Source: Rhina ancylostomus (Eukaryota). Taken from it: a stretch of 64,000 nt of DNA. The position numbers and the translations under genes were made by a program. Each line of letters opens with the position of its first letter. Within the stretch, counting starts at the first letter, position 1. Under the pieces are notes generated by a model. It worked only from the letters and a program-made list of their open reading frames with translations, did not search any database and was not told the DNA's origin. Location: NCBI GenBank assembly GCA_030265395.1, contig JARFYF010000036.1:21065555-21129554 (forward strand). Direction: 5' to 3'. Positions 1 through 64,000 of the stretch are shown here, one piece after another.

Positions 1-248
1 CTTCACGTTACTACCATCAGGGAGGAGGTACAGGAGCCTGAAGACCCACACTCAATGTTTCAGGAACAACTTCTTCCTGTCCGCCATCAGATTTCTGAAT
101 TATCCATGAACACTACCTCATTATTCCTCTTTAGCACTATTTTTTTATATAACATAGTAATTTTTATGTCTTTACATCTTGCACTGTACTGCTGCTGTAA
201 AACAACAAATTTCATGACATATGTCAGTGATAGTAAACCTGATTCTAA
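1..248 (+). mobile_element. Rex1/Babar-like LINE 3' end fragment
   Basis: Encodes [30 protein letters not shown] (Rex1-type ORF end) and ends in ...cctgattct. Confidence 0.7.
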
Positions 249-1809
249 TATTCAAGACGGAGATTGATAGATTTTTGGATATTAAGTGAATTGAGGGATA
301 TGGGATCAGATCAGGAAAGTGGCACTAGGTGCATCACCGCCTGGTTTGGAGGTTCCAATGTCCAGGATTGAAAGAGGCTGCAGAGGGTCATTCACAATCT
401 TATTGAATGCAGTAAAAGGCACAAGGGGCCAAATGATCTTCTCCTACTTCTATTTCTTCTGATGTTTTTCTGTAAATTTTCAAGTTAATTTCATTTTTTT
501 CTGTGTTGAAATGATTCAACCATAGGTCATAGTTTTTAACTGATTCCTAGTGATTTGAAGGATATTTTATAATTTTTAAAGATCTTTAAGATGTGATAGA
601 TTTTTGAATGCATTTCAACCTTGGTGAATGTTAGACAATTTCACAAGCAATCAATCTCGTTGACAGCCTTGACAGCTGGCAATCCTGTGCCCAGGGTTTA
701 AATGGTTCTCAAGGCTTCTCAAGGCTTTTCAAGGGACGGTTTCTCTACTTAGACTGGAAAGATTCTGCACTGCACTGAGCCTCAATAATCAGATGGGAGC
801 TGGCTTCTCGGCAAAAGACTACACCCGAAATTCCCCATCAGGTAAGAGCTGGATTTGAGGGCAGACAACTTGTGAACTTGGGGAACTTGCAGCTCAGCAG
901 CAGATCCAGCTCATTACTTAACACCCATGTCTATTACTCTGTGATGGTCATATTCATTGCTTCAACTCCAAAGACATTTTCCACTGCACATGCTTAGTAT
1001 TAACTTCTCATTTCCATTGCCAAAAATCAAAACAGCACTTAAACTGCAGCTTAAACAGTGCTTTGGAATAAGTCTTTACTACTTATTTACCCTTGCACCC
1101 AATGCCTCAACTTATTAAACCCAAAATGCTCTAGGCCATTTTTGCAGCCTTTATAATCTACGGTCACAGGGATCAACTATCCATCAGTCCAGCATTTCAG
1201 TTAGCTACAATGCATATATTTTTATAATAAACATCTTATGTTACATTGGTATGGTCTCTAGAATTTAAATTTATTTTTGGTTTATCAGTCCCTTTAAATT
1301 TATTATTCTCTTAAAAATCCAAGTACACTGCACTTATTTGAAGAGATTGGGGATACTGAGAATCGTTAAAACTTTTGTTCTCTTGATGTTGGCCTAGGAA
1401 TATTTATCTGCAGGTTTTGCCTGTCTTGAGAGTACATTCATTACCTGCTGCTGGAGAGTGTGAATGTTCACAATGTTCATTGTAGCAAGAACCTATGAGA
1501 TCGGCTGCTTGCTCTGTATACGGTATATCATTCCCACACATTGCTGTTTCCCCAAATCTATCCAAACAGTCGCTTTTTCAAATTTATTTGCATTTCTAAA
1601 TATAAATTAATTATGTCTTGAATTATGGGTTTGGACGGACCTGATAGAGAATACAGTATAACCACACCCTAGCTGAGGTTTGATCTCAAAACCTTAGTAT
1701 CTCATATTTATGTTTGGAGCTTCAAATGATGAACTCACATGGCTACAGGCTTGTTATTTCTTATTCATTTAACACTGAGTATATTTTCATACATAATTTT
1801 TGTTTTTGT

Positions 1810-2425
1810 GAAAGTGGAGTCAGTCACAAATAGACAGGGTGGCGAAGTAGTAAGTCAGGGCATTGAGTATAAAAGTTGAGAGGTCATGATGCAGTCGTAC
1901 AGGACATTGGCGAAGCCGCACTTGGAGTATAGTGTTCAGTTTTGCTCACTCCGCTTTTGGAAAGATGTTATTAAACTGGAAGGAGTACAGAAAAGATTTA
2001 TAAGGATGTTACCAGGACTTGAGGGACTGAGTTTTAGGGAGAGGTTTGACAAGCTGGACTTCATTCCTTGAAGCATAGAAGACTGAGAGGTGATCTTGTA
2101 GAGGTGTATAAAATCATGAGGGGCATCCATAGGGTAAAAGTACTCAGTCTTTTTCCCAGGGTTGGGGAATCAAGAACTAGAAGGCAACTTTTCTTACACA
2201 AATGGTTCTATATATGGGGAAATGAGTTGCCAGAGGAGGTGGTTGGGTTAGGTACAATGCCAAGTTTTAAAAGCCAGTTAGACAGGTACATGGATTGGAA
2301 ATGTTTAGAAGGTTATGGGCTGAAACCTGGCAAGTAGGATTAGCCTGGATGGAGCATCTTGGTCAGCATGGAATAATTGGGCCAAAGGGCCTGTTTCTGT
2401 GCTGTATAACTCTTATAACTCTGTG
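1810..2425 (+). mobile_element. CR1 LINE 3' fragment (decayed)
   Basis: ORFs 1886 and 2068: PHLEYSVQF...LEGVQKRF...RRLRGDLVEVYKIM; tail tataactcttataactc. Confidence 0.85.
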
Positions 2426-3076
2426 ATGTTTTGAAAAGCAACAGACATTGCCTGAAGCACTGGAGGTGATGAATGTTACATACCAGGATTGTTATAACAG
2501 GGTTCCTGCAGAGTCTAAATAATCTCCTGTGGCTTATTAGTATGTTCTGCTTTTTTTCTTGCTGATTTCTGGCACTGGCAGTGCTTCATTTAGAATTTTC
2601 CTCGTCTGTTATTTTACCAGTAGTCTCCAGGTGGCAGCAGTTCGCCGGTTGAATCTCTTAATTTATTTTAGGAATCATCTGACATCATAAACAGCTTATG
2701 GAAAAATACTGGTAAACATCTAACAATTAATGACCCAACATATTACAAATATACATTGTAAATTTTCAAAAAAATCATTATAGTTACATTTTACTTTCTG
2801 TTCTGATCTCATTCTGGATTATAGTCCTATTATGTCAATTAAATACTGCATCTTAATGTTAGCATTCAGACTAAAGATGCCTTCAACAACTGAAAATTAG
2901 TACCATAGTATTCAAATCATTAACATTAATAATATAACAATAATCAAAACTTATAAATAGATTAAGTAAACCCATGCCAAGTTCCAGAAGCATCAAACAA
3001 AAAAAGTGTTGCAGAGCTACATTGGAGAAATCACCAGATGACCATTGTCATGGTGAAAGGGATAATGCTTTAAGAT

Positions 3077-3310
3077 GTGCCCCAAAGGTCTAGAGGGACT
3101 GAGTTATAGGGAGAGGTTGGACAGGCTAGGACTTTATTCCTTGGAGCAAAGGAGACTGAGAGGTGATTTTATAGAGGTATATAAAATCATGAGGGGCATA
3201 CATAGGGTAAAAGCACTCAGTCTTGGGATTCAAGAACTAGAGGCCATAGGTTTAAGGTGAGAAGGGAAAGATTTAATAGGAACTTGTGGGGCAACTTTTT
3301 TTACACAAAG
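3077..3310 (+). mobile_element. CR1 LINE fragment
   Basis: GLSYRERLDRLGLYSLEQRRLRGDFIEVYKIMRG. Confidence 0.85.
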
Positions 3311-4066
3311 GGTGAGAGAGGGAGATGGATATGGGGCTGGGTGGTGGAGGGTGACCTGAACAGGTGAAGGCTTGACTATCAATGATACTATAGTTAAGTT
3401 CAATGATGTATATAAGTCCAGAATTAGAGGAGAGCACATATCCCAGAGGGTTATGGTTGAGAAGGAAGTTATCGAGATGGGGAGGAATGAGACCATGGAA
3501 GAATGTAAAATCAAACTTAAGAATTTTAAAATTCAGCTATTGCTTAACGACAATACAGGATGGTTCAGCAAGCTCAGTCGCATCCCAAATAGGTGATTGG
3601 GCTAATGGAAGTTTAGACATGGACAACAGAGTCTTTGATGACATCAATTTTATATTTCAATGCTGGTTCTGAGTTATTAGCTGTTCCAATCAGGGTGGCC
3701 AGTGTGGTCTGTGTTAAAATTGGCAGATCTGGAGGGAACACAAGCATGAATGAGGGTTTCAACTACAAACGTTTCCCCAGTAGAGTTATCCAATACCAAT
3801 GGACTTAGTTTCAGAATATAGGATTACCTACTTCAGATAAAGATGAGGAGGAAATTCTTCACTGAGGATGTTGAATCTTTAGAATTCTTTACCTCAGAGA
3901 GTTATTTAATATTTTAAACTACAATGACGTTGAAGGAATATGCAGAAAGAGTTAAAAAAAAGACATATCGAAGCCAAGATTAGATCAACCTTCATCTTAT
4001 TGAACGATGAAGGAGGCTGAAGGGACCAATCAGCTTTTAGCTGCTGTTTCTTACGATCTTATGCCA

Positions 4067-4140
4067 GGCAGCATCTGTGAAGAGAGAAACAGAACTGAAG
4101 GATCATTGACCTGAAACATTAACTCTGTTACTCTCGCCAT
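4067..4140. mobile_element. Penelope-type fold-back remnant with degenerate hammerhead-like motif
   Basis: gagagaaacaga ... tctgttactctc arms around ctgaaggatcattgacctgaaacatt. Confidence 0.5.
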
Positions 4141-4469
4141 AAATCAGTTGCTGTTGGAAGCAGCAGAGCAGCATGGATATGACACCTGAAGTTCAGCTTG
4201 GTAAAGTATAACACTGAAATGGCAAACAGTCTCATTCAGTTTAGGGAGAAAGACGGAGTTGGTTGCTAGGATCAGTTAAAATCTCTTTTTCCCCATTTAA
4301 TAAATACTGAATGATTGGGGTGGATGAATCATTTTCATTCACGTGTATTTGAGAAAGAACTCAGTAAAAGAGATACAAGGTATTCATTTAAATGTAGAGT
4401 TTTGAAATAAAATCTGGTGGACTAAAGTTAAAAACTAGTACTTGCATTCCTTTTGGCTTCAGGGAGAAG

Positions 4470-4812
4470 TACATAGAACATAGAACGTAGAAAATCTACA
4501 GCACAATTCAGGCCCTACAGCCCACAAAGCTGTGCTGAACATGTCCCTAACCTAGAAATTACCAGACCTACCNNNNNNNNNNNNNNNNNNNNNNNNNNNN
4601 NNNNNNNNNNNNNNNNNNNNNNNNNNNNNNNNNNNNNNNNNNNNNNNNNNNNNNNNNNNNNNNNNNNNNNNNGCATCCTATCTATGTCCCTCTGTAACCT
4701 CTGACAGCCCTCCAAACTATCCACAACACCCCCAACCTTTGTGTCATCCGCAAACTTACTAACCCACCCCTCCACTTCCTCATCCAGGTCGTTTATAAAA
4801 ATCATAAAGAGT
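4470..4812 (-). mobile_element. CR1 LINE fragment spanning a 100-N gap
   Basis: [27 protein letters not shown] motif; (CTATGTT)n-type tail near 4470-4490. Confidence 0.85.
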
Positions 4813-6498
4813 AAGGGTCCCAGTACAGACCCTCACTATTGAAGCAGTGAGCAGGATTGACAGATGTTGATAAAAACAGCTTATAATTTGCTTTCATCAG
4901 TAACTTTTTGTCTTGAAACTCATGGAAGTTTATTCTTTGATTAGTTACATCTGCATATACTGACAAATGATAGGTTTTTAAAAAGCTTTCATATAGTCTG
5001 TTGCAGTTTTTCTAGTAAGTCATATATTTTATTTTGCAATGTCATAGTTCAATGGACTATTTTCACATTTGCATTCCCACTTCTCAGCAGGGATCATTCG
5101 CTGTCAAATCATATGTTTTCAAAGCACACAGATCTTTCTTCATCAAAACAAAATTTTGTGTCCTTTTTTTACTCTTCCCTTGTCAACATATTTGGTCCTT
5201 CAAGGTTTGCAAAATCAAGTTCTTCACATATTTCTCTTCATTCTCTATCATTTTCTGTATTTTCCTTCTGCAGAGAAGAAAGAAATTACAGCAGCCTCTG
5301 GTTGTGTGAAAAGGTTGTGTACCTGCTGTTCATGTGTATAAATTTTAACTAGATGATATGCGTGCACTTACCCTTTTGTTATTTTGCAGACACTTAATAA
5401 AATAGACCTAGCTACTTAAGCTCTACATATTAAGTATCTGTAAAATAACAGCACACTTCCTGAAGTTTCGATTAAAACATTCACTTAGTGACAAATGCTG
5501 ATGTGTAATCAGGCAATATTTTTTCAAAAGTTGGATTGGAAAATATTACTTGATATAGTTAAGTGGTAACCTGCTGTAGTAAGATTAATACCATTTGAAA
5601 AAAGAATAGGCTATATTGAGCTAGATTCAGCCCATATTCCGGAGTTGCCAACCTCCTGGGCTGGGTGCAGAGGGCCAAGCAAGCTGGTCTTCCACACTCA
5701 GATGGCATGTGACAAGGTGAAGGGAGGCCTCGGGGGAGAGTGTTTGTACTGCGGAGCCTGACCCCTGGAGCATCCCTTCAACCATGGGAAAGATCCTTGC
5801 CTTTTGTCAAACTCTTCCAAGGTTTTCTGACAATTTAAAAATGTCTTTGAAAGCTAGAGTCATTTTAAAAAGTGCTAAGTTATAAATACATATATTGGCA
5901 AAATTTAATTTATATAATGCATTTAAACTAAAATGTTGAAATGGCTGGCAATCCTCATTCAAATCAATGGGTCACAGATATTAAGCTGGGAAATCCTGCC
6001 GTAACCAGGCTCCAAGGCTAATATTTACATGAAGTCCAGTGACAGAGAAGAGTGACAGAAGCAATGGCTATAGCCACTCAGAGTGGATCTGCCCACACCC
6101 AGGTCTTGCTTACCCTGGAACAACTGAATGGCAGCAGTTCCCTTCAAAACTGCTGACAACATCCAGAATGCTTCAGCCTATTGGGTTTAGCTATAAAATA
6201 TATGCATCTTTATCAGGATGTTTAAGCCACCAGTTGGAAAATAAAATTTATAGAATAGCTACAGCCACTTGTCCTACCATATCTGCATCAATTCTCTGCC
6301 ATAGCAACTCACAGCCACCCTCTGCCCTTTTTCCATAACCTTGCAAACTTTTCTTCAGCATGTATTCATCCAATTCCCTCTTAAATAATCAAAAATGACT
6401 TTAACAAAGCTAAGCAGAATTTTTTGCTTTTCATATTTGTTCACAGTATTCCATTTCTCAGTATGCTAAAACAAATTAAAGCTTTTAGATGGCCTCTA

Positions 6499-6860
6499 TT
6501 ATTGGTATTGGTTTATTATTGTCACTTGTACTGAGGTACAGTGAAAAACTTGTCTTGTATATGGTTCGTACAGATCAGTTCATTACACAGTGCATTGAGG
6601 TAGTATAGGGTAAAAACAATAACAGAATACAGAGTAAAGTGTCACAGCTACAGAGGAAGTGCAGTGCAGGTAGACAATAAGGTGCAAGGTCATAACAAGA
6701 CCTCTTGACCTCAGCACTACTGATGTAGACAGGTGCATGTACACCACACCCTTTTTCTTAAGTCAATGACCAGCTCTTTTGTTTCACTGACATTGAGGGA
6801 AAGGTTGTTGTCACGACACCATGTCATTGAGATCTGTATCTCCTTCCTGTACTCTGACTC
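6499..6860 (-). mobile_element. Rex1/Babar-like LINE fragment with internal deletion
   Basis: Minus frame ESEYRKEIQISMTWCRDNNLSLNVSETKELVIDLRK joined to a 3' tail ending aataaaccaataccaat. Confidence 0.75.
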
Positions 6861-7319
6861 ACAAAAAGACAACCTCATTTTTAAAAGACTCCTCAAAAGG
6901 CTGCAAATGAATGCAATTATTGGAAACTTGCCATGGTGATTAATTCATCTTAAGGGTGGGACTAATATTATTTATGGAGCCTGCTTGAAGCCGAATGGTC
7001 TTCAAACCAGTGTAAAAGATCAAGAAACTTGATGTGCAGTGGATGCAATGTGCACTTGAAATTTGTTAGTCTTTCATGCTGGTGTGGTTGTGCTATTTTA
7101 GGTGAATTCTTGTTGAAAAGCCCAACGTTATCTTGCATGAACTCAACCACTGAATAGATAATGGATCCAAAAATAATTTTATGGATTTGAAATACTTTTA
7201 AGATATGATAATACTCTCGTTCAACCTCATCTATTTTCATGATAACAAATGTTTAAAAAATCTAATACCAAAACCATATGACAAAAATTGGATAAGTAAC
7301 AAAGTAGGCAACAATTTAC

Positions 7320-10300
7320 TTTTGTATCATTGGTCCTTGTTTATTCTTTGCATTTCTTGGAAAATAATCTTAGTTCTCATTAAAATGATGTCCATTCAGT
7401 AAATTCAAATTTGCACATCACTTTGTCTTATTTTGCAGTGCCTACTTTGCAAGCATATTTCTGGGATACCCATGCTGGGAGTTGAAATTTTCTGTCATTC
7501 AATGGTGTTCAGAAATGCTATGTATAAGTGGCACCACATACAAACAATGGTGCACATCAGATATTCAAAGTCATGTACCAGCATTTCCTTCACTTTGTAA
7601 CTTAAAATGGGGTTTTGTCTATTTGAGTTTAATAGGCAATATTTCAATCTGTAACTTCAAGTACTGCAGAAATAATACTTTCTGATTTAATGAAAAGCGA
7701 TGTACTTACAGCTCGAGAATGGTATGTACTGAATGTTTTCTGTCACTCTCTACATTCTCCTAAATCTACTTTAAGACATTTAATTAGCATGATAATTGCA
7801 CAGGAAATCAATTTTCAAAGATAGATAAGATACACAGAATATGGTTAACATGGTTAGCATTTAGATGCTAATTTCAAAAAGGACATTGAACAGAGGAAGG
7901 GAATATTAGTAAAATAGCTTTGTTCTTCAAATTGATGCTGAAACTTGTCCTTACTCGTAATTGTGCTAAATACTGTTTGATTTCACTGATGGGCAAATAG
8001 AATGTGCCACAATACTGTTAAAAAAAAATCAGTAACGTTTTAGGCTTGCTGATAAAGGCTATAGACAGACACTTATTTAACACATCACAGTAAAATTTTA
8101 ATAGTATTTTTAAAAGGTCTTTAGTCTTGTAACTGATGTCTGTAGTAGAGGTTGATTCATCAGTGCTAAGGTGATAGACTGTTTCTTTTCAACACTAATG
8201 TGAGAAAGTTACAATTACAAAATCAGATAATCCATTCTTGTTTGAAATACCTGAATGAATTAAAATATCATTAACACGCAAGCTCAGACAAACACTTGTA
8301 ATAACAACAATTTGTTTATGCAACTGCATCTTATGCAACAATGTTTCCCCAAAATCATATTGTCTGTAAATGGTAAAAGGCAAATGTTAACAGCATACAC
8401 TAGAGTAAATTTTGCAATAATTCCTGTTCCTGTAGGGACCAGCACACAAAGGCACTGTGGGTTAGAGAGATTTAGTATTGTGACTTTTTCATTGATGCTT
8501 GTTTATTTCAAAGGAGGTGTTTGAGCTTGGAGCAGGGATTATTCAATTGACTCATTAGATTTTGAACCATCCATTCATTTATATATATTCCAATAGTAAC
8601 ATACTTCAATGACAAATGATTTTATAAACAATGTTGCAATTAATGCAATTCTACCAACAAGATACACGGTTAAAAAAGTAACTATTTACATTCTGGAATG
8701 ATTAACTCACTGGTTTAATAATTCTCTTTGTGTGTATCAGAAAAATTCTTTGAAAAGAATTATACATTTTCATTTGAAAAAGTAGGCAAATTGTAAAACA
8801 CATCAGCTTTGTTTTGTGCTTCAATTTAGAACATTTTTAAATGTAAATTTTCACTTAAGCTAGTCAGCTAGATCATAATTAATTTTATCCATCTTTAGAT
8901 TGTTATCTTTAAATTAATCTCTGGTCACTATCAGTAAATGTGCTGTTATTGTAGTGGCAGTGTCTTCCATTCTGCCTCGGAACTGAATTATGGAGGCAGA
9001 GTAGACAACATTGCCAATAGGATGCAACATGTTTTGCACTGGTGACTGGAGATATATTTCTATGCACATATTTTTGTCCAGTTATAGATCATCTGGCATT
9101 CCATGTTCTGAATGATTGGAATCTCTAACTGATCCAATTTTTATTCCAAATTAGATTAATCTATATACATCAAGCATGTGTTAAATTACTTAGTGTATGG
9201 TTTATTTCACAGCAAATGATTCATTATTAATTATATTCAAATGAAAACATTAGGCTAGAAATACATCATAGTCAATGGAAACTAATCTGGATGTGGAATA
9301 CAACACACAGTTGCAACCATATTGTGCATTCAGTGCCAGAGACCAAGTACAAATTCCTATCCCTTTCTTGTTAAATAAAAATCCCAGATTTTGATTTCAT
9401 CAGTAATGTAATGTCAAAGTTCAACCAAATCAAGGCAGCTGAATTTATAAAACTTAACAATTCAACATGAAACACGATTTTAAAATGTAATAACAAGTAG
9501 ATATATCAAACAGCAAATTTTCAATTATAATTGAATTCCTGACATTACACGGAGCTGGAAATTCCAATTTGTATTACTTAAATTCTAAACGACTTGAATG
9601 AACTTCATTGATGGATATAAATGCAGTAAATATTTACAAGATATAACTTTACTTATTGTACAGAAGCTGCTCTTCCTTAATCATATGTATTTCAAAGGTG
9701 TGTAGAAATAGTGGGCTGAAACTCAATGAACATGCAGTCATGGCAACAAAGCAGAATTCTCAGAATTATGCTGGTAATTGCTAAAATCATTGCTTAAATC
9801 ACTCCCTTTCAGTTCAAACCAACTCATATTCTATAAGATCTTCTCCAGTTGTTTCACCTCGTACTGTGAAATTCATTTTCATATATGTTTGCTGCATTGA
9901 TACTGACACTGATTTTTCCTCCAGTCTTCTGAATTGTTCTTAACCTGTATTTTTAAAGTCCCACTGGCAGTGGCTGAAACTTGCATGATTTCATTATCAA
10001 CAAATTACAACTTGCACTGGTAATGGAAGTATCCTATAATTCCAGTGTTCCACGAAAGATAAATCGCCTCTCTCCTCCACAACTGTAGAATCACTTGTTT
10101 ACTGTCTTTCAAGAGTATGGTATCTGAAGTGATGGCTTGTGAACATCTGATGAAATGCTTTGAGCAAATAGGCTAATAACCAGTGGAAGAGGCTCTCCAT
10201 CCTCATTTACATAATTGACCCTTGAGAGTTTGTTTTTTATTAAAATTCCCCAACAGTGCAAACATTCTATCTACATCAGCCCCATAGTTTATCCAATCTT

Positions 10301-10414
10301 CAAGGCTAAAAATGAAATTCAGTCCACAGTCATACAGGATAACCATCCTGTATGTGCAGACTTTCAAGTTGTCACCAGTTGATGTTGCTGATGAAGTCGT
10401 CATTGTCCAGGAGT
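7320..10414 (-). other. SULF2: Probable SULF2 3' UTR (end uncertain)
   Basis: AT-rich stretch with no recognisable repeats after the stop. Minus-strand AATAAA at 10236-41, 9201-06, 9140-45, 8502-07 and 7340-45; the last is followed by a GU/U-rich tract. Confidence 0.45.
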
Positions 10415-10445
10415 CTAACCTTCCCATCCTTCCCAGAGTTGTCCT
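10415..10445 (-). CDS. SULF2: SULF2 terminal coding exon segment GQLWEGWEG*
   Basis: Acceptor gtttttcag|A; TAG at 10415-10417; canonical SULF2 C-terminus. Confidence 0.95.
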
Positions 10446-13400
10446 CTGAAAAACACCATAAAACAAGGTTGAAATGATATTGGAATATGAAAAGCCTCGA
10501 CAATTGTTTTCCACTTTAAATACAGTAGGTCTTGATGGTGTTGTGATACACCAAATAAAAATGAACCAAAAGAGGGTTTTTGTTTGAGTGTGGAAAGATC
10601 TTTTCTGTTGGGACAGAAGGATTTCATAGGCTTCCCTCACTCTGAGAGGCTTGAATGCCCAATTCTAAATTTAAATATAGACGAGATGAATAAGGAAGTA
10701 TGACAAACACAAAAAAATGAGGACAGAGATTCCTGGAATATTCTTAATTCCCCTTGTATGTCTTTGTAGTCCATTTCTAATGTGCTTAAATTAAAACATA
10801 GGGTAAGAAATTTGCCACAATTGACAGTGAGGCTGTCTTGCAAGTTGTTCATGCTAGTCCCAGGTGAGAGGGATACTTGGTTTCAGGCTGCATTTAAAAA
10901 GAGCCATGAAAATCTATCAGCCAAGCCTGCTGTTGGGTGAAGATGCATTTTAATGCTCAACAACAGCTTAACGAGTCTTTGTTTCCTCCTCCATTTTATT
11001 TTTTCTTATACAAAACTTTTGTTTACTGACACTGGTATCCTCTCTTGGCCCATCTGAAATGGAGCCTGGAGTTGGATTAGCACCATTTCTAAAACACTCA
11101 GAACAAGCTTGTACTTGGCAATGAAAATCAACTTACAGCTATACTTCCACAGATGCCAGATTCCTGGGTTTTTACCCAAATAATGATACCAAATATGATA
11201 CTTAACAGTGGGCATCAGTGTTAAGTCAGCAATAGTGGCAATAATCCTTTTCCAGGCTCACAAACCATAACACAAATTTGGATTGGTCCATGGGCCAGAA
11301 CTGAGATGAGTGTGCACATTGAGTAGTCTACCCCAAGATGGCAAACTAATTCTCTGGGTTACAGGATGCCCATTTAAACTTGAAATGGATGTAATAAGTG
11401 ACTCAGGCAGGCAATGTGGATGCTTAGTGAAAAATGAGTGGTAAGTCATTCAATGTCACCTTTGGGTCACTTGTAGATCAAACAGTGCTTCATGAGAGCA
11501 CCCAACATTTACTTCAACATTAAAGACCCCAATAAATAGAAAAATCACTGCAAAATTCTACTAACTAAAGGCAGGTAATTAAAAAAAAATTACCTGATTC
11601 TCAACAGTGATCCATCTGAGGACCATTTTTGGGCCACTGTGGGCCCACTGAAACAGGGAGCGGTTTGCTCACTCTGGACTTGGAGTCCTAAAACAAGGTT
11701 TTAACTTTTATTCACATTTTTGGATTCTGCGTTACTACTCATCCTGAATTTCCCTTAAAAGGGTGAATGATGAGCTACCTTCTTGAACTGCTGCAGTCCT
11801 TCTACGAAGGTACCCCCCACCGTGCTGTTGGGGAAGCTGTTCCAGAATTTTGACCCAGTGACAATGAATACCAACAGTGTATTTCCAAGTCGGGACTTGG
11901 AGGAGAACATGCAGGCAGTGACATTACCATGCACCTGCTGCCCTTGTCCTTACTGGTGGATGTTCTGTGTTTGGGAAGTGCTGCTGCAGTAGTCCAGGGT
12001 TGTGTTGAGGTACAGATGGTACATGCTACAGCCACTGTGCACTGGTGGTGGGGTACTGAATGTCTAGGGTGGTGGATAGGATGCAAATCAAGTGGCTTAT
12101 TTGGTCCTGGATGGTGACAAACTTCTTGTGTGCTGCTGGAGCTGCACTTATTTAAGCAAGTATTCTATCATAGCCCTGATTTGTGCTTTGAATTTAGTGA
12201 AAAACAAGGAAAGTCTTCCGCCTTACAATAGGCTAACCAGTGTCCAAACTTCTCCAGTAGTCACAGTATTTATGTGGCTGAGTCAATGGTAACCCATGCA
12301 AATTGTCGATGGTGGGAACTCAACAGAATGATGCTATGAATGTCAAGGGTAGGTTGTCAGAATCTCTCTTGTTGGAGATGGACACTGGCACTTCTGTGAA
12401 GCAAACGTTATTTGTGACTTATTAGCCTGAGCCTGAACATTGTCTAAGTCTTCCCACGTGCAGGCACGGGCAACTTCATTATTGACGGATTGAACATTGC
12501 GCAATCATCAGGGAACAGCCCCACTTCGGAATTATGATGAAATGACAGTCATTGATGAAGAAGCTGAAAGTCATTGGGCCAGGGAGACTTCCCTGAGGAA
12601 CTTCTGAAGTGATGCTTGGGGCAGCGGTAGTTGACTTCCAACAACCACAACCATTTTCCTTTGTGCAAGGTACAACTCCAACCACTGGAATGTTTTCCCT
12701 TGAACCTCACTCTTCAGTTTTAGCAGGGTTCCTTTCTCAAATGCTTTCATGGAGTCACTGTTACGTCACCTCTGGAATTTAGCTCTTGAATCCCTATGTA
12801 GTCAAAGGCTGTGACAGGGTCAGGAGCTGAGTGGTCCTGGCAAGAGGCAAACTAGGCATTGATGACCAAGTTATTGATGAGTAAATAACACTTGATATCA
12901 ATGACATCTTCCATCCCCTTGCTGACGATTAAGGATGGTAATTAGTCAGATTGGACGTCTTGCATTTTGAGGATTGATGTACTTGGGCAATTTTCTATGT
13001 CGTTGGGTAGATGCCAGTGTTGTAACTGTACTGGAACAGCTTGTTAGGGGTGTAGGCACAAGAAAATGCAGATGCTGAAATCTGGAGCAACAAACAAAGT
13101 GCTGGAGAAACCCAATGGGTCAGGCAACATCTGTGGAGAGAAATGGACAGCCGACATCTTCGGCTGAGACCCTTGTCCATTTCCCTGCATAGATACTGCC
13201 TGACTTGCTGAGTTCCTCCAGCATTTAATTTGTTCTCAGAGATGTATCTAGTTCTAGACTGTAAGTCTTCAATACTCTGTTGGGATGTTGCCTGGTTCCA
13301 TGTCCTTAGTACTCACATACAGGGCCCTGAATTGTTGGGAACATGATTGTACCCCACCAGCAATGTGTCCTTCCTCCCATTACCAGTTTGATCATCCATC

Positions 13401-16400
13401 ACCGTTTATAAGGAGATGTAGCTAGACGGCTGAGCTTTGATCTGATCTGTGACTATGTGAATTGCGTACTGTTTTTGATATTGTCTTGTGTTGCGGCTTC
13501 ACCAGATCAGCACCTCATTTTTAGATATGCTTGGTGTAGCTCCCAGAATGCCCTTCTGCTCTCCTTATTGGACCAGGCTTAATACCAATGACGGAGTGAG
13601 GGATACACCAGGCCATGAGTGACGGATTGTAACAGCATACATATCTGCTACTCCTGCTGCTGTTGGTATTCTGTGCTCTGTGCTCTGTGGATACCCAACT
13701 TTAAGTTTCCAGGTCTGCTCTGTGCCTATCCCTTTTAGCATGGTTGTAATGCCACAGTTATTATGACGGGTGGCTTCAGTGTGATGAAGAAACCCCCTAG
13801 TCACCACAAGGCCTGTGTCAATTTTATCAAACGGATGCATCAGCCATAACTGCTTCTTTCCAATGTTCCTCAACATGAGGGAGCAATGGTGCAGCTGAGG
13901 AAGAAGAATAATTGGTAATCAGACGGAGGTTGCCCTACTACCACAAGGTGTCATAGGGACTGGAGTCATTGTTGAGCATGCTCAGGTCCTGTATATCAAC
14001 AGTACCACTCCTGTTGGTGAGTCAGTTCTCACCGTGGGCTGGGATGTAACCAAGGCAAGATCAGAAATGTTTGAAGAACTCAGCCAGTCAAGCAGCATCT
14101 GTTGAAAGGGAAACCAATCCTCTGAGGAAGGGTCACTAACCCAAAACATGGACTGGTTTCTCTTTCCAAAGATGCCATTTTGATTGACTGAGTTATTCCA
14201 GCATGTCTCCGTACATTTTGGATTACAGCAAATGTAGTTTTGTTTTCCTGGATGTATTCGGAGATTATGAAGAAATCTGGTGCTTTGTCATTATGGCATG
14301 TCCATGAACACAATTATGTCAGGCCATTGTTTGACTGACAGGCTTGTGGGACATGTTCCACCAGTCCCAGATATTCATGTGAAGGATTTTACTAGGTCAA
14401 CTGGGCTGGGGAGTGACTCTGTCCTGTCCGAGTTCATTGCCTTGGTCATTCTGGTTTTACTTCAATGTAACAGTTATGGTTTGTTGGGTCTGAGGACAGT
14501 CTGGATTGGGTAATGATAGCTGATTTCCTCCCTGGAGGGTATGATTAATACAAACCAGTGGTTTTGTGGTCATCACTACAAATACCCATGCTATTAACAA
14601 TATTCCAGATAGCCGACAGAGTGGGAATTTGAATTTGACTCTCTGGCCTGTTAGTCTAATTTTAACCACTGTGCCACTGCTGTACACCCAGCAGGGTCCA
14701 CTGATAACCACAATGAAAGGGTATTTTGCTTGTTTTGGACAGTCACCCTAGTTTCCAGCTATCAATTTGGCAGAGATCATGCTTGGAAACCAGGCATAAA
14801 GTTATTAATCATTCCAGATAAAATGTTCACAATACCTTAAAAATAACAAAAATAGTCAAGCAACAGTAACAATGATAGGATAATAAATGAAGAACATGAA
14901 GGAAGGTTAGTAAAGGTTGCCACACTAATATCATTTCAAATAAAAACCAAACTCACAAACGTTATAAATGCATGCAGTGTTTTAGCAGGCTAATCCAGCA
15001 GAAGAGAAATAAAGAATGGTTTGAGTTCTCCTTCACTGAGAAATCAATGCTGATGAAAAGAAAAGACAGTGGTTAGGATTTTGGAGTCATAAAACGAAAC
15101 AGTTACCACACATTCCATAAAATGCAAATTTGTTTTTGTTTTCAAAACAATTCCCAATTCTTTAAAAGTCTTGCATTATTCATTATGCATTTTGCTACAA
15201 GTTAATCAAACCAGGCATCAAGGTATTCCAGAGGCCTTCCACATGCTTTACGTAAACTCTACCTCAGTAATATGGTCAAATGTGTGTTAAAATGGATGGA
15301 AGGATAGGCTTCTGGAATGGTGATAATAATGCCAAAGCAAGAAAACAAATGATATTGTGGGTTTAAATGGTTCTGATCCAGCAATTATATCCAGCGTTCC
15401 TGTGTTTTGGGGAGTTTACTGGCCCTCGTGGGTGGCTGGAACTTCTTTTGATTGTTTCATTCTAGACATTTACAGCAGAACCAACTCTGACTGGGCATTT
15501 CCCCAGGTTTCACTGCATGATTTCTTCCTCCTGCTGATTCATCCAACCAGCCTTTCTTTCCTTCATCCCCAGTATCTTAATTGGAACCTTGTATTTGTAT
15601 AAAACACAATGTTTATACAAATTGGTGTGCTCATAGAAGGTGAAAAAAAATTCCTTTNNNNNNNNNNNNNNNNNNNNNNNNNNNNNNNNNNNNNNNNNNN
15701 NNNNNNNNNNNNNNNNNNNNNNNNNNNNNNNNNNNNNNNNNNNNNNNNNNNNNNNNNNNNNNNNNNNNNNNNNNNNNNNNNNNNNNNNNNNNNNNNNNNN
15801 NNNNNNNNNNNNNNNNNNNNNNNNNNNNNNNNNNNNNNNNNNNNNNNNNNNNNNNNNNNNNNNNNNNNNNNNNNNNNNNNNNNNNNNNNNNNNNNNNNNN
15901 NNNNNNNNNNNNNNNNNNNNNNNNNNNNNNNNNNNNNNNNNNNNNNNNNNNNNNNNNNNNNNNNNNNNNNNNNNNNNNNNNNNNNNNNNNNNNNNNNNNN
16001 NNNNNNNNNNNNNNNNNNNNNNNNNNNNNNNNNNNNNNNNNNNNNNNNNNNNNNNNNNNNNNNNNNNNNNNNNNNNNNNNNNNNNNNNNNNNNNNNNNNN
16101 NNNNNNNNNNNNNNNNNNNNNNNNNNCAGCAGCGACATCATGATTCAAAGGGTCTGGACCTGTGCGGTACTGTTCTATGATGAATCTTAAATCATAGAAA
16201 CCAAAAATACAAACTTTATCACCAATACTACCAGCCTATATTCACCAAGTAATGATAATCACTACTTCCTACACTCAGTCCTACAGAATTCCTCTTCCCA
16301 ATTCTCACAGATCCATTGTAGTATGGTTAAACAGCATATCAGAATGTAAAAACATCGTAGGTCCTTTATTGTCCCATAAAAGTTAGACTTGGTTAGGCTC

Positions 16401-19400
16401 AATGGCACAAGTAAGGAATAAACAATCCACTGCACTGATATCTTAAAGATAATTCTCCTTATCAGAGATCACAGCATTATACTAGTCTTTGTAGCAACTC
16501 TATGATAATTAAGGGACTGAGTTGGGCCACATAAACCAATACAGATGGATACTTGGCTGACAAATTTGCAGCCAATAGTACATATCATGATTTCTCGGAT
16601 ACACCGGTTTAGGATGATGGATCTGTTCACAGGATAGAAAGTGGGGGATGCCTTAAGAAGACAGCATCCATCACTAAGGACCCTAACTATCCAGGTCACG
16701 TCCTCATCTCGTTCCTACCATCAGGGAGGAGATACAGGAGCCTGATGACCCACTGTCAATGATTCAGAAACAGCTTCTTCCCCTCCATCATTCCATGAGC
16801 TACCTTGTTATTCCTTTTTTTTGCACTATTTATTTATTTTGTCATTTATTGTAATTTTATGTCTTTGCACTGTACTGCTGCCATAAAACAACAAATATCA
16901 GGTTATCCAAGTCAGTGATAATAAATCTGATTCTGATTTTTAAAAAATGTGAAAAAGAGACAATGGATCTCTCCTGAGATAAATAGCCTCTGTTTTGTTT
17001 CCAAGGCAATTCATCTCTGCAGGGAGAGCTGACAAGTCTGTTGGAAGGAGATCAACAATCTACTGGAGGAACTCAGTGAGTTGAACAGCATCTGTGGGGG
17101 GGAAAGGAATTTTTGATGCTTCAGGTTGAGTACACACACTCTAGAAATACCCTTCTGACACTAAGTTGTTGGAGTCCTTCCCAGGACTTCTAATAAATCA
17201 TTTTCGTCTTTGACAAAGCACCCCTAACCTCTCCACACTTTCTCCTCCAGCTCTTCTTACTCACCACTACCCCCCTTGGTAGAAGAAAGCCAGGAACTCT
17301 TATTTCCAAGTTACAGCCAAGATACAGGCCTTCCTGGTGGATGCCTGCTAAGGTTACAGAAAGAGTGTGCTGAAACATCCAATGAAATGTTCTCTTTCTC
17401 ATTTCTGATAAAGGGACTTCAGCCTGAAAAGTTGACTGTTTCTCCTTCCACGATAAGTTCAGACGTGCTGAGATTTTCCAGCATATTCTGATTTTGCTTC
17501 AGATTTCCAGATTCTTTTTTTAGCTTTCATGGAGTTTTAGGACCTGAGTTGTTTTGTATGTTTCCATGAGTTTCATTCTCTTCTTTGTTTATTCAATTAT
17601 TGGTAACTGATAACTAGTTATTGATTATAGGGTGGTGGTTTTCTTATTTGTTTTGCATATTTATATGTTCCCTACCTATTAAGATGTAGATTTGTTGTTT
17701 TGCAAATAAAATAACTGAGCAAATGAAATGTTAGTGCAATGCTTCACCTGTGTCAATATCAAGTTTATCAGATGCTGAGGCAAATACAAGACTTTATTTA
17801 AGTGGATAAATAGAAATCATGTGTGAGTAACTGTTTCTTTGAGGTAAGCTCTCAAAGTGCACATTATATAGGAAGCCTTTTGCAGACATGCTATTGTGAT
17901 GTAATATCGAGAAACAGTTGTGTAAGTGCTTAGGCTTTGCATGCAAGAAACAGCAAGCGACTTGCTGCAGCTGCAGAGTTGTAGATGAATCTATTGAAGC
18001 AGTTCTCACACAACTCACAGGGACTTGGAGTTTGGTCTCTTCGTTTTAGGCCATTTCCGACGCTGATATTGCCTGGTGTTTAAGCAGCAAAGACAAAAAC
18101 AAAAGCTTAGCATCTTGAAACACAAACTGAAAAGGAGAACATTCATGGAAGTAATAATGAGTGCATCATTTTGATGCAAGCTCAACTCATGGATGAAAAA
18201 GTATAAAGAGAAACATGCCAAAAATTGGATGCTATACATACTTACTGATATCAGTCTGTATCTACAGTCTTATTCTAACATATCATCCCAGTTTGACAGT
18301 TCCATGCATAAAGAATGTGTGTGGCTCATTTCAACAGAGAGATAAAGGAAAGCAATATTCTGATGAAAGGTCATTGACCTGAAACACTATTTCTCACTGC
18401 AGAAATGCTATCTGATTTGCTGATTATTTCCAGCACTTTCTGTTTTTACTCTAGAGTGCTCTTGCCTTATTAGAGGAATGGCATTCTCCTGAACTTCCAA
18501 ATGTAAACACATAAATATCACTCAGTTAAATGAAATACTCAATTCTTTCTCAACATAGATACAATAAATCTGTCATTTCCTAATTATATACCCACAATAA
18601 ATTAGAATTATTAATAAAAATCTTGATAAAGAATAAAGTGGGTTTCATTGTGTTAATTGATATCCTGCCGATGCATGGAAACAATGTTAAATTAAATGGT
18701 TACCTGTATTGATCAAACTTTTCTTCATCTTTTTCTCCTAAACAACAAAAAAGTCTTGCAATCAATTAAGCGATCATCAATAGTACTCGAATTTAAAGAA
18801 TTCAGTTTGTATTTCTAAAGAATGATTATTGTGCAACCAAACAGAATAGAGAATAGTATTAGAATGAGCTTGAATTTTCTCGCACACTTTCGGTTCTAGG
18901 TCCAAATTGAATGACCAGCTGCTCCAACCTATACTAGTGTCTTCACTGAAAGAGTGCAGAGATATATAACACATGGCTTAGCCCCTGGGCTGGCCTATAC
19001 CCTGTAAAAGTCAATATTAATGACATACCGGAAATGAACTTTGAGGTTTGTTAAGCCATAACAGTCAACCATAAATTTTAAAAAGGCATTAATTTCTGAA
19101 TGAGCTGCATTATTAAGTTAACAGCTCCCTGAAGTAATTACCCTGATTAATCTAATATTTTTTATTGAACTATTAATCAGCCACCTATAGTGGTCCATAA
19201 ATTATAGACATAACAAACTTTTCACTTGCTCACATGTAAAAATAAATAATTTTAATATTAAAAATTATGACATTTGACAGTTAACTTTCATACATGTATC
19301 ATTCTCCATAACAATTATGGCATTTGTACCTGTGTCCATATTTCTGGTCCGTGGGTTACACTTCTTAAAACCACGACAGGTTCGTAATTCCATTAGCTGC

Positions 19401-22400
19401 ACATGCAGCTGGTTCAAAACATCTCTGTCTAATGTGTTCACTGCGTTCATCAGCTATAAGTGGAATTTATGAAATTTGATTAGATGGCACATCAATTATT
19501 TATGCGTTTAAATAATTTGCATTGAAGTACACTGCTAGGGTTGGCAAGCTAGAATTCTATGTAGCTTTAGAGGACACATGCTGTCTACCGCGCTATCAAT
19601 GCTCGTTTCTCTGCTTTTATGAATTATTAGCCATACTTCAGTGCCAGACTAAATTTTCATGGTGCAGTTTGGGGATGTTAAACCAGCATGAACAGACCTT
19701 GTTGTACAAATAAAGTGAATCATCGTCCACCACCAATTTAATTAGCTTGTATGATGCTCTGCCCACAGTATTAACTTTACTCTTTAAAATACAGATACTT
19801 TGCTGATATAGAAGTGGTACTTCTGCAATGCTGTACCATCCCAAAGGGGCAAAATAGGCACAACAATCATGTAACATCTTGGAAGGTTGGGAGGATTGAA
19901 CTCAAAGAGTCAGGTTCGACCAAGAAGGATGGCTCAAAAGAACTTGTTTAGAACCAGTAGGAAACTGTAGTATCTGACACTTGAGAGAGTAACTGGGTAA
20001 CAAATAGACAATCATTTTCTTTTAAAATTAGCTAATGACAAAATAGTCCACAAGTGGACAAGACAGCTGTTTTGGCATATGGAGCTAATGTGTTATAAAC
20101 CTCTTGGTGTCCATGTTGCTGCCTCTGTCAAAACTGAATTAAAACCAGTAGATGAGAGCAGTTTGATCTCTGGGTGTAAGAGGCCTAGATATTTTTGCAA
20201 CAGTTACCATAATATGTGGGATTCCGGTGATGGTAGGTGTCAGCCACTCTCGAGGTTAAAAGAAATATTAAGTAAACTGACCAATGGCCATTTTGGTAAC
20301 GATGTCAATTTGGATTTTATGACTGAAATCTTAGTTGGTTGCATAAAAACAGTCCATTGAGTATTGATTATATATATAGTTGCCATCAGTGTACTTTACA
20401 AATAATTTTTTAATCACCTTCAAATCAACAGCTAGGTTCCTGCAACTAAACTTCCAACTCTAATGGTCTCAATGGCAACAGCACTCACTGCTTTAGGATT
20501 CATGTTCTGGAGACAGTGAAGCTTCCACTAGGCATGTAGCTCTTTGGTTGTAAGTAGACATGAGCAGATTGTACCAAACAATATGTCTACACTTCACCTA
20601 CGCCAAAGTGTTAGGAAGTACTTAAGGCATGGAAAGAAGCCACTCAACACAACAGGTCCTTGGCAAAGTTAATGTTCCACACCAGCCTTCCCCACCAATA
20701 TATTCCGCTATATCTTTCTCCTTCATGTGCCTGCCTAACCTTCCTTTGGATGTATCTTTGTTACTCTCCTCATCTACTCTCCATGGCACTTGGTTCAATA
20801 GTCTAACTGAGTAAAAAGACTTTTCAGGAACTTCCTTTAGATTGTTAATGACTATCTTATTTTTCTCCCCCCTAGTTCTGGTCTCAGTCACTGCTCTGTC
20901 AAATTTGTTCATAATCTTGAGGAACTCTATCAAATTTTCCCTGGATGTCTCTTTCTGATGAAAAGAGATTCAACCTTCTCGATCATTCCTTATAGGTCTG
21001 GTCTGATACAGGAATAGTTCTGGTATCGTTCTGGCAAAACATTCCCCAGGATCTTTATGTCATTTGTATTATTAAACTGTTCTCATTACTCCAACTGTGG
21101 CCCAGCCAAGGCTCGATAAAAGTTTAACGTTATTTACTAATAATACTCCAAGACAGGCAATTAGTAGCTTGAAAGGAGAACCAGATGCTGTGCATAATTA
21201 TGGAGTACATAGAAGGGACAGGATGTAATTAGCAAGGTATTGACATCCAACCAGATCCTCCTCCATATGCAAGTCCACATTATGCTCAATGTTAGCAGTA
21301 CCATGTGCATTCTGTAGAATGTGTTTGAAAATATGCAGTAGAACATATCAAACATAACTGTGTGATGCTGCAGGGATCTTTTAAATACAGAATCCAATGG
21401 AACTCATGTCAATTAATGGAACAGTAATAAGAATTGTTTCCAGTTAATAGCAATTGCTTATCTACTCAGTTTCCATATCATTAATATGTAGCAATTATGG
21501 CTATGCAGCAGAATTAATGTATAAACAATTAATTCTGATTTGGTTGCAATTTCTCTGCTTTTGAAAACATCCTGCAGTTAAATGATAGGACATGACAAAC
21601 TATTTTCTTGTAAGCTCATAACACTGTAAACATAGTTATTGAAATATTGCAGAGCTGCTCTGCTCTGTCCGAGAGCTGATGATCAATTTTACCTGGTAAG
21701 GGTCTGTGTTGAGATCAAAATACTCCAGGAAACCAGTAGCAAACTCACAGAACAGGAAATTGTGGGTCTCATTGAACGTCCTCAAACACCAGTAAGTGTT
21801 GTTATTTGCACTGGTACATGCACAGAAAGGTCCCACTGGAAGAGAAGTTTGAGTAACAAAAAGATAAATGTTACTTTCCAGATATTTCCAGAAGGATCAC
21901 AGCTCTTTATTACTGTTGTGGAGTTTGTATGTTAGCCTGACTATCCATCATTTGTTCACAAATAAAGCAGGATTTAAACAAATTGAGTACTAATAAGTCA
22001 AAATATTTGTCCTTTTGTCCTCCCTCTTAGAAACAATTGATGGGCAACTTTATTGTGTTGGTTCAAACTAGATCTAAGCTTCACAACCCATTTTCTGTCC
22101 ATCACCTAAAATATTTACTAACCGTTCCACAACATTTTCCATTTCTGGCTTCCACTGTCACTGAAATACATAAATATATGAATTAGAAAAGACTTCTTCA
22201 GTTCCAGTTGAAGGATACATTCCTCATGAAGTCCAAATTACTTAAAACTCCACATATTTTTAGCCATCATGTATCATCCTTGGAATTCAGGATGAGACTA
22301 ATTTACATTGGTTCTCTCCTCCCAATACTTACCTGTCAAAATCTTCATACATAATTCCTTTGATTTATCTCATTTATGTAACTCCTTCTAATCTTCTGCC

Positions 22401-25400
22401 TTCTCCTCAGCCTTTCAGTCCCCCATCTCTGCCCTGCTTTGCACTTTCCTCATCTATTCCACTACAAATAGCAGAGAGGTCACACTTCTCAGCGTGACTC
22501 TCTGAAAATGATCTTATATTGTTTTCTGTTTCACCAGTTACAGAAGCGACCTTAAAGTGCATCCATTGACTATAATTTTGGTCCACTTTTCTAATTTTCC
22601 CACTACATTTCAACATTTTTTTTCCTCCTATATGAAACGGTTAAGACCATTTTCTATTTTTAAGATGCAATAAACCAAGAATAAATTATTGTTGTAATCT
22701 TACAGGAATCTTAGCTGAGTTCATTATGCAAGCCTGATTTATGGAGGCCAGGTTATAATGTATACAATTTTAAATCGCAGTCTGCTGCATTTCCTCTTAC
22801 ATGTCCAGAATGGGGGTGACTGCCAGTGCTGGTTGTCATGCGTGAAACAGGTGAGGCCAGGCATACTGCATGTGTCATTATTTCTCAGCCTCTTCAGCAT
22901 TTTTCGTATCTTCTTTCTTTTTCTTTCATCCTTAAACATCCAGGCATTCTCACTTTTTTCCTGGCCTCCTTTTCTGTGGTTAAAAGTAAAAATGGAGACA
23001 AAATCTTGGAATATTCTCATCACTTTGATGCATGCTATTAGACACCATTTTCTAATTGCTCACCAAATTTACCCACTTCATTTTATCTTTATTATTGCAT
23101 TCATTGTATAATCTAATATTGTGGTTATTTGGGCAGCCTAAATAATTGAATAGTCATTGAGTCATACAACTGGGAGACAGACTCTTCAGTTCACCATGCT
23201 AGCCTGCCCATTTATACTTGTCCCATTTACCAGCACTTGGTCCATATGTCTTGGTGATCCAAGTGCTCATCTGGACACTTTGTAAATGTTGTGAGAGTAC
23301 CTGCCTCCACCAACCCTCCTCAGGCCATGTGTTCCAGATTCCAACCACTATCTGGGTGAAAAACTCCTCNNNNNNNNNNNNNNNNNNNNNNNNNNNNNNN
23401 NNNNNNNNNNNNNNNNNNNNNNNNNNNNNNNNNNNNNNNNNNNNNNNNNNNNNNNNNNNNNNNNNNNNNNNNNNNNNNNNNNNNNNNNNNNNNNNNNNNN
23501 NNNNNNTTAACACCTCTATCAAATTACCCTAGGTCTCTTCTACTCTTAAAAAAAAGACAAACTTATCCTATTCAGTCTCTCTCCTCATAACCGAGCCGCT
23601 CAGGCAACTTCCTAGTGAATCTCTCTGTACCTTCTCTGGTGCAATCATGTCTTTTCTATGCATGGACTTCTTACATCATTGTTTAAATAATACTTCAAAA
23701 TCAATTACAATATATGCACTTTGGATACCATAGTAATTGACATGTAGATGTCTCAATGGGCTGACAGCTTTATTACTTCTTAGAGCACCTAATTGTTTAG
23801 TAGCATCAAAGACATAAAACTATTTTATCCAGCTTTAAACAATGTCATTATTTCTAAGCTAGATAATTTCATATACAAGATATGGGAATTCCAAAAATAA
23901 ATTTAAATGGTACAATAAGGTGCACAGTGTGATAAACCCAAATGTTTCTGGCTGATTTGTGCCTCTATTCCTGGAAAACAGTTGAATAAACCAGCATGAA
24001 AGTGCTGGGCTGAAGGGACTGTTTCCATGCTGTATGACACTGTGCCTCTATAAACTAACAGAGTTATGCCAAGCTCATGTAATTAGATTTTTAATGGTGT
24101 AATTGTACCATGCTAGAAAACATCATCATGATAATATAATTACTCATAATCTATTTGAATTCAATACTTTAATTATCTTGTTTTGCTGTAATTTTTAAAT
24201 ATATTCAGATAGATTCTTATGTTGGTCTAGTGGAAAAAATGGAGCGCTGGAAATGTGTTTTAAGGGAATTCTGGAATCAGGGCCCTGGGTGAGTTTAAAG
24301 GAAGGATGGGAATTGAACTCAGGAGGAGCACAGGAACAGGATCTGGTGAATTTAAAGGGAATGTAGGACATGGAGTCCCAATGGATTCAAAGGGAGTGCT
24401 GGAAGCAGAACCAGTTGGGCCAGAAGCTGAATCCTTGGAATTTCCTTAAAAAAAAATCAGATAGCTCATTATTGGAGGCTTTCTATAGAATTTTTGATGC
24501 TTTGGGTAAAACTGACTCGAGAATGCACAAGCAGTGAGAAAAATCCGTCCATTCTTATCCAACAAAGCAACCTTGAAATAGCATTTTCCATTAGAGACAA
24601 GAACAAGAGAAAAAGAAGCAGGAGTAAGCTGTTTGGCACCTCATGCCTGTTCTGTCATTCACTGAAATCATGGTTTATCTTTTTACCTCGGTACCACTTT
24701 CCTGCACTAACCTATTATGCTCTTGTCCTCCCATAATATCCAAAAATCCATCAGTTTATTAATCTGTCTTGGATTTACTCAAAACTTCCATAGCTCTCTT
24801 GGGTAGAAAACTACAAAGCCTCACTACACTCTGGGTGAAGAAATTTCTTCTCATCATCGTCCTGAATAGCAGACCTCTTATTTTGAGAGTGTGACAACTA
24901 GTTCTAGACATCCCAACCGGGGGACATCATATCCCTATCCTGTCAAATTCCATTAGAATTTATATATCTAAATGAGACCACCACTCCTTTTTCTAAACTC
25001 TAGGGTGTATTGGCCCAGTGTGCTTATTCCTTCCATGTATACTAATTCTTCATCCTAAGAATCAATCTGTTGAAGTTTCAGTGCAATCAATCAATGGTGT
25101 CATTTACCCTAAGCATTTCAGCCAATTCCATTGCATTAAAATTTCAAACCACATCTTTCATAGCCAGGTTGAATGTGGATATAACAGTTTCAGTTACAAC
25201 CAACAACACAATCTCTCTAGCATGTCTATCTCCAGTCCCAGGAGTTGAGGTTGACCTCCTTTACTGTGGTGATCACTCCATTCTGGCTCTTTAAGTGGGG
25301 TTAAGTATTCCCAGAGGCAGGCCTAAAATGGATGGTCTAGATTTACCATATAGTATTTTAAGGGTATGCAGTCCATTGTATCATCCTAACTAGTTTGAAA

Positions 25401-28400
25401 TGTGTAATTCGAAAGTCATTAACAAATAATATGCTGTGCTTTGACATTCATGCAGAATGCAACTGTTCATATGGTGCTTCCCATCAGCAACTATTATCTT
25501 GCCTGGTAGCAGTTTATAATTGTGGCACAAAGGTGTAAACCAGTAATTTTTAATGCAAGATAACTATGACAGAAGTGATAACAGAATAGTTTATCTTGTT
25601 CTCACTCCCTGTGATAACAGACTGTAGAGTAGACATTCAGGCCACCTTAAAGGAATAAGAACAACTTTAAAGGGATGAAGTTGAAATAGGGACAATATGA
25701 AGTTCTGCAAAATGTCACTGGATGCTTTGGGCTTCTATGTTAGTAACACTCCTTAAATATTGCGTTAATAACAAACTTACTTGAAGGGATGATTGGATCC
25801 TTTGTGCTTGAGCTTTCCTTTCATTCCCTTATGCTTAGAGGGAAAACTATAGAACACAAAGAGGATGGCAAAAACATTTTATTGGCAATGTGAGTAAGTA
25901 TTCCAATGATCAATCACAATTTTCAATATTATCATCAAATTCATTCCCCACAAAATGCATACCCAAAAAATATGCTTAAGAGGTTAAGGGTGCTAAGAAT
26001 AGTGACTTTTAGTGTAAACTCCAAGCTCTAAACCTGTTATTTGCACAATCTTTGGAAAAACATTAATAATTGTGACACCCCTCCCCCACCCCACCTTCAC
26101 CAATTTAACAAATCTCAGCCTTTGTCTGCAAGGTTGTGTACTTATAATAATTTTATCAGAAAACCTTGCTGAACGAATGATCAGTACTTGAGTACACACT
26201 GTTAGTACACAGATTGCCAAAGGAATAGGTAAACTTCCAATGCTTCTTTTTATTTAAAAAAATCACCAGCCTCACCAAAACAAACGACTATGAATACTTT
26301 GCTCATTTTTGCTCTAATTAGGAAAAAAACTACAAACATTATCTAGGCCTGAAAATGTACAGAACAATTCCACCAGCTGAAATGCATACAGTGGTCGCTG
26401 GTGACCTTTGATCCTAACCTTGTCCTGGAATGTGAGGTGAGGATAGGTCATCCAATCAGTAAGTGTGGGTAAGTTTCTGTGTTCTTTGAATGCTTGCCAG
26501 AAAAGGCTGGGCTGGGAGTGGGGGAGGTGCAGGAAAAGTGGCTAGTTGTGACTGCAATTGGCTTAGTAGTCATTTGATTAGGCCCCATAATAGTCTGTTT
26601 AAAGATGAGGCCATGTGCTAAAGAACCACTTCTGAGAAATGGCTCATACTGCAATTCTCTACTCTGACCACATCCTCTTGGACATCATAGGCCAGATTTG
26701 TTTCAGCTGAAATAAGCCCTGGCTGGAACCAGCATCATAGGTCTGAATCCACCATAACCAGGCTCTGGTTGACTTCATACCTCCCTTCTTGGAATCCAGG
26801 TAGGATTACACTGGAAGTGTACTGCTGCATTGGAAAGGTGTACGAGTCATTACTTAGTGGATGATAATAGTGGTGAACTCATCAGAAATGAATGGGACAT
26901 ATTCTCATAGGGAATAATGAAAAGTTGCAAAAGGGTGTCAACCCAAGCAACTCTTAACACCTCCCAGTTGTTTCTTATAGGCCAGCTTTGCCTGTCATCT
27001 TCTTAAAATGCCACATAATACCAATCAAAAATACCTACTAAAATGACATAAGTGGGAGAAGTATTAAATGAAAGTCCCATGCCACAGTATTTAATGGAAA
27101 CAAAATGTCAACCAATTGTTCAAAATGTCTTTTTAATTGAATATAATTGGGACATCTAGATGAAGGTTGGTGTATGCAAAGAAGACTATTCTAGTGACAC
27201 AATGAAGGAAGCTGCAATTCCAGAACAAACCTCATCCTTGAACAGTCACATTCTTCAGGTCTCTTTTTTTTCAAGTGACCCCTGACCTCTCGTAAGTTCT
27301 TTATTTTGGTTTGGAGGGTTTCAATCTAAGGACAGAGGTCAAGGGAGGATTACCTGCTTATATCATTAAACCACCATAATCAAGCTTTCATGTGGTGCAC
27401 ATTTAAAATACAATATTGTGTCTTGAATAGAATAAAAAAGCATTAAAAAGGTTATTAATCAAACCCACTCTTTCACATTGACAACATTGAGACTGGCCTG
27501 ATCAATACCTTACTTAAACAGAGCAGAGAAATAGCTCAAGGTTGTTTAATGAGGATAGTACTCTGCTATATTATTCACTGAAGGCTAAAGACAATCAAGC
27601 TAAATTTTAAGCCATTATTTTTATAATTACAATCCACATCATTCAATCCTGACCAACTAAAATCTACAGGCACCCACCCAATGGCCCCAGTAAGATTAAG
27701 TTAAAATGGTTCCAAACAGTACTTTAGTACTTTATCAATACTTAAGAACCATTAATCCTTTTCTTCACCAAGAATTAGTTGAGCCCCTATTAATATAGCA
27801 TTAACATGTAGCAGTAGCTACATNNNNNNNNNNNNNNNNNNNNNNNNNNNGGGATTCTCTTCAGAAGTCTATCTTGAGACTTGCCCATTTTAAACTTGCT
27901 TCCTGTAGCTTTCTGGTTCTAGTTAAAGCTTCCTGTATGATCAGAACTTTCCACTGAAATTGTTTACTATCTTAGAAATTCATGAAAATTTCTTACTAAA
28001 ATTAGTTTCAATTTAATTAATTGATAATTGTTTTTGATAATATACAAAATTCATTTTTATCTTAAGATTAGAATCTGCACAAAACATTTACAAAATACAA
28101 CGCAATGATTTAGAAATTTATAAAAAAAGTTGGCACAAAAATATTCCAAACTACATTATGCATGATAAGAATAATTTACTTTCAGAAATGATTCTGACAA
28201 CACTGAAAATATCTACATTTTACACTAGTAAACTTCAAAGTGAAATAAGTTACTACTTATTTTTCTATTACTAACCTCATGGTCGATGTGTAATTTGTGA
28301 TCCTTCCATGCTTGAAGTGATTTGTACAGATCGCCATCACAATGAACAGTGTCATTGGCCAATATGAAGCACCTGTGAAAACAACAGAACAACTATTTGT

Positions 28401-31400
28401 TTAATTCTTTGCTGTTTTTCAGCATATAAACTACATATAGTAACATAGTGATGTTTAGAAGCTCTATGAAAGTCAGTAGCATTGTCTCACAATAGGCCAC
28501 AGTATTTGGCTGGTAACCTGGAGGTCTGGATAGTTGGTCTGAAGATGCAAGTCCCGCAGCAGATTCAGTAACAAATGAAACAATTCTTTCTGATTTACCC
28601 TCAACATTTTTCATGATTTTGCAAACTGAGATCCTCTTTAATGCCTTCAGCTTCCATAAGGAAGGGAAAAAACACTTTCATCTTTTCTTCATAACATTAA
28701 CTTAATTCCAGTGAATCTTTGCTGTTCACTTTCCGTTGTCCAAATCCCTTATGACAATGTGTTGCCCAGATAGACATATAGATCTTTAATTTTGCCTCAG
28801 ACAATATCTTGTGGGAATACAATCCTCATGTTTGGGTTAAGTTGCGGTCTTTTCTCATATGAGAAGAAACATCCCCTCTGGTTTCCCCTACCCTTGTCTT
28901 CCATCCTCCAGTCCAATATAGATTTTGCAACTCCACCTCCTTTCACCCACCACTCCCTTCAACTCCCCATCCTCACAATTCCTTATTTCCTGAGAACTGT
29001 TTCCGTGGGTCCTGAGTAGTGGCATGAGTCCTGTCCAATGGAAATTAACATTTTCTCTCATTTTTGAATGGGAGCCAGTGTTGTGAAATGTGGATGAGAC
29101 ACTGCCATTGAACTCCTCTGAGGTGCTAGGCTGTGTGCTGCCCTCTTTAGCTTCTTGCCTCCAATTATTGGCCTGAGTTAAAATGGGGGCCTTATTTATC
29201 CACACTTTTTAATTCAAAGGCAATTCTTCCACTCACAATTTGTATACCTCTTAAATATCCTCTGGCATCAACATAACTTCCATCAAGAAAAATTGTTGAA
29301 GTAGATTTTCCATTACTATCACAGGTTAGGGGTCAGCTAACCCATGCAATATCTCTGAATCAGAATACAGATGTATTTTCTTGCATTGCCAGTTATTCAG
29401 AATGATATGTTAATTAAGTGTGAATGAAGGAATAGATATGTTAAAGATTGTACTAATAAATAGGGAAAAATGTGGCAACTTACTTATGTGTAACTTTAAT
29501 TGAAGTAGGTACAATTAATTCATTACTATTGCCAGTGCCACTGCTTTCACCCATGTTTTCTTCTTCCTCATCTGCCACATCATGTCGCTTTGTGATGTTC
29601 TTTGGCACAACTGGGTCAAATCCCTCATCTAGATCCAGATCATAAACTTCTCCCTCAAGTTCAATGGATACTGATCGGATTGACCTATTTCGTATGTAGC
29701 TTTGCTTAAATTCTGAAAGCAAAAATAAAAATATCAATGAGATTAAACTGAGAGATGCGCTTCTAAAGCTGTAAGGAACAAACATCATAAGCCACTGGCA
29801 CAACTGCAGACTGAGAGAAGTGTGGTAGGATTTGAAGACAGCTGCATCATGAGAGAGCATTGGCAGTGAAAGTATACTCAGTGGTTTACTGTATCTTCCT
29901 TAGTGGGACATGGCAGGTGTACAGTAGAGATAATTTGTGGCCCACAGGCCCAGAAATTGTCCAGAGGTTTAATGTCTCAACACATACTGTGAGACCAAGG
30001 CTCAGGGAATAGAGCAGCAAAGAGGGAGAGAGAGGTGTGATTTGCTAGTTTAATCGTATCCTTTTTTTGCTGACTCCTGTAGTTGTTGATTNNNNNNNNN
30101 NACATAGGACACATAATATTCACAATACTATTGTAAAATGGAGGCTCCACCTCTGGAGATCTGTCCTAGTACCTTTGGAGATACTAATTGCAAAAAAAAA
30201 ATTGAGTCAGTTGAAAGCGTTTAGAAAGGGTACTGAAGTATGGCCTTTCATTTCATTATGGGGTTAGCTAATTATAAACAGAGAGCAGGAGTTGGGAAGT
30301 TTTGAAAGTCTAAGTTCCCACCTAATTTTCAAAGCTAATGTGAATATGAAGCTTTGTTTGGTCAGTCCAGTAGGGAAGGAGAAATGCAAACTTTTGTATA
30401 AGATCAAAGGGAATGCTTCTATTTCAGCTATGGCAAGTAGGACTATCTTAAAATTAAGACCCTTCAGCCACAAAAATAGTGGAGATATGAAGTGTGACCT
30501 GGCCAGTTCTTGAGCACATCAGATTGTCAGTAGATTAATCCCTGGAATGGAAGTGAATACACACGAGGCTCAGCTTGCAGCATAGAGGGGAAGAAAGAAA
30601 GGGAAGGGTGTCCTTGTGTCAGTTCTCACATTAAGGCTTCTGTAATTTTTCAATGTTGTGTAATGGTATTTCATCACAGAATTAGGAAGTCTTGTCTTTT
30701 GTTATTTATTAACAGACCCTAGTCAGGACTTTGGCACAGCCAGTGGTAATCCAAACACCAGCCCACAGTAAACATGGCTAGGCAGGCAGTGGACATTAGT
30801 AAGAGAGTCACACAGCACAGAAATGGGCCCTTCGGCCCAACTCATCCATGCCGATCATGAAGCCTATTTACGCTAGTCCCATTTGCCTGCAATTGGCCCA
30901 TAAGCTTCCAAACCTTTTTCTACCCATGTACCTGTCCAGATGTCTTTTAAACATTGTAATTGAACCTGCCTCTAGCAGCTCGTTCCATGTACCCACCCCC
31001 TTTGTGTGGGAAATACTTGACCCTCAGATCTCCTTTAACTCTTTCCCTTCTCACCTTAAAACTATGCCCTCTCGTTTTAGACCCCTACCCTGGGAAAAGG
31101 ATCGTGGATGGAACCTGGCAAAAGTGATGGGCAAGGACAAATAAATGTTGCATATCTGCTCAGCTGATGGAACATTTCTAATATGATTCACATCCATAAT
31201 GTGCGGTATTCCAGAAAGGATCCACTGGTAGCTTCCATCAGATATGATTTTATCCTTGAGAATTTTTGACCTGTACTTTGTACAGGTGAGTGCTCAGGGC
31301 AGTATGTTTGGCAAAATGTAACCTGATTGAGAGAAGAAAATCAAATGGAAGTAAAGAGCGAGATAGTATCAAAGAAAGACAAACAGGAGCCAAAATAAAA

Positions 31401-34400
31401 ATATTTCAAAAGTGAACATTCAAAAGCAGAATAGATATTGAAAATATAGTAGCGTAAAAATAGAAGCAAAAAGGTGAGGAGAGGACTTTAACAATAGTAG
31501 ATTGTTAGTGATGATGAATAGTGATGCAGCAGTGGCATAAAAACGATTAGGTTGGAGGTTGCTGGAAAAAAAGCCACCAATCTCATGCATGAACATGGAG
31601 ACCCAAATATGCTGACTGCTCTTTGCCAGTGACTTCCTGGCTGTGTCCAACATTGGACTCCTCAAGAAGCCCAGGAGTGGAATATAAATATGCAGTAATT
31701 TTCCAGCATTTTACACTGGGGATACCAGTCTGTGGAACCTGCATTAGGGACCCTGGTATCTATTATTTAATAACAATTTTGTTAAATGAATTAAATTTAT
31801 TTTAAAGTTTTAGTTTTTAATTATTTCTGTTATTGTTTCATTGTTTTTTTTAAAGTTATGAATGTTAGTTTTCAACATGTTTGACTGCAGGGGGTGTGGC
31901 TCAGTCGGCTATGAAAGATTTTTTTTCAGTAGTTTCTCAAGTGGGGCTTGTTCTTCCTTTTAAACATCCTGTGCCCCAATCCTACACACCTCAGAAGCTT
32001 CTATAGTATTTCTTCCCCCAGCCCCATCCCATCATTTTCCCTGATAATATCATTACTTCACATCCCCCATGCAGGGGATTCACCATATAGGATTGCAATA
32101 GCTGGAGAAAGGAAGTTCACAACAGCTAATCTGCAAAAGTTACTTTGCACTTACTCCATAGGTCTGTGGTTAACACAGGTGGCTTGCCATTGGTAGCAGC
32201 TTCTGGACCATTACAAATAGTGAATGATGGAAAGAATAAAGTAAAATATTATGTGTAGATAGATGAGCCAGTCTTCCACTTTTTGAGGAAGGGCTGCTAC
32301 TTAAGGCATGCTTATTTTCAAATTCTTTTTTCTCATAAAGAATTGTTGAAAACATATTCTGTTCTGACATATAACTTGAGTTAACACTGCCATTTTAAAA
32401 GAAAACCCCTAGGTGTCACTAGAGGACAGGAAACCTGAGCCAAAACTGACCAACTGTATTTGTGCATTGAATATCCTATTTAATATTTTAAATTAAAATT
32501 AATGTAAATTAATTTAAATTAAAATTCCTATTTTAATAACCTGCAATGGTAAAGGAACATAATACTTTTTTCATTTTAACAAGGTCAATAATACAACATA
32601 GGTTATGTGCTGGTGTGAATTCTTGGGATAGGAGGACTGGATGGGAATCAGGTGATTGGTGAAGGGTCAACAGCAGGATAAGAGAGGAAGTGGAAAATGA
32701 GCAGGAGGATGTCTAAAGTTTCATAGGTGTAAAAGTAGAAAATAAGATGAAAGAGAAACCTAATAATTCCTGGTAGTCCTGACCCACAAGGAACCTATAC
32801 AGTGTAGTGGTTAGCATAACACTGTTACAGCACCAGCAACCCATGTTCAATTCTGCTGCTGTCTGTAAGGAGTTTGTATGTTTTCCTGTGACTGTGTGGG
32901 TTTCCTCTGGGTGCTCCAGTTTCCTCCCACATTCCAAAGACGTACGGGTTAGGAAGTTGTGGGCATGCNNNNNNNNNNNNNNNNNNNNNNNNNNNNNNNN
33001 NNNNNNNNNNNNNNNNNNNNNNNNNNNNNNNNNNNNNNNNNNNNNNNNNNNNNNNNNNNNNNNNNNNNGATCTGTGGTATGTTTGCCAAGCACCATGTAA
33101 TCTCAGCAGAGACTAGCAATAGACTAACAGATCTGACTGAGTTAACAGGAGGGCCTGATCCTTCTAACAGGGGTTGAATGATGGATAACAAGAATAACGT
33201 ACCATACTCTTCCTTCTTTAACAGAAAACACTGAGACCAGTTGCTGTTGCCCATCACTCAGCTCAATTAGCAAAGTCACCACAGACCAGGGATCAACTCA
33301 TGGGCCACAAGGTTCAACTAGTCACTAAAGAAACTACCTGGGCCATTAAATAAATGAAGTAGTCATCTAAACTAGACCGCCCAATCCTGATAGGAAATCT
33401 GCAGCAGTTTTAAGGTAACGGCTCATCACTACCTTCTTAATGCGAATTATTGACTTACGATATTATGCTAGGAATTATGACACATTAAAAACTGGTCGTA
33501 CTTGTGATGTCCATTTACCAAGAATGGAAAAAAAACAGTTTGCAGTTAGTGGAAAATATATCAATAAAAGCCTTAGAAGTGTGTTCAAACATTATTCTAC
33601 TAAATACATGGCTCCAAATTCTGCATGCTGACGTTTAGTTTTGGCTATGGAAGGAAACGCAATGCAAACAGAATTGAGACATTATTAATATAATAAGGAT
33701 GTTGGTTCCTGTGTTTTGGCTGGTTCCTCAAGGACAAAATGAGCCAAGTCACAAGTGTTATGCACAGGAGAAAGCAATTGTTTTGCAAATAATGAGAAGC
33801 AACTTCTTGCAGTTCCATTGGTTCACTCTACACCAATAGGCTTGTATTTATTGTCTGGTTAGATCTGACAGGAGCAGTGATTGCTTAATATCTACAGTTG
33901 TCATTTACCTGCTGGGTGCTGCTACCCTCTAACACCTTCGATAAGATTCCTTATCCACATGTGGGTTCGACAGTATCCGCAGTCTACCTGCTGGTCATCT
34001 GGTCTTCAGTCTACATCCATTCACTTGCACTTCCAGCACAGGTCACTGAATAAACATCAGGAGCAGGATTCCCCCCACAATTTCCCCTACTTAACTCGAG
34101 AAAGCCTTGACTAATTGTACTGCTTCCAGAGATTGCCAACTTCATCATAACTGATTCAAATCTGAGATCTTGCTTGCAGGTACTGCTTAAGTTACCCAGG
34201 GTAAAATTGCACTATAATCATATTGTGGGAAAAACGCACCAAAACAGAGAAAATGTTGATGTCTGCAGCTGTGGTTTCAGCATGGCGCACCTGTGAATAA
34301 CATGCCCACATGTTATGAAAAAGATTCAAAATTATAAATGAGCTGGCAGAGAGAAGCTGGAAGCAGATTGTTCCCAGTAGATGTCCCAAAACGCAGAGCC

Positions 34401-37400
34401 TTGGAAGAAGACTAAATATAAAAGGTCTGCATCAGAGACCAAGAGAAACATTTTTACTTGGCGAGTTCTGAGGTTAATAGACTACTGCTCAAAAATGGAT
34501 TGAACAGACTGATGAAGGGATATTGGATAAATGGATACAGAAGCACTGTGGGTAAGTGCTCCCTCAGGTATGGCTAAATGTGACTGTGTCTGTACTTTTA
34601 GGTGCTAGATAGTGCAATTATGACTGTATCCTCAGATACAAGTAAATGTGACTGTGATTGTGTAATTATGACCCAACCTCCAGCTACAGGTAATTGTGAC
34701 CATGATCATGTAATTCTAACTGTACCTCCAGGTACAGGTAAATGTTGTTTTGGCTGTACCCTCTGAGCCAGGCAAAGGTAATTATGGCTGTACCCTCACA
34801 TGGGGTAAATATGATCCTAATTGTACCCTCAGGTGTAATCATGACTGGGGTTACATGTAATTATGACTGTACCCAGGTGGGGTTAAGTATAATTACTGTA
34901 CTCTCAGATGGTGATGAATGTGGTTAGGACTGGACTGTCAAATGGTTGCAGATGTCAATTCAACTCTATTGGTATTGGTGTATTATTGTCACGTGTACTG
35001 AGATACAGTGAGAAGCTTTTTTTTGCATGCCATCCAGACAGATTATTCCATTCATTTTTGTACATCAAGGTAGTACAAAGGGAGACAAAAAACAGAATGC
35101 ACAATATAGTGTTACAGTTACAGAAAAAGTTCAGTGCAGGTAGACAAATAAAGTGCAAGGGCCATGATGAAGTAGATTGAGAGATCAAGAGTTCATCTTT
35201 TTCACATAAGATGTCTGTTCAAAAGTCCTATAACAGTGGGATAGAAGCTGTCCTTGACCCCAGCGGTATGTGTTCTCAAGCTTTTGTATCTTCTGCCTGA
35301 TGGAAGGGGGCAGAAGAGAGAATGACTGTGGTGGGAGGGGTCCTTGATTACATTGGCTACTTTTCTGAGGTAGTGGCAAGTACTGTATAGACAATGGAGG
35401 GGAGGCTGGTTTTCATGATGGACCGGGCTGCGTTCACAACTCTCTGCAATTTTTTGAGATCTTGGGCAGAGCATTTGCCATGTCAAGTGGTGATGCATCT
35501 AGATAGGATGCTTTCTATGGTGTGTCTGTCAAAATTGCTGAGGGTCTTCGGGGACGTGTTTAATTTCCTTAGTCTTCTGAGGAAGCAGAGGCTCTGGAGT
35601 GCTATCTGGGTGCAAAACTGTATCCTTAATGACAGGCAGGGCTGGATAGGCCTTATTATAACCTTTGCAAATGTAATGGGAAAAGAGTCAGTGCGGGTTC
35701 AAGTGGGAATGAAGCCAAATGATAGGATTAGGCTGCAGAGGGGAAGAGTCTTTCTACAAAGGGAAGTGTTCAGTGGTTGGGAGGGAGAACAGGTTGCAGG
35801 TAGAGAAGAAAAAAACGACTGGTGCCAAATGCTAATACCTTTCCTCTGAATTCTAGCCTACAGATGTACTTTAAATTAGAGTTGCTTGGGAACAACAACA
35901 CCTTGCACATATGTGGCATCTCTGATGCATCTTTGATGCCAAGATATTTTGTGGCAGTGTTGAAACAAAAGTTGAGAGTGAGTCACATAAAGAGATATTA
36001 GGACCAAAAGGATCAATGGAGTAAGCTTTAAGGACCATAAGATATTTACTTATTAGTCACATGTACATTGAAACACACAGTGAAATACGTCTTTTTGTGT
36101 TGCTAAGAATGTGCTGGGGGTAGCCCACAAGTATCATCACTCTTCCATCGCCAACGTAGCATGCCCACAGCTCCTAACCGGTAAGTCTTTGGAATGTGGG
36201 AGGAAACCGGAGCACCCAGAGGAACCCACGCAAACACACAGGGAGAATGTACAAACTCCTTACAGATGGCGGTGGGAATTGAACCCAGGTCGCTGGCATT
36301 GTATAGCATTACGCTAACCGCTATGCTACTGTGCCGCCATGTTAAAGCAGGAAGGAGCAGTCAGGGTGGGGCAGGATGCAAGAGGTAGGGGAAGGAGGTT
36401 GGAGTAGGTGTGAGGAGTTGTTTCTAAAACATGAATGCTGCAAATCTAGAATAAGACCAGAAAGTCCAGAATATGTACTTGAGGATGTGAGGAGCAGAAA
36501 GATTGACAAAGGAAAGAAATTGGGGTCAGTATTACAGACACTTTCAAAACATGGCATGTAAAGCTGCACTGATTCAGTCACCCCACTGGAGTGAGTGTTT
36601 TGATGGAGCTGGAATAGCAGGTGCACTGCCTGGCATGGTGCATACAGCACAGAAATGGGCCAGCTTCCTACATTCAAATGCTCATTATGCTTCCTGTAAC
36701 ACTTCACTGGCTCCAAAGCACTTTGGCATGTCCAGAGGTTGCGAAAGACTCTACAGAAGTGCTAGTCTCTCCTTTTTTGACTTTGCCTTATTTCAGTGTG
36801 TGTGCTTCACATGTCTCCTCTTCCCCTCCTTCATCAAACCTTATTAGTATGCTCCTCTGTTACTTTCTGCTTCCTGTACGGGCAGGCATGGTGGTCTCGC
36901 GGTTTGCGTAACGCTATTACAGCGCCAGCAACCCGGGTTCAATTCTGGCCACTGTCTGTAAGGGGTTTGTATGTTCTCCCCATGTCTATGTGGGTTTCCT
37001 CCGGATGCTCCAGTTTCCTCCCACATTCCAAAGACGTACGGGTTAGGAAGTTGTGGGCATGCTATGTTGGCGCCAGAAGTGTGGTGATTCTTATGGGCTG
37101 CCCCCAGCACATTCTCAGACTGTGTTGGCTGTTAACACAAAAAAGATGCAGTTCACTGTGTGTTTTGAGGTACACGTGACTAATAAATAAATATTATTAA
37201 ATGTATGTAGGACTTCCTAAAGCAAAGTGGGTCTGATGCGTCAGATACTTTGTGTTTATTGGTCAGGTCCTTTCAACAGGACGCAGCTTTGCCATTTTGA
37301 TTAGGTTTCCACTCCTTCAGGGCTAGTGCCTTCAACGCTTGAATTCAGGCAAGATTTGGGGGTGAGGGCGAGGGGCAAGGACACTTCCACCATCTTAATT

Positions 37401-40400
37401 TCTTTCTTGCACCATTGTCAGGGGAGGTGGGTTATTAACAAGAATATAACTCACTGTAAACAATCAGGAACACAGCTTGATGCACTGAATAATCAACAAT
37501 ATACAAAATGGTAATTTCTATTGGTTCCAAGAATACAAAACATTTTGGCAGCAGTATGAATCAGCCACTTTATTTGTAGTACAATTCTTTAGCTTGGTCT
37601 TGTATATAACATTATGAAAGTCTTAACATTTATTTTTTTCCTTCTTTGTACCGTAAAATGGCATCATTTCAACTTTTTTCCCCCAAAGTTCTACTTTCTC
37701 ATGTTTATTTTAAACTTGTGAATGACAGCCACATTCTGCTTATCCACAGTAAAAGCACAAAAGAAAATGCTTACTTCGCTTGGAGAAAAGTTTCTGTTTC
37801 TGTCGCACAGCTGGGCTCATTTTGTACCCGTTTTGCTCACAATCGCAGTCTCGTCCATCGGCATCAAAGTACTTGGACTGGAATCGGCCAGATCCCTTCT
37901 TGTCAGTGGCTGCAGCGACAGCTACTCTTTTGCATTTATGAAGTCGAAGCTTTCCTGTGACATCCTCTACACACTGCCATTTCTAGAAATAATAACCACT
38001 TTGTGAAAGCCAAAGGCAATAAGGCTGCACAGCTTATTCTTCAGGAATATTCCCTTAAGTCAATGAACTGGAATACCCAGGGATGAATCAAAAATCATAT
38101 AAGGTTTCCTGCTTGTGATTTGTCATCATCAAACCTTGCTCAGAGTAAGTGATTCTAAGATTCTCCATGGTTACATAGCTTCTTAGTAATCACTGTCTGG
38201 GTGTTCCCACGAAGAATATAATGACGAGACTTATGATCCAAAGACTGCTGGGCCTATAGAATAGCATAAGTAACAATCCTCAGGGAAGCGAGGGGGAAAA
38301 TAAATGGGAGGGGTGGTAGCTACATGTACAAGGGGGGTTTTCACATTATAAATGAAGCAAATACATTAAGACTGAAGCTACTCCATACTGCCAACATACA
38401 CTGGCCTGTAGCCAATCAGTCAGCAATGTTGCTAATTAAGTGGCAGTGAGCAACATCAAGGGTAATTAAGTCAGCTGTCCAACCAACCTTCTCCCATCCC
38501 CCAAAGAAAACCACCAACAAGCAGGGAATAAAGAACTGAAAATAAAAACAGAAAATCAAAAATGTTAGCCCATTTATTTTCTTGTAACCTTCTCTCTCAC
38601 CCATGCCCATCAACATCATTTACTGACAATAGAGATAATCTGCAGTAGATAATTAAACTACCAACCAGCACAATCTTTGTGGTGTGGAAAGAAACCAGAA
38701 TACCCAGGGAAGTCCATGCAATCACAGGGAGCACTTAAACTCCACACTGACAGCACCAGAGGTCGGGATTAAACCCAAGTTACTGTAGCTATGAGGCAGC
38801 TCACCACCTACTGTGCCATCTTGTAAGAAAACTCCTTTATGTCACATTTTGTTCTTTTACCAATTATCTTCACTCTCTGAGCCCTGCGTGTCACCTGGAT
38901 CCACGACAACTGCCATAATGCATTCATCCCGTGGCAGTCCATTCTTGTCTCTTTGAGTCTCCAAACATTGTCTCGTGTGCTGTGTTACTACAGCTGTCTG
39001 TGCTTTTAATTGCATTGATAGATTGCTGAACAGCCAAGTGATGAGGTACAGGAGAGATCTGCGCCTAATGCAATGAACCAAACCAATGCCCAAGGTTTTG
39101 TTTGCACGTCTTGCAGATTTGATGCTTTCAGAGATGTTGCCCCTTGTAAAACCTCTGTTCAAACTACCAATGATATGAGTACTCAATACCTCTTTCTGAG
39201 AAACTGCTTCTATGCCTTGTATAGAGCTGAATTCACCAGAATAACTCCAGAGTTGGTAAAGTATAATTATAAGCAGAGACATGAAGAACTGGGATTATTT
39301 CCACCAGATTACAGAATACTTCAAATTTATAAATAGTTTTAATAAAGGAAAGAGAAAACAGCTATTTCCACAGGTTGGGAAGTTATTGTTGTGAAATTTA
39401 ATGGAGATGCAGAAAAAGATGATACATTATTTGTGCAAAATTAAGTTATTTATTTGGTTCTGCACTAGTTTATAGGTACTAAGTTTGCTTGCACAGACTG
39501 ATGACCAATGTTATGCAAGTGACAGGAAATGGGACCAATGCAGCACATGTTACGATTACAAACTACAAGTAAGATAAGGCCATTCATTTGGTGTCACAGA
39601 AAGGTCTTGGATTTATGTAGTAGTGTTACTGTCTTCAGGGAGAATGGAATATGAAGCCAACATTTTTGCACAGTGGAGCTTAAAGCATCACCAATCAGAC
39701 ATTGCAGAAATGAATTATTGAATCACGCTCCTATCGGAGTTCATGGACACTTTGCACAACTTTGTTACTTTTACTTCTAATACCTTAATCATTCTTACCT
39801 TTTTTAAAAAAATTCAATGTTTCAGTTCAATACTTTTAACACTTTAATGTTCACATTTGTCTTATGGAGCTAATCCATAACTATATTTGTGCTTTGATTC
39901 CTGTTTCTCATTAGCTCCTGCCTTTTGAACTACCTCCTTCAACTCATTAGCCTTCTTCAGGGCTGATCTCTTCTGACAAAAGTTTGACTGTAGTGTTGCA
40001 TTTTAGAATCAGTCAGTAAATCTGACTATTTCAATTTGTTGCCTCATTTCTCTCCAAATCTGGAGACTGAAAAATATTGGCATGAATTGAATGCTGTTTA
40101 CCAGATTCACAAGAGGTGAAATGTCATCACTGCAGATGCAATGCAACAGCATAGTTCTCCTTTCAGTTCACATGATGACACTTATTCAGAATTGCACATA
40201 TTTCAAATCCATGTCATTCAATGAAACAAAGTTAACATTTTGCTGGTAGAAATAATGCAATTAGGCAGGTAGATATCATTTAGGGAATTATTTACATAGC
40301 AGCATTTCTTACAACTCCTCCTTGATCAATTGACTAATCCAATAAAATGGTTCAATAAATGACCATGAATCATCTTAGGTATTTAAAAATATTTTTGGAA

Positions 40401-43400
40401 CTGAAAACTAAGAGGATATGAATCCTGGATTTTTTTTTCTTAAGAATTCTGATAGCAACTGAAACTTGTGTTTCACAGGATAATGGAATTGATTCAGTGA
40501 GGGACATAGGAAATGGTGAATTAATTGTGACTAAAATAAAGTAATTTGAAATAAAAACAGAAAATACTGGAAACACGCATCTGTGGAAGGAGAAACAGAA
40601 TTAACGTTTCAGGTCCAAGACCCTTTGTTACAAGTAATTTGGTTTTGATTGCTTCCAGTAAAGATGTAGATAAATCCACATAGGTAGGACTAAACTATAT
40701 AAAGAAAATTACAATTCTGTAATCTGAAAACCACCTTGATTGGTGACTGACAATGAGTTTATTGCTTCAGTTGAAGGTTTATGCACAAGAAAAGATGGCA
40801 AATATGGAATGGAAAGTAAATTCTTGCCGCGAATGCAAATAGAAAATCAATTATTATTGGCTTAATATATCTTAAATATTCACAAATGAAAGCAATGCTA
40901 GAAATTCCAGTATTAATAATTAACTACTGTGCTTCATTTCAATGAAATTCAGGCCTAAGAGGCTTATCAATATTGAAGGAAAAATCTTTAACAACAGATC
41001 AGACAAACTGTATTGGTGAAGAATACATAATATGTGCTTGATAATAAGACCATAAGACTAGGAGCAGAATTAGGCCATTTGGCCTATCAAGTCACTCCAC
41101 CATTCAATTATGGCTGATTTATTATTCCCTTTCAACCCAATTCTCCTGCCTTTTCCCTGTAACCTTTGATGCCCTTACTAATCAAGAACATGTCAACGTC
41201 CTCTTTAAATATACCCAATGACTTGGCCTCCACACCTGTCTTTGGCAATGAATTCCACAGAGTCACCACACTCTGGCTAAAGAAATTCCTCTTCACTTCT
41301 GTTCTAAAGGGACATCTTTCTATTCTGAACCTGTGTCCTCTGATCTTGGACTCTCCCACTCCTGGAAGCATCCTGTCGACGTCAACTCTATCCAGGCCTT
41401 TCAATATCCAGTAGTTTCAATGAGATCCCCCCTCATCCTTCTAAACTCCAGCGAGTACAGGCCCAGAGCCATCAAACACTCCTCATACGTTAACCTTTCA
41501 CCCCCGGGATCATTCTCGTAAACCTCCTCTGGACCCGCTCCAACACCAGCACATCCTTCCTTCGATATTGGGCCCAAATCTGCTCACAATACTCCAAACG
41601 TGGTCTGGCCAACGCCTTATAAAGCCTCAGCATTCCATCCTTGCTTTTATATTCTAGCCCTCTGGAAATGAATGCTAACATTGCATTTGCCTTCCTTCCT
41701 ACCGACTCAACCTGCAAGTTAACCTTTAGGGAATCCTGCACTGGGACTCCCAAGTTCCTTTGCACCTCCGATTTCTGAGTTCACTCTCCGATGCCAGTGC
41801 AGAGACCTCGTTGTCAGGGTACTGTGTGAGCTGGAACTGTTTCAGGNNNNNNNNNNNNNNNNNNNNNNNNNNNNNNNNNNNNNNNNNNNNNNNNNNNNNN
41901 NNNNNNNNNNNNNNNNNNNNNNNNNNNNNNNNNNNNNNNNNNNNNNGGGGCCCAAAACTGCTCACAATACTCCATCTGTGGTCTGACCAATGCCTAATAA
42001 ACCCTCAGCATTACATCCTTGCTTTTATATTCTAGTCCTCTCAAAATGAATGCTAACATTGCATTTGCTTTTCTTACTACCGACTCAACCTGCAAGCTAA
42101 CCTTCAGGGAATCTTGCACTAGAACTCCTAAGTCCCTTTGCACCTCTGATTTCTGAATTTGCTCCTAGTTTAGACAATAGTCTATGCCTTTATTCCTTCT
42201 ACCAAAGTGTATGACCATACGCTTCCCTGCGCTGTATTCCATCTGCCACTTTTTTATCCATTCTACCAATCTGTCCAAGTCCTTCTTCAGACTCTGTGCT
42301 TCCTCAGCACAAGCTGCCCCTGCACCTATCTTTGTATCATCCACAAACATAGCCACAAAGCCATCAAATCTGTCATCTAGATCATTAACATAAAGCATGA
42401 AAAGTTGCAGACCCAGCACCGACCTCTGCAGAACACTACTAGTCACCAGCAGCCAACCAGAAAAGGCCCACTTTATTCCCATTCTTTGCCTTCTGCCAGT
42501 AGGCCAATCTAGTACCTTTTCTGTAATACCATGGGTTCCCATCTTATTTTGCAGTCTCATGTGCAGCACCTTGTCAAAGGCCTTCTGAAAATCCAAGTAA
42601 CCAACATCCACTGGCTCTCCTTTGTCTATCCTGCCTGTTAATTCCTCAAAGAATTCCAACAGATTTGTCAGGCAAGATGTCCCCTTAAGGAAACCATGCT
42701 GACTTCAGCCTATTTTATCATGAGCTTCCAAGTACCCTGAAACCTCATTCTTAATAATAGACTCTAACATCTTACCAACCACTGAAGTCAGGCTAACTGG
42801 CCTATAATTTCCTGTCTTTTGCCTCTTTCCTTCTTAAAGAATGGAGTGACAGCTGCTATTTTCCAGTCCTCTGGAACCATTACTGAATGTAGTGATTCTT
42901 GAAAGATCAGTACTAATGCCTCAGCAATCTCTTCAGCTACCTCTTTCAGAACCCTGGGGTGCAGTCCATCTGGTCCAGGTGACTTATCCACTTTCAGACC
43001 TTTCAACTTTCCAAGCACTTTCTCATTAGTAATAGCAACTACACTCACTTATGCCCCCTGACTCTCGAATTTCTGGCATGATGCTGGTATCTTCCACAGT
43101 GAAGACTGATGCACAATACCTATTCAGTTCGTCCGCTATTTCTTTGTTCCCCATTACTACCTCTTCAGCGTAATTTTCCAGCAGTCCGATGTCCACTCTT
43201 GCTTCTCTTTTACTCTTTATATATCTGAAAAACCTTTCGGTAACCTCTTTTATATTATTAGCTAACTTGCCTTCATATTTCATCTTTTCTCCTCATATTG
43301 CTTTTTTAACTGCCTTCTGTTGGTTTTTGAAAGCTTCCCATTAATTTCTGCAATATTGTATGCCCTCTTACTTTTATGCTGTCTTTGACTTCCCTTGTCA

Positions 43401-46400
43401 GTCACAGTTGCCTCACCCTGCCTTTAGAATGCTGCTGCTTCTTTGGGATGAACTGATCCTACTTCTTCTGAATTACTCCTAGAAACTCCTGCCATTGCTT
43501 CTCTATCATCATCTCTGCTGTATTCCTCTTCCAGTCAGCTTTGGCCAACTGCTCTCTCATGCCTCTGGAGTTACCTTTACTCAACTGTAATACCAATACA
43601 TCTGATTTTGGCTTCTCCCTCTCAAACCGTAAGATGAATTCCATCATATTATGATCACTGCCTCCATAAAGTTCCTTTACTTTAAGCTCCCTGATCAAAC
43701 ATGTTTCATTGCACAAAACCAAATCCAGAATTGCCTTTTCTCTAGTGGGTTCAACCACAAGCTGCTCTAAAAAGCCATCCCGAAGGCACTCTACAAATTT
43801 CTTTTCTTGGGTTCCAGTACCAACCTGGTTTTCCCAATCTTCCTGCATAGTGAAATCCCCCATGACCACTGTAACATTGCCCTTTTTACATTTTTCTATC
43901 TTCTGTTGTAATTTGTACCCCACATCCCGGCTACTATTCAGAGGCCTGTATATAACTCCCAACTGGGTCTTTTTACCCTTGCAGTTTCGAACAAGGATTT
44001 TATATCTTCTGATCCTACGTCACTTCTTTCTAAGGATTTGATTTCATTTTCTTACCAACAGAGCCACCCCACCCACCTGCCTGTCTTTTCATAAATATTT
44101 GGGATGCTGGTTCAAGAGAGGCAGAAACTGAGCATGTGAGTACACCACTGAGAGAAGCTTTCAGAATAGATGTCCGGAGGCTGTCATAGAGTTACATGGC
44201 ACTTCGACCCAACTCATCCATGTTGACCAAGTTGCCTACCTGAACTAGTCCCATTTGCCTGTGTTAGGCCCATATCCCTCTGAACCTTTTCTATCCATGT
44301 ACACAGGATCATCCATGAACACTGAGGCAGGCACAAGGGGCTTCAAAGCTTTGTGTTCATTATACAAAATAATTGCAAAACTGATATACATTTGAGACTT
44401 GTATTAATGGATTAAAGAGAGGGGAGAAAGGTGGGGAATGTAGGATTTGAAGAAGGAAACAGCAGAACCCAGATCCTAGACAACTAAAATGGGGTCACAA
44501 AGCAGAAAGTGGTCTTAATGGATGAGGTGACCTCCAATAAGATTTTGAATTTCTCCATAGTTTCCAATAATCATGTGCTGAAGATCAGAAAGGGATCAGC
44601 AGAAGTCCAGGTAATCGCCTCCACATCAGTTACAAAGAATTTTGCATGTTAAAGATGAAGGTGATGATTGCAGGTAATGGAGGGAATCGGTAGTGAAGGG
44701 AAACCAACTGATAGTTTTGCTTTCCAAGCTGATTGTAGATTAATCAGCAGTTTAAATAGAGGAAGGACATGATATAGGCCCAGTCTTGAATTTTGCAAAG
44801 TTAAAATAGTTGTGCACCAGAATTGCCATTTTTTCAGATCTTTTCTTTGGCTAGTTTCAGGATTACTCTAAAATCTCTGCTGCAAAAGGCCTTGGAAACT
44901 TTGGTCAGTAATTAGTTCTGGAAATGTTCCTGTAATGCCATTGTACTTTCATGGGTAAGCCTCACCTCTGTGTGCAGACAGAGTTCCACTGTACCTCCAG
45001 TGACGTTACTATCACTGATAGGGCAGGAGAGTTTATAATGCATTTCCTGACCTTTACCTTGCTGTGAAACTTGCCTGAAATTAGAATTTGTGGTACAGCT
45101 TTTATACTCTGAAACTTAACTGGCCTCTAACAGAAATATATTGACCTTTTTTTTCTTATGTCTCTGAGTTACCGTTCCTTACTTACATTGTCATTGTCAA
45201 TTAATGCTACTCATATTCCTTCTATCACATAGCACCCAAACTGCACAGAGTGAAATTGTTCCACTGAATATATAGATAAAATTCAGAAGCCATAATTATG
45301 GCCCACTGTGTAAATTGTCAGCAATGGATGCTTATAATAAGTTTCACAAAGATGGTGAAAATGCTGAATAGTCTCTGCTGTGGTATTTGGGCTCCTTGCC
45401 TTCATGATCTGTCTCTCCCCCAGCCTACCCTCCTTTCCTTCGGAGTGATCAGCCTAATTCAAGTGATCTACCATGAAGCCTCCATTATAGCAAGCAGCTT
45501 TGCTAGCCCTGTTTAATTGAGGCACAAACCTTGATATCCTTAATAAGAGCTGGTACACCTCAAGTTGCCTTTCATTCAGCCAAAGGATAAAATATACTGA
45601 GTCTATTAATAATAATAGTAATTTATGAATTTAAATAAACTTATGCCTAATGTTATACTTACATGTGCATATACAATGGATTGTGAATTATAAATTATTC
45701 TTTGCAACAACACAGAATGTTCAAATTGTGCTTAAAAACTTTTACAAAGGAATGGTTGACAATTTGACACTGAAAATATAGAAAAGAGAAAAAATGGTTG
45801 TGTTTTTACCATTTGAAGAGGGTTTTTAGCATATTGCAACTCAGAGATTTTAGTGATTTTTATATCTGCTGTATCTTAAGCTGACAGGTCTGAAGAATTC
45901 TTATTTTGGATTCACGATAAGCATTTATTGTGCAAATCTTCCTCGTGCATTTAAAGAGCAATCAATAGTTCTTCAAATGTATTGATTCTGCCTGTACATA
46001 AGTACTCTTGCTTTGAGTTATACAGAATGGGCAGGTTTGTCTTGCAGTCTGCACTGAATCATCTGGTCTTGATGGAACAGTATGCAGGTAAAATACTGCC
46101 AGAACATTGATCCTTGACGATAACAAAAACAGCTATGAACAAAGCCAACAGAGATTCAATAATTCCTGCTTTAAAGGTCAGAATATCAGAAGGTCAGCAG
46201 TGTGGATGTTCAGTGATGATTGCACAATGTTCAATTCTATTTGCAAAGCCTTGCAAATGAAGCACTTGTCACTTGCATGCAGCAAGACCTGGGAAACATT
46301 GAGGCATGGGCTTATAAATGCCAAGTAACATTNNNNNNNNNNNNNNNNNNNNNNNNNNNNNNNNNNNNNNNNNNNNNNNNNNNNNNNNNNNNNNNNNNNN

Positions 46401-49400
46401 NNNNNNNNNNNNNNNNNNNNNNNNNNNNNNNNNNNNNNNNNNNNNNNNNNNNNNNNNNNNNNNNNNNNNNNNNNNNNNNNNNNNNNNNNNNNNNNNNNNN
46501 NNNNNNNNNNNNNNNNNNNNNNNNNNNNNNNNAAGGTCCCTCACTCAACATTCTGCAGAGCAGTATTGACCAAAAAAATCTATAATGAAATATCGCATCC
46601 ACTACCTTAAATATTGCTTCCCTCTGCACAGTGGCTGCAGCTTTTGCAGTCTACAAAATGCACTGCAATTACTCTCCTCCCAAATACCCCAGCCTCTACC
46701 ACTAACAAAGATAAGGGCTTCATGCACATGGAAACACCATCACCTCAATGTTGTCCTCCAAGCTGCACAATATCTTGATTAGGAAGTACATCCTTGTTCC
46801 TTCACTGTTGATGGTTTAAATGCTGAAACTCCCTCCCAGCAGATATTGTGGGAGAATCTTCAACTGACACACTGTAGTGGTTCAAGAAAGCAGCTCACCA
46901 TCACCTTCTCAAGAGCAATCGGGGTTGCATCAGAAATGCTGGCCTTGCCATCAATGCCCAGATCCCCCAATCCCAAGAGAAGAATATACTTTTTTACAAA
47001 AATGTAGGTATTGTTTGAGAAGAACAATTATATTCTGCAATATATTCAGAGATAAAGGGCCTGGCTCTGTTATCTGTCTGAATGGTGCTGAATAATAACT
47101 TTTGCACTGCGGTGAACTTGCATTCCACTGAGTTCAAACCAAATCCAGTCAGATTAAATGAGGTGGCCCTCATTCAACCTGCCAGTTGTTAATGGTGTTC
47201 GATGAGATAAACCAAGGCAGGTTCAATCCAGCCTAAACCAGAAGATTGTCCTCAAATTTTTTACTATGTGACTGAGTACAGTTTAATCTTCAGATTTTCT
47301 GTCTGTTATTCAATATTCGTAAATCCTAAGTACTGGACTGAAATCAAATTCCACATTCTAAAGCAATCAGTGTAAATTGACAAAATAAAATAGGTCATAT
47401 TAGAAGTAAACTCTAAGTTCTAATGCATGTATTCTTGCACACAATTCCATATTTTAAATCTTGGTGTAATACCTACCTGAAAATACTAAGTCTTTCTCGG
47501 GTCACTACCATTTTTCTCTTTTCCTTGCTGTCCAATCCTCTGCCTTTTGATCCTGTTTCCATATCCTACCCACATTCCAAATGGAGCCATAGAAATCATG
47601 TATTATCAGCCTTTCATTTGAAATTCACATAATCATGGTAATTGAGGTATAATTACATAAGTTCCTGAATTACAGAAATAATCAAGAGCTCTGGGATTTG
47701 CTTTGAAGAAACTTGCTTCTATGATTAGGTTTACTAATTTATTCTGCAGTTCACAAGCTTCAGTGCTGGAATGTTCTTACCTGACCAAGTTGCTCACAAG
47801 GTGTCTGGTATTCTGCCTTCTGGCAAAGATCTTTTACTCTTTCATATTTGGGTAGGAAATTTTCTTCCTGAGTGTTTTTAGTTTCGTCTCTTTTGTGGAG
47901 TAGTTTACTAATAAAACAAAAACACTGCTCTGTTAGTACTTGTTTTAACCAAACAGCTCTTATGCAACTTTTGTTAAAGAAATATACACATCATACCCTC
48001 TTTCCACAAGAAATGAATCCCGCCAAACCTTGGTTTTCTTGTTTGAATTGAACCTGAAAATAGCATGATTACATTAGTAAACTGAATACATCTAACAGTG
48101 TCAGTGAAATCTGTGTAATGTTCATTCCTGTTTTTAGACCAGTTTGGTCTGAACAATCAAAGAAGAGTGTTGATTTCAAAAGGAATCTGGTTCAGTGACA
48201 ATTCTGTTATCGCTGATTGGATTTAGTTTATTGACAATTATAGAACAATTAGCATTACCATAGATAAAAAGGGTACCTGGATGTAAGAACACCTTTTGTA
48301 TTGTACTAGTATAGAAAAATATGCTCTATTCTTTTGATCCACATGATATGGTTACATTGTACTCTATCCATACCATGCCATTACACTATTTATTTCACAT
48401 TTGAAGCATGTGTTACTATTAATGCTTGTAGACATAGTAGAAATCAGCCTAAGCATTTGTCATGCAAATTAGATAAGACCATTTCTGAGGTGGAATAATT
48501 ATAAATTCCTTACAGTTAATGGCTTTGAAAATATAGAACTAATAGATCAATGAAGCAGCAAACTATTTCCTGGAATATTACATTTCATGTAATTTAGTGT
48601 CTGGAATAAATAGAGGTGCATGAACCATCAGTCCCATGTTGGAACTTGGCCTTTATCTATAACGCCCATCTAACTACATAAGAAACAGAAGTTGGAGAAC
48701 ACCATTCAACTGTTCATGCTTGTTCTGCGTTCAAAAGAACATGGTTAATCTTCTACCATCGCACAGTTTCCCGCACTAACTCCATATCCTTTGATTTCCT
48801 TAAGATGTAGAAATCTATCAATTGGTGTCTTTAAAATACTGAATAACTGAGCATCCACAGCCTTCTTAGGCAGAGAATTCCAGACTTGCCACACTCTGAG
48901 TGGAAAAAAAAATTCTCCTCATCTTCAACCCTTATCATAGACAGCCTTTTATCTTAAAGCTGTGACTCTGATACTGGGTACCCCAGTCAGGAGAAACAGC
49001 AATTCTGCATCTACCTTGTCAAGCCCCACTTGGAATTTGAACGCTTTCATCAGATCACCTGTCATTCTTTCAAACTCAAAAGAATAGAGGTCCAGCTTGT
49101 TTAATCTCTCCCCATACGACAAACCTCCATCTCAAGAATCGATTTGATGATCCTTTGCTGAACTCCCTCTGTTGCAAGTATATCCTTCCTTGGTTATGGA
49201 GACTGGACCTGTACACAGTATTGTAGAAGCAGTCTCACCAGGGCTTTATAACAACTTGAGCATGTGTCTTATTATTGAACTCCAATCCTCTATTCCTGTA
49301 TTCTGTTACTGGAGTTCCAATTGCAGCAGTCATTGTATGTAATATGAATCAGTAACTCAAAAGAACAGGAAAATGTTATCACCCTTGGTAAATTAACCAA

Positions 49401-52400
49401 TACTGTTGTCTCTTTTCAGAAAGTTGATATGGAGAAAAATGGAGGATAATCACATACAATCTGTGCTCTCCTGCTAATTACCCATCCCTTAAAGAAGCAG
49501 CCCAATTTTCTGTCTCATTAATTTTAATACAGGTGAAAATTGTGCTGTGTTAATACCTGCAGCTAATTTGTAATTCAGATTTCAAACACTTCCATTCTCC
49601 TTTCTTACTGTGTTAAACGTGCAGGGTGGTGGTCTACATAATTCCACCAGCAACAGGCTACCCTTCTGTGATATCTATCAACCCTTCCAGCAGGTTGAAC
49701 AATATTAGTAACAGTTGTGTAAACTAGCTTCAGAAGATAAAATTGAAAGTGCCTACAATTACTCAAAAATGTATATAACAATTATTATTCCTCTGGTTGC
49801 AGTTTTCATTATTTTTTTCTAGCTGATTAAATATTTGTCTGTTATCAATAAATTCCATGTAGCCTGAGGGTTTTTGTAAAACCCAAAGGCATATTTTTGA
49901 TCTTTCCATGACAAAATGCACTTAATAGTACCATAGGAATAATGAAAAGGTCCTGCAAAAACTACCTCCATGCATCTTATGAATTTTAATCAATTCATTT
50001 ATTAGAACAATGGCTTAAATGGTAAACAAGCATAGTCATAGGAAATGATTGCAAAAGATCCATTAAAAATGTCAGAAACCTAGATGATAAAACACAAATT
50101 TGACTTATTTAGTAACAGTAAAACAGGGTGCTCTTACCTGTTGACAGGTTTCTCAGTGTCTAGCAGCTTCAGAATGGATTTGCCATCCATGTCAGCTGGA
50201 ATATCCAGGCCTGCAATGTCTAAAATTGTTGGTGCAAGGTCTATGTTTAAAACGAGTTGAGGAATGCTGGCAATAAATTAAAAAGGTGATTATTTTATGG
50301 AATTCTGCATTGATCCCTGGACTCTGGCACACAGAAGATGCTGAATAATCTGCTTTACTAACCAGAGTTGCTGATGGCAGTCATGGGATTAACCATGAAG
50401 TTCTCAAAGCATTACTAAACTTGTAACCTGCACTCCCCTCATTCAAAACCACAATGAGACTGGACGATCACAGAGTCATGCAACATAGAAACCGATCCTT
50501 CATCCTTCATGCTTCCATCAAGCACCCATTTACATTAATCCTGTTTTCTTCTTCCCGCATTTCCATCAATTCTCCCAGATTCTATCACTCACCCACAAAC
50601 TAGGGTCAATCGACAGTAGTCAATTAAACTACCAACCCATGTAGCTTAAGGATGTGAAAGGAAACCAGGGCACTCAGAAGAAACCCAGCCACAAGGACAA
50701 CATACAAATGCTACATGGTCAATACTGGAGATTGGGATCAAACCCAGGTCACTGGAGCTGTGAGGGAGTTTCTGCAACATTCTGCCATCCCTATGAAAAC
50801 TATGCATGTTTGCAGATCACCAGTAAACTCTTAATTACTTCTAATTAATCATGTCGGAAAAGGTTTGAGGCAGAACTCTCCCTTTGATTTAATAATTATT
50901 TTTTGACTCCTGTTTGGAACATTGGAACATTCATGTATCAGTCAGTTTCACTTATATTTTATAAACTTAATTCAATTCTGTGACTCAGGTCATGAACAGC
51001 ACGACCAGTGAATAACTAGGTTACAGGATATTGTTCCACAATATAGCCCTGCTCTTTCCACTCTGCCTGTCAAAACCTGCTTTTGCAGATGCTGACTGCA
51101 AACCGGCTTTATTGTTGTGTAGTTTTCAGACTGGGTGTATCAGTGGATTACTTGGCCCTGCCAGGCAGAGGCTGATCTTGGCTGTGCAAGCTTCAATTCA
51201 GGGCCACTAGAGAGCAGAAACTTATTTTCTCTCCTTAACACAAGAACATCTGAAGCACTTTTACCACATGCTTTACAAGATCAATTGATTGGGAGTAAAA
51301 CTGGAACCTTCATGGTTCATGTCAATCAGTTGCAGAGTCTCTTGGGAGGATCATAATGCCACTAAAATGAGCTAAAATCATTATAATCAACATTAACATC
51401 CTGCCTTTACTCACCAGCCATAATTTACTTTTCCTCAACAATCTACAGTAGTGAGGTCACAAAAACTAACATACTCTGAATCATGCATGTGACTTTGATT
51501 ATGTTGCTATTAACTTAGATTCCTGTATGATCTTTTCAAGTCTGAGAGAAATGTTCTACTAGGATTTACAAATGAAGACAATCCTTAATCCTCATATCAT
51601 CAACTGAGTAACTTTCCAAATTTATTATCACAGTTCCCCATTTCTACTTTTGTTAAAAGATAGAAATGCCACATTACATTAATAGGACATAATGCTTAAT
51701 AGTAAACAGAAGCAGCTAAAAATCTTAAAAACAGATTATCTAAGTTCGAAGTGGAGGAATATCTACTTCATTCTCTATGTTTGTGGTATTTTGCAACTAA
51801 AAAAAACCTTAAAATTTTTATATATTGCAATTTCAATCTTCCTGAAGCATAAGAACAGGGGAAAAGCTGATTATATTTGTAATTTACATTCATGAAAAAT
51901 ACTGTAATCATTATAATTAGCAAAATATTTCAATTCAATTTAACCATATTCAATCAAATTTAAATGATTATTTAAGTCACATTTATTTTGTGTCATGTGA
52001 CACAAAAACAAAGGTTCCATGCTGGTAAAGCCTTAATTGTACACAAAATGCTTCATGTGTGATTAATTAGTAACTTGGTGACTTATCTTCTATTCAAATG
52101 TCACTGTATTGTCCTTTTCTAATAAGATAAAGAGTAGGAGAACTGGTGGTGGAGATTGTGGAAAGTCACTCACCCTAACTGTATGAGAATTAAATATTTC
52201 CTTCTGTAATTACTGCGGCAAACAAACATGTTCTGACATGAAAGCAAGAACTTCCCTCCAGATCACATAAAACCAGTGGCAGCATAAATGAAGATCACAT
52301 GCCCAGTTAAGAGTTACTCAGATGCATTGAGACAAACACATCAATATTCTGCTAAGGTAAATGAAAAATAGTTTGGTAATATTATCTTAATCTCCATGTT

Positions 52401-55400
52401 CTACTTCTCAGGTTGTGTAGTGGGAACTTCCGGATGTGCCAGAATGACTTTTGGTTTCCTGCTTTATCTGCCCAAGCGCATCATCTACAAATCATTACTT
52501 TCTCAGTACTACAATGAAACATTTGTTAGCTGAGATCACATATCTAAAACAATCTCTGAATAATGTGTAGGTCTAACTATTTAATAAGATCTTACATTGA
52601 TCCTGGCTCCACATTTGGTCCCCGCATAAAAAATGGCACTCGAATGTCAAACTCGTATGGCATGGATTTTCCTTTCACAAGGCCAAACTGTCCAATGTGA
52701 TAGCCATGATCTGCTGTGTAAATGATGTAGGTGTTGTCCACTTCACCCAATTCAACAAGCATATTATAGAGCTGAAACATCAATTAAACTCATTTTTGGT
52801 GAAAGTAATAATGCATCATTTAACCTCCTCAACATTTCTAGGTACTGCTAACAAAGAATCAGGCCATTCATTTTTGATTACTGTTCAAATAAAACTATTT
52901 TTTTTTCAAAATGTTAATACATTTCAATTGTACTGCTTTGGCTTGCATTAATAATGTGGGCCTGGGAAGTAGCAATCTCTCTGTGTTGGTAACTTGCTCA
53001 AATTACTCACCATAGTAGTAATGAGAAGCCCCTTTGTATTTACATATCTCATGCTCTGGTAAGCAGTGTCCCGGGTATCCATACCACTATCTGTTCCTGT
53101 ACATTTGCAGATCTCTCTCTCTCTCTTACTTCCTAACCCTGGTATAATGCCAGTTTCTGTGCTGGCACGAGAATGAAGCTAAGGCAATCATAATCAGATT
53201 GAGGGTGGTTTGCATCACCAGCATAAGCACTGCATGAGTAAGTTCTCTACTGTGGTTATGTGGGAGATTTGCTTTTTATTAGGGCTCTAACTTATCTGCT
53301 CTGGAATGATTCTCTGCAGATGACTTAGAATAGTCCAGAATAATTCACCCTCTGGCTTCCTTTCTCTATTTGCATTTCCCCAGTGACATGAATCTGACTG
53401 TAAAATCAGTGGTTTAAGGTTAAAATTACATTGCACTGCTATGCAACAGTACATTAGTAGATCCTGCAGTTTGAGAATTTTGTCTGGATTATAATCACAG
53501 AACTGAATAAAAATATTTTATTATAAAATCTTCATTTTCTTGCTAAGGGTTATATTGAAGTGAAAAACAATATGTGTCATGGAGAAAGCTGCCACATATT
53601 TCTGGCAGATCTGAATAAAATCTCAAGTAAAATGATTAATTTATTTAAATCTGATTGATCTGTTACACACATGGTCAGAGTCAGATTTTCACCTGAACAA
53701 CTCAGCTGTCATATTCATTAAATTGCAACATATCTCAGTCTGAGTCAGGGAACCCAATCAAACATTAACAAAGAAGTTACAGTTTCATCAGATCTTAATC
53801 ATGAGCTATACGTTAATATGCTCGTACAAAGGATCCTCACTGCAACATCAATTAGCTTTTAAGTGATTTCAAGATGTGCCTATTTACAACAATTAGATCC
53901 AAATGTTTTATAAGAGACAGGATGGTCTTGAAATAATTTGATGCCTGGAAAGGCAGTGAGTTGTAGGAGTATTTCTTTTATGGTGACCTACTGTAAAATT
54001 ATACGGCACACAAGGCCCAAGGTTTTGTGTGATAAAGATCAGGTCTTGCATGAAAGCCATTTCCTCCATATGCTCCAGAGGAAATGTTGCAAGCCTGGTT
54101 CATAGTTCATGTGGAGAAAGGTCCAGGAGGAAGAAGGTGAGGATGGTGATTGAGTTTGAGTCGGTAGGAGTTACTACCAGAATGGGAAACGTGAGATGGG
54201 TGAATTGTGAGGAGCCATTGTGAGGGGGTAAACTGTTAATGTGCATTTACCTGAAGCAAATTCCTGGACTGAACTCCACAACCTGGACCTACACAGACAA
54301 GTCCTGTTTAGTTCCCCTGATGTAGCCCCTACATGTGCTTCCATTTTCTTTTCTTTTTTAATATTTTTATTAATTTCAAGTAAGAAGTACAAAATGCATG
54401 AAACAGAGGAAAAAAAATTACAAAATAGATTATATTGAANNNNNNNNNNNNNNNNNNNNNNNNNNNNNNNNNNNNNNNNNNNNNNNNNNNNNNNNNNNNN
54501 NNNNNNNNNNNNNNNNNNNNNNNNNNNNNNNNNNNNNNNTTTGAAAGTTCAAAATAGATCCAGAAATAGAGCAATGGATCTTCTCTAAATTTAGATATGA
54601 TGTAACATCCCGTAACCATTGAGTATGAGTGGGAGGAATAGTTTCCATCCATTTAAGCAATACAGCTCTTCTGGCTATATGAGAAATGAAGGCCAATATG
54701 TGTAAGTCAGAAGTCTCCAAAATTATATCTTTTTCTCCAACAATCTCAAATAATATATTTAAAGGATTTGGCTGTGCTTCTATTTTAATAGCCCGCTGAG
54801 TGTATAGGCCATACATGAGTGCATGGAAATAATGAAAGCACCCTCCAAATGTGAATTACATGTTGCTGGGTTTCACTGCATTTGTTAGAGTGGTGCATTA
54901 GTACATAAGAGCCACAGAGAACCTGGATCCCAATCCACAGAGTAAATCCACGATATACATTAACAAAATGTTTTTCATAGAAATGTGATCACCAAGTGAA
55001 CATAAATGTTGTGCTATGCAATGGAATTTCTATGCCAGCAAGTTTTAAGCATTTCCATCAGAGAAACCAAATAATTTGCTGTGTATTATTTAGAATAGTG
55101 CTTGTAGTCATAGGAAATTAAGTTCACCACAATCCCTTGGGAGATCTATGAATAACAATTCAAAATGCACTTAAGGTAATAATTTACTATTAAAAATATA
55201 TTTTTAGCTTTAAAATCAGCCAAAGGTTTTTACTGCAACTTGTGTTATCTTAATTCTATGTATTATTTCATGCTATGTTTTATTTTCAGGCAAGAAGATT
55301 GCTTTTCCCTCCTATATCTTGAGATTCCCCTTTTCCTATCTTCAGTCCTGAAGAAGGGTCCCAACCCGAAATGTTGACTGTCTGCTTTTCTCCACAGATG

Positions 55401-58400
55401 CTGAGTTCCTCCAGCATCAAAGTATTTTTCATCTACATTTCAGCATCAACAGTCCTTTGTTTCTCAAGAAGATTCTGAATATGCTTGTTGAAGTATTATT
55501 TCACAGCTGCCTTTGCTGTCTATACAATTTGTAAATAAAAGCCAAAGGTTAAGCATAATGGCAGGGCAGTTGGGTGTGCTCAGCAAGCGATGTGTATAAA
55601 AGCTCTTGATTATCACAATGACCTGGAATCATATCGAGTGGCTCACTGCCTGTACTTGCCATTCACCTATCCACCAAGCCTGTTCTCACCTTGAGTTGGT
55701 CCTCACAATAGTGGGCTCTTTTTCTGAAATGGCCAGGACCTGCACAGTGCAGGATTTTCTGATTTTGCATGATATATTACTTCAATTGATTTTTTTTTAA
55801 ATACCTGTGTGGTCAAAAATTTCCATTTTGTTTTGTATTATTGCATTTCTAATGGTACTTGAAACTCACCTTTTCAATTGATTCATCCACGGACATCAAA
55901 GTCTGCAGTCTCTTCCTCTGTAACATGTTTGTGAACTCCATGTGAATGGGTTTCATTGGGCCAGTGTACCTCATGATCCAATGCTTGTCTGGATTGGGAG
56001 CATAATTATAGCTGGGGGTGCTGCAGGTGTGATTATAAAAGTATATTAATCATATAGGTTTTCACAGATTAGATATATAGATAGATCTCTTTGCATTGAT
56101 CCCTGCACATTCACTTTCAATATCAGGGTAATTCCATATATAGATTTGTTTCTCCATTGTCTCTGTGCACAAAACGATTGGAATTTGCTCCCCATCACAA
56201 TCCTTTATTCCAGCAGGTACTACTACATGGGTGAGAAGTTGTAAGCTGATAGCTTTGTATGAGGGTCCTCAGCACTGATATTCTATCTTGTTCCTGTGGA
56301 GAAGTGGAGGGTGGGAACGCAGGGTGAAGTCAGTCATTGGTTGTGGGGATATTGGTCAAGGAGTCAGTCAGGAAGTTGATGAGACAGGGAAAGGGTGAAG
56401 GTTGGGGGATGGTCAATGAGGATGGAGCAGGGGAGAGGATCGGGACTACATCTGGCAGCTCTCTGTTTATTCTGCCAATGCTTCCATGTCCTTCTGCATT
56501 ATCTTGCAATTTTTTACAGTTTGCCATGGCACCTAATTTAGTGTCATCAGAAAATTTGTGCTTATGCCTAAATCATTTATATAAATAGAAAATAACAGAT
56601 GTCCCAGCTCAGAACCTTATGTGGCATCGCAATTCGCATGCTGCCAACTCAAAAACATTAACTTGCTCCTGCCTTGTTTTCTCACAATCATCCTATCCCA
56701 CTCTTTATATTTGCTTCAATAGCATGTGCCTTAATCTATCAATGCCTTTTGTGAGACTTCTATAAATTCAGATTTTCACTGGCAACTGAATCATCTTTGC
56801 TTTTTGCCTGCAGCTGCCAATCCATGCAGTGTGTCACTGTTTAACTTGTACATTTCGAAGTGTTCATAAATTTTATCCTACATATTTAGAGTAGAGGTGG
56901 AGCATCAACCAATGATGATACTAGAGCATGAGCTGGATTTGGGATTCCAGGAGTTGAGAGGTATCTCCCTACAGGTGGGAGCACTATGCTCCAGGAGCAT
57001 CAACGGATATGCTCCTCGGCCAGGATGCATCTGCAAGATTTGCAACACATCCACTATTTAAATTATTCCCCAGTTCCTCTGGCATCATCATTCTTCAGCC
57101 AATTAACATGGTGGCAGGGGGCACAGAGAATAGGGAGAGTGGAAACTATTGAAATGCTGTCAAAATAACTGCCCATCTGCTTCATTCACACCTTGAGGAC
57201 GGAACTAAAATCAGGTTACAAATTTATCAGTAATTTTGTCGTTTATCTGTTATTTTTGACTCTATCTCTTTGGATTACTTGCATTTGCATGCAGCCACTT
57301 TTCTCATAGATGTGGGGCGGATGTAAACTTGAATACAGATATGGAAAGATGGCAAGATAGAATTTGGAAATATTCAGGTATCTACTCAAATTTGATAAAG
57401 AATAATTAGATTTAGAAGGGTATTGTGGAATAGTAAGTTAAATACACAGAGATTAACGTGCAGAAAGTTAAATATAATGAGTGAGGTAATGAAATAACTC
57501 ATGACATTGATGAAGAGAAATAGATATTGATAGGGATATCTTCTAACATACCGATTGGGAGATAGACTCTGTAACTGTATCTGACTAGGGAGTGCTTCAT
57601 TCTGATGATTGATATTTGTGAGTATATGTATTTGTGTAACATTCAGTGATGGATAAAGAAATGACCATTCACAGTTTAGAATATAACGGGAGTACAAATC
57701 ATTAGACACATCTATCTGACAGCTTATTAAAAATTAACTCTTGTTTCTGAAACATAATAAAGCAACATCAATTCTTCTCTTTGGAATACTGAAGGATATT
57801 AAAAAAGCCATTCTCCAAAACAAAACCCTTATAAAGGTTACTAAAACTTTGAATAAATAGGAAAGTAAGAGAACGTACAAGAACATTCAAAGTGAGAAAA
57901 AAAGTTCACCTATCAATTCATTATCCAATGTCAATATTAGATTATTTCATCATTGAAACCCTTCCAAATTCATTGCTGATTTGAAAACAACCAACAACGC
58001 ATTTCCTGATGAAAATCAGCTATATTCAACTTCTGTTACTCTCAAACATTATACAGGTCCTCCACAGCTGACGAACGCCGGACTGATGTACAGCCCGTAC
58101 ATACGATCGAACATTTGGGAGACCAGTGGTATGGATTTGCCAGCTGCTGCAGTGCTATAGGCATCTTCTGTAACTTGGTTCGTGGCCATTCTTCTGACGT
58201 GCAAACTGTCCGGGTCATGAACAGTTCACAGGAATGGAATCCTGCTGTAACCTGGGGAAGACCTGTACTTAAACACATCGATAAAACTTCTCTTAAATGT
58301 ATCAACTCCTCGCTTTATTCCAAATGTTCACTATCCTGCAAGGGTAGAAGGAAGAATAATTTCTTATCTTTCTTTAGGTTATAAATTTTGCAGTGTTTTT

Positions 58401-61400
58401 TTATTCTGTAGTTCAATATTATTTTTGATTTAATTCCTTCAGATCAATTACATTTTCCTGCAGCCATTTTACTAATTTTGCTCTCTGCCATTGTTTTAAC
58501 TTGCCTGAATTTAGTTACAGGAAGTTTGATCATGTCAGTGGAGATGGGGTATGACTTAAATGATGGTTGTGTCCCATATCCAACAGATATATCCTGGCTA
58601 AAGAGCATTTCTTTGAAGTATTGGCCAAGTCAAAAAGTTTTCATGTTTGCATGCAAACCATTGTTCAAAATTTTATTTACAGTTTACATTATTTTGAACA
58701 ATGGTTTGCAGTATATCTGCCTATGTGAACAACATGCCTAAGATGTGTGTCTATGATGCTATTTAACAGAGCATGGCTTGTGGACCTGACTGTCTGAGTT
58801 TAATATCAGTAGTCATATGCGTCTTGTACTGGAGAGTGAATGCTATTCTAACTTGTATCAGCTTACTTCTACTGAATGTTTCAACAGAAGAAAATGGGCA
58901 AGTGAGAATGTAGAAATGAACAGAATTAATTCCAAATTGGCACTGACACAAACAAGGCACATCTCAATGGTAGATCTAACACTGGTACAGATTGAAACAG
59001 GTGGATGCCTGCCAGTATAAACTGCATCTTCCTACCACCTGTCACTTTCCTCATCTCCCCAGCAGGTAGTATGTAAAACAAATCTGTGTGCCTACATGAA
59101 CAACATCTATTGTGCTCACATGTGTAACAAATGTACTTTCATTCAAATGCATTGAGCATTGGTGAAGGAACCTATCCGTGCCATAAATCTGACTGCATTT
59201 ATCCATAGATGTCAGGTTTACATTATATCTGCAAAGTCTTCATTCAGTTACCAATATCTTATGGACACCAAAAAAAAAGCATCAGAATGATCACAAAATA
59301 TTATGCTGACTTATGACCTTTGATATCAGTAACTTTGGATAATCCACTTGATGTATGTCAGTAGATAAAGGTAATACCCTCCTCCTTTCATTGAATGTGT
59401 GTGTTTTTATGTGCTAAGTTACAGATTTAACAGAAGTATCTATCTGTGCAGACATTTCTAAGCTTATCAGACATACTGAGAACAAAGAGGCTCAAGCTCA
59501 AGACTGCATGTCACAAAATGTCTTATTCAAGATGCTGATAACAGGTGAAGGATTTTGTCAGCTGACAGCTGCCACGAAGTTGGCAAGTGAAGTATCTAAG
59601 ACCAGATGTAAAATGCTGTGTTACAGACAACTCCCCTTTCACTTGGTAACAGATTCGTTTACACTAACCTCATATTTAATGTCTACTATACTCATGAACT
59701 TCAGTATTAATCCACCATCACAACAGGCAGGAAAGGAACTTTAATGACTTAAATTTGTGAAATGTGGCCTCAACATTCCATGCAGGTACCCAGTGCCATT
59801 TCTCTAGAAGGGAATATTGTGGCTTTCAGCAGTTCCACTATGAAGAACTAGCCACTACATCAGCATAAGTCATTGTACAACTGAGAACCAACTTAAAATT
59901 AAATGTCACTGTTCAGGATTCCAAGTGATTGGGAAACATGATAATGAAATAGAAGTGAGAGTTGCTATCTTCACAAAGTAAGTACTTTTCCAGCTTTGTT
60001 TGAGGGCCAAGAGGGCAAGATCAGTCAGCCCAACCTCTCAAGGAAACCATGAGTCACCCCTTCCCCACCTCCACTGACAGGAGGCACACTCACCCAACAG
60101 GTGGTGTCTCATACACCACAAATGAGCAAGCACAGATTATCAAGATGCTTAGTCTGTGTAGGAGAGTTCAGGATCAGCTGGATGCAGATACTGCATCTTG
60201 ATGGTTGTTGAACAACAAGAGACTTAACTAGAGAAGCAGAGAGTGTGTGAGACACTGTGAACTCTTGCTAAGATCAGAGGTGCTGGTCTTTCTACCGGAG
60301 GATAATGTTTGATGACATGCGAAGTATTGCAGGCTGCATTCCAGTGAATGCCAGCAGGTCCTCACCAAAAGCTTGCAAACTATGAATGCCTAAACTCCTA
60401 GTCCTGACCATTTACCAACTTGTAATAAATTTGTTGAGCAGTTTATTTTTAGCAGGAAAATAAAGGAAGATCACAAGAGATATGATGGTGACTGGTTATG
60501 TAGATGTGGCGCCCTGATAAAACTGCTTCCCCTTCTCAACCATTATATATCCCTCAGTTGGAACCCCCCCGCCAACATGAGTCTACTCCTTCATGCATGC
60601 AGGTAAAACACTCAATGGAAAGGTATTCATAGGGTTCAAAACACAGAGGATGTGACTAAGAGGATCTTGCCCATCATAGCAGTGAGCCGAGGAGCCTGTG
60701 TGAATCCACAGGGATTGCTCTAAGTAAGGTTTCTAGGAAACGTTGTTGCATAAAAGTATGCACATGAGGGTTTTGTACAAGGTGTTAAGTTTTCATTGCT
60801 TATGTTCATGTAAAAATAGCTGTCTGGTATCAGTTTCTGGTTCAACAGTTCTACTTCTTCTCGTGGCAGGCGGGGACCATGCTCTGATGCTGAGCATGAT
60901 ATTGGACAAAGCATGTTTGGGGAATGGTTTTGTTTATGGAAGAGGTCAGATTGCCTTGAAGTTTCCATCTAAAAGTAATTTGGTGGCATTGCTGGGGATC
61001 TACTGAACCCAGCAGTTATCAGTGTAACCTCAGTTTTCTGTGCAAGAACATGTGCACCTCCTTCAACACCTGCATTTGCCACCTCCTCCTTCTCCTCCTG
61101 CTCCTTGTTCAAAGAACCCATGTCTTTCCGACAGGCATGTCCAACACTCACTATTATATAATCCTGTGTAGTGTTCAATAGACATCACCATNNNNNNNNN
61201 NCATTCTTAGAACCTGAGTAGAGGCATATCCTCCAGAGCAGTCAAAATCTAAAGCACGTTGGTAGCATTCCAGTGGCTCACTCTGTAGCATTCAAGTGAC
61301 AGATTTGGCTTCAGATGTAGTGCTTTGATGAGTGCTATCTCACTAGGGCAGGAACCAGGTTTTCATTTCCTTTATCAGCTGCTCTTCAGTCTGCTTCAAG

Positions 61401-62006
61401 GATTGAATGGATGGATGATGGAAGTGTGCTGCTGGAAGTTTTTCGGTAGTTGATTACCCCAAAAGTTCTCTATTTTCCCCCCTCTCTTTTGTTTCTGCCT
61501 TGCTGCAAGCATCTATTCCTTCATGGGGCATTACTTCCCAAGCCCTACAAATGAAATTCTCCATGCAGGATTTCTCGATCCATGACTATAGGCTAGACTG
61601 TCTAACTCAGCATTGCTTTAAGTATGAATATGGGTCCTTGCTGATCTGCGCAGCTTAGTAGTGTGACAAAACTCATGCCTCATTTACTTCATGATATAGA
61701 ATAGTGAAGCTATTAAAATGTAAATTTGTAATGAACCATTGGTAAATCAGCTGAAGGACTAAATAAGAAAATGGTAATGTCTACTTTAATAGCTACACAA
61801 CCATATCATAATAATAATAATAATAATAATACTCACATATGCTGGGAAGCATTTGGAAAGAGGTTGGAGAATTGTGGAGCTGAGTCTTCGGGTCCATGGG
61901 GTGCTGCGTGACTGATCAGCAGCATAACTGGCCTATGTGGATAAATCTTCTTGGATAGTTTAAAGTAATTGATGCTGTCATTTGTCATCAAGTCTGTTAG
62001 GTAATC
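10415..62006 (-). CDS. SULF2: Extracellular sulfatase Sulf-2 (heparan sulfate 6-O-endosulfatase), 5'-partial multi-exon gene; 17 coding exons in window
   Basis: 17 exons with GT-AG introns join in frame (2064 nt). SULF2-type residues: [60 protein letters not shown], the QRRKWP exon and the GQLWEGWEG* end. Most exon sizes match those recalled for human SULF2. Confidence 0.96.
13057..13237. mobile_element. Penelope-type fold-back (inverted-repeat) element inserted in the LINE
   Basis: gtgctggagaaacccaatgggtcaggcaacatctgtggagagaaatggaca pairs imperfectly with tgtccatttccctgcatagatactgcctgacttgctgagttcctccagcat. Confidence 0.65.
14068..14205. mobile_element. Penelope-type fold-back element with hammerhead-like motif at apex
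   Basis: About 50-bp imperfect inverted arms flanking CTGAGGA-A-GGGT...ACCC-AAAA-CAT. Confidence 0.65.
16645..16936 (+). mobile_element. Rex1/Babar-like LINE 3' end
   Basis: ctaccatcagggaggagatacaggagcctg..., homologous to 1-248; tail aataaatctgattctgatt. Confidence 0.7.
17040..17515. mobile_element. Two inverted Penelope-type terminal remnants (17040-17130 and 17395-17515) around a spacer
   Basis: ctggaggaactcagtgagttgaacagcatctgtgg ... ctgataaagggacttcagcctgaaaagttgac...gctgagattttccagca. Confidence 0.55.
18019..18072 (-). CDS. SULF2: SULF2 exon (54 nt) [17 protein letters not shown](L)
   Basis: Acceptor acaccag|G, donor CT|gtgagt; resembles human QFQRRKWPEMKRPSSKSL. Confidence 0.93.
18355..18450 (+). 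mobile_element. Penelope-type terminal remnant with hammerhead core
   Basis: CTGATGA-A-AGGTC-ATT-GACCT-GAAA followed by ...gctgattatttccagcac. Confidence 0.6.
18704..18737 (-). CDS. SULF2: SULF2 micro-exon (34 nt) (G)[10 protein letters not shown](R)
   Basis: Acceptor ttgtttag|GA, donor AG|gtaacc; size and phase match the recalled human GLKDGGSYEQYR exon. Confidence 0.88.
19330..19453 (-). CDS. SULF2: SULF2 exon (124 nt) [41 protein letters not shown](G)
   Basis: Acceptor cttatag|CTG, donor G|gtacaa; ORF 19265..19450. Confidence 0.96.
20600..21130 (-). mobile_element. Decayed CR1 3' fragment
   Basis: ORF 20622..20933 [12 protein letters not shown]...TRTRG resembles the CR1 ORF2 C-terminus. 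Confidence 0.6.
21693..21835 (-). CDS. SULF2: SULF2 exon (143 nt) (L)[47 protein letters not shown]
   Basis: Acceptor ttccag|TG, donor CAG|gtaaaa; ORF 21636..21836. Confidence 0.97.
22801..22973 (-). CDS. SULF2: SULF2 exon (173 nt) [57 protein letters not shown]
   Basis: Acceptor ccacag|A, donor T|gtaaga; basic cluster plus [13 protein letters not shown]; ORF 22739..23023. Confidence 0.96.
23155..23660 (-). mobile_element. CR1 3' fragment spanning a gap
   Basis: [16 protein letters not shown] motif; ...gtatgactc tail. Confidence 0.7.
24680..25060 (-). mobile_element. Decayed CR1 fragment
   Basis: Minus strand gatgagaagaaatttcttcacccagagtgtagtgagg ([12 protein letters not shown]). Confidence 0.65.
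25781..25846 (-). CDS. SULF2: SULF2 exon (66 nt) [21 protein letters not shown](K)
   Basis: Acceptor ttctatag|T, donor AA|gtaagt; phase 2/2 fits neighbours; resembles human HKGRLKHRGSSLHPF. Confidence 0.9.
27231..27325 (-). CDS. SULF2: SULF2 exon (95 nt) [31 protein letters not shown](S)
   Basis: Acceptor ccttag|ATT, donor AG|gtttgt. Confidence 0.96.
28276..28372 (-). CDS. SULF2: SULF2 exon (97 nt) [32 protein letters not shown]
   Basis: Acceptor tttcacag|G, donor GAG|gttagt. Confidence 0.96.
29484..29712 (-). CDS. SULF2: SULF2 exon (229 nt) (K)[75 protein letters not shown](K)
   Basis: Acceptor ctttcag|AA, donor AA|gtaagt; within ORF 29480..29860; RSIRSV and KVTH motifs. Confidence 0.95.
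30803..31100 (-). mobile_element. CR1 3' fragment
   Basis: Minus strand tttaaggtgagaaggg...ttgggccgaagggcccatttctgtgctgtgtgactc, homologous to 2300-2425. Confidence 0.75.
32800..32968 (+). mobile_element. tRNA-derived V-SINE (truncated by gap)
   Basis: Head gtggttagc...gttcaatt (A/B boxes) and V-domain gggtttcctctgggtgctccagtttcctcccaca. Confidence 0.8.
34555..34910. repeat. Degenerate minisatellite, unit about gtaattatgactgtaccctcaggtacag
   Basis: Repeated taattatgac / ctgtaccctcag / aggtaa modules. Confidence 0.6.
34960..35605 (-). mobile_element. Rex1/Babar-like LINE 3' portion
   Basis: ORF 35202..35498 [44 protein letters not shown]; tail ...caccaataccaat. Confidence 0.8.
36040..36340 (-). 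mobile_element. Full-length V-SINE
   Basis: Reverse complement of the 36880-37195 copy, with head, V-domain and tail. Confidence 0.85.
36880..37195 (+). mobile_element. Full-length V-SINE
   Basis: tRNA-like head (B box gggttcaattc), V-domain, tail ...gtacacgtgactaataaataaata. Confidence 0.85.
37775..37982 (-). CDS. SULF2: SULF2 exon (208 nt) [69 protein letters not shown]
   Basis: Acceptor atttctag|AAA, donor A|gtaagc; open frame with KWQCVED...HKCK. Confidence 0.94.
38590..38820 (-). mobile_element. V-SINE (HE1-like, older subfamily)
   Basis: Minus strand gggtttaatcccgacctctggtgctgtcagtgtggagttt...ctggtttctttccaca. Confidence 0.7.
40545..40632 (-). mobile_element. Penelope-type terminal remnant with broken hammerhead core
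   Basis: Minus strand gtaacaa-a-gggtc-ttg-gacct-GAAACGTT-aattctgtttctccttccacagatgc. Confidence 0.55.
41045..44090 (-). mobile_element. CR1 LINE ORF2 (endonuclease plus RT), frameshifted; apparently two abutting copies around a gap
   Basis: EN: GVIYRP...VMGDF...ILDLV...GGSDH (43459..43962). RT: [25 protein letters not shown]-terminal RPRLEYC...RNFFSQ. Tail (cataagac)n near 41045. Confidence 0.92.
46195..46985 (+). mobile_element. CR1/L2-group LINE fragment (same family as 11700-14460)
   Basis: [10 protein letters not shown] and [13 protein letters not shown] motifs; 3' end ggttcaagaaagcagctcaccatcaccttctc. Confidence 0.7.
47781..47907 (-). CDS. SULF2: SULF2 exon (127 nt) [42 protein letters not shown]
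   Basis: Acceptor tttattag|T, donor CAG|gtaaga; start of hydrophilic domain. Confidence 0.96.
47997..48053 (-). CDS. SULF2: SULF2 exon (57 nt) [18 protein letters not shown](G)
   Basis: Acceptor ttttcag|G, donor GG|gtatga; [10 protein letters not shown] motif. Confidence 0.95.
48675..49290 (-). mobile_element. Decayed CR1 3' portion
   Basis: Minus strand ttataaagccctggtgagactg...ttccactcagagtgtggc; tail ...ttcttatg. Confidence 0.65.
50138..50266 (-). CDS. SULF2: SULF2 exon (129 nt) [42 protein letters not shown](R)
   Basis: Acceptor ttgccag|C, donor AG|gtaaga; NIDLAPT sulfatase motif. Confidence 0.96.
50470..50790 (-). mobile_element. V-SINE with CR1-like tail (HE1-like)
   Basis: Minus strand head gacctgggtttgatccc, V-domain remnant, tail ...ggtttctatgttgcatgactc resembling the CR1 3' end. 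Confidence 0.65.
52596..52771 (-). CDS. SULF2: SULF2 exon (176 nt) [58 protein letters not shown](I)
   Basis: Acceptor tttcag|CTC, donor AT|gtaaga; metal-binding DHG and KGK motifs; overlaps ORF 52592..52783. Confidence 0.97.
54344..54810 (-). mobile_element. L1-clade LINE 3' end (fish-type L1 ORF2 C-terminus plus A-rich tail)
   Basis: ORF 54430..54816 [33 protein letters not shown]; minus-strand aataaaaatattaaaaaagaaaagaaaa. Confidence 0.75.
55325..55465 (+). mobile_element. Penelope-type terminal remnant
   Basis: cagtcctgaagaagggtcccaacccgaaatgttgactg...tccacagatgctgagttcctccagcat. Confidence 0.65.
55343..55380 (+). ncRNA. Minimal type I hammerhead ribozyme-like motif (CpG-decayed)
   Basis: Stem I CAGTC/GACTG, core CTGAAGA, stem II GGGT/ACCC with loop CCCA, GAAA, then TGTT (consensus CGTC or CGTT). 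Confidence 0.6.
55870..56020 (-). CDS. SULF2: SULF2 exon (151 nt) [50 protein letters not shown]
   Basis: Acceptor ctgcag|C, donor AAG|gtgagt; in frame with flanking exons. Confidence 0.97.
56480..56760 (-). mobile_element. Old CR1 RT fragment
   Basis: Minus frame ...[19 protein letters not shown]. Confidence 0.6.
58054..58265. mobile_element. Tc1/mariner (Tigger/pogo-like) MITE, 212 bp
   Basis: TIRs CAGGTCCTCCACAGCTGAC and (reverse complement) CAGGTCTTCCCCAGGTTAC, flanked by TA at 58052-53 and 58266-67. Confidence 0.75.
61075..61385 (-). mobile_element. Highly decayed PIF/Harbinger (HARBI1-like) transposase remnant
   Basis: Ordered frameshifted motifs [27 protein letters not shown], then an acidic run; resembles GDKGY..WLxTP..E.TIG.LK.RFRCLD.SGG..LHN. 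Confidence 0.45.
61808..61830. repeat. (ATA)n microsatellite abutting a SULF2 donor site
   Basis: ataataataataataataataat directly adjacent to actcac (gtgagt on minus). Confidence 0.9.
61837..62006 (-). CDS. SULF2: SULF2 exon (170 nt) [56 protein letters not shown](I)
   Basis: Acceptor ttttgtag|GAT, donor AT|gtgagt; sulfatase domain HAAPHGP motif. Confidence 0.96.
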
Positions 62007-63077
62007 CTACAAAACAGAAAGGTAATGCACTGAATGTTAAATATTTTAAAAGAAACATATTGAAAGGAGCACAGTGACAAATTTCTCAGATTAGTGGCCT
62101 TTCTTTAAAAACATCTTCACAGAAAAGAAACTGTCATATTAGTGTTTTAGAATTATATATAGTATATGCATCCTTGCATTAAATAATATTACCTTCAGTG
62201 TATTTTTATTGAAAATGGGCATAACATGGGGGAGCTGCAAGTATTAATATTTAGGGCCAAGGACAGAACTTGGAAAATGTAAACAGCAGTAAGAATCTTA
62301 TTAACAATGATGAAGTTACTGTGATATGTTGCTAGTGAAGTTGGCAATAGTTTGATAATTAGTATAGTGAAGAGAAGGAAAAATCAGCCTGAAGATGATC
62401 TTTAACATTTTGAATCAACGAACTGTACATGTTGCAACCCAGAAGAACTTTAATCCATTGCTGGCATTAGCATTAGTTTTTCCAACTAAGCTGGTAATTT
62501 CATTGTAGAGTTTCCTAATTTGGTGAATAGAAAAGTCTTGGACATCAGAAAAGTAGAGAGGAATTAGTCATGACATAAAGAGCTATATTCTTTCTTGTGC
62601 TATATTTCCAACAGTTAAGGAAAAATGTACGTGCCCACATTTGGATTTTGTTCCATTTAATTTGTTACCTTCTTCANNNNNNNNNNNNNNNNNNNNNNNN
62701 NNNNNNNNNNNNNNNNNNNNNNNNNNNNNNNNNNNNNNNNNNNNNNNNNNNNNNNNNNNNNNNNNNNNNNNNNNNNTCTTCAGAATATGGACTGTAGGAA
62801 ACTTATTTTTTTCCTATGGAATTTAGTAATTATGTTACTCAGACTAGACATAGTCTTTGAAAATAGTGGCACCACCTAATCCTCCAGAATCCTCAAAATG
62901 CCTGCCTTTCCAACTGCCTGCTGCAACTAGACCTTTCTTCACGTTACATCATAATCAATTACTTTGCCTGTCACTGGCCTTTATCAGTTAAGCCACTAGC
63001 CGGCTGAATGTTTTATCTGAGATTCTCTAATACTTGGGTGAAATTAGTTCAATTTGGCGCAATAACCCAGACATCAG

Positions 63078-63300
63078 CAGGGTAATGCAGTGGTGCAGTG
63101 CAGTGGTGCAGCTGGCAGAGCTATTGCCTCCCAGCTCTAGTAACTTGGGTTCAGTCCTGACCTCCAGTACTGTCTGTGTGGAGATTGCACATTCTGCCTA
63201 GGACCGCATGGGTTTCCTCCAGATGCACTGGTTTCCTCTTGTATTCCAAAGATGTGTGGTTTGGTCACTTAATTAGATACTGTAGTTTGTCCTAGTGTGC
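63078..63300 (+). mobile_element. V-SINE (HE1-like)
   Basis: gtggtgcagctggcagag...gggttcagtcc...tgtgtggagattgcacattct...gggtttcctccagatgcactggtttcctc. Confidence 0.8.
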
Positions 63301-64000
63301 AGATGAGTGACACAATCTGAGGAGAATAAAGTGGGATTAGTATTAAATGGGTGCTTGAATGTCGGAGCAGATTGTGAGCTAAAGGGGCTTTTTCGGTGTG
63401 GTATGGCTCTGATGGCATACACCAAGTTCCAAAATGGATGTTGCCCTCTTCTGCACAAGAATTTATGGGCACCAGAGTTGACTGGTATAAGGTCTGAATG
63501 ATACATCACCATTCTTACACAGATGGTAACATTTTTCCTGAAGTATTTTGCATAGAGCTGAATTTAGTAGGACTAAAAATCAGAATTTCTGCCTCCTGCT
63601 CTAAATATCTGTTCCTTTTGTTCCAGTATCTGGGTCAAAGCCACAAAAGCCCTATTTTTGCCATATTTCTGAGGCTGAATCTAAATATCCATCAAGACTT
63701 TGGGGAAAAACCTTTAATTGGGATGCATTTATCTGCAGAGTAAACAATTATTTTGGAGTTGTCACTGTGCAAAGAAAAACTTTATCTGCATTATTTGAGA
63801 TTCTTATTGTAGACTAGGTATGATGAATGCACTGGTAACAAAGAGAAGGTGTATTGAGAATAGATGGTTGTGCACTAAAACCAGGCAGTTTTACAGTTTC
63901 CAGTAGCCAAGCACAGTATTCAAATACACACCACCGAATGACATATCGTAAGGCAACAACAATAAATGCAAAAACTATGTTAGTTAAGCATCAATATCAG

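Follow-up and report, generated by a model that had tools for sequence, protein, structure and literature searches.

Penelope-like retroelements were already known to carry minimal hammerhead ribozymes (PMC4209133), as the original prediction for the locus studied here had stated, and the role of these ribozymes is described as unsettled (PMC8557442, PMC11167929). As reported for the published minimal motifs, monomers do not cut and dimers cut weakly (PMC4209133), while the motif of a lizard element is described as cutting only with protein, with the uncut RNA as the substrate for insertion (PMC11167929). The reading frame of that element, Poseidon, begins within its ribozyme (PMC11167929). 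A TATA box and an initiator in the pLTR were noted earlier in a rotifer element (PMC3846280), and a TATA-less internal promoter is described for Drosophila Penelope (PMC2377424). A 2026 preprint describes retrozymes from a single chondrichthyan and records Neptune and Poseidon from five classes of vertebrates. The examined text of PMC4209133 names no cartilaginous fish and its searched supplement no shark or skate, and literature searches for hammerhead and Penelope returned a single review with an unrelated mention when combined with shark, and nothing when combined with cartilaginous.

Here we describe a motif of this kind in a 64,000-nt stretch of the Rhina ancylostomus genome (hereafter, the window). 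We conclude with high confidence that it is a minimal hammerhead belonging to an abundant Penelope-like retroelement, whose end repeat was left here as a 165-nt truncated, target-site-duplicated insertion antisense to SULF2, in a copy that is likely inert.

The hammerhead motif and the retroelement family that carries it

The motif and the insertion around it comprise the following features.

55343..55380, plus strand: minimal type I hammerhead motif, from sequence parse and folding
55343-55347 with 55376-55380, plus strand: helix I
55348-55354, plus strand: CUGAAGA
55355, plus strand: bulged A
55356-55359 with 55364-55367, plus strand: helix II
55368-55371, plus strand: GAAA
55371-55374, plus strand: decayed palindrome
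55301..55465 (165 nt), plus strand: subfamily A copy of the end repeat of a Penelope-like retroelement, truncated at its 5' end and comprising pLTR and tail
55292..55300: left target-site duplication, 9 bp, or 10 bp if C55291 is counted
55466..55474: right target-site duplication
55313..55318, plus strand: TATA-like box located 31 nt before the initiator A; its last base differs from the family form
55342..55348, plus strand: initiator-like motif that overlaps helix I on its 5' strand, with A55344 as the predicted transcription start
55397..55418, plus strand: 7-bp hairpin downstream of the ribozyme, found in all three subfamilies
55433..55465, plus strand: optional tail of about 30 nt, retained in this copy

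The motif parses exactly as first proposed, coordinates and strand included: helix I (CAGUC/GACUG) is followed by CUGAAGA, a single unpaired A, helix II as GGGU(CCCA)ACCC, and GAAA-UG-U-U. Both core boxes (CUGANGA and GAAA) stand in type I order with every core base kept, in agreement with the intact core originally described, and the G10.1-C11.1 pair is present (G55356-C55367), with A55355 as the unpaired base between 9 and 10.1. In standard hammerhead numbering, the cut is predicted after U55375 of a GUU triplet, i.e., between 55375 and 55376. When folded alone, the 38-nt motif forms only helices I and II (-10.2 kcal/mol, z -1.95; 11 of 200 shuffles fold equally well), a fold that exceeds chance only modestly. 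A chance origin is instead ruled out by the family evidence, since a 34-nt intact-motif pattern has 620 exact matches in the genome against 0 for the reversed control, and a core-plus-ACGT pattern has 5,192 against 71, which also bears out the suggestion of a large ribozyme-bearing family in this genome. A 28-nt tail pattern identifies 5,144 copies, and all such copy counts are lower bounds because 32 of 100 copies run into assembly gaps. The Rfam scan proposed as a check returned no hammerhead, whether at the gathering threshold across the window or at E ≤ 10 across 55000-55700, as would be expected for minimal motifs without helix III.

Within the window, a profile search gave 10 matches at E ≤ 0.015 including 55301-55465, and none below E 0.1 in the reversed window. 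Five of the others cover part of the ribozyme (starting at 13178 minus, 14122 plus, 17399 plus, 18360 plus, and 40626 minus) and four are tail-only inverted pieces; the related copies are arranged as follows.

13060..13228: related copy without CUGA (13178-13060, minus strand) and inverted tail piece (13180-13228)
14066..14238: related copy (14122-14238, plus strand), G12 and palindrome changed, and inverted tail piece
17057..17511: related copy (17399-17511, plus strand), G8 changed, and tail piece (17099-17057, minus strand)
18360..18457, plus strand: related copy with both core boxes, without helix I or palindrome
40577..40626, minus strand: related copy truncated before CUGA
4061..4139: weak related copy (4095, plus strand, E 0.77) and inverted tail piece (4091, minus strand, E 0.015)

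The earlier count of at least seven related copies thus holds, but these are mostly older subfamilies that are unfit as intact partners: none of the nine other matches at this threshold keeps the core plus both helices, and the nearest same-strand copy (18360..18457) lies 37 kb away. The motif is a single unit, with no tandem array in the window and no Penelope protein remnant there. At 13060-13228, 14066-14238, and 4061-4139, a ribozyme-bearing piece stands head to head with an inverted tail piece, giving three pairs in the layout usual for such elements.

Across the genome, the end repeat yielded 2,467 first-look candidates, the best 40 of which were scored and, apart from the repeat itself, were 82-90% identical to it. 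Three subfamilies were distinguished among 83 motifs: A, which includes 55301-55465 and has N7=A and N17=U; B, with N7=U, N17 mostly C, and five pairs in helix I; and C, with a longer loop and U2.1-A1.1. The original prediction of a minimal type I hammerhead belonging to a Penelope-like element is supported by linkage in both directions. A GIY-YIG C-terminus lies upstream on the same strand in 7 of the 29 closest copies and, reciprocally, 21 of 30 loci fetched by the GIY-YIG protein are followed on the same strand, 119-683 nt downstream, by the repeat (20 of 29 once the query's own locus is excluded, with short contigs accounting for 3 of the 9 misses); 5 of these 30 have an inverted copy of the repeat upstream. 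In one locus (L066, 1455-2645), RT motifs, a CX4CxxC linker, and CxxC within the GIY-YIG core share a single 397-aa frame that is followed by the repeat, and a DKG motif occurs in another (L067). Judged by this linker motif, the family would be a Penelope-like element of the Neptune or Nematis type (PMC8557442). The proposed connection of the motif to a Penelope RT/GIY-YIG frame is therefore found, but in no full-length copy: 14 longer loci, all truncated or gapped, contain no full-length element and no direct pLTR upstream of the frame.

In domain searches, Pfam matches to the element protein fall below curated cut-offs (RVT_1 E 0.049 and 0.0011; GIY-YIG E 0.036), and RVT_1 and GIY-YIG are present in 12-23% of members of the nearest Atlas clusters (0.95). 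Pfam searches with four decayed frames (L018/L025) and three others (L067/L072) were blank or irrelevant, and a PDB sequence search with the element protein gave nothing meaningful. Remnants of the protein occurred within 1.5 kb of only 4 of 51 motif-anchored loci, many of these 51 being gapped. Family copies mostly end at one of two 3' positions, about 30 nt apart (20 short, 17 long, and 2 between among 39 copies; 51 short, 47 long, and 2 unreadable in a second sample of 100), and 5' truncation, inverted adjacent copies, an optional tail, and short target-site duplications are all present. Two further arrangements were observed: a subfamily A stub seemingly inserted in the RT frame of another Penelope-like copy (L016), and a 39-nt tandem duplication containing the 5' half of the ribozyme region (L018:1584-1680, minus strand).

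We next consider whether the motif is catalytic at the family level. Helix covariation, set as a test in the original prediction, proved weak: the score of 0.214 compares with 0.207±0.011, and 135 of 500 shuffles scored as high (82 rows; 2 of 83 motifs omitted for length). Changes on both sides of a helix numbered 31 against 18 expected in shuffles (4 of 500), and these rest on one or two between-subfamily events. One clear compensatory change converts the helix I 2.1-1.1 pair from C-G to U-A in 13 copies of subfamily C, and a second, from G-C to A-U in 8 copies, is partly explained by CpG decay. The hammerhead assignment accordingly derives from the match to the published descriptor and from location, and not from covariation. 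These observations bear on the strongest alternative, in which the family motif is hammerhead-like by descent and non-catalytic even in its consensus, with an A-C in helix I, U at position 17, and an upstream hairpin able to pair with the core. Only three helix I pairs are firm across the family, a core-sequestering hairpin is predicted in subfamily A (subfamilies B and C are without it), and copy 5' ends show no excess at the cut site. Against this stand the subfamily C exchange, the core boxes as the majority state in 31 copies picked by protein rather than by motif, and the lizard motif, described as active only with protein (PMC11167929). We regard a non-catalytic family as unlikely, though as an alternative to be taken seriously, and it is compatible with our main reading of 55343-55380.

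Decay of the kind seen across the family probably also accounts for what distinguishes this copy. Divergence in protein-anchored copies is 8.3% at non-CpG and 32% at CpG positions; the palindrome tetramer reads ATGT in 8, ACGT in 6, ACAT in 4, and otherwise in 5 of 23 such copies, and at position 1.4, which lies in a CpG, 18 of 28 have C and 10 have T. Given these counts, CpG decay is the likely cause both of the disrupted palindrome of 55343-55380 and of its perfect helix I. The proposed decay from ACGT to ATGT thus agrees with the family, while the perfect helix I is real as five pairs in this copy but corresponds to an A-C in the family, and comparison of the copies suggests that the extra pair is likely an accident of decay.

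Where copies of the family begin

Among 100 tail-anchored copies, 32 ran into gaps, 17 extended at least 100 nt, 14 had internal indels, and 37 had true 5' ends. Family sequence crosses the cut site in 64 of the 100, in line with unprocessed RNA as the insertion substrate, as described for the lizard element (PMC11167929). A cleavage footprint, i.e., 5' ends at the cut site, was sought and rejected, as only 2 of the 37 true ends lie within 2 nt of it, and 11 matches genome-wide, with no excess. Six of the true ends fall at -33 to -31 relative to the cut site. Matches to junction patterns genome-wide numbered 13 at -39 to -37, 246 at -33 to -31, 104 at -30, 48 at -27 to -25, and 11 at the cut site, or 87, 1622, 2343, 214, and 149 after a rough per-position normalisation that assumes random flanks and in which the -30 class includes internal deletions and microhomology. 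Copies therefore pile up at the first bases of the ribozyme, about 8-27-fold over neighbouring positions, and 5' ends at -34 to -28 also occur in 10 of 27 motif-selected copies of subfamily B. An inverted copy adjoins at least 9 of 30 such junctions, and a strict exact test found no target-site duplication of 8 bp or more in 30 short copies. Separately, 8 of the 37 true 5' ends form a second truncation cluster at +21 to +28, at the foot of the 7-bp hairpin (55397-55418).

The peak falls on an initiator-like TCAGTCC whose A lies 31 nt below the TATA-like box; the initiator consensus is YYANWYY. We tentatively suggest, at somewhat less than even odds, that the peak marks the 5' end of the RNA and thus the transcription start of the element. 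Nuclease cutting in a hairpin loop is a possible alternative source of these ends. A splice junction, with an acceptor formed by a pyrimidine tract and CAG ending at -31, is disfavoured, as the flanks share no common upstream exon and the A at -32 is kept in 18 of 30 copies. The short copies may then represent a fossil map of the element RNA, which would start from a TATA-initiator promoter at the first bases of the hammerhead, begin with the ribozyme, be primed internally 100-130 nt downstream, and be written into DNA uncut; this broader reading falls a little short of being the favoured one. If true, it would account for the great number of ribozyme-sized stubs in the genomes of sharks and rays, and any role of the ribozyme would then lie outside production of the template for insertion.

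The same pile-up is pertinent to a different proposal, in which the short copies form a separate non-autonomous family (SINE- or retrozyme-like) mobilised in trans from its own promoter; 47 of 51 motif-anchored copies lack nearby protein remnants, which would also be expected of such a family. However, internal priming on the full element RNA, followed by copying of its 5' end, would also produce such a pile-up; apart from this peak, 5' ends spread continuously into the frame, no tandem units occur in the window, and 55301-55465 itself starts 43 nt upstream of the initiator. We consider a separate family very improbable. Overall, the genome-wide counts point to copies made from uncut RNA, with copying that often ended at the first bases of the ribozyme.

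The truncated insertion antisense to SULF2

The full Sulf-2 protein maps to 15 stretches of the window from 62006 to 18018, every one on the minus strand, and the exon at 55873-56019 matches several Sulf-2 proteins of rays and skates at 100% identity. An Atlas search with a SULF2 exon gave no usable match, and a PDB sequence search with it nothing meaningful. Two exons delimit the host intron.

55870..56020, minus strand: SULF2 exon preceding the host intron, whose donor is at 55869
52595..52771, minus strand: SULF2 exon downstream of the host intron, from protein mapping

The motif does lie in a SULF2 intron (55869-52772), about 490 nt from the splice donor, as originally reported, but it is antisense to the gene, a point of strand that had been missed. 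With SULF2 on the minus and the motif on the plus strand, only the complement of the motif is present in the pre-mRNA, which thus contains no ribozyme; no CUGANGA...GAAA match occurs on the pre-mRNA strand of this intron, and cleavage of the host transcript in cis is therefore ruled out. Elsewhere along the gene we observed an intron shorter than 100 nt between two exons (47996-47920, minus strand), a 90-aa open frame that is not SULF2 by Sulf-2 protein mapping and has no Pfam match (58045-58314, minus strand), and a fragmented LINE-type element in a SULF2 intron (41135-44019, minus strand) with Exo_endo_phos_2 (E 1.6e-7) and RVT_1 (E 2e-9) frames. A second SULF-family gene with DUF3740 exons, presumably the SULF1 paralogue, lies at G000:C119:40649526-40650520.

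The edges of the insertion are defined by its target-site duplication, for which a shared 10-mer arose by chance in 10 of 3000 random flank pairs, and are corroborated by loose ends at 55300 and 55465 in contigs of related organisms. The insertion is common to the same site in two related organisms, with flanks about 1-5% diverged and no contig spanning the motif, and it therefore predates their split. The copy is about 8% decayed and carries a 12-nt internal deletion near 55398, between short direct repeats, that is also present in 3 of the 29 closest copies. We infer that the element protein nicked the SULF2 intron and started reverse transcription at the tail of uncut element RNA. Since 55301-55465 reaches 43 nt upstream of the predicted start, it was likely copied from the downstream (read-through) repeat.

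In an active element, cutting after U17 would follow the pairing of two motifs through their ACGU palindromes, possibly aided by protein. The palindromic 15.2-16.2 of the family is absent at 55343-55380, which has AUGU, and the corresponding 4-bp helix III duplex is predicted at +2.6 kcal/mol, against -1.7 for ACGU, which upholds the view that this copy is weakened. In folding, the probability of helix I drops from 0.99 to 0.10-0.43 once native flanks are added, because an upstream UCUUCAG can pair with the core. With an AUGU palindrome, no intact same-strand partner near, and a host transcript of the wrong strand, these predictions suggest that the copy is likely inert. Some activity or constraint may nonetheless persist, given the core bases all kept, a helix I above that of the family, and an insertion present in two organisms. 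A hairpin switch, in which the core would be sequestered in read-through RNA and free in RNA from the start site, was also considered and rejected, as the hammerhead fold was favoured in one of five natural copies in both contexts.

The most elaborate form of retained function would be an exapted antisense unit, with the TATA box and initiator of this copy driving a transcript antisense to SULF2. This RNA would have the hammerhead at its start and would be cleaved in trans-dimers formed with RNAs of other copies. The initiator, its spacing, and the core bases are intact, helix I is improved, and the insertion is shared at the same site across flanks diverged by about 1-5%. Yet the last base of the TATA-like box and the palindrome are changed, the AUGU duplex is unfavourable, and helix I is not predicted to form in RNA from the predicted start. 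Nor does an intact core require selection, since 7 of 23 protein-anchored copies of the same age keep the whole core. An exapted unit is thus slightly less probable still than a separate non-autonomous family. A domesticated intronic ribozyme acting on SULF2 pre-mRNA, like amniote RECK-type hammerheads, has an intronic position about 490 nt from the splice donor in its favour and can be practically dismissed for a member of a dispersed repeat that is on the wrong strand and lacks helix III. For SULF2, the motif is most likely irrelevant, being decayed and on the wrong strand.

Comparison with known systems

For Penelope biology, the family provides a large natural data set, together with a putative transcription start that can be tested and a motif that could be put through cleavage assays. 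It resembles the minimal hammerheads of metazoan Penelope-like elements (Cervera and De la Pena 2014, PMC4209133), as described there, in being type I with no helix III stem, an unpaired base between 9 and 10.1, a palindromic 15.2-16.2 (in the family), G10.1-C11.1, a short helix I, a terminal-repeat location, and thousands of dispersed single copies. Helix II differs, with 7-8 bp in Schistosoma versus 4 bp at 55343-55380, and the palindrome is kept in the published motifs but lost in this copy (PMC4209133). As reported for EN+ elements of the Neptune or Nematis type (Craig et al. 2021, PMC8557442), a C-terminal GIY-YIG follows the RT, with a CX2-5CxxC linker and a DKG motif, and copies show 5' truncation, inverted adjacent copies, and an optional tail, of 30-40 bp in those elements.

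Poseidon of Anolis (Frangieh et al. 2024, PMC11167929) is described as inserting uncut RNA, with no ends at the cut site, as here. Its two reverse-transcription starts lie about 85-92 nt below the cut site, compared with about 70 and 100 nt in the Rhina family, and it is described as lacking the zinc-finger linker that the Rhina family has (PMC11167929). Pen2a of Adineta vaga (Arkhipova et al. 2013, PMC3846280) likewise combines a pLTR bearing a putative TATA box and initiator-like motif with a 9-bp target-site duplication, a 31-bp optional tail, and an inverted pLTR; the account of Pen2a reports no pile-up of copy 5' ends at the initiator, unlike the pile-up in the Rhina family. Amniote intronic hammerheads of the RECK type share a vertebrate intron and a retroelement origin, but are described as conserved, canonical, and thought to act on host RNA (PMC6155905), whereas 55343-55380 is part of a minimal, decayed repeat copy in antisense orientation. 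Finally, non-LTR retrozymes are tandem arrays of at least two hammerhead units, whereas 55343-55380 is a single unit.
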